Source: Eledone cirrhosa
Taxonomy: Eukaryota
Length of the DNA: 64,000 nt
Assembly (NCBI GenBank): GCA_964016885.1
Contig: OZ024741.1
Coordinates: 50,468,001 to 50,532,000 of the forward strand
Direction: 5' to 3'
The number at the start of each line of letters is the position of its first letter. The stretch's first letter is position 1. A program made the translations under genes and the position numbers. Positions 1 to 64,000 of this stretch are shown here, in pieces. The notes below the pieces were generated by a model. That model ran no database searches, had not been told where the DNA came from, and saw only the letters and a list, made by a program, of their open reading frames with translations.

Positions 1-189
1 GCTGGGGTAGGGATTGGAGAGGTAGATCTAGGATGGGTGGGGTGGACTTATCTGGTGATGGGTGGGTTGTTAGGACACGGTAAATGTAGGGAAGGGAGAA
101 GGTGGTGCAAACTAGATGTATGCTTCAACCCGTGCACATGTGAAGGTGGGTCTTCTGTATCACTGCATAATGCCAGAGATCTCAATCCT

Positions 190-1385
190 GTGTCATCGCC
201 TTTGAGAGGTGCAGTTGTGCAAGGTCAGCTTTTATCACCTCATCCCAAGTTTTCCTACTCTCCTGCATACTGCATGTGATACCTCTTATGCCCAGTTTCT
301 CTCTCAGTTCATTTATGCTTTGCCATTCATGTATATTACACATCCATCAGAGCATGCAAGTTTCATTTCTTTCCAATATATGTAGGTCCTCTGCACACAG
401 TGCCCATGTCTCACAGCCATACAGCATTGCAGTTTCTATACATGCCTCATACAATCTGTCCTTCATTTTGAAGGAGAAGCCTTTTGTAACTAGCAGCGGT
501 AGTAGCTCCCTGAACTTTTTCCCATTCTCACTCTCGCTACTGTACTTTTAGAACACCCACCTTCACTGCTAATTTGGTTACCTATGTAAAAGAAACTGTC
601 AACTGCCTCTCTGGTTCCCTCTACGAATTTGATAGAGCTTGTTTCTTGTGAGCATGTGTTGCTTACTGCTCCTGTGCAACACCCATATAGTTTGCTACAC
701 GCTGAGCAGAACCGTTTCCCAAAAGGGATCAGGTGCTTGTTTTCCTCACTAATTACTAGAACTTTGGTCTTCGCCAAATTAACTTTAAGAACTTTTGATT
801 CCAGGTTAGGAATTTTTCTCTATTCCTGCTATAGATTCAGCTATGAGAGTTAGATCATCTGCATACAGGAGTTCTCAAGGGCATCCTGTTTTAAACTCTT
901 TTGTTATAGGTTGGAGGATGGTGATAAAGAATAGAGGGCTAAGAACGGAGCCCTGGTGGACTCCTACACCAAGCTAACATTGATCTGTAAAATTGGGGGG
1001 TTTGCTGTGTATTCTAATTTTTTGTGTATGAGCCCCCCCCCCCCCCCTAACTGAAGTGCCACAGGCTCCCCTACGTCTAAATCCAACCATGGCCGGATTT
1101 GTCCTATATGTGGTAGCAGTTGTTTGACACAACCCTGCAATAGACACACTAAGCTCCTTATAGTCATTATTCATTTTAATCTTGCTGACTGTACATGGCT
1201 TATACTGCCCTCACAAGCCACTCTACTCCTACTTTCCTAAGTGTCTGCCAAAATACAGAATGGGGGGTCCCTCAAAAGCTTTCTTCATGTCAACAAATGC
1301 TAAGTAGAGGGGTTTACTTTTCGCTAGGTACTTCTCCTGCCTCACAAGGAAGAGAACATCCATGATATTTTTACCTGGCACAAAT
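190..1385 (-). mobile_element. Degenerate RTE-type LINE, RT and C-terminal part (frameshifted; boundaries approximate)
   Basis: Minus-strand fragments translate to RTE-like motifs (AFVDMKKAF, LAKTKVLV, VDSFFYIGNQISSEGGC, ETWALCAEDL) and match other copies in the window. Confidence 0.8.
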
Positions 1386-1779
1386 CCTTAAAGTGGTTTG
1401 GCATTGGGAAGGGCATTCAGCTGTAGAAACCATGTCAAAATTGGAATATGAGCGAGATGTGGCCTCCAGCACACTAGAAAGTGTCCCTGATAGAGTACTG
1501 ACTTGGTCCAGGACATGACTGTCCTTGTATTAGACAGTTTACTTTGTGTTGACATTTGATAGCAACAAGTGCTGCTATGAATAACTCTTATCCCAAAGTG
1601 TGTATGCTTGCGACTGGAAAGTAATATATCCAACAAAAATCCAATATTAACATGGATACATGCACATGAGTGGGTTTCAGTTTGACCAGTTGTACCTTGA
1701 ACCAAGGAAATGGTTGACATAGCAACTGGTATCACTTTGTGGTCACTTGTTAAATAGCATACCGGAATTTGTCCAGCCC

Positions 1780-2030
1780 CTTCCTCATTGAACCAGTCGC
1801 CATTGAGACTTCAGGCATCCTCAGACTCCTGACAGCCAGCATCTTCCATAAAATCAGATCAATTGCAACCCATCTAAGGAAAGTGCCCTGGAAGGTGGGG
1901 TAGCTGTTGCAGCATGTGTTGCTGGCCATTGTCTACAGAAATGCCTTTGCCATTTTGTCCATGGGGCGCAGTCGAAACACCGTTCTGAGCTAGGTGTAAA
2001 GCCTGTCATCCTTCCTCCTTTCTTTCTTCC
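1780..2030 (-). mobile_element. 5' region of the same LINE family
   Basis: Reverse complement aligns with 28915-29120 (shared QRHFCRQWPAT translation), which lies upstream of a LINE endonuclease fragment. Confidence 0.55.
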
Positions 2031-3113
2031 TTTGTCTAGTAGTCTTTGTTCTTCCCCTCCTTTTCTTCTCATTTATGGCATTTATAGTCATTTCCAATGT
2101 TGCTCTCTTTTTCTGTATGTTTAACCTAATAAATTAGTGTACTATGATGGAAAATTATAGTAGGTCAACTCTGACTGGTGCATTGTTTAGCCCAAAGACA
2201 TCTCTGATCAGGCATACCCAAAAGCATTCTAGCTATTACAACCACACCCTTGTGAGCCAGGGATGATATTATCCAAAGTACCTGTTTTTTTTTAAGAAAG
2301 TAGTGTGGCCTTTCAGGTAGATTTGGCTACCTGAATGTTTGGTAACCACATATAGACTCTTTGAAACTAACAGTGGCATATTGTAATATGGCGTTTTATG
2401 AGAGGTTAGAATTTACCATTGTTGAATATAACATACTTAAGTGGATTAGGGATTAAAGTATTTTAAGAACTGAGAGAAATTATTGGAATGGTATTCATCA
2501 TCATTGTCGTTTTAACGTCCGCTTTCCCTGCTAGCAAGGGTTGGATGGATCCATATAGACCAAGTCAGTACAGAAGTGGAGCCCCTGATCTCCTAGGCAG
2601 GCCAGGTACTTGTGCGCTAATGTACAGTTTCACGTTCCATCATGTGCTGAGGAGAGGTTGTCATGCCTTTGACACAATTGAGGGTCCTCCCAACCCTTTG
2701 TTTGGCAAGATTTCTACAGCTGGATACTCTTCCTATCACTAACCACTTTACAGGGTATTATGAAATAAAATCTTTGGAACTGATCCAGTTAAATTTATCT
2801 GTTGCCAAACCTTTTCTGTTTCTGAATATCTTTCCTACCTTCTTACTGTTAACTGCTCAACTATGAAATAAAAGTGTAACATGTATTTTGTTCAGTCAGA
2901 CAAACTGTGAGAGAAGAGAGTTAGGTTCCTTGCTTAAGAGGCTCATCACACTGAGAGTGGTATGATGTGAACTTATGACCATATGGTTAATAGTTCAATA
3001 CCTTAACACTCCCACCTACTCACACATACATACACTTTGTTTTGATTATAAATATTGTTTGAGGCTAATTACTTTAACTCATATTGTGACCACTTATTAA
3101 ACTTTATTTCCAG

Positions 3114-6100
3114 CCACGAAGATTATGAATTCTCTGAACCATCAGAAAAAGTTCTCCTAATGTCATTGAAGAATTCCTCAGCAGTTAATTCAAAAGTCGA
3201 CAAACAGTCTGAAAATCACTGTAGTTCTTCAACGGTGCATTCACCGCCTTCCTCTGGTGTCTTCAAAAACGTTCCTCCCCGGAAGCAATTAGTGACAGAA
3301 TCTGATGCCCAATTATTGGAATTAGATATCCGTACTGCTCCAGTCAACATTGTGTCGCCAAAAGCTACAAAGATGTCTCCAGACAAATGTTTGAAAAGTC
3401 CAACTCGAAGTCCATTCAAATGTTTATTTAATTCACCTAGTCGTTTGGATCCCCATTACGATAAGTCGTCTCCTTGCAACAAACTGGCCAAAGAGCGAGG
3501 TATTTCAGTGTCAGAGATAACTAACAAGGTAGAACCTTTACTTTCACCATCAAAACCCTTTGAATCCCCAAACAAAATAAAAAGACATATATCAGTCCTA
3601 CAAAATAACACCCTACTTGACTATATTGCCCCTAGTAAATCTTTAAAAAATTCAGAACAGGAAAAACACAAAGCTTATCTGAATAGTCTTCCCCCACAGC
3701 TGGAAAAGTTTCCAATCCTTAAATGTAATAAGGCACCAAAAAGTGAAAAATATGTAGTTGGTGAACAACAAAAAACTGAAAGATCTCCTCCAGTTTTGGA
3801 GAGGTGGGATAAATTAGCAGCAAATTCTTCCACAGAAAACAGTCCAAACAATAATCACGCTGGAGTTCAGATGAAGCGTACTTTTCGTTCATCATCCCAC
3901 AATAAATCACGATCTAAACGTCGGCGTTTATTCAAGCTGGGGGAGAAATGGCAGGTTTTGAGCCAACAGAGTGTGAAGAAAATATTATTTTGTGATGAAT
4001 CACCTGAGTCATTTGTAGGTTTTCACCCACAGGAAATCTTTAAGAATGATTATTCCTCAGATATTTCTTTTGAAACTGTTTCTGAAGTATTTCTTACTGA
4101 CCATTCTGATTTTGAATGGACTCTGGGCAACAGTGATGGCCCTTTCAGTGAGCCATCCTCACAAGCAGCAGGTGCTAGCCAAACATTTGTCCCTCAAGAT
4201 TCAATACGAGAAGGCTACCCTAGCTCTGAACCCTTGGTTCACCACAGTCCAGATATAGGGAAAAAATCCACTCTGTCAGCTCAAGTGCCTAAAGGTGGCA
4301 GCACTTACATTAGTCCTCACACAGGATCTGTTTCAGAGTCAAAACTCACTGCTGTTTCAAATACTCAGCATTCATTTAGTGAAGATTCTCTAGGTAAACC
4401 TGAAACCACAGCATCTGAACTGAATCTTTGTAATGAGCCAGTAAAGAACTCTACAGATGCCAGTTTCCAACACACTACACCAATTACTATACCTGTTCAC
4501 AATTTTCCAAACCCTCTTATCCAAGATATAGAGTTTTCTACACAACTGAATTTTCAAAATCTCGATTCTGTTGCTTCTACCGTATGTAATTTTGATATTG
4601 TAGAAAGTTCTTTCCCTCCATCACTCCCAACTACCTCAGTCAATACTTACAGTGGTCTGCCCTCTACTGACATAGACTGTCTACCCAATTCTGCTGCCAT
4701 TTCAACTGTGCAATCATTTCAAATATTCTCACCATTGTTTTCCTGTGAAAACTCTGAACTCCCTGCCATCCCATCAGTGCCTGATCAGGTTCAACTACCT
4801 CAACAGGTTTCAGAATATAAACCTCCAGAACAAAATATCTCAGTAGACAGTCAGGGGGCTGTAGATTTTCAAAACTGCCTGCCACCTGATTTGCCTAGTG
4901 TGCACAAACAAAGATGTACTACCTCTGCCTCCCTTCAACCTGACGAGGCTCAGCTTCCACTGAATTCTACCGTTATCTATGACCCACTACCTGTATTAAA
5001 CTTTGAAAGTTCATTTAACTTACCTGTGCAAAATTTTGAGATGTTGCCAAGTCTCGTAACTGCTGTTGCAGTAAACACTACATTTTCACCACTGTCTACC
5101 ATACTTACTGCCCCTCTGACTGCTGAAGCAAGTATTTCTCCAGATCTTCCTCTCCAGTCTCAGTGTGACTCTACCCCAGATGATGAACCTGATGACAATG
5201 ATGTGGTGATCATATCTGATACTTCTGTTCCTCTACCAGATTGTTTATCTGATAACAAAGAGGAAACACTTGATGTCAAAAATGCTAATCATCAACATTC
5301 ATCAGTGCAAATGGTAGAGCTAGCATCTTCAAGCCAGTTTGACTCTTCTGCTGGCTCAGAGGCAAATCAATTAACCTCAGAACAACGAGCCATTTCTCCA
5401 GTCGTTGGCTTTGTTTCATTATCCAATTTTGCCACTTCCCGTGTTGAAGATTGTGGATTATCAGGGCGCCATGATATCAGGATTCAACCTTCCATACTTT
5501 CTCATTCCATGGAATCATCATCAAAATCTGCAAAACCTGTTGTACAAAAGTGTAAACCAAATAAAATTCTTTGTGGTTTTGTCACCAGTTGTGAAGACCA
5601 AGGTTCTAAGCAAACCATAGATACTGACCCAATTCCAATAGTAACACAATGTATGTTACTGTCTGATTATAAAAGTTCTCAATATATCAGTGCTTGTTCT
5701 TCAGATTCTCAAACCTCTAATAGTGCAAGTGTTTCAAAGAGTGAAAGTGATACGACTGACTCTTTGGTGAAGCTAACTGTGGAAAACACTGATGCATCAG
5801 ATGAGACCTTGACGACTTCAGACTGGAATGTTTTAAAAAACGACAGCTATGCTGAGATCAAAGACAGTGGTTTTCTCAGCATTGAAGAACTAACACCCAA
5901 AAAATCTCCTTTACTCATTGATTCTAAAAGCAGTGGGTTTTCCAAAAAGTTTGCAAAGCTGGCCAAACCTTGTTCAGTGGTGCTGGAGAAAACAGACTTG
6001 TTTCTAGCTGACAAACAAAACATCTTTTCAGTTAAACGAGCTGACAATACCATTACTAAATCCCCAGAAATGGTTTCAAAACCACGGCTTTTGAAACGTC

Positions 6101-6201
6101 TTTCAGACACACACAAGACTTTTCGATTGGACTATATACATGGCAACACAAATCGCAAATTCTCACCGCGTTCATTTACCCACAAGACACGATGCAAATG
6201 A
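3114..6201 (+). CDS. Large terminal coding exon (~1029 codons) of an unidentified Ser/Pro-rich, probably disordered protein; upstream exons not identified
   Basis: Uninterrupted 1048-codon ORF in AT-rich DNA; polypyrimidine acceptor actttatttccAG ending 3113 (phase 2); stop at 6199-6201; S-P-x-K/R cluster and KRRRLF motif. Confidence 0.85.
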
Positions 6202-7428
6202 TGACTTTTGCAATGTTGGTAGACTGGACAGCAGTATATGGTTAGACAGTGGGCAGTTATGTGTATATTGTATTATGGTTGTTATAATTCTGTATAATTA
6301 TATGTATAGTAATTGACCCAACTACATGCAGACAGAGATAGAGAGAGATTATTCCTTGCATTTTCATCCCAGCTCCCTATTTGTTGTTGGTTTTTACAGA
6401 TAGAGCTGAAGGAACATCTTTATTGCAGTTGTTATACAGCTTTCTTATTCTTACAGTCTCAAGTTTTGCTGTTCTTGAACAATTTAGTACTGTGCTCAAT
6501 ATTCGTTAAATTTGTAATCAACCAAAATAACTGATGTTAGCTATTTAAATATCCCCACAAACACTACTACAGACAGACTACCTCTAGCATGACAGTATTT
6601 AATTCAGCAAACCGTTTTTTTTTTCCATTTTTCTTTTTAAATTACAGTAGCAATGTCAAGGTTTAATACATCCATTACTGGACTTGATGCTTTATCCCAT
6701 TCAGTTTCATATTTGCTCAGTTCTGATAAGATTTATGACATTGTGTTTATAGTTTGTGGAGGTATGGGTTCTTTTCATGGGAATCTCTTATTTGTAAAAT
6801 TGGTTGAGTTGAGAGTCCTGCTTTGTCTGAAATTTCTATCATATATGTTGTAGTAATATGTAACCACAACTGGAGGGAAATATTCTTTTTACTGGAGTAA
6901 TGGGTCAATATTAGCCCTAGAATGGAAACAGATCTACCATTGATGAAGAGAAGTACATTCTCTCACTGAATTAATAAGCCAATGTTAGCCTTGTGTTAGA
7001 AACCACCACTGAAGAGAAAATACATTCTCTCAATAAAGTAACTGGCCTGTTAGGAATATCATTTTCTTATTGATGTAATGGGTAAATTTTATCCCTGTGC
7101 TGAATAGAAGCATTTAGCAGCTCATAAGAAAAACTTCCCACAAAAAATATTAATGGATTGACATTGTTTGTCTTGTATTATAAAATTAATTATTGCTGGG
7201 ATAAAACCCTCTCTTAGAAAAAAATAAAACGGTTGGAACGATAACAATATTGACCTGTTACTAACACCAAGAAGAGCTCTTAGTGCGGAGGTAGATGGAG
7301 CCATGTGTTGTATATCCTGTTAACAAATAAGGGGACAAAACAGGAAGAAAATCATTGCAAAAAAAAAAAAGTTTTAAAAAAAAACTCATCCCAATGTTTG
7401 TGTATTATAATGTATATATAGGTGTGTA

Positions 7429-7434
7429 AATAAA
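7429..7434 (+). terminator. Candidate polyadenylation signal of the large-exon gene
   Basis: AATAAA ~1.2 kb after the stop, preceded by TGTA elements, with T/GT-rich sequence downstream. Confidence 0.45.
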
Positions 7435-7764
7435 CATGTTCAGTACCTGGTCATTGTTAATATATGAGATGAAACTGGAGTTGGTCTCGTCATTTTAAAC
7501 GAGATGTTTGATTTTTCTTTTATGTGCAAAATTAAATTTATAATTCCTTATGCCTGTTGTTTTTGTTGTTTTTTTGTGGAGGGTTGGGAGTAATTTATAA
7601 AAGTCTCGCTAGTTGCTATTGTGGAGGGTTGGGGGTCATTTATGAAAGTCTCACTATTGATGTTTTTTTTTTGGGGGGGGGGGGGGGTCATTTCTGAAAG
7701 TCTCACTATTGATGTTTTAAAAATCAATTTAGATGTTGGAGTTTTCTTGTGCTCTGTTTAACAA

Positions 7765-7951
7765 TAATTGTTTCTACGTTAGGCACAAGGCCAGCAATTA
7801 TCCAGTGCATTACTGGTACTTTATTTTATCGACCCCGTAAGGATGAAAGGCAAAGTTAACCTCGGCGGCATTTGAACTCAGAATGGCAAGGGCCGTAACT
7901 CTATACGTCAAAGCATGGCGTCCGACCCTCTCCCAATACTACCAATCCACC
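7765..7951 (-). mobile_element. tRNA-headed SINE, family B (MetaSINE-like central domain)
   Basis: B-box GAGTTCAAAT followed by GCCTTTCATCCTTACGGGGTCGATAAAATAAAGTACC and tail GCTGGCCTTGTGCC..AGAAAC; many copies in window. Confidence 0.8.
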
Positions 7952-9242
7952 GTTCTGTTTAACAATGACATTTTATCATCATCATCATCACCGTTTAATG
8001 TCCATTTTTGCACACTAGTGTGGATTAGACAGGTTGCCTCATTGTGAAACAAGCCATGTCTGGTTCATACAGTACTGGTTTTGACTTGGTTTCTATGGCT
8101 GGATGCCCTTCCTAGCACCAACCACGTGTGCTGGGTGCAATTGTTTACGAATTTGGAGGATGTGGGGTACAAACATTATGTATATTAAGCTTACACTTTA
8201 ACCATGTGTTGACAAAATATGAATATAGCAACAGCATGCTTCAGTCAAGAATTTGTCCTTTAGTATTTTCAAAACCCTCAACTGTACTTATTGATCTAGT
8301 ATTTAATAACATATTTTGTAGCTTTACATGAATTTTGTTTATAGTAGGCAAGCATCCCCATGGATGGGCCACCAGTTTGATAAATAAAGTAGCTGACCAG
8401 AAAATATCTCTAGCAGGTTTAGACTCATGAATTAGTGATCTATTGGTGTTTGATTTTCTTGTTTGTGAAGTTGTTCTAATTTTCAGTTGCTAATACCATA
8501 AATACCCAACTTTGTATATTAATATGACTCTTTAAGGAACCATCATTATGATGTGAAAACTAGATTTGGAAGAATTATGATATTTAGTTGCGCCCCTTTA
8601 TATTATAGGTTAACATTCCACTGCAATTGATGAAGTACGAAATGTTCTCCCCTGAAATTTCTTGGAAGGCAGTAACTTTGAAGAGAACTGGCTTGGTCTG
8701 TAATGATATATCCAATCCATACCAACATGGAAAGCAGATAGATATAAAAGGATGAAAGTCAGAGCATAGGACAAGATGCCTTGCAGTACTTGTTCTTCTG
8801 AGGTCAACTTTGCCTTTCATCTTTCCAGGGTTAATAAAATAAAATACCAGCTCAGAACAATGGATTGGTACAATTGTTAGACTATCAGACGAAATGCTTT
8901 GAGTTATTGTTTTGACTCTTTGCATTCTGAATTCAAATCCTGTAGTGGCCTACTAAGGTGATAGACTTAATCAATTGCACGGTCTAACACCACTACCTGG
9001 TTCTTGGGTGTCCTCATTAGAGCCCATATGAGCCTGGTTTGGAGAAACCTGCCATCAGTTACTGATGCTCTGAAAAGTGTCAGGCATTGCCCTTCCCTCA
9101 CCAATATAGTAAAAATTAATATATAACTTTGTGATATTTAGTTAATTCTCCTTAACTTTCTTAGTTCAAATCCTACGATAGTTCACTTCGCCTATAATAT
9201 TTTATGGTTTGATGGAAATCAATAAGGTGATAAAAGCCGACC

Positions 9243-9644
9243 TTACCCAACTACACCTCTCAAAGTCAATGACACACGACCGTGACTTCTGGCGTCACGC
9301 AGTAATACAGGGTACCCGACCTCCCATGGGTACATGCTGAAGCATATAAACAATATGCCCCCCCCCCCCCTCCACCGCAAGGTGGCCGTGGAGGTGCCAC
9401 GGCAAAAAAGCACCCAGCCCACACTGTAAAGTGGACGTGTAGGCGCCACGAAAAAGCACCCAGCACTCACTGTAAATGAGGTTGGTGTTAGGAAGGGCAT
9501 CCAGCTGTAGAAATCAAGCCAGATCAGTTCCTGTATGAGCAAGGCATGGTCAGCCGACCAGACACTGCCCACAACAGGACAACCCGTCTAACCCATGCTA
9601 GCGTGGAAGAACGGACGTAAAACGGTGATGATGATGATGATGAT
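9243..9644 (+). mobile_element. RTE LINE 3' end with (GAT)n tail
   Basis: Near-identical to reverse complement of 41524-41930; ends GGACGTAAAACGGTGATGATGATG. Confidence 0.8.
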
Positions 9645-9989
9645 CTGAAATGCAGATGTATTCTCCATCCTGTCGAGCCAGGACTCAGAGGTGGAGGATA
9701 CTCATTTAGACATCACAAACAATACATACATACTTATGTTATTTCATTTAAATCTCCTTTCCTTCCCTTTTGTTGTAGGATATCGGTTAAATCAAACACA
9801 AATTTGTTGCCTTCCACTTGCAAATCAACTAAAACCAGAAGTCAGACAGATTTTCTCACCAGGAGACATGATAGACATGATTATAAATGGAAATATGTCC
9901 CTAGTGATGAATGTAGCACCTAACATAAATTAGTGCTTATACTAAGAGTTAGACATACCCAGATACATGACAATGATCATCATTTTAAT

Positions 9990-11590
9990 GTGCTAGCAAG
10001 GGCTGGACAATATGGAGAAAAAGATATGAAATCTGAAGAGATAGACCTGGAATGATTGGACAGTTGGGGTTAGGAGAGAACTATACCAAAAATAAGACAA
10101 GATGTCAAGTCTATTTAGCAAAAGGAGAGGCAGATAGGAAAAGGCTGAAAGGTATAAAGTACACCATAGAAAATCATAACGTTGTTGGAGATGTATATAT
10201 GAAAACATAGCAATATGCTTGCTCTTACTAACTCTGAAAAGAAAGAAGCATGGAAGTGTTATTATGAGAGGTTGTTGGAAAGAAAGGGTTTACCACAGGT
10301 AGATCCAACAGATTTGCCATTAAAGTTAACAGCACTATAGTCTCGAGCAATTATGAATATGAAGACAGGGAAAGCAGTTGGTCCATCAGGAATAGTTGCT
10401 GAGAAACTTAAAGCATCATGTGGAGTAAGTTAGTCATTATCAACAGGTAATACAGGAAGGTTGGTGTAGCAGAATCATTGTCAACTACTACAAGGGCAAA
10501 GATGATGAACTAGAGTGAAGTAACTACAGAGGCAACAAACTGCTGCACCAAGGAAAGGGTTATTGCTGAATTGATCAGAAATAGAATAAAAGTAAATCAG
10601 TTGCACTTTAGTTTTATGCCAGGAAGAGGTACCACCATTGAGGCAACTAGCTAGGAATAAGCCCCTATATTTGTTAATCTGGAGAAGGTTTTTACTTTGT
10701 GATATTGTGGGCACTAAGGAAACTAGGGTAGATGAATGACTTGTACAAGGGAGTGTTAGCAAGGTTGAGAGTTTGGAATGTGTACAGTGATGAATTTAGT
10801 CTGCCAGTAGGGGTCCATCAAGGCCCAGTTCTCATCCTCCTATTTATTATAGTCCTTCAGGTCATAGAGGGATTTAAGACAAGTTGTCCACAGGAACTCC
10901 TGTATGTAGACAACCCAAAACTAGAAGAGCCTAAAAGGAAATTCCAGACTAGGAAACAAGACATGGAATCAAAAAGGCCATATAGTAAACTAAGAGAAAA
11001 ACCAAAGTGTTAGTAAGAAGTTAGGTGTCTGATACTATTAGGGAAGTGGATATGGAGAAAAGGTGCAGGCAGGAATTTGATACGTTGTACTCAGTGTAAC
11101 TTAAATTATCAGGCAGACAGATAGAAAAAGTAGGCTTTGTTTGTAAGTAGATGCACTAGAAGAGTTAGCAGTAAGAGCACACAAAACAACTTACTTTGTG
11201 TGCTAGAAGTAGTTGATAAGTTCTGCTATCCAGGTAATCTCATCAGTAGTGGTATTGGGTGTACCAGAAGCACGGTAGCTAGGAAAAATAACAGGGTGGA
11301 ACAAATTTAAGGGGTTGTTACTTTTGTCTCAGAATGAAAGGTATACTATATGACATTTATGTACAAACAATTCTAAATGGTAGTGAGACCCAAGCCTTAA
11401 ATACAGAAGATTTGAAGTGATTGGAAAGAAATTAGGAAAACCCGATTTGCTGGATGTATAATGTTAGCGTGCATGAACGAAAGGAAAATAGATATTAGAA
11501 GACATGAAGTGTGTGGAGGATGTTAGTTGTATAAAGAATTGCAAAGCTGTTGAAATTGATAGAACATAGCAAAGAAGTAGACCTGAAAAG
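9990..11590 (+). mobile_element. Degenerate RTE LINE RT fragment
   Basis: Translates to VGVHQG..LLFIIVLQ..CPQELLYVD RT motifs with many stops and indels. Confidence 0.75.
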
Positions 11591-12097
11591 GAAAAGAAAG
11601 AAAAAAATCCTTAACTTCTGATGGAGTCGTAGGGGGTACCCTCACTGAGTATCTTAAACCTGGTGGAACCCATCCCTCTTCAAGTCTGAACACTGTTGAT
11701 TTCTGATTTCTTCCAGAGTGAGAAGAAGATATATATAAGAAGGATTGTTCATAGTACTGGAACTTTATTTATCAACATTGAAAGGATGAAACACAAATTC
11801 AATACACTCTCGATATTCTGTAAGTGGTAGTACCATAATAAAAAACACTCAGTATATTCTGTAAAGTAGTTGGCATTAAGAAAGGTATCCAACTTTAGAA
11901 ATCATTCAAAGACTGAAACATTTGAGCAAGACGTGGTCCCACAACCTGCTTAGTCTCAGACTGTGACAACCTGTCTAACCCATGCCAACATGAAAAACGG
12001 ACGTATGATGATAACCAAACCAAAAGAGCGACTTCTACGTAGTTAATTTCCGCCAATAGAAATAGTTGCCAGATCTCCTTCTTACCACACTTATACT

Positions 12098-12716
12098 AAT
12101 TGTTTATACTTTAGGCACAAGGCCAGCAATTTGAAGGGGAGAGAAAAGTCAATTAAATTGACCCTAGTGCATTACTGGTACTTTATTTTATCGACGCCGT
12201 AAGGATGAAAGACAAAGCTACCCTCAGCGGCGTTTGAACTCAGAACGTAAAGGGCCGTAACTCTATGCCATAAAACTGTCCGAAGCTCTACCGATTAGTG
12301 CCAATCCACTGAATGTAATTCTACTACAAAAAAAAAAAATAATAATAATTGTTTCTACTTCTGGCACAAGGCCAGCAATTATTCCAGTGTATTACTGGTA
12401 CTTTATTTTATCGACCCCCGTAAGGATGAAAGGCAAAGTTAATCTCGGCGGGATTTCAAAGAGATCGTCATGGCTGGAACGCCTCAGATCATAAGCCTGC
12501 TGCATCAGGTCTGACCATGGGTTAAACAACAACAATGATCATAGTAAAGGTTGTGTGTGTAATAGTTGTTTCTACTTTTGGCACAATGCCAGCAATTATT
12601 TCAGTGCAATACCCGATAAGGATGAAAGGCAAAATTAACCGCGGCGGGATTTGAATTTAGACCGTAAAGGGGTGTAACTCTATGCTGCGTCTATGGCGTC
12701 CGACCCTCTACCGATT
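12098..12716 (-). mobile_element. Three consecutive family-B SINE copies
   Basis: Three same-orientation GGCACAA(G/T)GCCAGCAATT...AAGGATGAAAG units starting near 12100, 12345 and 12565. Confidence 0.75.
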
Positions 12717-13056
12717 CATAGTAAACATCAACAGTACTGAACGGAATGTCTTTCATATAAAATCTTTGGTGAATAGGACCAGGCTGTTGTTTTGTTTAAA
12801 GTAAACCTATGATAAAAATATTGCAATAATGACCATCTAGCTGCGTATATACAGATGAAACAATAGAGTTGCAGCATAGAGAAGTTACGATGAGGGCAGC
12901 TGTGTATAAGGCAAAAATAGGAAAATATTCTATGTGAAGAGAAGACAGCAACAGGACAATAGCATAGACTGTCTCTACGTGGTCACTTGATTTGCTAAAA
13001 ATAATAGCTGGAATTTCCTAAACTCATACTTTACCGAAAAGAAGTATACATTAGAC

Positions 13057-13221
13057 CAAGCGTGGGCAACCTTTTTTCGAGCTGTAAGCCGCATGATGTG
13101 GCTCGTCATAAGGCGGGCCGCACTACTAAAAAAAATCCAAGGCAATTTTTAAATTAGACGTGCTATTCAGAAAGCCAAACGGGCTGCATGCGGCCCGCAG
13201 GCCACAGTTTGCCCGTGACTA
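13057..13221. mobile_element. hAT/Charlie-type MITE
   Basis: Ends CAAGCGTGGGCAACC / GTTTGCCCGTGACTA; subterminal GCATGCGGCCCGCAGGCC; 8-bp TSD CATTAGAC / CATTAGAT (7/8). Confidence 0.75.
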
Positions 13222-13598
13222 CATTAGATAATGTTAAGTTTGCCTGGGGTTCACTCGGCTATTACTCCAGTTTTATGGGACAGTAAGCACCAGTCTGTTG
13301 CAAGGTTAACTTCAAGCAGCGTGGATACTCATTGTTCAATTAGCTGGATTGGAGCCAGCCAAAACGAAGTGACAAGCACGTCACTTACGACCATGCAGTC
13401 ATATGATTACTCTTATCACTAGGATAATGTAGTCCAAATAATAGATAAATATGGTATGGTTACGGCTAGAACATCTTTGATTATTGGTCTACTCAATCAG
13501 GGCTAACCTGGGGTTAAACAACAACAAGAGTAACTTCTAGAAAAAATAAAGCTGTGGTTACCGAAAACAGTACGTCTGCTCGAGTCACTCCGATGTGA

Positions 13599-13737
13599 TG
13601 ACGTCACACACAACTGACCAATGAAAACGAAAATCACACTGCAACAGACGTACCTAATTCATAATAATTTGGCAATACTAGCGAAAGCATGCTAATTAGA
13701 ATATGAATAAGTAAGAGAGAAGGAGTACTTATTAAAT

Positions 13738-13794
<57 letters not shown>
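13599..13794 (+). promoter_or_regulatory. H2B promoter: CRE, CCAAT, octamer-like motif, (TA)n at TATA position
   Basis: TGACGTCA 13599-13606; CCAAT 13618-13622; ATGCTAAT 13689-13696; (TA)n 13753-13794, 35 nt before the ATG. Confidence 0.55.
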
Positions 13795-13797
<3 letters not shown>

Positions 13798-13829
13798 GAC
13801 CTGTGATTTCACCAGTCCTTTAATACATC

Positions 13830-14198
13830 ATGCCATCTGAGATCAGTTCCAAAGGTGCCAAGAAAGCCACCAAGGCTAAATCTTCCCGTTCTGGCGACAA
13901 GAAGACTAAGAGAAAGCGCAAAGAAAGTTACTCTATCTACATCTACAAAGTAATGAAACAAGTGCACCCCGATACGGGTATCTCCAGTAAGGCTATGTCC
14001 ATCATGAACAGCTTCGTTAATGATCTGTTCGAGAGGATTGCCGCTGAATCCAGCCGCTTGGCTCACTACAACAAACGTTCGACCATTAGTAGCCGCGAGG
14101 TGCAGACTGCTGTCCGTCTTCTTCTTCCAGGTGAACTAGCTAAACATGCTGTATCCGAAGGTACCAAGGCTGTTACCAAATATACTAGCAGCAAGTAA
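13830..14198 (+). CDS. H2B: Histone H2B (122 aa, intronless, solitary)
   Basis: Canonical fold [27 protein letters not shown]...[26 protein letters not shown], intact. Confidence 0.98.
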
Positions 14199-15164
14199 CC
14201 AGAGAAGTCCAAAGCCTCTTTGTTGCTAATTTTCGGCCGAGAAATGCGAAATATCTCAGAATATGTGATAAAACAAATCATTATTGTAGAAATTTCCCGT
14301 TCACCTGTGCAATGTCATTCATATATCTTCATCCTGTATTTCAGACAAGGCAAGTGTAAATTCCTTGCTTTGGTACTCTTACTTAAGCCCTTGCCCTATC
14401 ATATTTATTTTCCCTTCAAATATTTTGACTTTTTCCGTTAATTAAAGGTTGCCTGACTTTCTCTCATTCATCCTACTTAATGTGGTTTTTATTTTCATAC
14501 ATTTAATTTTTTTTTTTTCATTCAATGAAATTTTGATCCTGCAACTTCATCTCTATATTTTCTGTATTAAAACTCTTTTTGACGTGTCTCTGACAACTCT
14601 CGTCTCTTGTTTTATTGAAATTATATATACCCGCTCATAATTACATATTTGTTACTATTAATGCTGTTCCTTATCTGGATGTTATTGCCACATTTTAACG
14701 TATGTATATTTCTTGTTCCATCTGTTTAATGAAAGAAATATTTTTTTGTCCCTCCCCTCTTTATAATTTTGACAAGCGTTTTGCAAAACCTGTTAACAAA
14801 AAAAAAAATAAAGGGTTGGTGGTCCCTCCAAATGTTATTTCGAAGCTATAGAAATAACTAAATGAAAGATAATTCCAGACCTCAATATTTTCCCTATTAC
14901 GTTTTTCAGGCTGAGGCCATGCTGGGGCACCGCCATTATATATTTTAAATACGTTTACCAAAACCTAGATATTGTTCATTTTTGGTTTCTTTAATAAAAT
15001 TATCTTCAGTTCCCCAATATAACACCATTTCAAGGTACCACTACTTTTTACATTTTAGCCCTACACATCTCGGTGTCTTGTAGATGTCAGTCATCTAACA
15101 ATCAAAATAAATACGTAGTTTGTAGCCTAGGGTTAATGATCAGCATTATTTTATGCAGATGATC

Positions 15165-15282
15165 TGAGTTCAAATCCCGCCGAGGTTAACTTTGCCTTTC
15201 ATCCTTACGGGGTCGATAAAATAAAGTACCAGTAATGCACTAGGTTATTGCTGGCCTTGTGCCAAAAAAGTAGAAACAATTT
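15165..15282 (+). mobile_element. Family-B SINE (5'-truncated)
   Basis: GAGTTCAAATCCCGCCGAGGTTAACTTTGCCTTTCATCC...GTAGAAACAATT. Confidence 0.8.
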
Positions 15283-16374
15283 TATGCAGCAGTAGACAAC
15301 TTGAGTGAGGGGAGTTAATAGTTTCAACTAATGTTGAAGTGTTGTCTGGGTCATAAAATGAGCATAGAGGCCATGGTAAGAAGTACAGATTGTTTTCCTT
15401 TTATTCCTAATAAACTTTGTAACTGTCTTGATTGAAACAAATACCAGAGTCGTAACTGCTTTATGGATGAACTGTTACAGCAAACAGCCTCTGGGACCCA
15501 GTTTAAAGTTTTTTCATTTGAATTAACTAGATATATTTTAATATCTATTGGAAGAGGCATACAATTAATAAATGGAATTATTGCGGAGTACCTTCACCGA
15601 GTTAGAATACAAAAGAATATATATTCACATAGTCATAAACACTTTTGACTAACAATTCAACTTATCTGGATTTTAATTTGATACTAAGTTCTTTTGAAAA
15701 AACTGGGTCCCAATCTCAGAATTAAATTTTCATAATTTTTACCACTTTTACATCCTTATTAAACATAGGCGTTATTTAATTAAAAAAAAAAAAACATTCC
15801 CTATCTAAGTTCTGATAGTTTCAACTGAATATCTTAATATTAACCAAACTGGTGAAAACTGAAAGTTGCACTGGCCACACTGCCTAACTTGGTTCTCATT
15901 TTTTTATTGACTTGTACTAACCAGCTCCTATTAGTAATGTACTTGGTAATTGCTGGCCTTGTGCCAAAAGTAGAAACAATTATTTTAATTCTCATTAATT
16001 CTTGATAGTACAGATCACTCTTAGCCCATCTACGTATTCTACTATTGTTCTTTAATTCTGTTACATTGCCAAATACTGAAGTCTTTGCTATCTGCAATCT
16101 TAGCAAAAATTATAGCTAAATTAAGATACTATAGCATAATTTCCCAAACGAAATTCTAATTTTCTCTCGACATTCAAACTTATAACATAATTTCACCGTT
16201 CAACCAGTTTTCGTTGATGTTAAAGTAAACATTGTGTGTGTGTCTCCCTTTCGTGACTTTAACACTTACCCATCTCTGAACTACAGAAATTACCATTCAC
16301 TTCAAACTAGGTGTCTGTTGTTTGTTCTTTAAGCAATTCTCGTAGTTTTCTACATGTATTCCTGTTACTATTTT

Positions 16375-16652
16375 GGCCATCACTCCTGATATTAAAGTAT
16401 TGTTCTGAAGAAAAATATCAATCTCATAGATTCGATACTATGTGGCCTTAACATAACTTTCCATTACTCTATATTTATTATTGTATTTTCACGGTAAAGG
16501 CTTTACCACACATAATATCGAATCAGAGATTTTGATATTTATCTTGAACAATACCTTAATATCAGTATGAGTGGTTGGTTACAACCAGTTTGAACAGAAA
16601 GAGGTGACAGAATTCTAGCCAGATACAGCCAATTTAAATGCTAAAGGGTTAA
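16375..16652. mobile_element. piggyBac-type MITE copy preceded by an inverted partial copy
   Basis: Right end TAAATGCTAAAGGG-TTAA as in 59127-59347; ~16378-16445 is the reverse complement of ~16507-16575. Confidence 0.65.
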
Positions 16653-17944
16653 ATGAAATTGCGGAGACAAAAGCTAAAAATTTGTAATTTAAATATGTAA
16701 CAAATTTATGGGGTATGCTAGTCCGTTGATCGATCAATCGACAGAGGTCTAACTACGATGTAAACTGCTGTTAGGTCAAGATACTGAACAAACTTATGAT
16801 CTGCCATTCCAACCACCTCTTTTTCAGGCAGTCTCCATAACATCATTCAATCCGTTGCTTCCTTTTCCTTCAAGATGATAAAGTTTTCCTTATATTACAA
16901 TCTATTTCTGACAAGTGGAAAACCATTCCTTCAAATAACTGCTTAACCGAAGTAGAATTTATGCCGTCAGACAAGCTTATGTTTGACAAGATCTGATCGC
17001 GTGGTCCATTTTAACTGCCATAGTATCTCAACAGTTTGTTCATTAGTGACAAAAGCAAATCCAAAGTCTATGCGTGGAAACATAGGTGAGTGAGAGGTTT
17101 AGAGCTGTGACATGTCCAACCTTGCTAGCAGGGAAAACAAGCATTATGACGACAGTACTCAATTCAATTAAAAACTACGAAGTTTATTTGAAACGTATAC
17201 AGCTAAAGGGAAGTAACTCATTATGTTATGCTAAATGGTGTCCAAACGTCCTTTAGCAACAAATCATCTCTTAATGAGCAGACCTATAATGAAAAGTAAT
17301 CCAGTGACGATCCGATGCTTTTAGGGCGTATCTAGTAGGTTGAGCAACCACATCAAATCTAAAGACGTTAACTGTAAAGTGCGGGAGACTCGGCCTGCAT
17401 AGGCTGGTTCAACTTGGCTGCCCGTTATAAATAGAAGCCAAACCCCTATTAGTAATGCAGTCCTGGATACGTCAGAGAAAAAAAAAAAAAAAGTTTTGAC
17501 CTGACATGGTCTGGGTTTAAATATTTCCTTCACTACCAGCTTGTCATTAGATTGCGGTCATACCACCTTCATGGGACTTGGCCAGCCATCATATCGACCC
17601 CCTAGTAATTATTTTGATCTCTTTGTAGAACTTATTTATGAGACAAACATACAATAGATTTCCAGTTTGTTTACCAAAGGGACCGCCAGTGCTTTGTAGG
17701 GGGACTGAACATGAAACCACATCGTTGCAAAGAAAATCTAACAACAGTCATGCCTGCACTTTTTAGTTGTTTAAAGATGTTCCATCTGTGACTACCCCAT
17801 CTTATTTCCAGACAGTATATATATATATGTAAAACTACAATATGACATCTTACATTTTGTGTGTTATGGTGATTTTTTTTTTAAATATTTCTAGCAGGTT
17901 GAGTGACCATGTTGAAGCACCCTTGCTGGCTTATCTATCTAGAC

Positions 17945-18340
17945 TAAGGACATGTTGGAAGAAGTTTAGAGAGCTGCTTCGTCTGTGTACGACAAGGGTT
18001 TCTTCCTACGAACGAAAAGTCACTTGTATGGTGTCTGTGCAATGGTGCATGGCAGTGAGACATGGGCAGCAACTGTGTAGGATATGCGAAGCCTGGAGAG
18101 AAATGAAGCATGCTCCGTTGGATGTGAACGACCAAGCATAGACGAGTTGAGTGAAACTGTATAAGAGGGATAAACTAGTGTGCAGGAGAGAAAACTGCAT
18201 TGATATGGCCATGTGATGCACATGGAAGAAAAACAAAGGCAGAGGTGGTGAGAGCTGAAACTCAGATGACAAATGGAGATGCTGTCTAAAGAGGACCCGT
18301 CCCACCCTTGCAAGCAAGGAAAAGCAGACATAAAATGATG
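17945..18340 (+). mobile_element. Degenerate RTE LINE 3' fragment
   Basis: WKKFRELL, HGSETW motifs and the family 3' tail. Confidence 0.7.
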
Positions 18341-18599
18341 AAGGTATATATATATAGATAGATACATAAAAGTGACATAACTGACAATATTAAGGATTTT
18401 TAACTGGTTGGTCAGATTTTAGATAGTTTAGTTGATTTAATCTACCCTAGCACTCAGTATTTTCTTAACCCTACACCAGACAAGTGTCTAGCTTAGTTGC
18501 TCAATTATATGAATATCAGTATGGCTCTGTGTCAAATAAAATTTTACCAAAACTAAACACCAGCAACAACCAAGAAAGAAAACCACTTTATAAATATAT

Positions 18600-18605
18600 T
18601 TTATT
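18600..18605 (-). terminator. EEF1B2 polyadenylation signal
   Basis: AATAAA on the minus strand 32 nt after the stop codon. Confidence 0.6.
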
Positions 18606-18637
18606 ACATTGTTTTTGTTGACAGAATTTGAAGAAAT

Positions 18638-18724
18638 TTAAATTTTATTGAAAGCAGCAATGTCTACAGACTGTACATAATCTTCAAATTTGACAATTTC
18701 TTCTTCAAGATAATCTGTGCCAAC
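18638..18724 (-). CDS. EEF1B2: Elongation factor 1-beta, exon 6 (last)
   Basis: tag|VGTDYLEEEIVKFEDYVQSVDIAAFNKI*; diagnostic eEF1B C-terminus. Confidence 0.97.
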   Translation of the reverse strand, partial: VGTDYLEEEIVKFEDYVQSVDIAAFNKI

Positions 18725-20171
18725 CTAAAAATAAAGGCAAGAAATGGGTTAAGTGTTTATATTAGAAGTAGATGTTTAGGGCCGAAACACTTGTTTGAAG
18801 CAGGGAGGGGGCTCTTTTCTGATGACCTGCTGTTCAGCTCTGAGTTTCTTATTAATGTACACACATACATCTATATAGGCATGTGAATGTATGTATGTAC
18901 ATTTTAAAATCGCTGTCAATTAATTATATAAAATATATGTTGCTTTGGACAAATGGGCATACCAGCATGGTTAGAAGCCACAAAAAGAAACTTGCATCTT
19001 CTTGAAACTATACAGACAAGGACTGTTTATGCATTTAATTTCATACTGTAAGTGGTGATGTTTGTTACACGTTTCCAAACTGTTACAAATACAAGGAAGT
19101 AACATTGTTTGAAAAGCACTGGTTTCTTACTTATTTGACCATGTTCACAAACTTTGCTGGTATAAATCGAAACTTCCCCATTAATAATTTTAATTTTTAG
19201 TACAGCATGATCAATCATCTTCATGAGATAATACAAGAATTGTAGTACGATCTGAACCCATGATCATGTGATCAGTAGTCCAACTTTTTAATCTTAAGAA
19301 AGGTAGAGCAGTGCCCAAGGCATCCGCAGCCCTTCATAACACCCACAACAAAGAAATTGCACACACTGAACTGTTGGACACGGTAACCAAGTGAATTCCT
19401 CTGAAAGCCATTGTGTTCAACAATGCAGGGTTAAAGACTAGGGTTTCAACTTTCTAGCTAACATTTAAGTATATTTCTTTTAGCTACTTTTTGAAAGAGA
19501 AAATAACCTCCCCAGAACATATCTCCTGCTCTATTAAATACTCTGACAACACAAACACTGCAGTGGATCCATTGTAGACACTCTTGGTCTTCATTTATTA
19601 TCATGCTGCCTCAATGCTGGTTGCTTTCCACAATATTAAGTATGGAGTAGATGTTGCTGGTTCCCCATCACAGACTGAACCAATGATGGGATAACAAAAA
19701 GACCAGATGGTATCACAATCTTTCCCATTATGTGGTGAGAAGCCTTTCATTTGCAATATGATCTACAACAATAGGTCAACTTGTTGAAGTATACCAGCCA
19801 CTTTCCTATAGCTTTATCGACATCAGTGGAAACATCAGGGATACTGGGTATGGAAACCACCTCCCTACTTACTTCAATTGAGAGAGTTAGTCACCTGCAA
19901 GAATGAACCCAGTAAGTTGGACTGGCCCTTTCAGTGCACCTTCTTTGCTACCCTCTCGGGTAACACTTGTGCAATTCTGTTCACTGGGACCACAAGGTTA
20001 CACCCTCCAAGTTTTGCACTTAAGAGAGACAGAACAAGCAAACAAAAGAATGTGACAGATTGTTTGTTTTCTGGCTTCTAGCTTATTTAAATCTAATTAT
20101 ATATTGTTAATTTTCAATAAGTGTCATGCAAAATAAATTTACCCAATATGTAGTAAATTCAAACTAATTAC

Positions 20172-20239
20172 CTTTTCATCCTCAACTACACAGGTTATCT
20201 GTAGCTTTTGAATGCCATAGCCTACAGGAACTAATTTAG
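20172..20239 (-). CDS. EEF1B2: Elongation factor 1-beta, exon 5
   Basis: cag|(S)KLVPVGYGIQKLQITCVVEDEK|gtaatt; phases consistent with neighbours. Confidence 0.97.
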
Positions 20240-20589
20240 CTGGAAAGAGAGAAAAATCAAGATGAGGAATGACTAGAAAGTTGTTATTTTTTTTAACTTT
20301 TAAGTTAACATACATACAATTGTCACAAAGCCTTCTATAACGTCATCGTTTAATGTCTTGCTCATAGGCTCTGTCTTCAATTTGGTTTCTATGGCTGGAT
20401 GCCCTTAGCATTTTGTCATGACTTCAACAATAACCTCCTACAGTGGACTGGGTGACTTTCATCATGGCACCAGGACTACCTTATTATGACACTAAAGTGC
20501 TTGTTGTATCCTTGGCCAGGCTAGCAAGGCACTGATGGGAGGGAAGGGTCAGAAGATAAGGGGGTCATGTGTATATATATAAATATATA

Positions 20590-21755
20590 ATCATTGATAA
20601 CATCTGCTTTCTTTGCTAGCAAGGGTTGGACAGGTCTACAAAGACCAAGTCAATACTGCTGCTGGGCTACCGACCTCCAAAACAAACTAGAATTTTGCAT
20701 CTTGCTTATGTAGTCGTACATTCTATCGAGTGCACAGGAGAGGTTGTCATGTCTTATGACATAACTGAAGGATCTTCCCAACCTTTGGCAAGCTTTCTGC
20801 AACTGGATGCCCCAATCATTTTACAGCATGTACTGGGTGCGTTTCTCGTGTAGATCCCCAACACTAGAGAGGTTGTTGTGTCGTTGACTCAATGGAAGGG
20901 TTCTCTCAATCCTTCTAGGCATGATTTCAACAGCAGGTTGTCCTTACAGTTGTACTTACAGAGTGTACTGGGTGCATTTCATGGCACTGTTTCTGAAGAG
21001 CCCTTTATGTTCTGGGGAGGGAGATAGGTATGAAGTTATAGGTGTATGTGGTGATTTGCAGAGTGATGAGTAAGGGAAAGAGGTGGCAGATTAATGTATG
21101 GGGAGAATGGTTGTGGTATGAGGAATGTGGTCAAAGTGCGGAGAGATAGGTAAAGGGTAATAGAGTGAGGGGGTACACAAGAAATAGAGAGAGAGTAGTT
21201 ACTAGGGTGCAATGCTGAAGATATCTAAGGGCTTTAAAGGGGAGGAATAGTCAAGGAATGGTTCTGGAGCGTAGATGGTGAGAAAGCTGCTGGGATGTAC
21301 TAGTGGAAGGGAAGGGGATACATATGAGTGGGTCTGGTCCTATTTTATATTTGTGACCAGGTCTTCACCATCACAGCAGTGTCAGGCCTCTTGATCCTTT
21401 GATATCTCCATTGTAAAGTTTAGTTTCTTAAGGTCAGTCATCACTACCTCGCCCCAAGTCTTCTTTTTCCTCAGGTTCCAACCACTGGAATTTCTCTGCA
21501 TTTATTTATGTAGCTGCCATCCTCCATACACATCACATATCCATACCAGTACAGTCTTCTCTCTTACACACTACATCCAATTCCTCCAATGCCAAGTTTT
21601 CCTCTCAGTTCACTTATGCTACAACATTCATATACACTAACATTACACATCCATTGGAGCATACTTGCTTCATTTCTTTTCAACATTTGCAGGTCTTCTG
21701 TGGTTAAGGCCCATATTTCATTGCCATGTAGCATTATATTTTGCACACAAGCATC
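20590..21755 (-). mobile_element. Degenerate RTE LINE 3' part with purine-rich 3' region
   Basis: MLHGNEIWALTTEDLQMLKRNEASMLQWMC translation; family tail near 20590. Confidence 0.7.
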
Positions 21756-22346
21756 ACACACACATATATATGTATATACATGAAGCACTGCAATGTGAAG
21801 TTCAAAGATGCACCCCCCACCACCACCACCTCATTTATTTATCCCCTTCCAGACTCGTTTTCACATCCTAGGTGATTAGATTGAGTGTCTAACTCGCTCT
21901 CTCTTTCTTTCTCTATTTTCCCTTCTTCACTCTCATATTCCATTACACATCATTTCTCTCTCTCTCCCATTCTCTACCGAATGGAGACAGACAATTACAA
22001 AATAAAAACAATATAAATTACTAACCCATGCAAGAGTGGAAAAATAGACGTTAAATGACAATAATGTCTTACATCAAAAATAGACGTTAAATGACAATGA
22101 TGTTTTACATCAAAAATGTTACCATTACCTGTCCGGTGAGTTGGGGATCAATAATGTTTTGTCAGTGTATGTTTTCTATTTTCTAAATACAAGACAGATA
22201 CAACTGTTTGCAGAGAATACTTATTTTCCGATATGAATTGAAGCATTTTAGAACATTTGTCTCTCTTTTTCTTCCACATATTTACATTCCATGAACACTA
22301 AATAATATTTCTTTTAGAACATTATCAGTATTAAAAATCTACTTAC

Positions 22347-22472
22347 AAGCACCCCACAATAGGCCATCAGTACTAAGACTTCGTACACATTGCTCTAACT
22401 TGGCCATGTCGGTCTCATCGTCCCATGGCTTCACGTCCAAAATGATGTTACTCTTGGCAATAAGGGCAGGTT
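22347..22472 (-). CDS. EEF1B2: Elongation factor 1-beta, exon 4
   Basis: cag|(K)[41 protein letters not shown]|gtaagt; GEF domain KPWDDETD motif. Confidence 0.98.
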
Positions 22473-22857
22473 CTGAATGAGAGAAAGAAAACATAAACAA
22501 GCAAAAATACAACATATCAAAAACTGAAGATCTGTACACACACACAGCTTTACTAACTTTATATATTCTGTAACGATTATTTCATCACAGTTAGGGTTGT
22601 CATTGCTAGGGCCACAAGTAGATTTTGCTATTTTCAGGCCTGCATGCTACTCTTTTCAATTATCAACTAAATTAGGACTGACATGCAGGCAATATACATA
22701 TATGTATCCCTGCATGTCATAAAAAGTGACTAAAAGGGTTAGTGTCAGGAAGGCCATTCAGTTGTAAAACATTGCTTCAAAAATCTCATCCAGCCCATAC
22801 TAGCATGGAAAAGTCAATGTAAAAACAGCACCGATGCTAATATATATATATACGTAT

Positions 22858-23168
22858 GGAGGCACATGGCTTAGTGGTTAGAGCATTGGCCTTGCAATCG
22901 AAAGGTTGTGAGTTCAATTCTCAGATCGGGTGATGTGTTATTTCCTTGAGCAAGATACTTTATTTCACATTGATCCAGTTTACTCAACTGTAGAAATGAG
23001 ATGATAGGGACTGGGGTCCCTATCATTCCACGGCAAAAAAGCACCCAGCACTCACTGTAAATGAGGTTGGTGTTAAGAAGGGCATCCAGCTGTAGAAATC
23101 AAGCCAGAATCAATTCCCGTCCCACCCTTGCAAGCAGGGAAAAGCGGACGTAAAATGACATGATGATG
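22858..23168 (+). mobile_element. tRNA-headed CORE-type SINE, family A, with RTE-derived tail
   Basis: A-box TGGCTTAGTGG, B-box AGTTCAATTC, CORE-like CCTTGAGCAAGA..ACTTT...CTGTAGAAATGAG, tail shared with RTE 3' end. Confidence 0.85.
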
Positions 23169-23985
23169 TATACACACACATGCTGCACTACAGAAGTTTC
23201 ACATTTCCACACAAGCAGGATGAAATGAGATGAGCATGGAAGGTGTGTTAGGCTACTTACTTCCATCACCCCACCCCCTCCCACTTCGTATCCCCTCCCC
23301 CACTCAACTCATTTTTCATCACATTCACATCCTCGACTTTTCCCTGTACAAACCTCGCCAGATGCAGCTCATTCTTTCTCTTTCCAAGACCAACACTCGC
23401 TCACTACTCCCTTTCTTCATCCAAAGCTGGGTGCACACCACAATATCACTCCCTCTAAAGCCACCCTTCCCTCTATCAACAAACAAGTAGCCTACACCTT
23501 GCTCTCTATCACAGCCCACCCAGCCAGGCTGAGAAGACAAGTGCCCTTGTGTTAAAACATGGTAGTGCTGGTTCCACAATAAAATGTGCTCAGCCCACAC
23601 TGGAAAATAGATGATAAAATACACCCAGTCTACCCAGTAAAGTGGCAGTGCTGATGCAACAATGAAATGCACCCAGCCCAGTCAATTGGTAGTGATGGCA
23701 CCTTGAATAAAACACCCTATCCACCCTGTTAAGTGGCAGTGGTGGTGCCACAAAAAACAAAACTCAATACACACCATGAACTGGTTGCTGTTAGTAAGGG
23801 CCATTTATGAAGAACGAGACAGTCATCTGACCTCTCTAACCCATGGAAAATAATCATAAAACAGTGGTAAGGATCATCCTCATCGTTTTACGTCTATCTT
23901 CCACGCTAGCATGGGTTTAGACGGGATGATGATGATAATAGGGTCATATTTATATGGCAAAAATAAATAAAAATAATTAACTCAC

Positions 23986-24176
23986 TCTTGCTTTTCTTTA
24001 AATTATATTCCTCAATTCGCTGTTGTATTGCCTTTTGTTTTTCAGCACTGTCTTCATCGTCAGAGCCAAACAGATCGATATCATCATCATCATCATCATC
24101 ATCAGCAGCTGGTTTAGCCACTGCAGCAGATGTTGCTGTGCCATACGAATCTAGACTCTTCTTTGCTCCGGGGAAT
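23986..24176 (-). CDS. EEF1B2: Elongation factor 1-beta, exon 3
   Basis: cag|(K)FPGAKKSLDSYG...DDDDIDLFGSDDED...EEYNLKKSK|gtgagt; acidic DLFGSD (CK2) motif. Confidence 0.97.
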
Positions 24177-24600
24177 CTGACAACATAAATCAAACATTGA
24201 AAATATACACATCTAACAAACTCTGTTTTAGGGTATAGTTAAATCAACAGTACAGTCCATGGATCATTAATAATCGACAGGTTTTAACAGCTGCCAGTAG
24301 GTTCCTTAAGTTATATCCCTTTCCTCTACAACCCCCACCCCAGTCTCAACTCCCATCACATCATATCAAAGGAAGAGATGTCCTCCCAGAGATTAATGTC
24401 TGGATGTCATTAGTATAATTAGTAAACACATTACATAATGCAGTTTGTTTATAAAGGACTTTGAATGTTATTACAGAGTATAGTTAACTTATGACATTTG
24501 ATGCCACAAACTGACACAATGCAATGTAGTACATAACAGTTAAATAAAAGATTATCAAGTAACAATTTTAACACCATCCTACAATACAAAACTATTTGTT

Positions 24601-24800
24601 TTAACCTTTTACCATTTACATTACTCTATATATACTATTGTATTTTTGTAGTAAATGCTTCATATTATATAATTATTTCACATAATATCGAATCTATGAG
24701 ATTTTGGTGTTATTTATTTTGAGAACAATACCTTAACGTCAGTATGAGAAGCTGGTTACAGTCGGTTTGAACAGAAAGAGACGAGAGAATTCTGGCCAGT
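24601..24800. mobile_element. piggyBac-type MITE copy, right end decayed
   Basis: TTAA-CCTTTTACCATTTAC start; body matches 59127-59347. Confidence 0.65.
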
Positions 24801-25861
24801 TAAAGTGTTTATATTTATCTAAAAACTGTCCATCATAAATTTTGTTAAGACTTGTTTATGCTCCAAACTCCAGCTTAATAACAAGAAAGTTATTTTATCT
24901 AACCCTGCCAAACTGATTATTTTCAGAATTATTTGAAATAAATTGGCAATGTCAGCCATTAAACATGCAATAATGTGATAGTGTCATCTATTAAACATTT
25001 AGTAATGTGGCAGTGTCGGTCATTAAACATGTAGTAAGTATCATGGCAGCGCCATCCATTAAACATGTAGTAACAAAAGGTGGCAATATGTTATATGGAC
25101 TTGTTTCTAGTTTAGTCAGAGGAGAGGGCAGTGCTCTCGATCAATTTGCTGGACTGGCAAGACATGTGGCAGGAAACCACAATTCATGAATTATATTGAA
25201 GACTGCTGAAGAAATAGTCTGAGTAATTGCAACAGCGTGGAATCTCTGCTAAAGGTATCCATGGGTCAGGTGATAGTATTAGATAAAGTCTATCGTCCAA
25301 GAATAGGAACGCTCTCGACAACAGACTTCCAAGGTTTCTGTCTCCAATAATTTCACTCATAAAACTCGAATCAACCCAAGGTTGTGATAGAAGACACTAA
25401 TCCAATCTGTGAGACAGTGGGATCAATACTGGAACATGGCAATGCCATTGTCTACAAGGGTGTGTTAGGATTATATTATTACACCGTAAATAAACAAAAT
25501 AAGAACAATCTTACATTATTTTATCCAACATAGTAGAAAACAGCCAGGAAAAATTCTGTTTTCCTCATTATCTATGGTTCCATTGTTGCAGAAACTTTAG
25601 TCATCCTTAAACTGCAGAATCCCTATTTTGCAAACAACCCCAATTTTAATGACATTAACTAAAATAAAATTGTCTTAAAAAGACACTTTATTCAAATAAA
25701 AGAAAAAAAAAGTTTTTTTTTTTTTTTTTTTTTAAACGAATAATATTAAATAAGTATAGGGACTCATGAAACCCGAAGGTTCTTCGAATCTCAGATTGGG
25801 CAAACACCAGTCAATAGGTATTAGGTGTACTAATAAGTAAATAAGACAAAATAGGACTTAC

Positions 25862-25984
25862 TTTGCAACTTGTCCCTTGAAAGATTTAATGTGTTCAAAC
25901 CAACGTTTGGCATGACAGTAATTCGGTGATGGTGAAGTAGAAATGCCAGCAAAGACAACACTATCAGCTTGAGATGGTTCATAG
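25862..25984 (-). CDS. EEF1B2: Elongation factor 1-beta, exon 2 (123 nt)
   Basis: cag|(G)YEPSQADSVVFAGISTSPSPNYCHAKRWFEHIKSFKGQVA|gtaagt. Confidence 0.97.
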
Positions 25985-26377
25985 CTGAAAGTAATGAAAA
26001 ATACAATTATAAGTTTTATTATCTGAGAGGATAGGAGAACAGTCGATTGTCAGTATTGGTAGAGCGTTGACAGCATGCTTCACAGTATAGTTAAGGCCCT
26101 TTACATTTCAAATCACGCCAAGGTTAGTTTTGCTTTTCATCTTTACGGGGTCGATAAAAAAAGTACCAGTAACACATTGACTTCTCCATCTCCTATAATT
26201 GTTGGCCTTGTGTCTAAATCAGAAATCATTATCTAAGAGGATAACCTCTACAATTCAGTAGATTATCTGTTAAATCTTAACATATGTAATAATTCTGGAG
26301 AAAATATCCAAAAATGGGGTCTGTTAACGGCATTTATATTACTCTATATTTACTATTGTATTTTCACTGTAAACACT

Positions 26378-26712
26378 TTCATTTTCATTTCATTTTACGT
26401 CCGCTTTTCCCTGCTTGCAAGGGTGGGACGGGAACTGATTCTGGCTTGATTTCTACAGCTGGATGCCCTTCCTAACACCAACCTCATTTACAGTGAGTGC
26501 TGGGTGCTTTTTTGCCGTGGCACCTCCACGACCACTTTGCAGTGGAATGATAGGGACCCCAGTCCCTATCATCTCATTTCTACAGCTGAGTAAACTGGAG
26601 CAATGTGAAATAGTGTCTTGCTCAAGGAAACAACACACCACCCGGTCTGAGAATTGAACTCACAACCTTTCGATTTCAAGGCCAATGCTCTAACCACTAA
26701 GCCATGTGCCTC
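26378..26712 (-). mobile_element. Family-A CORE SINE nested inside a piggyBac-type MITE (MITE ~26323-26855)
   Basis: Full SINE; flanks 26330-26377 and 26713-26850 rejoin into the MITE body. Confidence 0.8.
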
Positions 26713-27534
26713 ATCACACATAAAATCAAATCTACGAGATTTTAATATTTTTTATTTTGAGAACAATAGTTTAACATCAGTATGAGAAGCTGGTTACAGC
26801 CAGTTTGAACAGAAAGAGGTGATATAATTCTGGCCGGATATGGTTAATTCAAATTACTAGTAGGCATATCATGAAAATTTGCAGTATTAGATAAAAACTT
26901 AAATTTCCATTGTACTGTTTGCTACTTTAGGGGCATTGTCTTCAAGGGATTTAGTTAACAATATTGACTCCCCGCTTTTTATATTATCTACATATTCCTG
27001 GGAGCAGAATCCTCAAACACTCATTCCAGTGGGTCCTGTCAGAAGCAACTATCTCCAATTGATCCAGCTGGATCCTCAAGCGAGACCAGCCAATCTTATG
27101 GATGTTGCTTTGGGTCGCCTGCTAGTTGGTTTTGCTCATAAAATTTGTTGTCATTCTTTTCCTAGACATTATAACCACATGCCCGTAATATCAGAGCTGT
27201 GATCTCTCAATTTGGAGAAGTAGCAGCTCTCTGAACTAAGCACTCTATTGAGTAATGTTACTCCAAAGGACCTTTGGCAGAACCCCATTTTTTAAAAAAC
27301 ATCTGATACTTATTTTATCAATCTCTTTGTCGAACCTCTCAGTTACACAATATAAACAGTAAACACAAACAAATATAAATTCAGCAGGCTTCTGCAGTTT
27401 CCACCTACCAATTCCACTCACAAGGTTGCAAAGCAAACTCCTTAAAACAAATTGTGTATTTACATGCAAAAAATTACAGAATTTTGACCTGTATAATCTG
27501 AATAGCTTCACTTTTTGTAATTATGCAAATTAAA

Positions 27535-28534
27535 TCTATATATATAAAGTTGTAGTTCCTGTCTATTTGTTTGTTCACAAACTCCTCCTATGGTTTTGGA
27601 GATAGACCCCATAACCATATATATTCTGAAACTACATTGCCCAGGGTACTTGGATAAGTATATTTCATTTTTATCACAGGGTTCCCAGGGGGCAAAAACT
27701 CCTGCTGAAAATTGTTTCCCTTCGATTTATATGAAATTTAAACCATAGGTAAACGACAAGATATGATGCCTATTCACAAAATTTCAATAATATTAAGACA
27801 CCCTAATGGGGGTTAAACCCTCTATAGTGAATATTTCGGCCAATAAATGGAACAAGATTGCATGAGAACTTGATTGAAACAACCATTATATTCGGGGCTT
27901 ACAAAGATCAAGCTCTTCTCATTCCAAGCATTCCACTTATACCAAGTGATAGCGAGTTGCTTTTTACATTTAAGAGGCTGCAGTTCCCAGTGAGGCCATG
28001 CTTTGCCATGAGCATCAATAAGAGAGTCAAGGTCAAACTTTCAAAACTATTGGTATATATCTGACAAACCCATGTTTCAGTCATGGCATGTTTTATTTTC
28101 AAGAACTGGAACTTCAAAAAATCTCTACATTTTAGTCAATCAAAGAAAGACAAAAAATATTGTTTACCCTGAAGTTCTTCATTAGGACAAAGTATGAAAT
28201 ATATTTTCATGTATTTATTATGTTAAAAAATAAATAATTAAACTTTGAATTTCTAATTTGAAAATAATGCTTTACACAAAAATGAAAGTTTTGAATTGAT
28301 ATTTTTAAAAAAATGATTTACAAGGAACAAAATAAGATTAGGATTTAATAATGTAATTTTGATTTGATATATTACAAAAAATGTTTTCCAATTTTTCATG
28401 CATTACATTTTACATTGAGTAATATTGAAATGCAGAGTTTTTGCCTATAAATTATATCACTGGTTTAAAATCAATCATAATTTTCTTACAAAAAAAATGT
28501 GTGAAACGCAGCAAGACGTGGGTAATTCGGCTAG
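27535..28534 (+). mobile_element. Non-autonomous Helitron (1.0 kb) retaining a PIF1-helicase C-terminal fragment
   Basis: 5' A|TCTATATATATAAAG, 3' CTAG|T; internal IPLIPSDSELLFTFKRLQFPVRPCFAMSINK. Confidence 0.85.
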
Positions 28535-28914
28535 TTAATTCCTAATTTCTTGGGGACACACTACTAGGTTATTTTCCTTCTCAAACTAAAAGGTAAATTA
28601 CAATTCCTGAAGAATTTTTTTAAATATATGATTCAATACGACCGCCAACTACCAATAATAATATATTCTAAGTAATTGTTTCTATATTTTGCTAACACAA
28701 AAAAAACAAAAACATCACCTGATTATAGTTATAGTATTTTTAAATTTTATTCTGCATGAAATCAAGAATTTATTGAACAAAATTTATACAATGATGAAAA
28801 TATAAAAAAAGGGGAAAGGGGGGAGGGGGAACGAAGGCTGTATAAGGGACTATAAATAACATGAGATGAAAAGGCAATGAAAGGGAGAATGGGGGGGGGG
28901 GGGGGAAAGACTAC

Positions 28915-29990
28915 ACTTAGGTCAGAGTGGTGTTTCAGCTGTACTCCACAGACAAAATTGCAAAGACATTTTTGCAGACAATGGCCAGCAACAGCCACCC
29001 CACCTCACAGGGCTCCTGCTGTTCTCATTTTACAGAGGAGTTCGGCTGTATGGGGTTCAAAGACATCTGAGGACTCAATGGCGATTGGAACAAAAAGGAA
29101 ATAACTGGATAAACCCTGAAATTTGATTGCCTTCTTCTCCTCTGCATTGTGGGTATTCCATTAGAAATGTGGCCATGACAGAGTTAGGCACTTTGAAAGG
29201 TAGATCTGGAGAAATTGTTGAGATACTAGAGAGGAGACAAGTAGGTGAGTGCTGTGGGCACAAAGTGAGATGTAGGGGAGCAACATTGAAGATGAGGAGG
29301 CTCTCGACTCATGGCAAATTCAAAGATGCCCTGCTTTATGCTGTTGACAGTAAGGAAAAGGAGGGAGGAATTCACAACACTAGGGATTTCTGAGAGATAA
29401 CCCGCTGAAGGCTGCAGACAAGATTTATGGTTGGAGCAAGGCCTCAAAATTTGAAGGGTAACATGGGGATGGATGGGTCAATTAAAGCTAAGAAACAGAC
29501 TTAGAAAGACAGGCAGAGAACACTACTGAAAATCTAGGAGAAAAGCTAGGCATCAAGTAGTTTGCAAGAACTGAGAAAGAAAGGTATGAAGTGTTGAGGA
29601 TTGCAAGGCAATGTGTCAAAATATTGTTGGAATAGAGTATGACTGGAGTCCTCACCAACATGGAGAAGGAAGTGTGAATGAAAAAATTGCACGAGAGGAA
29701 AATGATCCGTCCTAAGTAGACCCAACAAAGGGACCAGTTATCTACGTTAGCAGTATGTTGAAGTAATTAAGGATATAAAAATAAGTAGCTGGACCATCAG
29801 GGATAATTGATGAGATACTGAAAGCCTCCGGGATGATGGACCACATGTTAATTTTATATATTGTAAATCTGGTAATACAGGATGGTGTCATAGCCAATGA
29901 CTGGTGTAGCAAAAGTATTGACAACTTTGCATTAGACAGAGGAAACTATAGATGCATCAAGCTGAGGGATAAGGTTATGAAAGTTATGTG
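28915..29990 (+). mobile_element. Degenerate RTE LINE, 5' region with endonuclease and RT fragments
   Basis: GTLKGRSGEIVEILERRQV (APE N-terminus) and later RT-linker fragments. Confidence 0.65.
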
Positions 29991-30775
29991 AACACAGCCC
30001 CAAAATACTTAAACTTCTTTGCCTGCTTCAGTGGAACTCCATTGACATGTAGAGTGCACTGCACAGACTTCTTTGAGAGGACGAGTGTTTCAGTTTTTGT
30101 AGCACTCAGCATCAAACCTATCAAGTGCAAGTCGGAGATCACCTATCGAGTTAAGTAACACTATGTCATCTGCAAACTCCAGCCGATTGATCTTACACCT
30201 CCCACTCGTGATACCACTTCCAACCTGGTTGCTCATGTAATGAACAGGAGAGGTGACAGTAAGCACCCTTGGCAGAGTCAGACTCCCACATTGATTGGTT
30301 TTGATTTAACACCATTTATCCGAACACATACCTGGGCAGCAAGAAGCTGACTATCGGTCCCAAACTCCTGCAAAACCTTCCATAGAAGGTCCTAAGGAAT
30401 GTGGTCATATGCCTTTTCATGGTCTACAAAATAAGAATACACCTCTTCGCAATGCTCCCACAATTTCTTGAAGACCTGCCACAGCGTGAATATATGGTTG
30501 GCTGTGCTACGGGTTTGAGGAAGTACCATACTAGCGACTGGCAAAAATAAGACTACCAAAACTACAATATGATGTGGGGAACTAAAAAGAACATACCGCA
30601 TTGTCCTTCAGGCCTGTTCGAAAAATATATTGTAGTCACCATTTCATGCCACAAAAATTGGCAATAGGCCTGCAACCTGTCCTGGGAGGCATGGGATGGA
30701 GACACAAAGATTGTAGGTCCTGAGACCCCAAAGAGGGTTCGAAATGGAGCAAACCATGACAATTGGAACCCAGAA
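29990..30775. mobile_element. Rearranged LINE piece: minus-strand RT fragment joined to plus-strand 5'-end/endonuclease start
   Basis: Minus: NHIFTLWQVFKKLWEHCEEVYSYFVDHEKAYDHIP; plus: ATGACAATTGGAACC (MTIGT); diverged relative of the segment inside the 988-bp repeat. Confidence 0.6.
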
Positions 30776-31695
30776 TATCACAATCAACATAAATAATTTT
30801 TATTTTATTATATTAATTTTTTTTTTACTGTTTAGTCAGGAAAAACAATGTCCGTGACTCCTCATGACTGCCAAGACTGGTGGGAGGAAAGGATTTTCAA
30901 GATGGAGACCAGCTTTGAATATTTACAAAAGAGTAAACTCCACTAAAGGCATTCAAGAGACTGATAGTGGTATTACACTCATGTAGGCCACAAACTGAGA
31001 AGACATACAACCAGGATAAATATTATAAGACATCATATCCAATATTCTATCAATTCTGCCAGTCTACCACTATGGACTGGTCCTTCATTTCATTGACTCC
31101 AAAAGGATGAAAGGTAAAATTGACCATGGCAGGATCTGACTTTAGAGCACTGAAGCAAACACTGATTCTGCCAAATTCGCTGCCTTTAATTACATTAACT
31201 TCATTCACACAATAAACCAGCCAAGTTGTGATTGTAACAATCACACCTCTTTTGGGAAATTTCAATTGTGGAATCATCTTGTTGTTTGATGAAAGGAATA
31301 GCCTGCTCATAATTTCAACATGCTAGTTGAGCATCCCATAGATATAAGTACTCTCAATGTAATTCTCAGGTAGATTCAGCAGGACAGTTGTGAAACAAAG
31401 CTAGATCTTTGAATTACAGGTATAGCCTGACAGGTTTCCAAACCTGATAAGAGAAAAGCAAACTTCTTAACCATTTAGCAATGCTGCAGCCATTCTTCAG
31501 TTGTACAATAGCATACCATAATTACAAAATACAATGTTTTGAAAAATGTTATAAATAATATTTTTATGTTCCACTCTGTAAATGTGGTTGGTGTTAGGAA
31601 GAGCATCCAGTTGTAAAATACGTGCCAACTCTGCATGGACGACCTGTCTAACACATGCAAGCATGAACAAATGGATGCTAAATGGTGATGATGAT

Positions 31696-31833
31696 GATTG
31701 TTTGAGATGGAACGAAGGAGACAACCATTCACTTCAGGCTGTTTCTCAGATGTTCTCATGTTAATATAGGAAGTTGAAATATTAATAAAAGACAAACAAA
31801 GGAAAAGTCTAAGTCGTCTTTTGAAACTTCCAC
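31696..31833 (-). ncRNA. Candidate box H/ACA snoRNA in EEF1B2 intron 1 (further copies ~32684-32821 and ~33673-33810)
   Basis: Sense strand: hairpin (GGAAGUU/AACUUCC, AAAAGACGA/UUGUCUUUU), ANANNA candidates AUAUUA and AGAACA, second hairpin UGAGA/UCUCA with internal pocket, then ACA; ~136 nt. Confidence 0.3.
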
Positions 31834-33867
31834 AATTTACTACTTCTCTGGATTGATAATTTAGTTTACTTGTTAATAACACACTGCTTCACATGTAGAG
31901 TGCTCTGCGCAGGCTTCCTTGAAAGGACGAATGTCTGTTTTGGCAGCACTGATTTTCATTCCAGCCATGCAACACCCGGCATCAAACCTATCAAGTGCAA
32001 GTTGGAGATTACCTCTCGAGTTAAGTAAAACCATGTTGTTTGCAAATTCCAGTCAACTGATTTTATACCTGCCAGTCATGATAGCACTTCCAACCCCGCT
32101 GTGCATGTAAATATTGGACAGGAGACACGACTGTACACACCTTGGCAGAGTCCTACTTCCATATTAAATGGTTTTGATTTAGCACCATTTATCTGAACAC
32201 CAATACTCAGGCATTTGTAGTGACATCAGGGTAACAAGAAGTTGACCATCGATCCCATACTCCTGCAGAACCTTCCACAGCAGGTCCCGAAGAACAGTCA
32301 TATGCCTTTTTGAGGTAAAACAAGAATATACTCCCGTGATTTCTTAAAGACCTGCCAGTGTGAATATTTGGTAGGCTGTGCTGCGGGTTTGAGAAAGTAC
32401 CAGATTGGTGACTAGCACGAATAAGACCACCAAAACTGCAATATGATGAGAGGTACAGAAAAGAACTATACTGCATTGTCCTTTGCATGGGTTAAGGCCT
32501 TAGGTAGAGGGTGTGTTAAAAAAATATATTGTAGTCACCATTTCATGCCACAAAAACTGACGATAAGCCTGTGATCTGTCCTGGGATGGACACACAAAGC
32601 TTGCATATCCCAAGACTCTAAAGACGGTTCAGAAAGGAGCAAACCATGACAATTGGAACCTGGAAAATGTTTATAAATATTTATATTGTTTGAGATGGAA
32701 CGAAGGAGACAACCATTCACTTCAGGCTGTTTCTCAGATGTTCTCATGTTAATATAGGAAGTTGAAATATTAATAAAAGACAAACAAAGGAAAAGTCTAA
32801 GTCGTCTTTTGAAACTTCCACAATTTACTACTTCTCTGGATTGATAATTTAGTTTACTTGTTAATAACACACTGCTTCACATGTAGAGTGCCCTGCGCAG
32901 GCTTCCTTGAAAGGACGAATGTCTGTTTTGGCAGCACTGATTTTCATTCCAGCCATGCAACACCCGGCATCAAACCTATCAAGTGCAAGTTGAAGATTAC
33001 CTCTCGAGTTAAGTAAAACCATGTTGTTTGCAAATTCCAGTCAACTGATTTTATACCTGCCAGTCATGATAGCACTTCCAACCCCGCTGTGCATGTAAAT
33101 ATTGGACAGGAGACACGACTGTACACACCTTGGCAGAGTCCTACTTCCATATTAAATGGTTTTGATTTAGCACCATTTATCTGAACACCAATACTCAGGC
33201 ATTTGTAGTGACATCAGGGTAACAAGAAGTTGACCATCGATCCCATACTCCTGCAGAACCTTCCACAGCAGGTCCCGAAGAACAGTCATATGCCTTTTTG
33301 AGGTAAAACAAGAATATACTCCCGTGATTTCTTAAAGACCTGCCAGTGTGAATATTTGGTAGGCTGTGCTGCGGGTTTGAGAAAGTACCAGATTGGTGAC
33401 TAGCACGAATAAGACCACCAAAACTGCAATATGATGAGAGGTACAGAAAAGAACTATACTGCATTGTCCTTTGCATGGGTTAAGGCCTTAGGTAGAGGGG
33501 TGTGTTAAAAAAATATATTGTAGTCACCATTTCATGCCACAAAAACTGACGATAAGCCTGTGATCTGTCCTGGGATGGACACACAAAGCTTGCATATCCC
33601 AAGACTCTAAAGACGGTTCAGAAAGGAGCAAACCATGACAATTGGAACCTGGAAAATGTTTATAAATATTTATATTGTTTGAGATGGAACGAAGGAGACA
33701 ACCATTCACTTCAGGCTGTTTCTCAGATGTTCTCATGTTAATATAGGAAGTTGAAATATTAATAAAAGACAAACAAAGGAAAAGTCTAAGTCGTCTTTTG
33801 AAACTTCCACAATTTACTACTTCTCTGGATTGATAATTTAGTTTACTTGTTAATAACACACTGCTTC
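31697..33867. repeat. Tandem direct repeat, unit 988-989 bp, ~2.2 copies, >99% identical
   Basis: Identical ORFs at 32207 and 33195 (offset 988); about 3 differences seen between units. Confidence 0.95.
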
Positions 33868-33898
33868 TCACACAGTAGAAGCAGTGTGTTATTAACAA
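33847..33898. repeat. Perfect 22-bp inverted repeat with 8-nt loop
   Basis: TTGTTAATAACACACTGCTTCT-cacacagt-AGAAGCAGTGTGTTATTAACAA. Confidence 0.95.
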
Positions 33899-34871
33899 AT
33901 GCCTCGTCCTGACAGTCCTTTTGCATTAATGAACCATCCGATTCCTGCACTCTATCAGATGCCTTGTTTTATTAGACTTTGTGTAATAAAAACTACTTCA
34001 GACTTAAGATGTTATAGTAATTCCATCTATTTTTATTATTTGCTGAGTTGTTTCAGAGTCGGACAATGATTTGCTGTATTTGGCAGAATTGTTAGATAAC
34101 TCCCATAGATAATCTTAGGATTTAAATTCATATATACTTCCAGTAATCTCCGTAAAAACAATCAGCAATAATCGTAAATGATAAAATCCGAAGGATTTAT
34201 GAAAGAAAATTATAAAAGAAATACATTTTATAGTAATGTCTACGGCATTTCAAAAATTGCATAAAAGTATTGTTGATGACTGAACCAGTAAAATCTCTGT
34301 CAATTTCAGACTAAATAACCAGAAGCGTGTGATCTTAAATTGAAATATTACCGGCTCTTCGTGCCAGAGTTCAAATCCCAATATAGCTTGCTTGGGTAGT
34401 CAACTCAATTCAACACCACCTTGTCCTTCGATACATTTAGCGCAGCAAGCACTCTCACCAAGTCTCCTGTCTAACTATTCCTTCCTCTCGCCAGCCAAGG
34501 TGGCCATGAAATGGGTGATAGGCACTGCTGCTTCTTTCACTAACTAAACAGTAACAAATAAAAAGATCGAGTGACTGTGTAGAAAGTTCATCGTTGACGT
34601 TTCATTTATTTGAAGCCGACGGTTACTTCCGAAACTCGGATTAACGACGATACAAAACTACGAAGTGTATAAACTACATCTATTTAATACAGTCCTGAGT
34701 CGTTAATATTCCAACATACATATATAATTTATAAAAAATATCAATTGGACATCATTGACATCTTTGAAGAAAACGGAAATGTCTCGTCAAATTCACCGGA
34801 TTCATTTTGTATACTCTGCTTATATCGGCAATAAATCCGGTGACTCGATATTGTATTTTTTTTTCCAATTA

Positions 34872-35055
34872 TACGAGGGTTGGTTGAAATGTTAATAGGC
34901 TGACTATGAAAGAATGATGCTAGTGCTCTGAAATCTTGTATGCATTAATTCCAACTTCATTAATAACTGCATTATTTCTTCCAAGGGATTATGTTGAAAA
35001 ATAAACCTCATTTGGTCATTCCATATATCTTGTCAATATATGGACTTTTCAGCCG
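34872..35055 (+). mobile_element. Mariner-type non-autonomous element remnant (related copy on minus strand ~63220-63315)
   Basis: TA-CGAGGGTTGGTTGAAA start; AGGCTGACTATGAA..GATGCTAG..ATCTTGTATGCATTAATT shared with 63235-63300. Confidence 0.55.
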
Positions 35056-35274
35056 ACAATGGAACAAGCTCGACCATTATTGTTGTTCGTTATCGAAAGT
35101 GATGGTTTACGTAGAATATAAATATAGAAATAAAATACGGATGAAATATTTAGGAAGAAAAAAAAAATACTATCAGAGAAATGATGTACACTCCAGTTCT
35201 AAATCTTAGCATTTGAGAATCATGTAAGCCACGTGGATATATAAGGAGGGGAGAATATTGTAATAAGGTCATAC

Positions 35275-35354
35275 CCTTCAATGTAACTGCGTGTAGACAT
35301 ATACTCATTCAAAGCTTTCAGACCAGCTTCGGTTTTCAAGTCTCCAAAACCCAT
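35275..35354 (-). CDS. EEF1B2: Elongation factor 1-beta, exon 1 (80 nt coding); joined CDS 675 nt, 224 aa
   Basis: [27 protein letters not shown]|gtatga; diagnostic N-terminus; all six exons join in frame. Confidence 0.97.
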
Positions 35355-35414
35355 CTTGACGGAAATTTTAAATTTGTGACGGAGGAGCTTGTAGAAAACG
35401 TTCAGCTACCAATT

Positions 35415-35503
35415 CAGGTAAAATGGCGAAGAGACCGGTGATGAGTGAAATATTACCGTTTGTAATATAAGGAAATTTATTTATTTATTTATTTCACATT
35501 ATA

Positions 35504-35547
<44 letters not shown>

Positions 35548-35760
35548 TAGATTCCCGATAGGTATCGGGAGGTGACCATGCTGTGCCATTTGCTTTTTAA
35601 GAAATTAAAAAATAAAAGATAGCATTTTGAAGGGGGTGTATTTGACTGCTATTTCGAGCAAGTCGATGAACCACGTAGTGTCTTAGCGAGTGCCAGTTGA
35701 AACAGGAAGTAGGGATGCCGCGGTAAATGTGAGGGTCACTGCTTCCGCAGCCGAACAGAA
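35415..35760. promoter_or_regulatory. CpG-enriched, probably bidirectional promoter
   Basis: Minus-strand pyrimidine run TCTCTTC followed by YY1-like GCCATTTT (AAAATGGCG 35420-35428); ETS-like CAGGAAGT near 35703; local CpG enrichment. Confidence 0.5.
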
Positions 35761-35828
35761 TAAAATCCTAAAATATCGGGATTTTTTTTTGTTTTTTAAT
35801 TCTTTAATCAACTAACCATTTTTTCCAG

Positions 35829-36013
35829 CCTGACGCGTTCGAGACGTTTGGAGGAGCTTGGGCCGGTGAAAGCGAAGTTCTTGGTTAGCGGCTCACTTTA
35901 CCGAGTTGTCAAGTGAAGTCCGTCAGGGTGCTTAGTTGTTCCAGCACCTTAGCCTCGCCATGTAATGCTGAGAGCGTGTTGGCTTACCTCAAAAAGTTCC
36001 GATGACCCTTGTG
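35829..36013 (+). other. Candidate non-coding exon of a transcript divergent from EEF1B2
   Basis: Acceptor ttttttccAG at 35828, donor TG|GTATGT at 36014, CpG/GC-rich body without a recognisable ORF. Confidence 0.35.
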
Positions 36014-36114
36014 GTATGTGATCGATTGACGCACTTAGTGTTGAATTGATTTTGGGTTTTTTTTTTCTCTCGCTTTGATTATTTTTGTGTATTATATTTA
36101 TAAAGTTCCTAACA

Positions 36115-36290
36115 ATAATTGTATCTACTTTAGGCACAAGGCCAGTAATTACCCAGTGCATTATCGACCCCGTAAGGATGAAAGGCAAAGTCAACCTCGG
36201 CGGGATTTGAACTCAGATCGTAAAGGGACGTAACTATGCTGGAAAGCATGGCGTCCGACCCTCTACCGATACTGCCAATTCACCGCCCTA
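36115..36290 (-). mobile_element. Family-B SINE
   Basis: Same head, central domain and tail as 7765-7951. Confidence 0.8.
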
Positions 36291-37195
36291 ACACCCAGTT
36301 CCTAACAATAATGAATTGATTACATGTATGTACTTCTATTTAATCTTATATATTTATTATATGATAATACTCTTCTGTGTAAAAAATATATTTAAAATAT
36401 AAGAGAATGTAGCGGGGAATGAGGGAAGGGTACGAAGAAAGGAAAATAAAGAGAACATAGGATTATCGCGTTGAATGAAAGAAAAAGAAAGAGGAAAAAA
36501 GCAGAAAGAAAACGGGAAATATTAATTTTTAAAAAATGAAAAAGCAGTAAGTAATAAGAACTTTTAGGCGATATCCAATTTTAGCGGCCTAAATGCCGCT
36601 TACTTGCTGTAGTTGCTGCTTACTTCAATGTATGAGGCTATTCCAACAAATTTACATTCCCCTTTCTTTAGCCGTTAAAAGAAATATAAATTTATTTATT
36701 GGTTTTTTTTTGCGATTTATTTGCCACTGGGGCATAGATTTCTTTATTTGCCCCTTTTTTGTTTGTTTGCGATTTATTAGCCTTTTGGGGTCACACAGCC
36801 CCGTAGAAAGTGTGCGACCTTTCTGCCAGGGAGCACAGAGAGAGGGGGGTTCTCCCTTCTCTTACCTGTACAAGCCGATATAGAGAGATGGCCCACTTAC
36901 ACGGGCCATTATTGCTACTTTCACCCATCTTTCATGGAATTGGCTGGGACTGAGTGCCTTTTTCTCCACCTTGATCCTTCTTTCGAAGTGGTATCGGAAG
37001 AAGAGGACCATTTGTTGGCCGGCAACATATCCCCACAGTTTCCTCGTTGCAAACGCATCTGGGACATTTCTTTTCCAAGGGGTTTCCGTCTCGGAATCCG
37101 TGTCTGTAGAGCCTTTCCCGAACGGGCAGGGCCCCTCGGTATAATAGTAAGTATTAGTGGTTGTAATAAAAATGCAATCAAAATGTAATAAATAC

Positions 37196-37331
37196 CTTCA
37201 CTGATTTCTTTCCTTATATTATCAACAGAAGTTGGTATGTCACCCAAAGTTCGCTTTGTATGTTCCCGAATAGCAGTGAATTTTGATAAAACTGTTTCTA
37301 ATTCCTTCTCCACAGTAAGACAAATATCCAT
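37196..37331 (-). pseudogene. RMND5: Inverted copy of RMND5-like first coding exon
   Basis: Same translation as 37505-37640 with the same donor; no downstream RMND5 exons seen before the EEF1B2 promoter. Confidence 0.7.
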
Positions 37332-37504
37332 GTGTAGTTGAAGAGGATAAGTATGAAAGAACAGTCATTTAAATTTACAGATGGACAGATGTGGTGTTTG
37401 GCAGGGTTTGAGATATATAGAAAAATAATTATTTACAGAAAAAGAAAATAATAATAAAGATTTATTATAATTTTTTTAAAGATTTATATCTTTTTGGACT
37501 ACAC

Positions 37505-37640
37505 ATGGATATTTGTCTTACTGTGGAGAAGGAATTAGAAACAGTTTTATCAAAATTCACTGCTATTCGGGAACATACAAAGCGAACTTTGGGTGACATA
37601 CCAACTTCTGTTGATAATATAAGGAAAGAAATCAGTGAAG
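37505..37640 (+). CDS. RMND5: RMND5-like (GID/CTLH E3 ligase subunit) first coding exon; functional gene or captured fragment
   Basis: MDICLTVEKELETVLSKF...IRKEISE resembles recalled RMND5A N-terminus (MDQCVTVERELEKVLHKF); ends GAAG|gtattt; later exons not found. Confidence 0.7.
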
Positions 37641-37693
37641 GTATTTATTACATTTTGATTGCATTTTTATTACAACCACTAATATTTACTATT

Positions 37694-38150
37694 ATACCGA
37701 GGGGCCCTGCCCGTTCGGGAAAGGCTCTACAGACACGGATTCCGAGACGGAAACCCCTTGGAAAAGAAATGTCCCAGATGCGTTTGCAACGAGGAAACTG
37801 TGGGGATATGTCGCCGGCCAACAAATGGTCCTCTTCTTCCGATACCACTTCGAAAGAAGGATCAAGGTGGAGAAAAAGGCACTCAGTCCCAGCCAATTCC
37901 ATGAAAGATGGGTGAAAATAGCAATAATGGCCCGTGTAAGTGGGCCATCTCTCTATATCGGCTTGTACAGGTAAGAGAAGAAGGGAGAACCCCCCACTCT
38001 CTGTGCTCCCTGGCAGAAAGGTCGCACACTTTCTACGGGGGTGTGTGTGACCCCAAAAGGCTAATAAATCGCAAAAAAACAAACAAACAAAAAAGGGGCA
38101 AATAAAGAAATCTATGCCCCAGTGGCAAATAAATCGCAAAAAAAAAACAA
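37694..38150 (+). mobile_element. Tx1/L1-type LINE 3' end inside the foldback arm (mirror copy ~36695-37142)
   Basis: YRGALPVRERLYRHG..KCPRCVCNEETV zinc-knuckle-like motif and FRYHFERRIKVEKK..FHERWVK terminus, then AATAAA plus A-rich tail. Confidence 0.65.
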
Positions 38151-38743
38151 TAAATAAATCTATATTTCTTTTAACGGCTAAAAAAAGGGGCATGTAAATT
38201 TGTTGGAATAGCCTCATACAGCAAGTAAGCGGCATTTAGGCCGCTAAAATTGGATATCGCCCAGAACTGTTTCTGGCTTGGTTTCTACGATTGGATGCCC
38301 TTTCTAACGCCAACTACATTTACAGTGTGGGTGGAGTGTTAGGGCATGGGATGTGTATGAAAGGGGGAGGAAGGATAGGGGCTAAGTGGTGCATACTGTT
38401 ATACATGCATATATATAACTAAATATTAAATTCTTTATTATTTTTATGTAATTTTATTTGAAATAAAATAATTTGACTTAAAAACAAAAAATAGCTTTGC
38501 TTCACTTCAGAAAAGTTACAATTGCTAATGTTCAATATAACATTGTTCAATCTGCCTCTATGGAGTGGTCACTTCTATATTGTTGGGAAAATCCTTTTAA
38601 AAAGTGCAAGGTTTAATCAAACAGAGTGTGTGTTTGTTGGCAAAATCTAACAGTAGCTGAATCTTTGTATGATGAGCAAACAGGCAAATATGTTGCAGAT
38701 CCTTTAGGCCAGAATCACAGTTATCCTTTATAACGATTGTTTG

Positions 38744-39240
38744 TTACTTAGAATTGAAGATAGCAAGTTTGGCTTTTACACCTACTTCCCTACTTCTGAT
38801 TACTGAATGCTGAAGCTGGCACGTTACTACACCAGCTCCTGCAATTCTTGCACTTAATTCAGCCGCCTGCCTTTGATCACTTGTGAACATGGCTCTGAGA
38901 TACTTGAACTTCTCCACCTGCTTCAGTGGAACTCCATTCACATGTAGAGTGCATTGTGCAGACTTCATTGAGTGGACAAGCTTCTCAGTTTTTGCAGCAC
39001 TGATTTTCATTCAAGACATACAGCACTCAGCATCAAACCTATCTATTGCAAGTCGGAGATCTTTACCCAAGATTCATAACCATAGTTAATGGTTGGCTTG
39101 AATACCAAGTTGAAAATAGCGAGTTTGGCTTTTACACCTACTTCTCTTTTTCTGGTTACTGATTGCTGAAGCTGGCACTTTATTGCACCAGCTCCTGCAA
39201 TTCTTGCACTTAATTCACCCTTCTGCCTTCCATCACTGAA
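38744..39240 (-). mobile_element. LINE RT C-terminal fragment with local ~140-bp duplication
   Basis: MKISAAKTE..PLKQVEKFKYL..ELSARIAGA; 38755-38890 repeated at 39110-39240. Confidence 0.75.
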
Positions 39241-39361
39241 TATGGCGATGGAATTCTTCCACAGGAAAAAGTTATCTACATTTATGTCTCCGATGTCAGT
39301 GTTTTGGTGTTCGTAGCTTTCATAAAATCAACTGTGGGAATATTTCTCTATCTACTTATTC

Positions 39362-39822
39362 ACAGGGTGACGCAAATGTCATGCTCCAGTAAAATAATGC
39401 TTTGCCATAATATCTTCATATTTGTTATTTTTGTAAGTAAATATCATAAATGTTCATAAAATGATGATTATTTTAATTTTAGAGCTATGTCAGAGAAGTT
39501 ATCAATAGATGAACGTGTTGAAGTTATCTTTTTGTGTGGTACAGTTGGAAGCTCTAATCGATCAGTTGCACAGCAGTTTAATAACCTTCATCCTGATAGG
39601 ACACCTATTGATCAGTCAACAGTTGGAAGGTTGTTAAAAAGGTTTAAAGAAACGGGAAGTGTCCATGATCGAGAACGTAGTGGTAGACCAAGAACAGCAA
39701 CAGATGAGGTCACTACAACAACTGTACTTAGTCATCTTCAACAGAGCCCAATAAAATCAACAAGAAAACTATCTCAAGAAACTGGTGTCAGCAGACGTTC
39801 GGTTCAGCGTATTTTAAAATAA
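39362..39822 (+). mobile_element. Tc1/mariner transposase N-terminal HTH fragment (truncated)
   Basis: ORF 39487-39822 ..STVGRLLKRFKETGSVHDRERSGRPR..SPIKSTRKLSQETGVSRRSVQRILK; CAGGGTG terminus-like motif upstream; no DDE domain. Confidence 0.8.
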
Positions 39823-40642
39823 AAGATTATTGTCTCTCTCTTATATAATGTTTGTATTTTTTACGTGATTAGGGTGGTACGGGTCTTTTGCACCACACTG
39901 TATATATCATTGTTTTGTTGTTTTTTATGTCCGTTTTTCCACGTTTGCATGGGTTGGACGAGTCCTTTTCAGCACAGCGTTTCTCCACTCACCATGTTTC
40001 TTCATATCTGTGAATCTCAGCAATGTGTAGTCAGCTCCCAGCATCTCTTGTTTTAAAAATTGGGTGATATTTACTGATGTCGAGATAAAACATTTCTAGG
40101 GAGCAACTATTTGGGTGAAAAATAAAGTTCCTATCTATCTATTTAGGGCGGGTAAAATCCCGAGATCCATGGATAAGTTCTCCAGTGATCTCTGTCCTTC
40201 ATCATCGTCGCCATGTCCTGCGCCTCCCAGAGACTAGTGTTTGTCCTTAGGGCATCAATATATGTCATCCTCTGTCTTCTTTTAGTGTGTCCATATACTG
40301 TTAAACACTAAAAATATATTGTTTCCTCTGTGTGTCAAAGGTCAGACCTTTCTGAACCTGAGGTTGATTCTCTAGTTGGATTTTGATTTATTTGTGCATC
40401 TCATTTTCCTTTTCTACTTATCTCCCTTTCACACACCTGATTACATTCTATCCTTACACTAATGGGACTGTGGACAAACAAAGGACAGTTATCTATCCCA
40501 CTTGGTTAGTCCAATTGACATTTGTCAGCAAAGAGAAATTAGAAAGTACACTGGTATTGATATATGATAAATATTGATGGAATGTCAATCAATTCCAGTG
40601 GAAGGAAGTTACAGAAGGGGGAGACCAAAGAAAACAAGCTGA

Positions 40643-41050
40643 AGTGATGAGAGGTGATCTCAAATTACTGTTCCTAAGTAAATAGTGAGAGGTAATATCA
40701 AATTGTTGAACCCAAGTAATTGATGAGAGGTGATCTCAAATTGTTGAGCCCATGTAAGAAGTGAGAGAGGATCTCAAATTGCTGAACCCATTTAAGGGGT
40801 GAGAGGTGATCTCAAATTGTTGAACCCATGTAAGTGGTGGGAGGTGCTCTCAAATTGTTGAACCCATGTAAGTGGTGGGAGGTGATCTCAAATTATTGAA
40901 CCTATGTAAATAGTGAGAGAGGATCTCAAATTGTTGAAAGTAGTGAGAGACGATCTCAAATTGTTGAACCTAAGTAAGTGTTGAGAGGTGATTTCAAATT
41001 TGTTGAACCCATGTAAATGGTGAGAGGTGATCTCAAATTGCTGATCCCAT
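40643..41050 (+). repeat. 38-bp minisatellite, ~10 copies
   Basis: Unit ~GAGAGGTGATCTCAAATTGTTGAACCCATGTAAGTGGT. Confidence 0.9.
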
Positions 41051-41117
41051 ATGAGCATGGAAAAACATTCAGACATAAATAAATTGGTGATGGATAGATG
41101 GATGTGTGTACACCATT

Positions 41118-41232
41118 CTGAGTTCAAATCCTGCCAAGGTTAACTTTGCCTTTCATCCTTACGGGGTCGATAAAATAAAGTACCAGTAATGCACTGGGTA
41201 ATTGCTGGCCTTGTGCCAAAAAGTAGAAACAA
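41118..41232 (+). mobile_element. Family-B SINE (5'-truncated)
   Basis: Matches 15165-15282. Confidence 0.8.
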
Positions 41233-41523
41233 TTATTTTATTAACCGTAGTTTACAAGTAAATGTTCTTAGTTCAAATCCAGTCTAAGGCATGTACACAT
41301 CTGAGAATAAGACAGCTATTCCAGCTGTTATATATCCAGGAATAAGACCCCTCTACTTGATTGTTGGATATCAAACTAATCAAATTAACTGTATATAAAT
41401 GTAAATATACATTCTAACAGTAAGGAGGTTAGTGTCGACATTGTTAAGAAATATCTGAGGAAATGATAGTGCAGGTCATAACAACTGTGATATTGTAAGA
41501 GAGTTCCTTTGTGAAATATCTCT

Positions 41524-42180
41524 TCATCATCACCGTTTTACGTCCGTTCTTCCATGCTAGCATGGGTTAGACGGGTTGTCCTGTTGCGGGCAGTGTCTGG
41601 TCGGCTGACCATGCCTTGCTCATACGGGAACTGGTTTTGGCTTGATTTCTACAGCTGGATGCCCTTCCTAACACCAACCTCATTTACAGTGAGTGTTGGG
41701 TGCTTTTTTCCGTGGCGCCTACACATCCACTTTACAGTGTGGGCTGGGTGCTTTTTTGCCATGGCACCTCCACGACCACCTTGCAGTGGGAGAGTGTGGG
41801 GGCATATTGTCTATATGCTTCAGCTTGTACCCATGGGAGGTCGGGTATTCTGTATTACTGCGTGACGCCAGAGGTCACGGTCGTGTGTCATCGCCTTTGA
41901 GAGGTGTAATTGGGTAAGGTCGGCTTTTATCACCTCATCCCAGGTCTTCTTGGGTCTCCCCACTCCGCGGTTTCCATTGACTTCTAGTGCTCTGCACCTT
42001 TTTATGCAGCTGTCATCCTTCATACGCATCACATGTCCATACCAACGCAACCGCCTCTCCTGCACACAGCATTTGATTCCTCTTATGCTCAGTCTCTCTC
42101 TCAATTCATTTATGCTTTGCCGTTCGCGTATATTACTATTACACATCCATCGGAGCATGCAGGCTTCGTTTCTTTCTCTG
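41524..42180 (-). mobile_element. Young 5'-truncated RTE LINE
   Basis: Open C-terminal ORF ERNEACMLRWMC..RRLRWYGHVMRM..GRPKKTWDEVI, followed by 3' UTR and (GAT)n tail. Confidence 0.9.
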
Positions 42181-42339
42181 TGTAGCAATGGCAAGTAGAA
42201 AATATGTGTAGGCTGTTCAACTAAGTCTACCTAAAAAATAATTCCCAGAAAAAAAAGAAGCTAATTTCACACATGTAGCAATATTCATTGTATTTTTAAA
42301 ACAAAGTTTATATGAGTATTATTAATGTAGTATGGTTGT

Positions 42340-42830
42340 ATAAATAACATTGATCTGTGTGTCTGTTGGAGAGAAAACAGTTGTGTGTATGGCTCAATTG
42401 ATTTGTATAAGTTGGATAGATAAAATTGGTTGGCTCAGTTGTAGAGAGATCATTGGTTTGTATGACCAGTTAGATAGAAAACATTGGTGTGAATGACTTG
42501 GTTGAAGATAGATCACTGGTCTGAAAATGTATGTATGGCTTAGTTATTGAAAGAACATTGGTCTGAGAATACATAGCTTAGATAGAGAACTCTGGTGTGT
42601 ATGGCTCAGTTGAAGAGAGCTCGCTAGTCTGAAAATGTATGGCTTGATTATAGAAAGAACATTGATCTGAGAATGCATGGCTCAGATAGATGAAGAACTG
42701 TAGTGTGTATGGCTAAGGTGGAGAGAACATTCGTCTGTTCAGTTGAATGCAGAAATGGTCTTTATAGTTCAGTTGGATAGAGAACTGTGATGTGAGGCTC
42801 AGATGGAGAAAGATCATTGTTCTGAGAGTC
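42340..42830 (+). repeat. Degenerate minisatellite (~35-45 bp units)
   Basis: Recurring GTATGGCTCAGTTG..AGAGAACATTGGT-like units. Confidence 0.7.
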
Positions 42831-43140
42831 AGAATAGTAAACAGAAACCAGGTAACACCCCACTAGACTGGTCAGCAACTGGTATAATGTTAACAATCAA
42901 CTATATATAATTACATGATGGAGAAATTAATATATTGAATCTAGTGAGTCCAAATAAAATTTCTAATCAATTAAAATTACACTGGTAATAAGATAATTCT
43001 TGTCAAGAAAGACAAGGAAAACAGCTCTAAAATCAAATTGGTTAAAAACTGAGCCCGATTTTTGGTAAATATGGTGACGTTTGGCCTTATTAAACCTCCT
43101 CAGTAAAGAATAATCTTAAAGTAATTACCAGAACCATAAT

Positions 43141-43475
43141 GGAGGCACAGGGCTTAGTGGTTAGAGCATTGGCCTTGCAATCGAAAGGTTGTGAGTTCAA
43201 TTCTCAGACCGGGTGATGTGTTGTTTCCTTGAGCAAGACACTTTATTTCACATTGCTCCAGTTTACTCAGCTGTAGAAATGAGATGATTAGGGACTGGGG
43301 TCCCTATCATTCCACTGCAAAGTGGTCATGTAGGTGCCACGGCAAAAACCACCCAGCACTCACTGTAAATGAGGTTGGTGTTAGGAAGGGCATCCAGCTG
43401 TAGAAATCAAGCCAGAATCAGTTCCCATCCCACCCTTGCAAGCAGGGAAAGTGGACGTAAAATGATGATGATGAT
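43141..43475 (+). mobile_element. Full-length family-A CORE SINE
   Basis: tRNA head, CORE-like domain, RTE tail, (GAT)n. Confidence 0.9.
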
Positions 43476-43699
43476 AAAACTTTTTTTTCACCTACTGAAT
43501 TCAAAACAGGTATTCTCAGGTAAGTTTGGTATTAAAAATATTAACTAGATAGTTGTTTCTACACTAAGTTACATTTTAGTCCTCAAAATATTTCAGCTAG
43601 TCTAATCTACACTGATATACATAACTCCAGACATATGTCATCAAATGGGCTCCCCACATGACAGAACTGATAAAGTACTTCCATGGGGTATTGTAAGAG

Positions 43700-44130
43700 C
43701 CATTCCAACTTATGAGGTTTATTGCTGTGAGTAGCCAACTCTGTATAGCAGTGAATAGAGAGGCAGTTCAGGGATCCAGGATGCCTGAAGTTTCCCCCAC
43801 TATAGGTTCAAAAATAAACCTATGTGTTGCTGCTTGTTGTATCCCAGATAAAGGGCTTACCACTGGTAATCAGGAACATAATGATGCCATCTGGCCCTCA
43901 GTCTAATCTTACTGGTTCGAGCTGTGATGGGAAGCCAGCACTATTCAAACTACACTTAGTGATCTCATTGAAAGAGGCATCCTGGTGAGGTAACCAATTC
44001 CCAAACCAGATCCCTACTAGCTGGTATTGAGACAGTGTTGGGCAACCACAGCAAATAATCTCACTAGTTGAAATGGATCTTTTAGAACATCTCCAGGGTA
44101 ATGATTGCTCAATTATGTTCACTGAGATAA
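43700..44130 (-). mobile_element. Decayed, rearranged CRE-clade (restriction-like endonuclease) non-LTR retrotransposon fragment
   Basis: Minus strand FNEITKCSLNSAGFPSQLEP then PDGIIMF..GKPFIWDTT, matching the recalled REL motif; plus-strand QGNDCSI resembles the QRGN terminus. Confidence 0.55.
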
Positions 44131-44186
44131 TAAGACAACATTAGCCTTGAGTTCTGCATGTCAGAGAGGCAGAGCAGGTAAGAAAG

Positions 44187-44525
44187 CTGGCATGGTAACC
44201 TTTCACTGGCTGGTTCATGCTGGTATAACAACCTTTCACTGGCTGGTTCATGCTGGTATGACAACCTTTCATTGGCTGGTTCATGCTGGTATGATATCCT
44301 GCCATTGGCTGGTTCATGCTGGTATGGTAACCTTTCACTGGCTGGTTCATGCTGGTATGGTAACCTTTCACTGGCTGGTTCATGCTGGTATGGTAACCTT
44401 TCACTGGCTGGTTCATGCTGGTATGGTAACCTTTCATTGGCTAGTTCAAGCTGGTATGATAACCTTTCATTGGCTGATTCATGATGATATGATAACCTTT
44501 CATTGGCTGGTTCATGCTGACATGA
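44187..44525. repeat. 33-bp minisatellite, ~10 copies
   Basis: Unit GCTGGTATGGTAACCTTTCACTGGCTGGTTCAT. Confidence 0.95.
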
Positions 44526-45235
44526 CTCTACCATGCATTCACTTCACCATTTCACTGTCTTTACTCTACCATTTAGAGGTTTTTCAAAATGTAATTTCAG
44601 AAGACAAGTCAATAAAGACACAGACAACAGAAATGTGAAGATGAGCGGGAAATGTTTTTTTCCTCCTCATTTTATTTAGAAATGTTCAGTAAAAAAAAAA
44701 GTAAACATTTAAGCAAAGAATAAAAAGATAAGAAAAACGCCAACACTCAATGCTAAAATGAAAACTAAAACATTCTAAGTTTATTTCTATAATGTTGATG
44801 ACAAGAGTTAAAATCCCTTTATTAGCTTTTGAAACAGTATTTCCTATAGTATGAGACAGAGATTAAGTTATACTGAAGCAACCACACACTGGTATCTACC
44901 AGTCAATAGTAGGACCAATAACACTGTTAAAACTCCATGTAGTACAGAAGTAATAATTACAAGATCAGGTGATGAATCCTTGTTTTTGTAATAGGTTTTC
45001 ATCGTATTGAATTACATATTTGGCACCGTGGTCAGAATTTTACCTATCTTTATATCCACTCTGTATCTCCTCATGCATTGAGTACTCCCATGATTAGTGG
45101 TCTCCTCAGACTCAGCACCACAGACTCTCTCTCTCTCTTTGGTATATATATATATATATATAATGTCTAACCCTTGCTAGCAGGGAAAGTGGACATTAAA
45201 ACAACAATAATGATGATATATATATATATACACAC

Positions 45236-45268
<33 letters not shown>

Positions 45269-45271
45269 CAA

Positions 45272-46104
45272 ATGAAAGGCAGGTTGTACGATGCCTGCAT
45301 ACGAACAGCAATGCTGCATGGCAGTGAGACCTGGGCATTGTGTGCAGAGGATATACGCAGACTAGAGAGGAACGAAGCTTGCATGCTCCGCTGGATGTGT
45401 AACAGTAATATACGTGAACGGCAAAGCATAAACGAACTAAGGAATAAATTAGAGATAAGAGGGATCAGATGTTGTTTACTCGAGAGAAGGCTACGTTGGT
45501 ATGGACACGTGATGCGCATGAAAGTCGATAGCTGTATAACAAAGTGCAGGGCAATAAAGATAGACGGTAGTCACGGAATAGGCAGACCTAGAAAAACCTG
45601 GGACGAGCTGATAAACTCCGACATCACACACTTACACCTCTCCAAGACAATGTCACTGGACCGAGACCTTTGGCGGTACTCAGTAACAGAGAAGACCCGC
45701 CTTACCTAAATATATAGTAAAACCTACTCCAGCCAGTAGGCATCTCTAACAAATACACCCCGTCCCACCACCCCCACCCGATCCACACCACCCCGTTCTA
45801 TGTAAAGTTATGTTGGTGCCGCGCCATCGAGGCCGAAACAAATGAGATCGTGTAGGTGTCACGACAAAAAAACACACAGTCCACGCTGTAATGTGGCCGT
45901 GTAGGCAACACGGTAAAGACCTCCCAGACCCACACTGTAAATGTGGTTGGTGTTAGGAAGGGCATCCAACTGTAGAAGACCTGCCAGACAGTCCTATGCG
46001 AGCAAGACAATCACTCTTGCCTCAAGTGGGACTACCCCCGTCCAAACCCATGCAAGCGTGGAACACGGACGTTAAACGCTGATGATGATGATGATGATGA
46101 TGAT
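45272..46104 (+). mobile_element. Young 5'-truncated RTE LINE inserted next to (TA)n
   Basis: Open 145-aa C-terminal ORF2 piece, 3' UTR, (GAT)n tail. Confidence 0.9.
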
Positions 46105-46481
46105 ACATATTTATGTAAATGTATATAAAATATCTGTAAGTGCAAAAAAAGTTAAAGGAAAAGAGTGTTCAATCAGGGATGAGAGCTAATATATTATTTA
46201 TTTATACATGGAACAAAAGCAGTACCCAAACACCTAAAGTTGAATTCACAATTTTGATCCCCCTTACAATCTGGAGATTTGGTCAATATTGGACCTCGAA
46301 ACCTTAGGTAGCAGTTTTGTTCCATGTACATAAATAAAATATACAATAATAATAATAATAATAATAATATATATATATATATAAATAGTAGAATACTGGT
46401 GAGTTATATCCATAGTAGCAGAACACTCAGTCCATGGGACAAGTTTGGTAGAAGTAGTTTCACAACAGTTAATTCACCATT

Positions 46482-46524
46482 ACCGAGAACAATTGTTTCA
46501 CCTTATTCGGATCATCAGCTCGGT
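46482..46524 (-). ncRNA. Minimal type I hammerhead ribozyme motif (mirror copy)
   Basis: ACCGAG-CUGAUGA-uCCgaauaaGGu-GAAA-CAAUUG-UU-CUCGGU. Confidence 0.6.
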
Positions 46525-46563
46525 CTAAATGAAGATTTTCCTTTTCCATACAACTTCATTTAG

Positions 46564-46606
46564 ACCGAGCTGATGATCAGAATAAGGTGAAACAATTGTT
46601 CTCGGT
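46564..46606 (+). ncRNA. Minimal type I hammerhead ribozyme motif
   Basis: ACCGAG-CUGAUGA-ucagaauaaggu-GAAA-CAAUUG-UU-CUCGGU; stem II degenerate in this copy. Confidence 0.55.
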
Positions 46607-47564
46607 AATGATGAACTAACTATTGTGGAACTACTTATATATATATATATGTATATATACACGGTAAAGTGGTCATGTAGGAGACACGGTAAAGAGCACA
46701 AAGCACTCACTGTAAATGTGGTCGGCGCTAGGAAGGGCATCCAGCATAGAAAACCAGCCAGAAACAGTCCTATATGAGGGAGACACAGTCACCTAACCCA
46801 ACTTGCCTCAAGTGGGACAAACCAGTCTAACCCATGCTAGTGTGGAAGAAAGACGTTAAACAATGATGATGATGATGTGTGTGTGTGTGTGTAAAAGGTA
46901 AACAGAAATAATAAACATAACAAAACAAATGGCACAGTACATGGAAGAAATATATTAGTTTAATGCTTGAAATACATATATATATATATACATAGGTATA
47001 ATAATAATCGTTTTCTGTTACTCAAGTTTAAGAGTTTGAGTAACGTGGATCAAGGACTGTCCCAGCATACAGTGGTTTTTGAGTTTTTGACTCAACATAC
47101 GGGTTACTGTAAGAAGTCGTTCTTAGGGTGATCCTTAGAAAGTTCCAAAATCGATAATCCATGGAGTAATTACAATTAGATAAAGATTTACACAGATATA
47201 CCGATATATATATGTGTGTGTGTAGATTAGAACCTCAGAGGAAAACTGAAAGGAGAGGTTTATAAATTGTCCACAGGATCCTTACTAACCAGTTTACAAA
47301 GAGGCTAAACAGCAAACTTAAACAAGAGACAGCTGGGGTTAGAGAGTAAGTCTAACAAAGAATCAATTGACTGCCATGAATCTTAAGTAAAGAAGGCTAT
47401 CAAAGATATAATTGAGATTGTAAAGACTTTCATTATGATAGTGTAATTAGATTTTTACACTGTAGCTTTTACCTTGAAAGCTGTAGGATCATGTTTGAGG
47501 GAGATTTGTTTTCTATTTCTATTAGGTATACCAACAGTTATAGTGGCTCCCATGACATAGATAC

Positions 47565-49250
47565 ATCCACATACATTGGTCCTTGAACAATATGCAGACA
47601 TAAATAAAAACAGTTTCTGTTGTTGGGATGGATATTGTAAACATGCCCAATAGTATCACTTACCTTGACTTCATGACCCTCCTTCATTTGATTTCAGTTC
47701 TTGCAATTCATCCAGGTGTAGTATGTTGGGATGTCAGCATACAGGAGGGATCGAGCAAATTCATCAGTCTGGCAGAGTTTAAAAAAAGCAGTTAGTGTAG
47801 TGTCATATGATGTTTGTGCCAACTGATGAGCAGTGGTCTCAGTGAAGTACATTCTCTGTCCATTTTCTAGATGGACTGCTTGGTTGACCACTGTTGGGTA
47901 GCATTGGTGGATATCAAATCCAAAGATCCGTCAGATAGCTTTATTGCTGGAGATGTATCGACCTGTCTAATACCATTTGACCTCATCCAGTTCACCATCA
48001 TTGAGTTCCTTGTCAGTAGCCATGTCACTGCCCTTGTTGATATATTTTGTGACATATAGTATTGCTTTGACAGAGCTGCAATACTCAACATTGATATGAG
48101 TTTTTAGAAGTTTACACAACAATTTGTTGTGTGGGACTACCCATCGACTGTCTATGGTCAGCTCCTCTCCTTGAACTGTTAGATTTGTAGTACTGCCTCC
48201 ATGTTCTGGCCTACGACTACAATAAAAGGTGTACCCATCATTGTCAGTCCGAGTTTCCTGATTAAAAGCTCTAGAATATAACGTTTGCTGGATTTTTGAT
48301 CTTTCATGCAGGGAGAGGCTGAATTGATGACTCCACGTGGACCATAGATGGTCTTGATGGATTCAAAGAGCTCTAAATCACCATCTTTATCAGGCAATTC
48401 TGCTGAAATGATTTTATCAACATCATCTGGCTTTTTTTTCTCCTTGCAACAGATTAGTGTGTGAGAGTGTGGAAGTCCTCTCTTCTGCGATTCAATAGTG
48501 GTTATCCATGCAATAAGCTCACCAAAGATTCTTCCTTCTTTTAGGAACCAGGAGATTTTTTTTTTTTTTTGCTTTTCATGGAAAACCCAAGCAATGAGAT
48601 CATGTTGATCCTTCGGTTTTTGATTTTGAAATAATTCATTTGATATTTGAGTTGCATGTAAATGTAATGAAGAGATTTGGCTGACCTAATTTTCTGACAT
48701 AGGCCATTGCATCTTGCATACATTCATGCATGTAACAAGGTCCTCCCATGAAGCTTGATGGCAGTATGACTGGCTGGCCAATACTTCTTGAGTCACCATC
48801 AGAATTGATGGCATCTCTAAGGTGGATGTAGTTCTCTACCCTCAACTTATTTTGATTCTTTCAATTTCATATATGTACACCATGAACTGGTTGGTTATTT
48901 CTTTGAATCACAGAACTTGGTTGAAGTGATCCCGTACCATGAAATGATAAGCATAGAATTCTTTGCAGTTGATTGATCGACCAGTTTCTTGTCATGTTCC
49001 TAGGTTGATCTGCTGTAGCTGAAAATGATATTTATCTTAATCATTCCAGAAGATGAGCAGATATTGGAGTGAGTCATAGGCCCTGAGTTTCACATATTCG
49101 TTCTAAATGTCCACTTTGTTTCTGCAAAACAATGTCACATTGTTCATGCTCTTCATCAACGATTATAATTGCAACTTCATCAGTGACAGATGCATTGAAC
49201 ATGTGTTCATGTTCTGCAATATGTAATTTTGTGGGTGTCCGTATGCTAGC
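47565..49250 (-). mobile_element. Decayed Helitron Rep/helicase coding fragment
   Basis: VILPSSFMGGPCYM..QDAMAYVRKLGQPNLFITFTCN, TIESQKRGLPHSH (HUH motif), AVHLENGQ. Confidence 0.9.
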
Positions 49251-49314
49251 TTCTGAGTTTTAGGTGGACACACAATAAAATAATTTCATTTAGATATACA
49301 TATATATATAGATA

Positions 49315-49928
49315 ATGAAAGGTTTCTCTCTAAAAATGAAAGCAGATTGTATGATGCCTGTATACGAACAACAATGCTACATGGCAGTGAGACATGGGCA
49401 TTGCGTGCAGAGGACCTGCGCAGACTGGAAAGGAATGAAACATGCATGCTCCGTTGGATGTGTAATAGTAATTTACTTGAGAGAAGACTACGTTGGTATG
49501 GTCACGTAATGCGCATGAAAGACAACAGCTGTATAAAAAAGTGCAGGGCGATCAAAATTGATGGAAGTTATAGAGTAGGTAGACCCAGAAAAACCTGGGA
49601 CAATTTGATAAATTCTGACCTTACACACTTGCACCTCTCTAAGACAATGTCACTGGACCGAGATCTTTGGCGCTACACAGTAATACAGAAGACCCGCCTT
49701 GCCTATGTACAAAGCGAAACCTACAGTCAGTAGGCACCTCTTAACCAGTTCCCAGTTCCACACTGTAAATGTGGTTGGTGTTAGGAAGGGCATCCAGCCG
49801 TAGAAAACCTGCCAGATAGTCCTATATGAGCGAGACATGGTCACCCGATCAACCTTGCCTGAAGTGGGACAACTCCCGTTTAACCCATGCTAGCGTGGAA
49901 GATGGACGTTAAACGAAGATGATGATGA
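49315..49928 (+). mobile_element. 5'-truncated RTE LINE with internal deletions
   Basis: Homologous to 45272-46104. Confidence 0.88.
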
Positions 49929-50529
49929 ATGAAAGTATTTATAGAACATTTATTTTGTTTTTAAATTTAATTTTCACATTTCCATAATGAAATGTATTTA
50001 CAATCTTGATATATCTCTAATGACCTTCCATATGAGATTCATGGGTATCAATTCATGAGTCCAGTGATCTCCAGTTGTAAAAAACCATTCTCTTTGAAAT
50101 ATGATGTCTTCACACAAAGAAATTTACAATAGTGAAAAACACTACCATTGTGAAATATATGGAAAAACAATTGTCTGTAACTGTATTTTAAGGAAATCAC
50201 AAAAAAAATATTCACTGTAATGAAACAGTTCCACTGTGAAATATGTAGGAAATGTTTGGTCTCAAACATTAGTTTAATGGTCACATAAACTCACTGTAGA
50301 AATTTAATCCACATACTACTACTGGATATCAATATACTTATGATAAAACACAAAAGGTCACACTCATATACACATTTCTTCTCCATAAAGACTAATTAAT
50401 AGTAAAACTGTTTGTCACTAAGTGATATCTAATACACAAATAATGAAAATATAATAGGAAGATAGACAACATAATATTCATATGTTTGTGTCATTAATAT
50501 AAGGAGTACATCCAGAGTTATGGTGGTAA

Positions 50530-53500
50530 CATTATGAACTATAATATAATCTTATTAATTATTATTCTCTATAATAATAAACAGCAGATAAAAATAGAAA
50601 TCCTACTTTGAATTGAGTATGAAAATGTGGTACAGTATTGGATGATGTTGATGGATGAATGCTGTCTTTACTGAATATAAAATCACATGTCATAATTGCC
50701 AGGCAGCCATGATGAATGGATTAGATGACAATCCTGACCTTTTAGACAGTGAGTAGAACAAGTTTGAATTGGTTTACAACAATTTTATTCAAACTTGTTC
50801 TAAATGGATGCTAAACTGTTCAAGAAGAGTCTGCCAGACAACACAACTGAGGAAGATTACACTTATTGGCAACAAATGCTACATATGTACATAACAAAAG
50901 CAAAAGTTCCAGGTGGATCCAAACTGGAGGTACTTAGTCTTCTGCGGAGCCAAGACCTACTCCTTTGTAGAAGAATCAGAAACCTTTGATGCAGCAAGAG
51001 AATGCCTTGACTCCAAGTTTATAAAGAAAGATTCAGCCATAATGATGTGTCATAAGCTACAAAGTCACAAACAAAAGGAAAATGTGTCTATAGAGGAGTT
51101 TATGTTGAGGCCTCCACGCACTAGCCAAGAAGAGTAATATCAAAGCCCTCACTATAGAACGCTACCGAGAAATTCTCATTGGTGATGCCTTTGTGGCTGG
51201 GCTTTAATCACCACTAATCAGGCAGAGATTTCTTGAGTCAACAAATGACAAGCTCAAAATGCTCTATAAGCTTTCTCAAACTATGGAGGCGGCTATTGAG
51301 GACACTCGCAACCTGTTGCAGGGTTCGGCTGGTAGCAGTCAACCACCTGTTTTTTCAGCCCCGAAATCAGTAGGCTTTTGGTGTGGTGGAGACATCAATC
51401 AAAACATTTAATGTCCAGCGAGAAACATCACCTGCAGAAGGTGCCAGAAAAAAGTCACCACCAAGAAACAAACAAAACTCCTCCAAAACAGCACTTATCA
51501 AGGGGTCTGAGAGTAACTCAGAGAGAAGCAGTTATGGAATCTTATCATCCATTATTTTAGCAGCTACAAACGTTACAAGATGACTGATACATGTTAGGAT
51601 CACAGGCAGCAATGCACAGACCCTTCTCGACAGGTTCTAACACGACATTTATCAAAGTGAGATTGCTTGCAGCCTGGAGATTACAATAGTCATACCAGCC
51701 CAGAGAAAGTTAATCTGGCCAACAACACAGCACTGGAGATCCAAGATAAATTCAGTAGCAAACTTCAACTTGGACATAACACCTATAACATTAACTTTCT
51801 CCTGGTTGATCACCTTGTAGCTCCAATCATCATTGGAGTCAATGTCTTCAGTCAACACTGCAGTCACAATTAATTACAAGGGTACGTGGAAACCTGTATC
51901 ATTCTGTATGTGGCTATGTCAAGCCTCAAATGTACCATGTATGAACTACTTCCAGGCATTAAGAGAAGCCTGTGCTATCATAGAATGTTGTTGCAAATGG
52001 TGCCACCTAATTCCTGATTCTTTTTACTGCAACAACGTTACTGACCAACGCTCAGTAGCGATGATCTTCAATAAACAAAGGACCTCTCAAACATAAATTA
52101 CACAAATCTCCTACAAATCAAAACAAAGTGACAGAACCACTGTTCTCTGAAAGACATTCGTGAAATGACATTCACTTGATCTATATGCAACAAACTCAAA
52201 CCCTGCTTCCATAAACCCCTTATGGGTCAGCTAATACAGGCACTGAGACCATGGAGCACCACTCAATTGACTGTTGGCTTCCTGACATCAACTGCACAAT
52301 ACCGCTATTTATTGGTGATAGTTACAAGTACTCAAAGTACCCATTCACAGACATGAGTACTGAAACAGTAATCTCCCACATCTGCTCAACTTCTTTTCAT
52401 TGTTTGGATGACCAAGTTGTATTCATTCTGACAAACCCAATTTAAGAGTAAGAAGCTACGGGAGTTCCTTCAGACCAATGAGACAATAAAACCTTGAACA
52501 TCTCCCTTTCAACCGCAAGGCAATGGCCAATATGACAATCATAAACCTTGCCCTTCAATCTCTATAACTGCATAAAGGACAATGGCAGATGGCTCTTATA
52601 TCACTATCAGCCATGAGAAGACTCCTTTATACAGCTAACAACACAACCCCTCATTCCCATAGCGCTATCAGCCATGAGAAGACAGTACAGCTACCAATAA
52701 AACACCCCATGAGTGAATGGGAACCATTCTACTTATATTTCTCCAAAATACCGGGAGTACAATCCTGCAAATGTTAAATTATTGAAGACAATTTCTACTT
52801 ACTTCGCCCGAGCAGAATCTGGAAATAGGCAAGTGGCTACAGTGTCAACACACGGTCTTGCCTCAGGGGACATTCTCTCATTCAAGGAAGCAACAATAGC
52901 ACACAAACACAATCAGAGCTAACTCGGCAGAATTCAACACAAAACTACAAGATCCCTCCACCAGCAATCAATAGGGAATCGATCACACAGTACAACAATA
53001 GAATCTATGTATCTACAAAGAAACAGAGTTCACAACCTAGCACATGAAAACACTGGCAGATTAGCAATTGGTGAAGAGTTCACCTGAATGAGAATAATAC
53101 TGGCAACAACCAGCCATTCAAGGACAAAAAAGATGAGAAGTCTGAAATCAGAGCAAATTATCAAGACCCCTTCCTATCTAAAAGACTATACATTTTAAAT
53201 GCACCATGGTTCACCTTTCTCTCAGCATGGAAGACTGTTACAAACTATAATATTTTCTTATTCATTATTTTTTACAATAGTAAACAGCAGATAAAAATAT
53301 AGAAATTCTATTTTGAATTGAGTATAAAAGTGTGGTGCAGTATTGAATGATGATGATCAATGGATGCTGTCTTTACTAAATATAAAATCACGTCATAATT
53401 GTCGTGCAGCCATGATGAACGTTTTAGATGACAATCCCGACCTTTAAGAGTGTGCAGAACAAGTTTGAATAAAAACCTTCTTTTTAATTGGTTTACAACA
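50530..53500 (+). mobile_element. Old Ty3/Gypsy LTR retrotransposon with RT deleted; LTRs 50530-50781 and 53236-53500
   Basis: Diverged direct LTRs (3' LTR TG...CA); flanks GGTAA / GGTAG (5-bp TSD, 4/5); decayed gag, protease (LLD), RNase H (EACAII..VTDQRSV) then integrase (TSPFQPQGNGQ). Confidence 0.85.
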
Positions 53501-54104
53501 GGTAGTGGTGTTGGTGGAAACATTGACGATGATGATGATAAATGGAGAGAGATTTAGAGAGAAAAATACAGGGTAAATGATAGAGAGAGAAAAGTGATGA
53601 TGACAATGAGAGCATCACCCCTGTTGCCACTACTATTTCAATTTTTGATTTTTTTTATCCATAAAGATTACACAGCACTGTCAAATAAAATAAGAACTAG
53701 GCACTTACAACACACCAATGGAAATTTGATAAGTCAGAATGAGAATTTACTAAAATAGAAAATGGTTAAACTTCAATAAAATTAGTTAAAATTAATACTT
53801 ATTGCTTTATTTTTGTTGTTTTGTCAACCCTAACAAAAATACTGAAAAATTACCTGATATTCAATTTAACCTCCTTCATACCAAACTGTCAGAAACTGCC
53901 CTTGGTCCTACAATACAAAACTGTTTATTTTAAAGTGTTTATATTTATCTAAAAACTTTCCACCATAATTGTATGTTAAGAACCTTTGTTATGTTCCAAA
54001 TACCAGCTTAGTAGTCAGAAAGTTAGTAATGTTTCTAAACCTCTCCAAATTCTTGATTATTTTCAAAATTATTTGAAATTCATAGGCAGTGTCTTTCTTT
54101 GTTT

Positions 54105-55760
54105 TTATAGCTCCTTTTCCATGTTTGCATGTGTTGGACAGGTCCTTTTCAGTACAGTATCTCTCCACATTGCATCGTCACCCACTCTGTGAGATCAGCT
54201 CTCATAACCTCTACCCAGGTCTTCCTTAGTCTACCTCTATCATAGCTTCCTTCCACTGGGATTTCCTGGCACTTCCTCAACGAGCGATAATCATCCATGC
54301 ACATCACATATCTATACCAATGCAGTCTTCTATCCTGCACACCACCTTGGATTCCTCTTAAACCCAGTTTCTCTGTTAGTTCATCCAAACTCTGCTTTTC
54401 TCTCATTTACATTGCACATCCAATGAAGCATCGTTGCTTGATTTCTCTCCAGCATGTCCTTTAGTCAATGCCCATATTTCACTACCATGCAGCATCACCG
54501 TTTGCACACAGGCATCATGTCATCCTTTTGTTGTCAACAGTGGTAGTACTTCTCTAAAGTTCTTCCTTCCTTTCCTTATTCTACCTACTATGCTCTCAGA
54601 GCACCTTCCTCTCCTGCTGATTGAGTCACCTAGATAGCAGAAGCTATCAACCATTTCTATGGATCCTTCCTGTGATTGAAAAAGGTTTATATCAGACACA
54701 CTTCCCATCGATTACCCATGCATCTACATACAAAGTCTTTGTTTCCTGTTATCTCACTACATCTATTGTATACCCACAATTTACATTGTGTACATCGTAG
54801 AAAGTTCATGATTACTCCTTTCCTTCATATTGAACAGGGCCACTTCTCTGAGGGAATCAAGGTCCTATCTTCTTTCTTACTCGCTAGCACTTTAGTTTTA
54901 GCGAAGTTTACTCTCAAGCCTTTTGATTCTAAATTTTGTTTCCATAGTCGGAACTTATTCTTTAGTTCTTTTAAGGATTCAGCTATAAGGACCAGATCAT
55001 CCACATAGAGAAGTTTCCATGGATAACCAGTCTTAAACTCCTCTGTTATGGCCTGGAGAACTATGATGAATAGCAGTGGGATAAGAACTGAACCCTGAAT
55101 TCCTCACTAAACTCCCTTTACTGACAGCTCTTCTGTACATGGCTTGCATTGCTCTCACAAGACATTCTTCTACACCTAATTTTCTTAAGGACCACCAGAT
55201 AATAGATCAAGGTACTATGTCAAAGGCCTTTTTTAGATCAACAAAAGCTAAATATAGCAGTTTATTCTTGCAGCAATTTATGATTGTACTGTTGCTGGGT
55301 TACTAGTTTGACTCCTACTTCACCCAATACTTTTAGCATCTCAGCAATTATCTCTAACAGTCCCGCAATTTTACCACTCGTCATCTCCTTGACTGATTCT
55401 TTGACCCTATAACTGTCAACTTCAATAGTTGGTCCTTCGGTTGAGTAAGTTGGGGGTAGTCTTTTTTCCTTCCATTCATTCTCTCGTAGTAACATTTCCA
55501 AATCTCTTTCTTTGGAGCATCAGTGGTGCTAAGTGCATTAATGTCATTTCAAACACACTTTCCCCCCTAACATCCCAATTCACACTACCTTGCAATGTAG
55601 AACACTCCACATCTCTGATTCTCTTGGCATTAGCAAACTTTCTTTTTTTAGCCTCTCTCTCAGCTGTGTATACCTGTCATCTAGCTTTTTTCTTAGCTAC
55701 TTGGTAGTCTCAGTTACTCCAATTTTTCCAGTCTTTCCACGCCTGTTTTTAGGCTCTATC
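54105..55760 (-). mobile_element. Degenerate RTE LINE RT region
   Basis: AFVDLKKAFD, VDSFCYLGDSIS, RRLHWY..GRLRKTW motifs. Confidence 0.85.
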
Positions 55761-56714
55761 CACTGTGCTGTTCCACCACTAGATCACTCTCGGTCAGGCT
55801 GGTTTCTACAGCAAGGTACCCTTCCTGATGCCAACCGCCCACACAGAGTGTACTGGGTACATTTTTGTAGCACCATCACTAGAGGTTGTTGGTCACAGAC
55901 CCAACTGTAGAGCCCTCTCAACTCTGGGTTGGGGGCAATAGGGGCGAGAGATAGGCATTAAGTTATAGGTGTATGTCAGAATGAGTAGGGGTGGCTGATT
56001 TCTGTTTGGGGATGTAGTGGAGTGAGGGATCTTGTCAATATGGTGGGAGTGGTGGCGTGATAAAGATAGGTAGGGGGTAAGGCGTAGGTGTAGCTGGTTG
56101 GTGTATGGGGAGAGGGGATGTAGGGGAGTGAAAGATGTTCTCAATAGAAAAGAGGGTGGTCATGGTGGAAAGATAGGAAAGGAGGTAAAGGGGTGGTAAT
56201 GTGTCTATTCCATTTGTCTGTAAGTAGTCTCGTTGAGGCACCCCTCCATCTCACCTCTTGTACACAACATACATCTACTTCTCTTCTCTAACAGTTCCAC
56301 AATTTCCCCTGATTTAATTTTGAGGGTGCCAACATTGAGGGTGGCAGTCCTGAAATTTGTAAATTAACAGTTAGTTCCTTGAGTAGCAGTTCTTTGTACC
56401 TGGAAAGGGAAAAGGCTGTGCAATTGCTTGATGATGGTTGAGAGGTTCTCGCACATGGCTATTTTGGCCACCCCACTACTGTGTGAAGTACTAACATGAC
56501 TAATGTTAGCCCTGTATACGTAATTAATCTTAATCTTTGTTGTAGTCTCCATAATTTTGGCATGGTTTTTTTTCTGGCTGGATGCCCCACTTATCACCAA
56601 CCACTTTACAGCATGGACTGGGTGCATTATTTATGCCACCAGCACTATAGAGGTTGTCGTACTGGACTTGAGCGCCCTCTCCACTCTATTTCAGTCTTTA
56701 TTCAGAGTCTACTC

Positions 56715-57110
56715 TCCTAGATGGGTTGCCTTCACTACAGCTTACGAAGTCCACATTTGCTCTATGCAGTCGTTTTTTATTTGAAGTTACTGCTCTCCTA
56801 GATGAGTTGCCTTCAGTATGGCTTACAGAGTTCACATTTGTCTTGTGCAGAGACGAGTTGCCTTCACTACAGCTTACGAAGTCCTCATCTGTACCATGTA
56901 GTCATTTTTAATCAGAGTTACTGCCTGCCAAGACAGGTTACCTTCACAACAGCTTACAGAGTCCATGTCTGTCCTGTGCAGTCATTTTTAATTGAAGTCA
57001 CTGCTCTCCAAGATGGATTGCCTTCACTACAGCTTATGGAAGCCAGGTCTACCTCGTGCAGCCAATCCTAGCTGGAATCACTACCCTCCTAGACAGGCTG
57101 CCTTCTAACT
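56715..57110 (+). repeat. Degenerate ~50-80-bp tandem repeat
   Basis: Recurring TTGCCTTCACTACAGCTTAC. Confidence 0.7.
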
Positions 57111-57587
57111 CAAGCATCTTAAGAATCACTTGTTTGTCTTCTAAGCATAGTTATGGTCTAGAGTAGCAAATCAACATTTGTCATGTGAGAGGGTATGCCT
57201 GAAAAGCAAAGGAACAGAAAGTGGTGGAAAGGTGGTGGGCAGGAGGGATAAGGTGAACACATCACTAGAATAAAGTTTTCAAAAAGGGGTAAAAAGTATT
57301 AATGAAACAAAATAGAATATATGAGTGGAATATATATGACTCTTGGCTTAGTTGAGTTAGTTTGTTCACAAGCAAAATCCTCATGTATATATCCCTGGTA
57401 TTTTACAAGGATAGGATGTTGGCATAGCACACCAAGGGGTAAAGATAGTAGTGATACTGAGAGAAAGAGAGAGAGAGAGGGGGAGGGAGAAAGGGGAAGA
57501 TAAACAGGATAAACCGTTTCAAACGTCGCTAGAGTGAAGTTTTCAAGATAGAGGGAAAAAGCATTTCTAGAACAGGATATGATATGA

Positions 57588-57662
57588 ATGGAATATAGTC
57601 ATATAATTCATGTTCACCGTGGATATTCCATGGTGAACATGAATTATATGACTATAATCCAT
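57588..57662. repeat. Near-perfect hairpin/palindrome
   Basis: 25-bp perfect arms 57594-57618 / 57632-57656 plus inner and outer pairs, 3-nt loop. Confidence 0.95.
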
Positions 57663-58649
57663 CAAGCTAATATTACTCAATTAAAGCTCATCTAAATAAT
57701 CAAATATTTCTTCTCCATTTTATCTCATGTTTCATTCTTCATCATTGTCCAAAGATCATAAATGAGAAACACAAAGTAAGAAATTGTAAAGTTTCAGGTT
57801 CTAATAAAATACAATATAGTACTCTACCTTTGATATTGAGTACTCTCTTTTCTCCTTGTTCACATTCAAATGTTTACACACACACCTTCTAGTGAGTTCT
57901 AACAGAAGCTACCATCCCCAATTTATCCAGCTGAGTTCATAGATGTTATCTAACCATCTTGCTTGGGGTCTATCACTGGGTCTTCTGCCAGTTGGTTTTT
58001 ACCTGTATAATCTGTCCAGTGATTCTTTCATTAGATACTCTAACTACATGTCTGTAGTATCAGACCTATGATCTTTCCATGTAGAGAAGTAGTGGTCCTA
58101 CATGGAGTAACTCCCTGATTTCTGAGCTACATACTCTAATAAGTAACGTTACTCAAAAGACCCTTTGGAGGAACCTTATTTTGGCCGCTTTTATTTGTGA
58201 TCGTATTCATTCGGTGATTACACAAGACTCATGACCATAGATAAGGGTTGGCATTAAAACTGAATTGAAGATAGCAACTTTGGTGCATTACTGCACCAGC
58301 TCCTGCAATTCTTGCACTTAATTCAGTCTCCTGCCTTCTATCACTTGAGAACATTGTCTTGAGATACTTGAACTTCTCCATTTGTTTGTTGTTCTAATTA
58401 AATATCATTGAGTCATGTAGTAAGTGTGGAATCTGATATAGCAAGGAAACAATGGCTGTGGTAAGATTTGAATTTCTAACCAGCCATAGAGTCAGTAAGT
58501 TAACCTCACTGCTACACAATAAAAATTTCAATATCTAAAAGTTTTGCCTAACAAACTAACAAAGAGACACTAAATATGATTAATTTCATCTTAAAATCAC
58601 ACAATTTCTTCCCCAAAACACAAACAGTCAGAAAATGATGAATTTCTGT

Positions 58650-58828
58650 GGTCCACACTGTAAATGTGGTTGTGTTAGGAAGGGCATCCAGCCGTAGAAA
58701 ACCTGCCAGACAGTCCTATACGAGCAAGACATGGTCACCGACCATTCTTGCCTCAAGTAGGACAACTCCCGCCTAAACCCATGCTAGTGTGGAAGATAGA
58801 CGTTAAACGATGATGATGATGATGATGA
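58650..58828 (+). mobile_element. RTE-family 3' tail
   Basis: GTTAGGAAGGGCATCCAG...GACGTTAAAC(GAT)n. Confidence 0.75.
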
Positions 58829-59126
58829 AGCTGACTCTGCTAGTCTATACCTGAGGAATGGACTAAAATCCAAACCCTGTTTATAAGCCAAGGCAGCTAA
58901 TCAACACATTATGGTGCTGTTTTGAAATTCTCATGAGTGTAGAAAATATTTGCAAAGTTTTAATATTTTGAGATTTAAAATGCTTTAAGTGTCGTTTAGA
59001 GTATAGTTTCTGTTTCACAATTCCACTACGCAATGATTTTTTTTACCATTTCATCCATTTTATAAAGTTTCAAGTTTCTCGAATATTTGTTTACTTTTGG
59101 CTACTTAAATGCTGGGAGATCATTAA

Positions 59127-59347
59127 CCCTTTAGCATTTACATTACTTTATATATACTATTATATTTTTGTGTTAAAGGCTTTATCTCACATAATTATCC
59201 CACATAATATGGAATCTATGGGATTTTGGTATTATTTATTTTGAGAATAATACCTTTATATCAGTATGAGTCACTAGTTATGACCGGTTTGAACAGAAAA
59301 ACGTGAGAGAATTCTGGCCGGATATAGCCAGTTTAAATGCTAAAGGG
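59127..59347. mobile_element. Complete piggyBac-type MITE
   Basis: TTAA on both sides; 14-bp TIR CCCTTTAGCATTTA / TAAATGCTAAAGGG. Confidence 0.85.
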
Positions 59348-59482
59348 TTAATCACACTAGAGGGGAGATTGAAATGAATAGAGAATAGTTGAAAGAGATC
59401 AACTAAGAGAAGACTGTATAAGGACAGAGAGTAGAAGGAGGATGAAGAGACAGAAAGAGAGAGAGGGGGTAAGCAGGATGAG

Positions 59483-59486
<4 letters not shown>

Positions 59487-59547
<61 letters not shown>
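59487..59547. repeat. (GA)n microsatellite
   Basis: ~30 GA units. Confidence 0.95.
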
Positions 59548-59550
<3 letters not shown>

Positions 59551-60408
59551 ATGAAATAAAACAAACCAAGATTGAAAGAAAAAGTATAATTACATAAGTC
59601 ACAGAGAAAAACAGTCAGCACACGTGTTTATGTACACATGTACATGTATGCATTTATGTGTAGGGGATATTAAAAAGTTCAAATAATAAAACTTTGTGGG
59701 AATGTTTTCAAGACAATGCATACATAAAACTCCTTGTGATAGAGGAAATGTAGAAAAACAGTGTTTCATTGTGAAATAATCACTCTAGATATTTTAGCAC
59801 CTTATTGACATAGAATTTGAAGTTGGTGAAAATCGTTAAAATATTGACCCCAATTATAAGCCTCCCTGGTTTTACCGTTGATTTTTTGGTCACATATTCC
59901 TTGGTTTATATTCAAGTATGTGAATTAAATTATTAAAAATGAAAAATCAAAGCAAAACTAATTAAATAAGAGAGAAAAAGAAAGAAATAAAAGAGAAAAA
60001 TTTAAGAGGTTAGAATGGTTTAAAATGTGAAACCCCTGTACTGGTGCTGACAGTTTCCCTTAACTAACCAATGTCCAGTAAAGTGGGACCACCACCACCA
60101 CCAAGTATTGTTGTTCTTATGATTAACATGTGTAAATTTATCACCCCTGAAATGACCCTACCCCTTCCTCACCACCATTGTGAGGATTTCCCTCCATCAG
60201 AAGGAGGAAGGTATTACCAATCATATTGACCACCCTTGATGGCTAATTGAACTTCCTACACCATAAATACTCTTAACAGTTTTCCAAAAGGTGGCGAAAT
60301 GAACAGACCTGCTTTTTCTCTAAGAAATATTTTTTGTTTCTACCCCTGCTCACTCTCTTCTATCTTTCTATATCTATTAAGCATGAATCTAATATATATA
60401 TATAATAT

Positions 60409-60735
60409 GGAGGCACATGGCTTAGTGGTTAGAGCATTGGCTTTGCAATCGAAAGGTTGTGAGTTTAATTCTCAGACCGGGTGATGTGTTGTTTCCTTGA
60501 GCAAGACACTTTATTCCACATTGCTCCAGTTTACTCAGCTGTAGAAATGAGATGATAGGGACTGGGGTCCATATCATTCCACTGCAAAGTGGTCGTGGAG
60601 GTGCCATGGCAAAAAAGCACCCAGGACTCGCTGTAAATGAGGTTGGTGTTAGGAAGGGCATCCAGCTGTAGAAATGAAGCCAGAATCAGTTCCCGTCCCA
60701 CCCTTGCAAGCAGGAAAAAGCGGACGTAAAATGAA
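60409..60735 (+). mobile_element. Full-length family-A CORE SINE
   Basis: Matches 43141-43475. Confidence 0.9.
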
Positions 60736-62117
60736 ATATAAAAAATATTATATCTGTATGAGCAAGACATGGCCAGCTGACCTGACTTGCCTCAAGTGGG
60801 ACAACCATTCTCACCCATGCTAGTGTGGAAAATAGACGTTAATGATGATGATGATGATGATAATGATGATAATATATATATTCTTTCACTAGTTTCAATC
60901 ATTGTGGAGACACCACCTTTTACGGTTTAGGGGATTACATTGGATCCAGAGATTATTTCATTCACCTCAGATGGACAAAAGTCAAAGTGGACAAAGATGG
61001 GAACTGAATTCAAGATATAAAAGAAGACAACTAAATACCAGCTGATATTTTGTCTGACAATCTAAGATTCTGCTACCTACCTATACATATTTAATTTTTT
61101 TTAACTCTCCCTGTATAGATGAAAAGATAAAATCAAATATTAACAAGGGCAGGGTTTGAAATCAGAAACGGAAGATCACAGACCAAATAGCAAAAGGCAT
61201 CAATTTCAGTGGTCAACTATTTCTGCCAAGACCACTACCATCAGTTACTATTAAAATAGAATGGTTGAAAGATATAGAAAGATAGAGAGAAAGAGAAGGG
61301 AAAGATAGAAAAAGGGATTGGGAGAAAATTCTCCCATCTCCATCAAAAGAGATGTATTGAATTTAATGAAGCCACTAAGTCACACAAACGTGTCAGCTGT
61401 AAGAAGTGTAGGTTGAATTGGGACTTATTCTCCGTCTCAGTTCGTTGCTAGGGCGTCAGGAGTTCTAGTTTGGACTTTTCCTTCTCCTGCTGTTGTCGGA
61501 TTTCTCAGGAAGTTAGGAGGGAGAAATAAAAAAAAAATCTTTATTTTACATCTTCAAAAGCTTATATCTTTTTTTCTCTTTAGTTAATTAAAACTAAATG
61601 TTTCAGTAGTTACTGTAGTAATAGCTACCGTAATACTAGTAGTTGTAGTTGTAAGGGTTGTTGTTTCCAAGTATTCAGGTGGTCAAGTTGTTGTGTAAGT
61701 GATGTCATTGTCAATATACTGACCAGGTATAATCCAATCAGTGACAGATGGTTAGTTTGACATTGTCCACTTTTCTGATTCAGTTTTTCTAGTCTTTCCA
61801 TCATTTCTCTTTAAATCTGTTTCACATTTTTGGTTTCACACATTTTCAGAATATTCTTCTATTTCTTTTTCTTTTTTTTTTAAAATACTAATCAATCGTA
61901 CAACATATACCTAGCATTTAACACAAACCCAAACACGCTCATTCATTCATGCTTACACACACTCATTCACAGACACAAAACACAGTAATATACACAGACA
62001 AACACATTCATTCAGAGACACAGAACACAGTAATATACACAGACACACACAAATCATAGCAACATACTCATACCAAGACACATCCAGGCAATGCTCACAC
62101 ACCCAGTCATGTCTTAC

Positions 62118-62353
62118 TCATGTTTTTGGTTGTACGTCGATTCTGAAGATACTACAGCTGGCTCAGGTGTGTCGTAGCAAGTTATAGTCAAGTCTGTTGA
62201 CGTAGTAGTAGTAATATCAGTAGTAGTAGTAGTAGTTGTATGAATAGTTACAGTAGTAGTAATAGTAGTTGTTGTTGTTGTGGTTGTCATGTTGGTATGA
62301 TAAAGTGGGAGAAGTGAGTCAGTAGGAAGGCTGTCATCGTAACAAGTGATCAC
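62118..62353 (-). CDS. Candidate Thr-rich (mucin-like) exon
   Basis: tttgcAG acceptor, GA|gtaaga donor, open frame VITCYDDS..poly-Thr..TITCYDTPEP with ITCYD repeated. Confidence 0.3.
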
Positions 62354-62430
62354 CTGCAAATATGTCTGGAAATAGAAGCAAGGTAACAAATCAGGATTTA
62401 AAAGAAAAAAAAAATATTTATATAAATAAT

Positions 62431-62622
62431 AATTGTTTCTACCTTTTGGCACAAGGCCAGCATTTACCCCAGTGCATTACTGGTACTTTATTTTATTGAC
62501 CCCGTAAGGATGAAAGGCAAAGGTAACCTCGGCAGGAATTGAACTCAGAATGTAAAGGGCCATAACTCTATACCGCAAAGCATAGTGTCTGATGCTCTAC
62601 CAATACTGCCAATCCATTGCCC
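62431..62622 (-). mobile_element. Family-B SINE
   Basis: Matches 7765-7951. Confidence 0.8.
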
Positions 62623-63367
62623 TTATATAATTAATAATAATAATAAAAATTTTTCCTTTTAGTATTTGTTCCCTTAAAAAATTTTCTTTTCTTTTTGGAA
62701 AAAATAAATTAAATTAAATTAAAGATAAAAAAAGAAAGCAACAAAAATAGGATGTAAAGATAAGGAGATAAGGGGAAGAGATGAAAGTGTCAAGGAAGAA
62801 AGATGTCATTTTGTTGATGTCTGCGGTGGAAGGCCAGAAGAACAACTAACCATTGACAGAGGATCTCTTGCTCAATGCACATTGCAACATACTATTAAAA
62901 CCTTACAAGGAATTAGCTGGCTGCAAAACAAAAAAAATCTTCACATGCAAACATATACATACTAGTGTACCACATGACCTAGTGGTTAGGGTGTTGGACT
63001 CACAACCACTGCTACTGCTGGCTGAGAGAGACAGAGAGATGGGAGGAGGAGAGGAAGGAGCATGAATGTCCTTGGGGAGCTAAACCCTTTTTCTGCAAGT
63101 AGTTGATAGCACCACGATGCCAAATTTTGTCCATTTTCAAGAGAAGTCGTTACTAGTTACATTTGAAGTCCTCTTTGAACAGTTAGATGTCAGTTTACCT
63201 AGAAAAAAACAATGCAGTTATTAATAAGATGAGTTGAAATTAATGCATACAAGATTTCACAGCTCTAGCATCACACCTTCATAGTCAGCCTATGAACTTT
63301 TCAGCCCACTCTCATATGATCAAAGATGTTCCAACCATGACTATCCCACCATTTATTCAGACAGTAT

Positions 63368-63712
63368 CATTTCATCATCATCATTTCATTTTACGTCTGC
63401 TTTTTCCCTGCTTGCAAGGGTGGGACGGGAACTGATTCTGGCTTGATTTCTACAGATGGATGCTCTTCCTAACACCAACCTCATTTACAGTGAGTGCTGG
63501 GTGCTTTTTTGCCGTGGCACCTCCACGGCCACTTTGTAGTGGAATGATATGGACCCCAGTCCCTATCATCTCATTTCTACAGCTGAGTAAACTGGAGCAA
63601 TGTGAAATAAAGTGTCTTGCTCAAGGAAACAACACATCACCCGGTCTGAGAATTGAACTCACAACCTTTCGATTGCAAGCCCAATGCTCTAACCATTAAG
63701 CCATGTGCCTCC
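63368..63712 (-). mobile_element. Full-length family-A CORE SINE
   Basis: Reverse complement of 60409-60735. Confidence 0.9.
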
Positions 63713-64000
63713 ATCTCTCAAACATTATCCAATGTGTCCTTTTTTGGTTTTTAAACCCAAGTCAACCTAAATTAGGCAGACCTATAAATCAAAGCTGTTC
63801 CAAACATGACCATCCCATAATTTATTCAGACATAGTGTATCTAGGATTAAATTATCCAATGTGTTTTTAAGACTGTAAAGAATGAATTGAAGTAGATTTG
63901 GCCTGGTGGGGTAGGGGAAGTCATAGCAAACCAAGTTGGCCAATCAAAAATAGCAACAAAGACCTCTACCAAGAGAAGCATTTTTTAAAAAACAGCTTTG

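Follow-up and report, generated by a model that had tools for sequence, protein, structure and literature searches.

Animal Pack-TIRs carry a piece of a host gene within terminal inverted repeats (TIRs), and 370 of them were described in 100 reference genomes, with four multicopy cases (1.4%) in addition to Ssk-FB4 (PMC8277862). A frog example and the fly Pack-MULE Ssk-FB4 are each present at three loci with the cargo between the TIRs, and Ssk-FB4 itself possesses TIRs of ~700 bp and target-site duplications (TSDs) of 9-10 bp (PMC8277862). The words octopus and mollus- are absent from the main text of this article. In the 2RT copies of Galileo in Drosophila mojavensis, which are non-autonomous, internal sequence beside one TIR was copied in inverted orientation beside the other and lengthens the TIR (TIR1-F1-F1-TIR2); Galileo is a P-superfamily element, has 7-bp TSDs and recruits its own DNA (PMC3573991). 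The tomato Pack-MULE PM-ZIBP is multicopy (14 copies), with a derived form of altered TIR that outnumbers the ancestral one; its TIR is tandemly doubled and its gene fragment single (PMC3310237).

Here, we analyzed a palindromic locus in a stretch of 64,000 nucleotides of genomic DNA (hereafter the window), previously described in a sequence-only reading as a gene-capturing foldback transposon whose TIR has absorbed the cargo. We consider this locus, with a probability of roughly 70%, as a non-autonomous cut-and-paste TIR transposon (Pack-TIR), the TIRs of which absorbed the cargo. It resembles Ssk-FB4 and the other animal Pack-TIRs by a host gene piece within inverted ends and by its likely presence at several loci. 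Unlike them, however, it bears the cargo in both arms, fused to a LINE end, and with ~40 and ~12 copies by depth in two likely octopod species it would far exceed the animal gene-capturing DNA transposons, mostly single-copy accidents (PMC8277862). The arrangement is shared with the Galileo 2RT copies, except that a host coding exon is involved here, and the multicopy state with a prevailing, likely derived form would be shared with PM-ZIBP. An animal Pack-MULE by itself is already known (Ssk-FB4, PMC8277862); the mirrored cargo and the high copy number are the new part. We found no report of a host exon in both arms of a transposon in the literature searched, outside which most subscription papers lie.

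Structure of the palindromic element

As presented in Table 1, the element has a total size of ~1.7 kb, with inverted arms of ~775 bp each. The arms (36567-37349 and, inverted, 37487-38261) were aligned in 796 columns, of which 749 are identical, 13 are mismatched and 34 contain a gap. This bears out the two ~770-bp inverted arms around a 159-bp AT-rich spacer that had been recognized from the sequence alone. The ragged innermost 12 bp of the arms contains 4 of the 13 mismatches, and outside this centre 9 substitutions and 4 indels separate one arm from the other. The clean arm starts are at 37338 and 37498, and the 159 bp between them have a GC content of 23%. From the centre outward, each arm consists of a 136-nt ATG exon, a GT donor and AT-rich sequence (54 nt), a 277-nt LINE-like ORF end, a UTR-like stretch and the terminus, the element ends carrying GGCGATATCC. 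Neither a second copy of the element nor a second terminus was found within the 64-kb window. The whole element folded as RNA gave a near-perfect predicted hairpin with 94% of the bases paired, a trivial consequence of the palindrome, and the folding of the terminus was not better than that of shuffled sequence (z -0.65).

Table 1. Features of the element and of its flanks, in positions of the window.
Feature	Position	Strand	Basis or remark
Candidate 9-bp TSD, left copy	36557..36565	+	8/9 match with 38263-38271; chance 0.08-1.25%
Left terminus, likely original TIR, ~100-135 bp	36566..36702	+	arm alignment and depth; inner edge between 36666 and 36702
Left-arm UTR-like stretch, AATAAA and A-runs	36703..36864	-	mirror of 37972-38147; putatively the LINE's own tail
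Left-arm LINE ORF2 C-terminal piece, 5'-truncated, likely internally deleted	36865..37141	-	Tx1-like by presumed motif; frame continues upstream
Left-arm splice donor GT, 8 nt of parent intron, ~46 nt of AT-rich filler	37142..37195	-	organism B contig
Left-arm copy of the RMND5 first coding exon, decayed (45 codons from the ATG, phase-1 donor)	37196..37331	-	homology searches; 6/129 differences from likely parent mRNA contig
159-bp spacer	37339..37497	.	minus-strand reading is parent sequence upstream of ATG to at least 37379
Right-arm RMND5 exon, second copy, same sequence as left copy	37505..37640	+	arm alignment
Right-arm donor and filler	37641..37694	+	arm alignment
Right-arm LINE ORF2 C-terminal piece, stop at end	37695..37971	+	arm alignment
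Right-arm UTR-like stretch	37972..38147	+	AATAAA at 38063, 38101 and 38128; A10 run at 38138
Right terminus, likely original TIR	38148..38262	-	starts GGGCGATATCC; short motif TTTTAGC twice
Candidate TSD, right copy	38263..38271	+	a ~75-bp internal portion of a common RTE-tail/SINE-like repeat also starts here

Termini, flanks and superfamily

The flanks of this one insertion site, AGAACTTTT and AGAACTGTT, are identical at 8 of 9 positions, confirming the match noticed earlier; by chance, such a match was obtained in 154 of 200,000 random window pairs under the strict definition and in 625 of 50,000 under the loosest one. The right flank had also been described as the start of a SINE-tail fragment, and rightly so: the internal piece that starts there belongs to a repeat with 15 other matches in the window. 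In those copies, the piece follows sequence that is missing from the left flank. The right flank is the broken edge of a SINE-like piece, which counts against a true TSD. The SINE-like repeats of the window presumably resemble octopus repeats. At the TSD register, the right end reads GG and the left end AG. A Helitron, judged by the end and flank features of these elements, was ruled out, both ends here being the same end and the flanks a direct repeat.

The TSDs of MULE/Mutator elements measure 8-11 bp (PMC6446971), whereas Merlin elements exhibit 8-9-bp TSDs, 5'-GG ends and TIRs of 24-462 bp (PMC8101967). With its 9-bp candidate TSD and its long TIR (~775-bp arms, high-copy terminal ~100-135 bp), the element may be a MULE (PMC6446971); Merlin fits too, with the candidate TSD at one site and GG at the right end, but AG at the left end (PMC8101967). 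Among the recently active families of O. vulgaris, 2 are Merlin and 21 Mutator (PMC13282606, Table 1). The sequence-only reading was sustained as regards a multicopy, gene-capturing element with inverted ends and the cargo in the arms. The element does not show the composite tandem-repeat TIRs of classic Foldback elements (FB/Tm1/Galileo-like; PMC3169594): the internal repetition of the terminus amounts to one degenerate duplication of ~20 nt (21 nt in the left terminus, absent from the right end) and a 7-mer present twice, and the length of the arms is due to the cargo.

The RMND5 exon and its likely parent

The exon comprises 45 codons and one base, followed by GT, in both arms. Its 45-aa peptide gave a weak match to residues 1-42 of human RMND5A in PDB (E 0.036), and 59 of the 62 phmmer matches at E<=0.001 aligned to it with their N-terminal exon part, P0005, P0007 and P0011 being left out as repetitive. 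P0052, one of the phmmer matches, itself hits RMND5A at E 2.8e-24. The homology is therefore to the N-terminal exon of RMND5/Gid2, the sole RMND5 exon present, and no further one was found within the 64-kb window. Of the 45 residues, 6 distinguish the exon peptide from the closest protein, P0004; at 5 of these 6, another close relative, P0006, has the state of P0004.

A 1435-nt contig of run X4, identical to the exon at 123 of 129 bases, departs from the alignment exactly at the donor and is therefore likely the parent mRNA. X4 appears to be RNA, given its small assembly and a unique flank without depth. Five of the six differing bases are displayed, all of them amino-acid changing, with the parent giving the residues of P0004. 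The cargo exon is therefore decayed relative to its parent. Positive selection on the exon is unsupported, five amino-acid changes out of five having a neutral probability of 0.29. The cargo, with 123 of 129 bases shared, agrees with the definition of Pack-TIR cargo as 100-5000 bp with at least 90% parent identity (PMC8277862). Taken together, the phmmer matches, the link from P0052 to RMND5A and the parent mRNA contig uphold the RMND5-like ATG exon with its splice donor that had been proposed for both arms, and dispose of the concern that the peptide might fail to match RMND5.

In organism B, the likely parent gene is represented by a contig whose alignment lies on the left-arm side, beginning 8 nt into the intron and reaching 48 nt beyond the ATG in the upstream direction, indicating that the left arm and the spacer are the native orientation. 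The ~55 nt of intron-like sequence reported for each arm holds as to the 54 nt that follow the exon, but matches the parent intron for just 8 nt past the donor. Word-index protein searches with the exon peptide (9 candidates) and with the 136-aa read-through ORF (11 candidates) gave no match at E<=0.001, both being weak blanks, and neither the exon peptide nor the read-through ORFs occur in the exact-sequence collection (0 of 3). The RMND5 cargo is most likely a passenger.

The LINE-like piece

On the basis of its motif, the LINE piece may be a Tx1-type ORF2 C-terminal region (zinc-knuckle region). It gave no match in Pfam, PDB, the protein database or the Atlas, and nothing at E<=0.001 in the word-index protein search (3 candidates; a weak blank). 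Depth in the LINE bins of organism A ranged from 7,400 to 50,700, and a loose end at 37141 extends the LINE frame in-frame upstream. The LINE 3' end proposed for the arms thus stands on its very high depth and its upstream continuation, but the Tx1 label has no database match behind it. Judged by the presumed Tx1 layout, the piece appears to be internally deleted. Further searches returned two chance matches in Rfam, both on a TA repeat, no usable match in the Atlas and, for a 23-mer of the terminus, 0 matches in metagenome contigs.

Copy number and reality of the palindrome

We compared the contigs of four of the nine listed runs (X1, X4, X5 and X6, leaving X2, X3 and X7-X9 aside) with the left flank, the left arm and the spacer. 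X1 represents organism A, possibly the assembly's own sample, X5 organism B and X6 organism C, and these three runs come from three studies. In X1, the contig of exon and filler (37141-37338, 0 differences) had a depth of 798.8 and the contig spanning both LINE junctions a depth of 712.4, compared to 12.3 for the unique flank contigs (65x and 58x, respectively), and the summed depth of the spacer at 37418 was 497 (40x). Organism A therefore likely holds ~65 arms and ~40 elements by depth, rough figures given that contig depth is no copy number, and to be halved if 12.3 is one allele. In organism C, the contig over exon and spacer (37222-37468) had a depth of 250 against a reference of ~20 (repeat-bearing contigs with long unique parts), which suggests ~12 copies, again roughly.

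The terminus was several-fold deeper than the cargo in both organisms, as expected of a TIR common to a larger family: its depths, inflated as sums over overlapping contigs, were 7,600-10,300 in organism A (36610-36666), whereas those of organism C were 5,100-6,600 at 36662-36666, down to 225 at 36702. In organism B, the terminus had no cover, a gap that carries no weight. These depths speak against single-copy termini, which would have undermined the sequence-only reading. By contrast, the flank bin 36405-36469 had a depth of 1.06 in X1, and the flanking DNA is thus outside the amplified unit. Organism C seems to possess the left flank as well.

A local inverted duplication had been retained as the alternative. 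It would have arisen once, by fold-back, at the RMND5 locus itself or at a duplicate of that locus, and the 8/9 match of the flanks would be due to chance. The imperfect central match and the short spacer fit fold-back priming, and the right junction truncates a SINE-like piece; but with cargo junctions at 58-65x, no other RMND5 exon in the window and an exon that differs from the likely parent mRNA, we regard it as very improbable. Alternatively, a palindrome that formed once may have been multiplied passively, as part of a tandem array, of a segmental duplication or of a larger carrier element. Depth gives copy number and not dispersal, which agrees with such a scenario, but a single-copy flank adjoins this copy (12.3, then 1.06 in the next bin), a candidate TSD is present here and the 64-kb window contains no second copy, making passive amplification an unlikely explanation.

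The palindrome itself was recovered from the contigs: in both X1 and X5, 37338 is the exact end of the arm contigs, and a 219-nt contig of X5 is made of 30 arm letters, the 159 spacer letters and 30 arm letters, corresponding to the palindrome centre. The left arm has the non-majority base at all 5 of the 5 arm differences with listed read variants, as a fold-back assembly artefact could leave, and some left-arm differences may indeed be assembly errors. However, the centre contig comes from another study and another organism, two runs show a branching of the arm contigs at 37338, and the arms differ by the substitutions and indels counted above outside the ragged centre. The artefact against which caution had been advised is therefore hardly credible.

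Two pairs of arm positions share a base unlike the X1 majority, 37091/37745 (712 of 712 depth) and 36851/37988 (882 of 1068), hinting at arm-to-arm homogenisation or at a subfamily; organism C has the base of the window at 37091. The element contigs of organism B, over 36663-37497, showed 0 of 142 and 1 of 189 differences from the organism A majority, while 19 of 192 bases distinguish its likely parent RMND5 from the element, and its SINE consensus is different too. This near-identity may stem from contamination, from a very recent transfer or from descent of the elements from one ancestral copy.

Mirrored and probable single-cargo forms

In organism C, one contig crosses 37338 unbroken, with a depth of 10-15x over arm and spacer alike and 19x at 37461. 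In organism A, the ratio of arm depth to spacer depth at 37418 was 1.4-1.6 and not 2. From these contig breaks and depths, organism C would mostly hold a single-cargo form. As the cargo is seemingly present once per element in organism C, the mirrored form is likely derived. The arms differ from each other at 4 of 115 positions in their outer part and at 3 of 478 in their inner part (p 0.03, weakening to p 0.08 if the middle region is included), in agreement with an old TIR and a younger, copied interior. The arm copying would have stopped 7 nt upstream of the ATG, at a match that is short and imperfect.

One unit per locus in organism C would also fit a LINE-mobilised chimeric retroelement, made of an RMND5 head and a LINE tail and inserted site-specifically in a common ~120-bp repeat, the present locus being a head-to-head pair. 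Host-sense sequence, LINE 3' end and A-rich tail share one orientation in each arm, as this explanation demands, and target-specific insertion of Tx1L into the DNA transposon Tx1D offers a precedent. Nevertheless, the depth in organism C shows no drop toward the 5' end (10-19x), and such an element would explain neither the paired inverted termini, flanked as they are by a 9-bp duplication, nor the ~40x palindrome centre in organism A. We consider such a retroelement quite unlikely.

Proposed origin and spread

In the preferred reading of a non-autonomous TIR transposon, a host-sense RMND5 piece, joined to the 3' end of a LINE and to an A-rich tail, would first have come to lie beside one end of a common TIR element. 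Since these three parts are all in one orientation, template switching of the LINE reverse transcriptase onto unspliced RMND5 RNA would be the best-fitting loading route, such a one-orientation chimera being the signature of LINE template switching. Capture by gap repair is the alternative, and we rate template switching as roughly as probable as gap repair and the remaining routes together. It is possible, then, that a LINE rather than gap repair loaded cargo into a DNA transposon. The exon then decayed relative to its parent, as the sequence differences show, and the single-cargo form would have spread, organism C seeming to keep it. Subsequently, one arm may have replaced the other through copying during repair, by which the TIR would have reached ~775 bp in the manner of the Galileo TIR1-F1-F1-TIR2 arrangement (PMC3573991). 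Finally, the mirrored form would have spread in organism A, where copy number is high by depth and transposition its presumed cause, with a transposase acting in trans that would bind the ~100-135-bp ends and move the element. As the single-cargo and mirrored stages are apparently both kept, the extension of a TIR over host DNA can be tested by comparing copies.

In its furthest form, the proposal is of a cephalopod transposon family that turned a host E3-ligase exon into its own terminal repeats, amplified to dozens of copies, left a single-cargo ancestor in a sister species, seeds chimeric transcripts and could regulate the parent gene; we consider this whole chain rather unlikely. If true, each copy would present, toward either side, a start codon and a splice donor that face outward, a read-through transcript would fold to ~770 bp of dsRNA, 95% identical to RMND5 over the exon, and the family could regulate the parent gene via small RNAs or editing.

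Transcription

In X4, the element-type contigs had a depth of 31.5 compared to 99.5 for the parent contig, about a third. The ratio of X4 to X1 depth was 0.036-0.039 for the element-type contigs and 0.014-0.026 for an unrelated flank repeat, a ~2x difference that may reflect passive read-through or DNA carry-over rather than specific transcription of the element. The element-type exon contig of X4 ends exactly at the donor, which is a hint of splicing; a contig of X5 also ends 1 base away. Two A-to-I-like differences in the X4 contig are also present in the DNA of organism C and provide no evidence of RNA editing.

Other features of the window

Other mobile-element sequences were observed in the window. 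At 39460-39822 (+), 1.2 kb from the element, we observed a helix-turn-helix frame typical of the N-terminus of Tc1/mariner-like transposases, for which no link to the element was found, and at 47967-48685 (-) a Helitron Rep fragment (PF14214, E 3e-12). Probably a large exon, the open frame at 3052-6201 (+) encodes 1049 aa rich in Ser and Pro and has no Pfam match. A lone intact histone H2B gene lies beside a TA repeat at 13830-14198 (+); its protein clusters with one of Argonauta hians and, like the SINE-like repeats, points to an octopod cephalopod as the likely source of the window. By eye, no canonical histone stem-loop was seen just downstream, and it is possibly an orphan copy. A 38-bp minisatellite of ~11 copies occupies 40604-41055. 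Finally, 31697-33870 is a recent tandem duplication with a 988-bp period and 99.7% identity, and an older copy, 72% identical, is located at 30042-30778.
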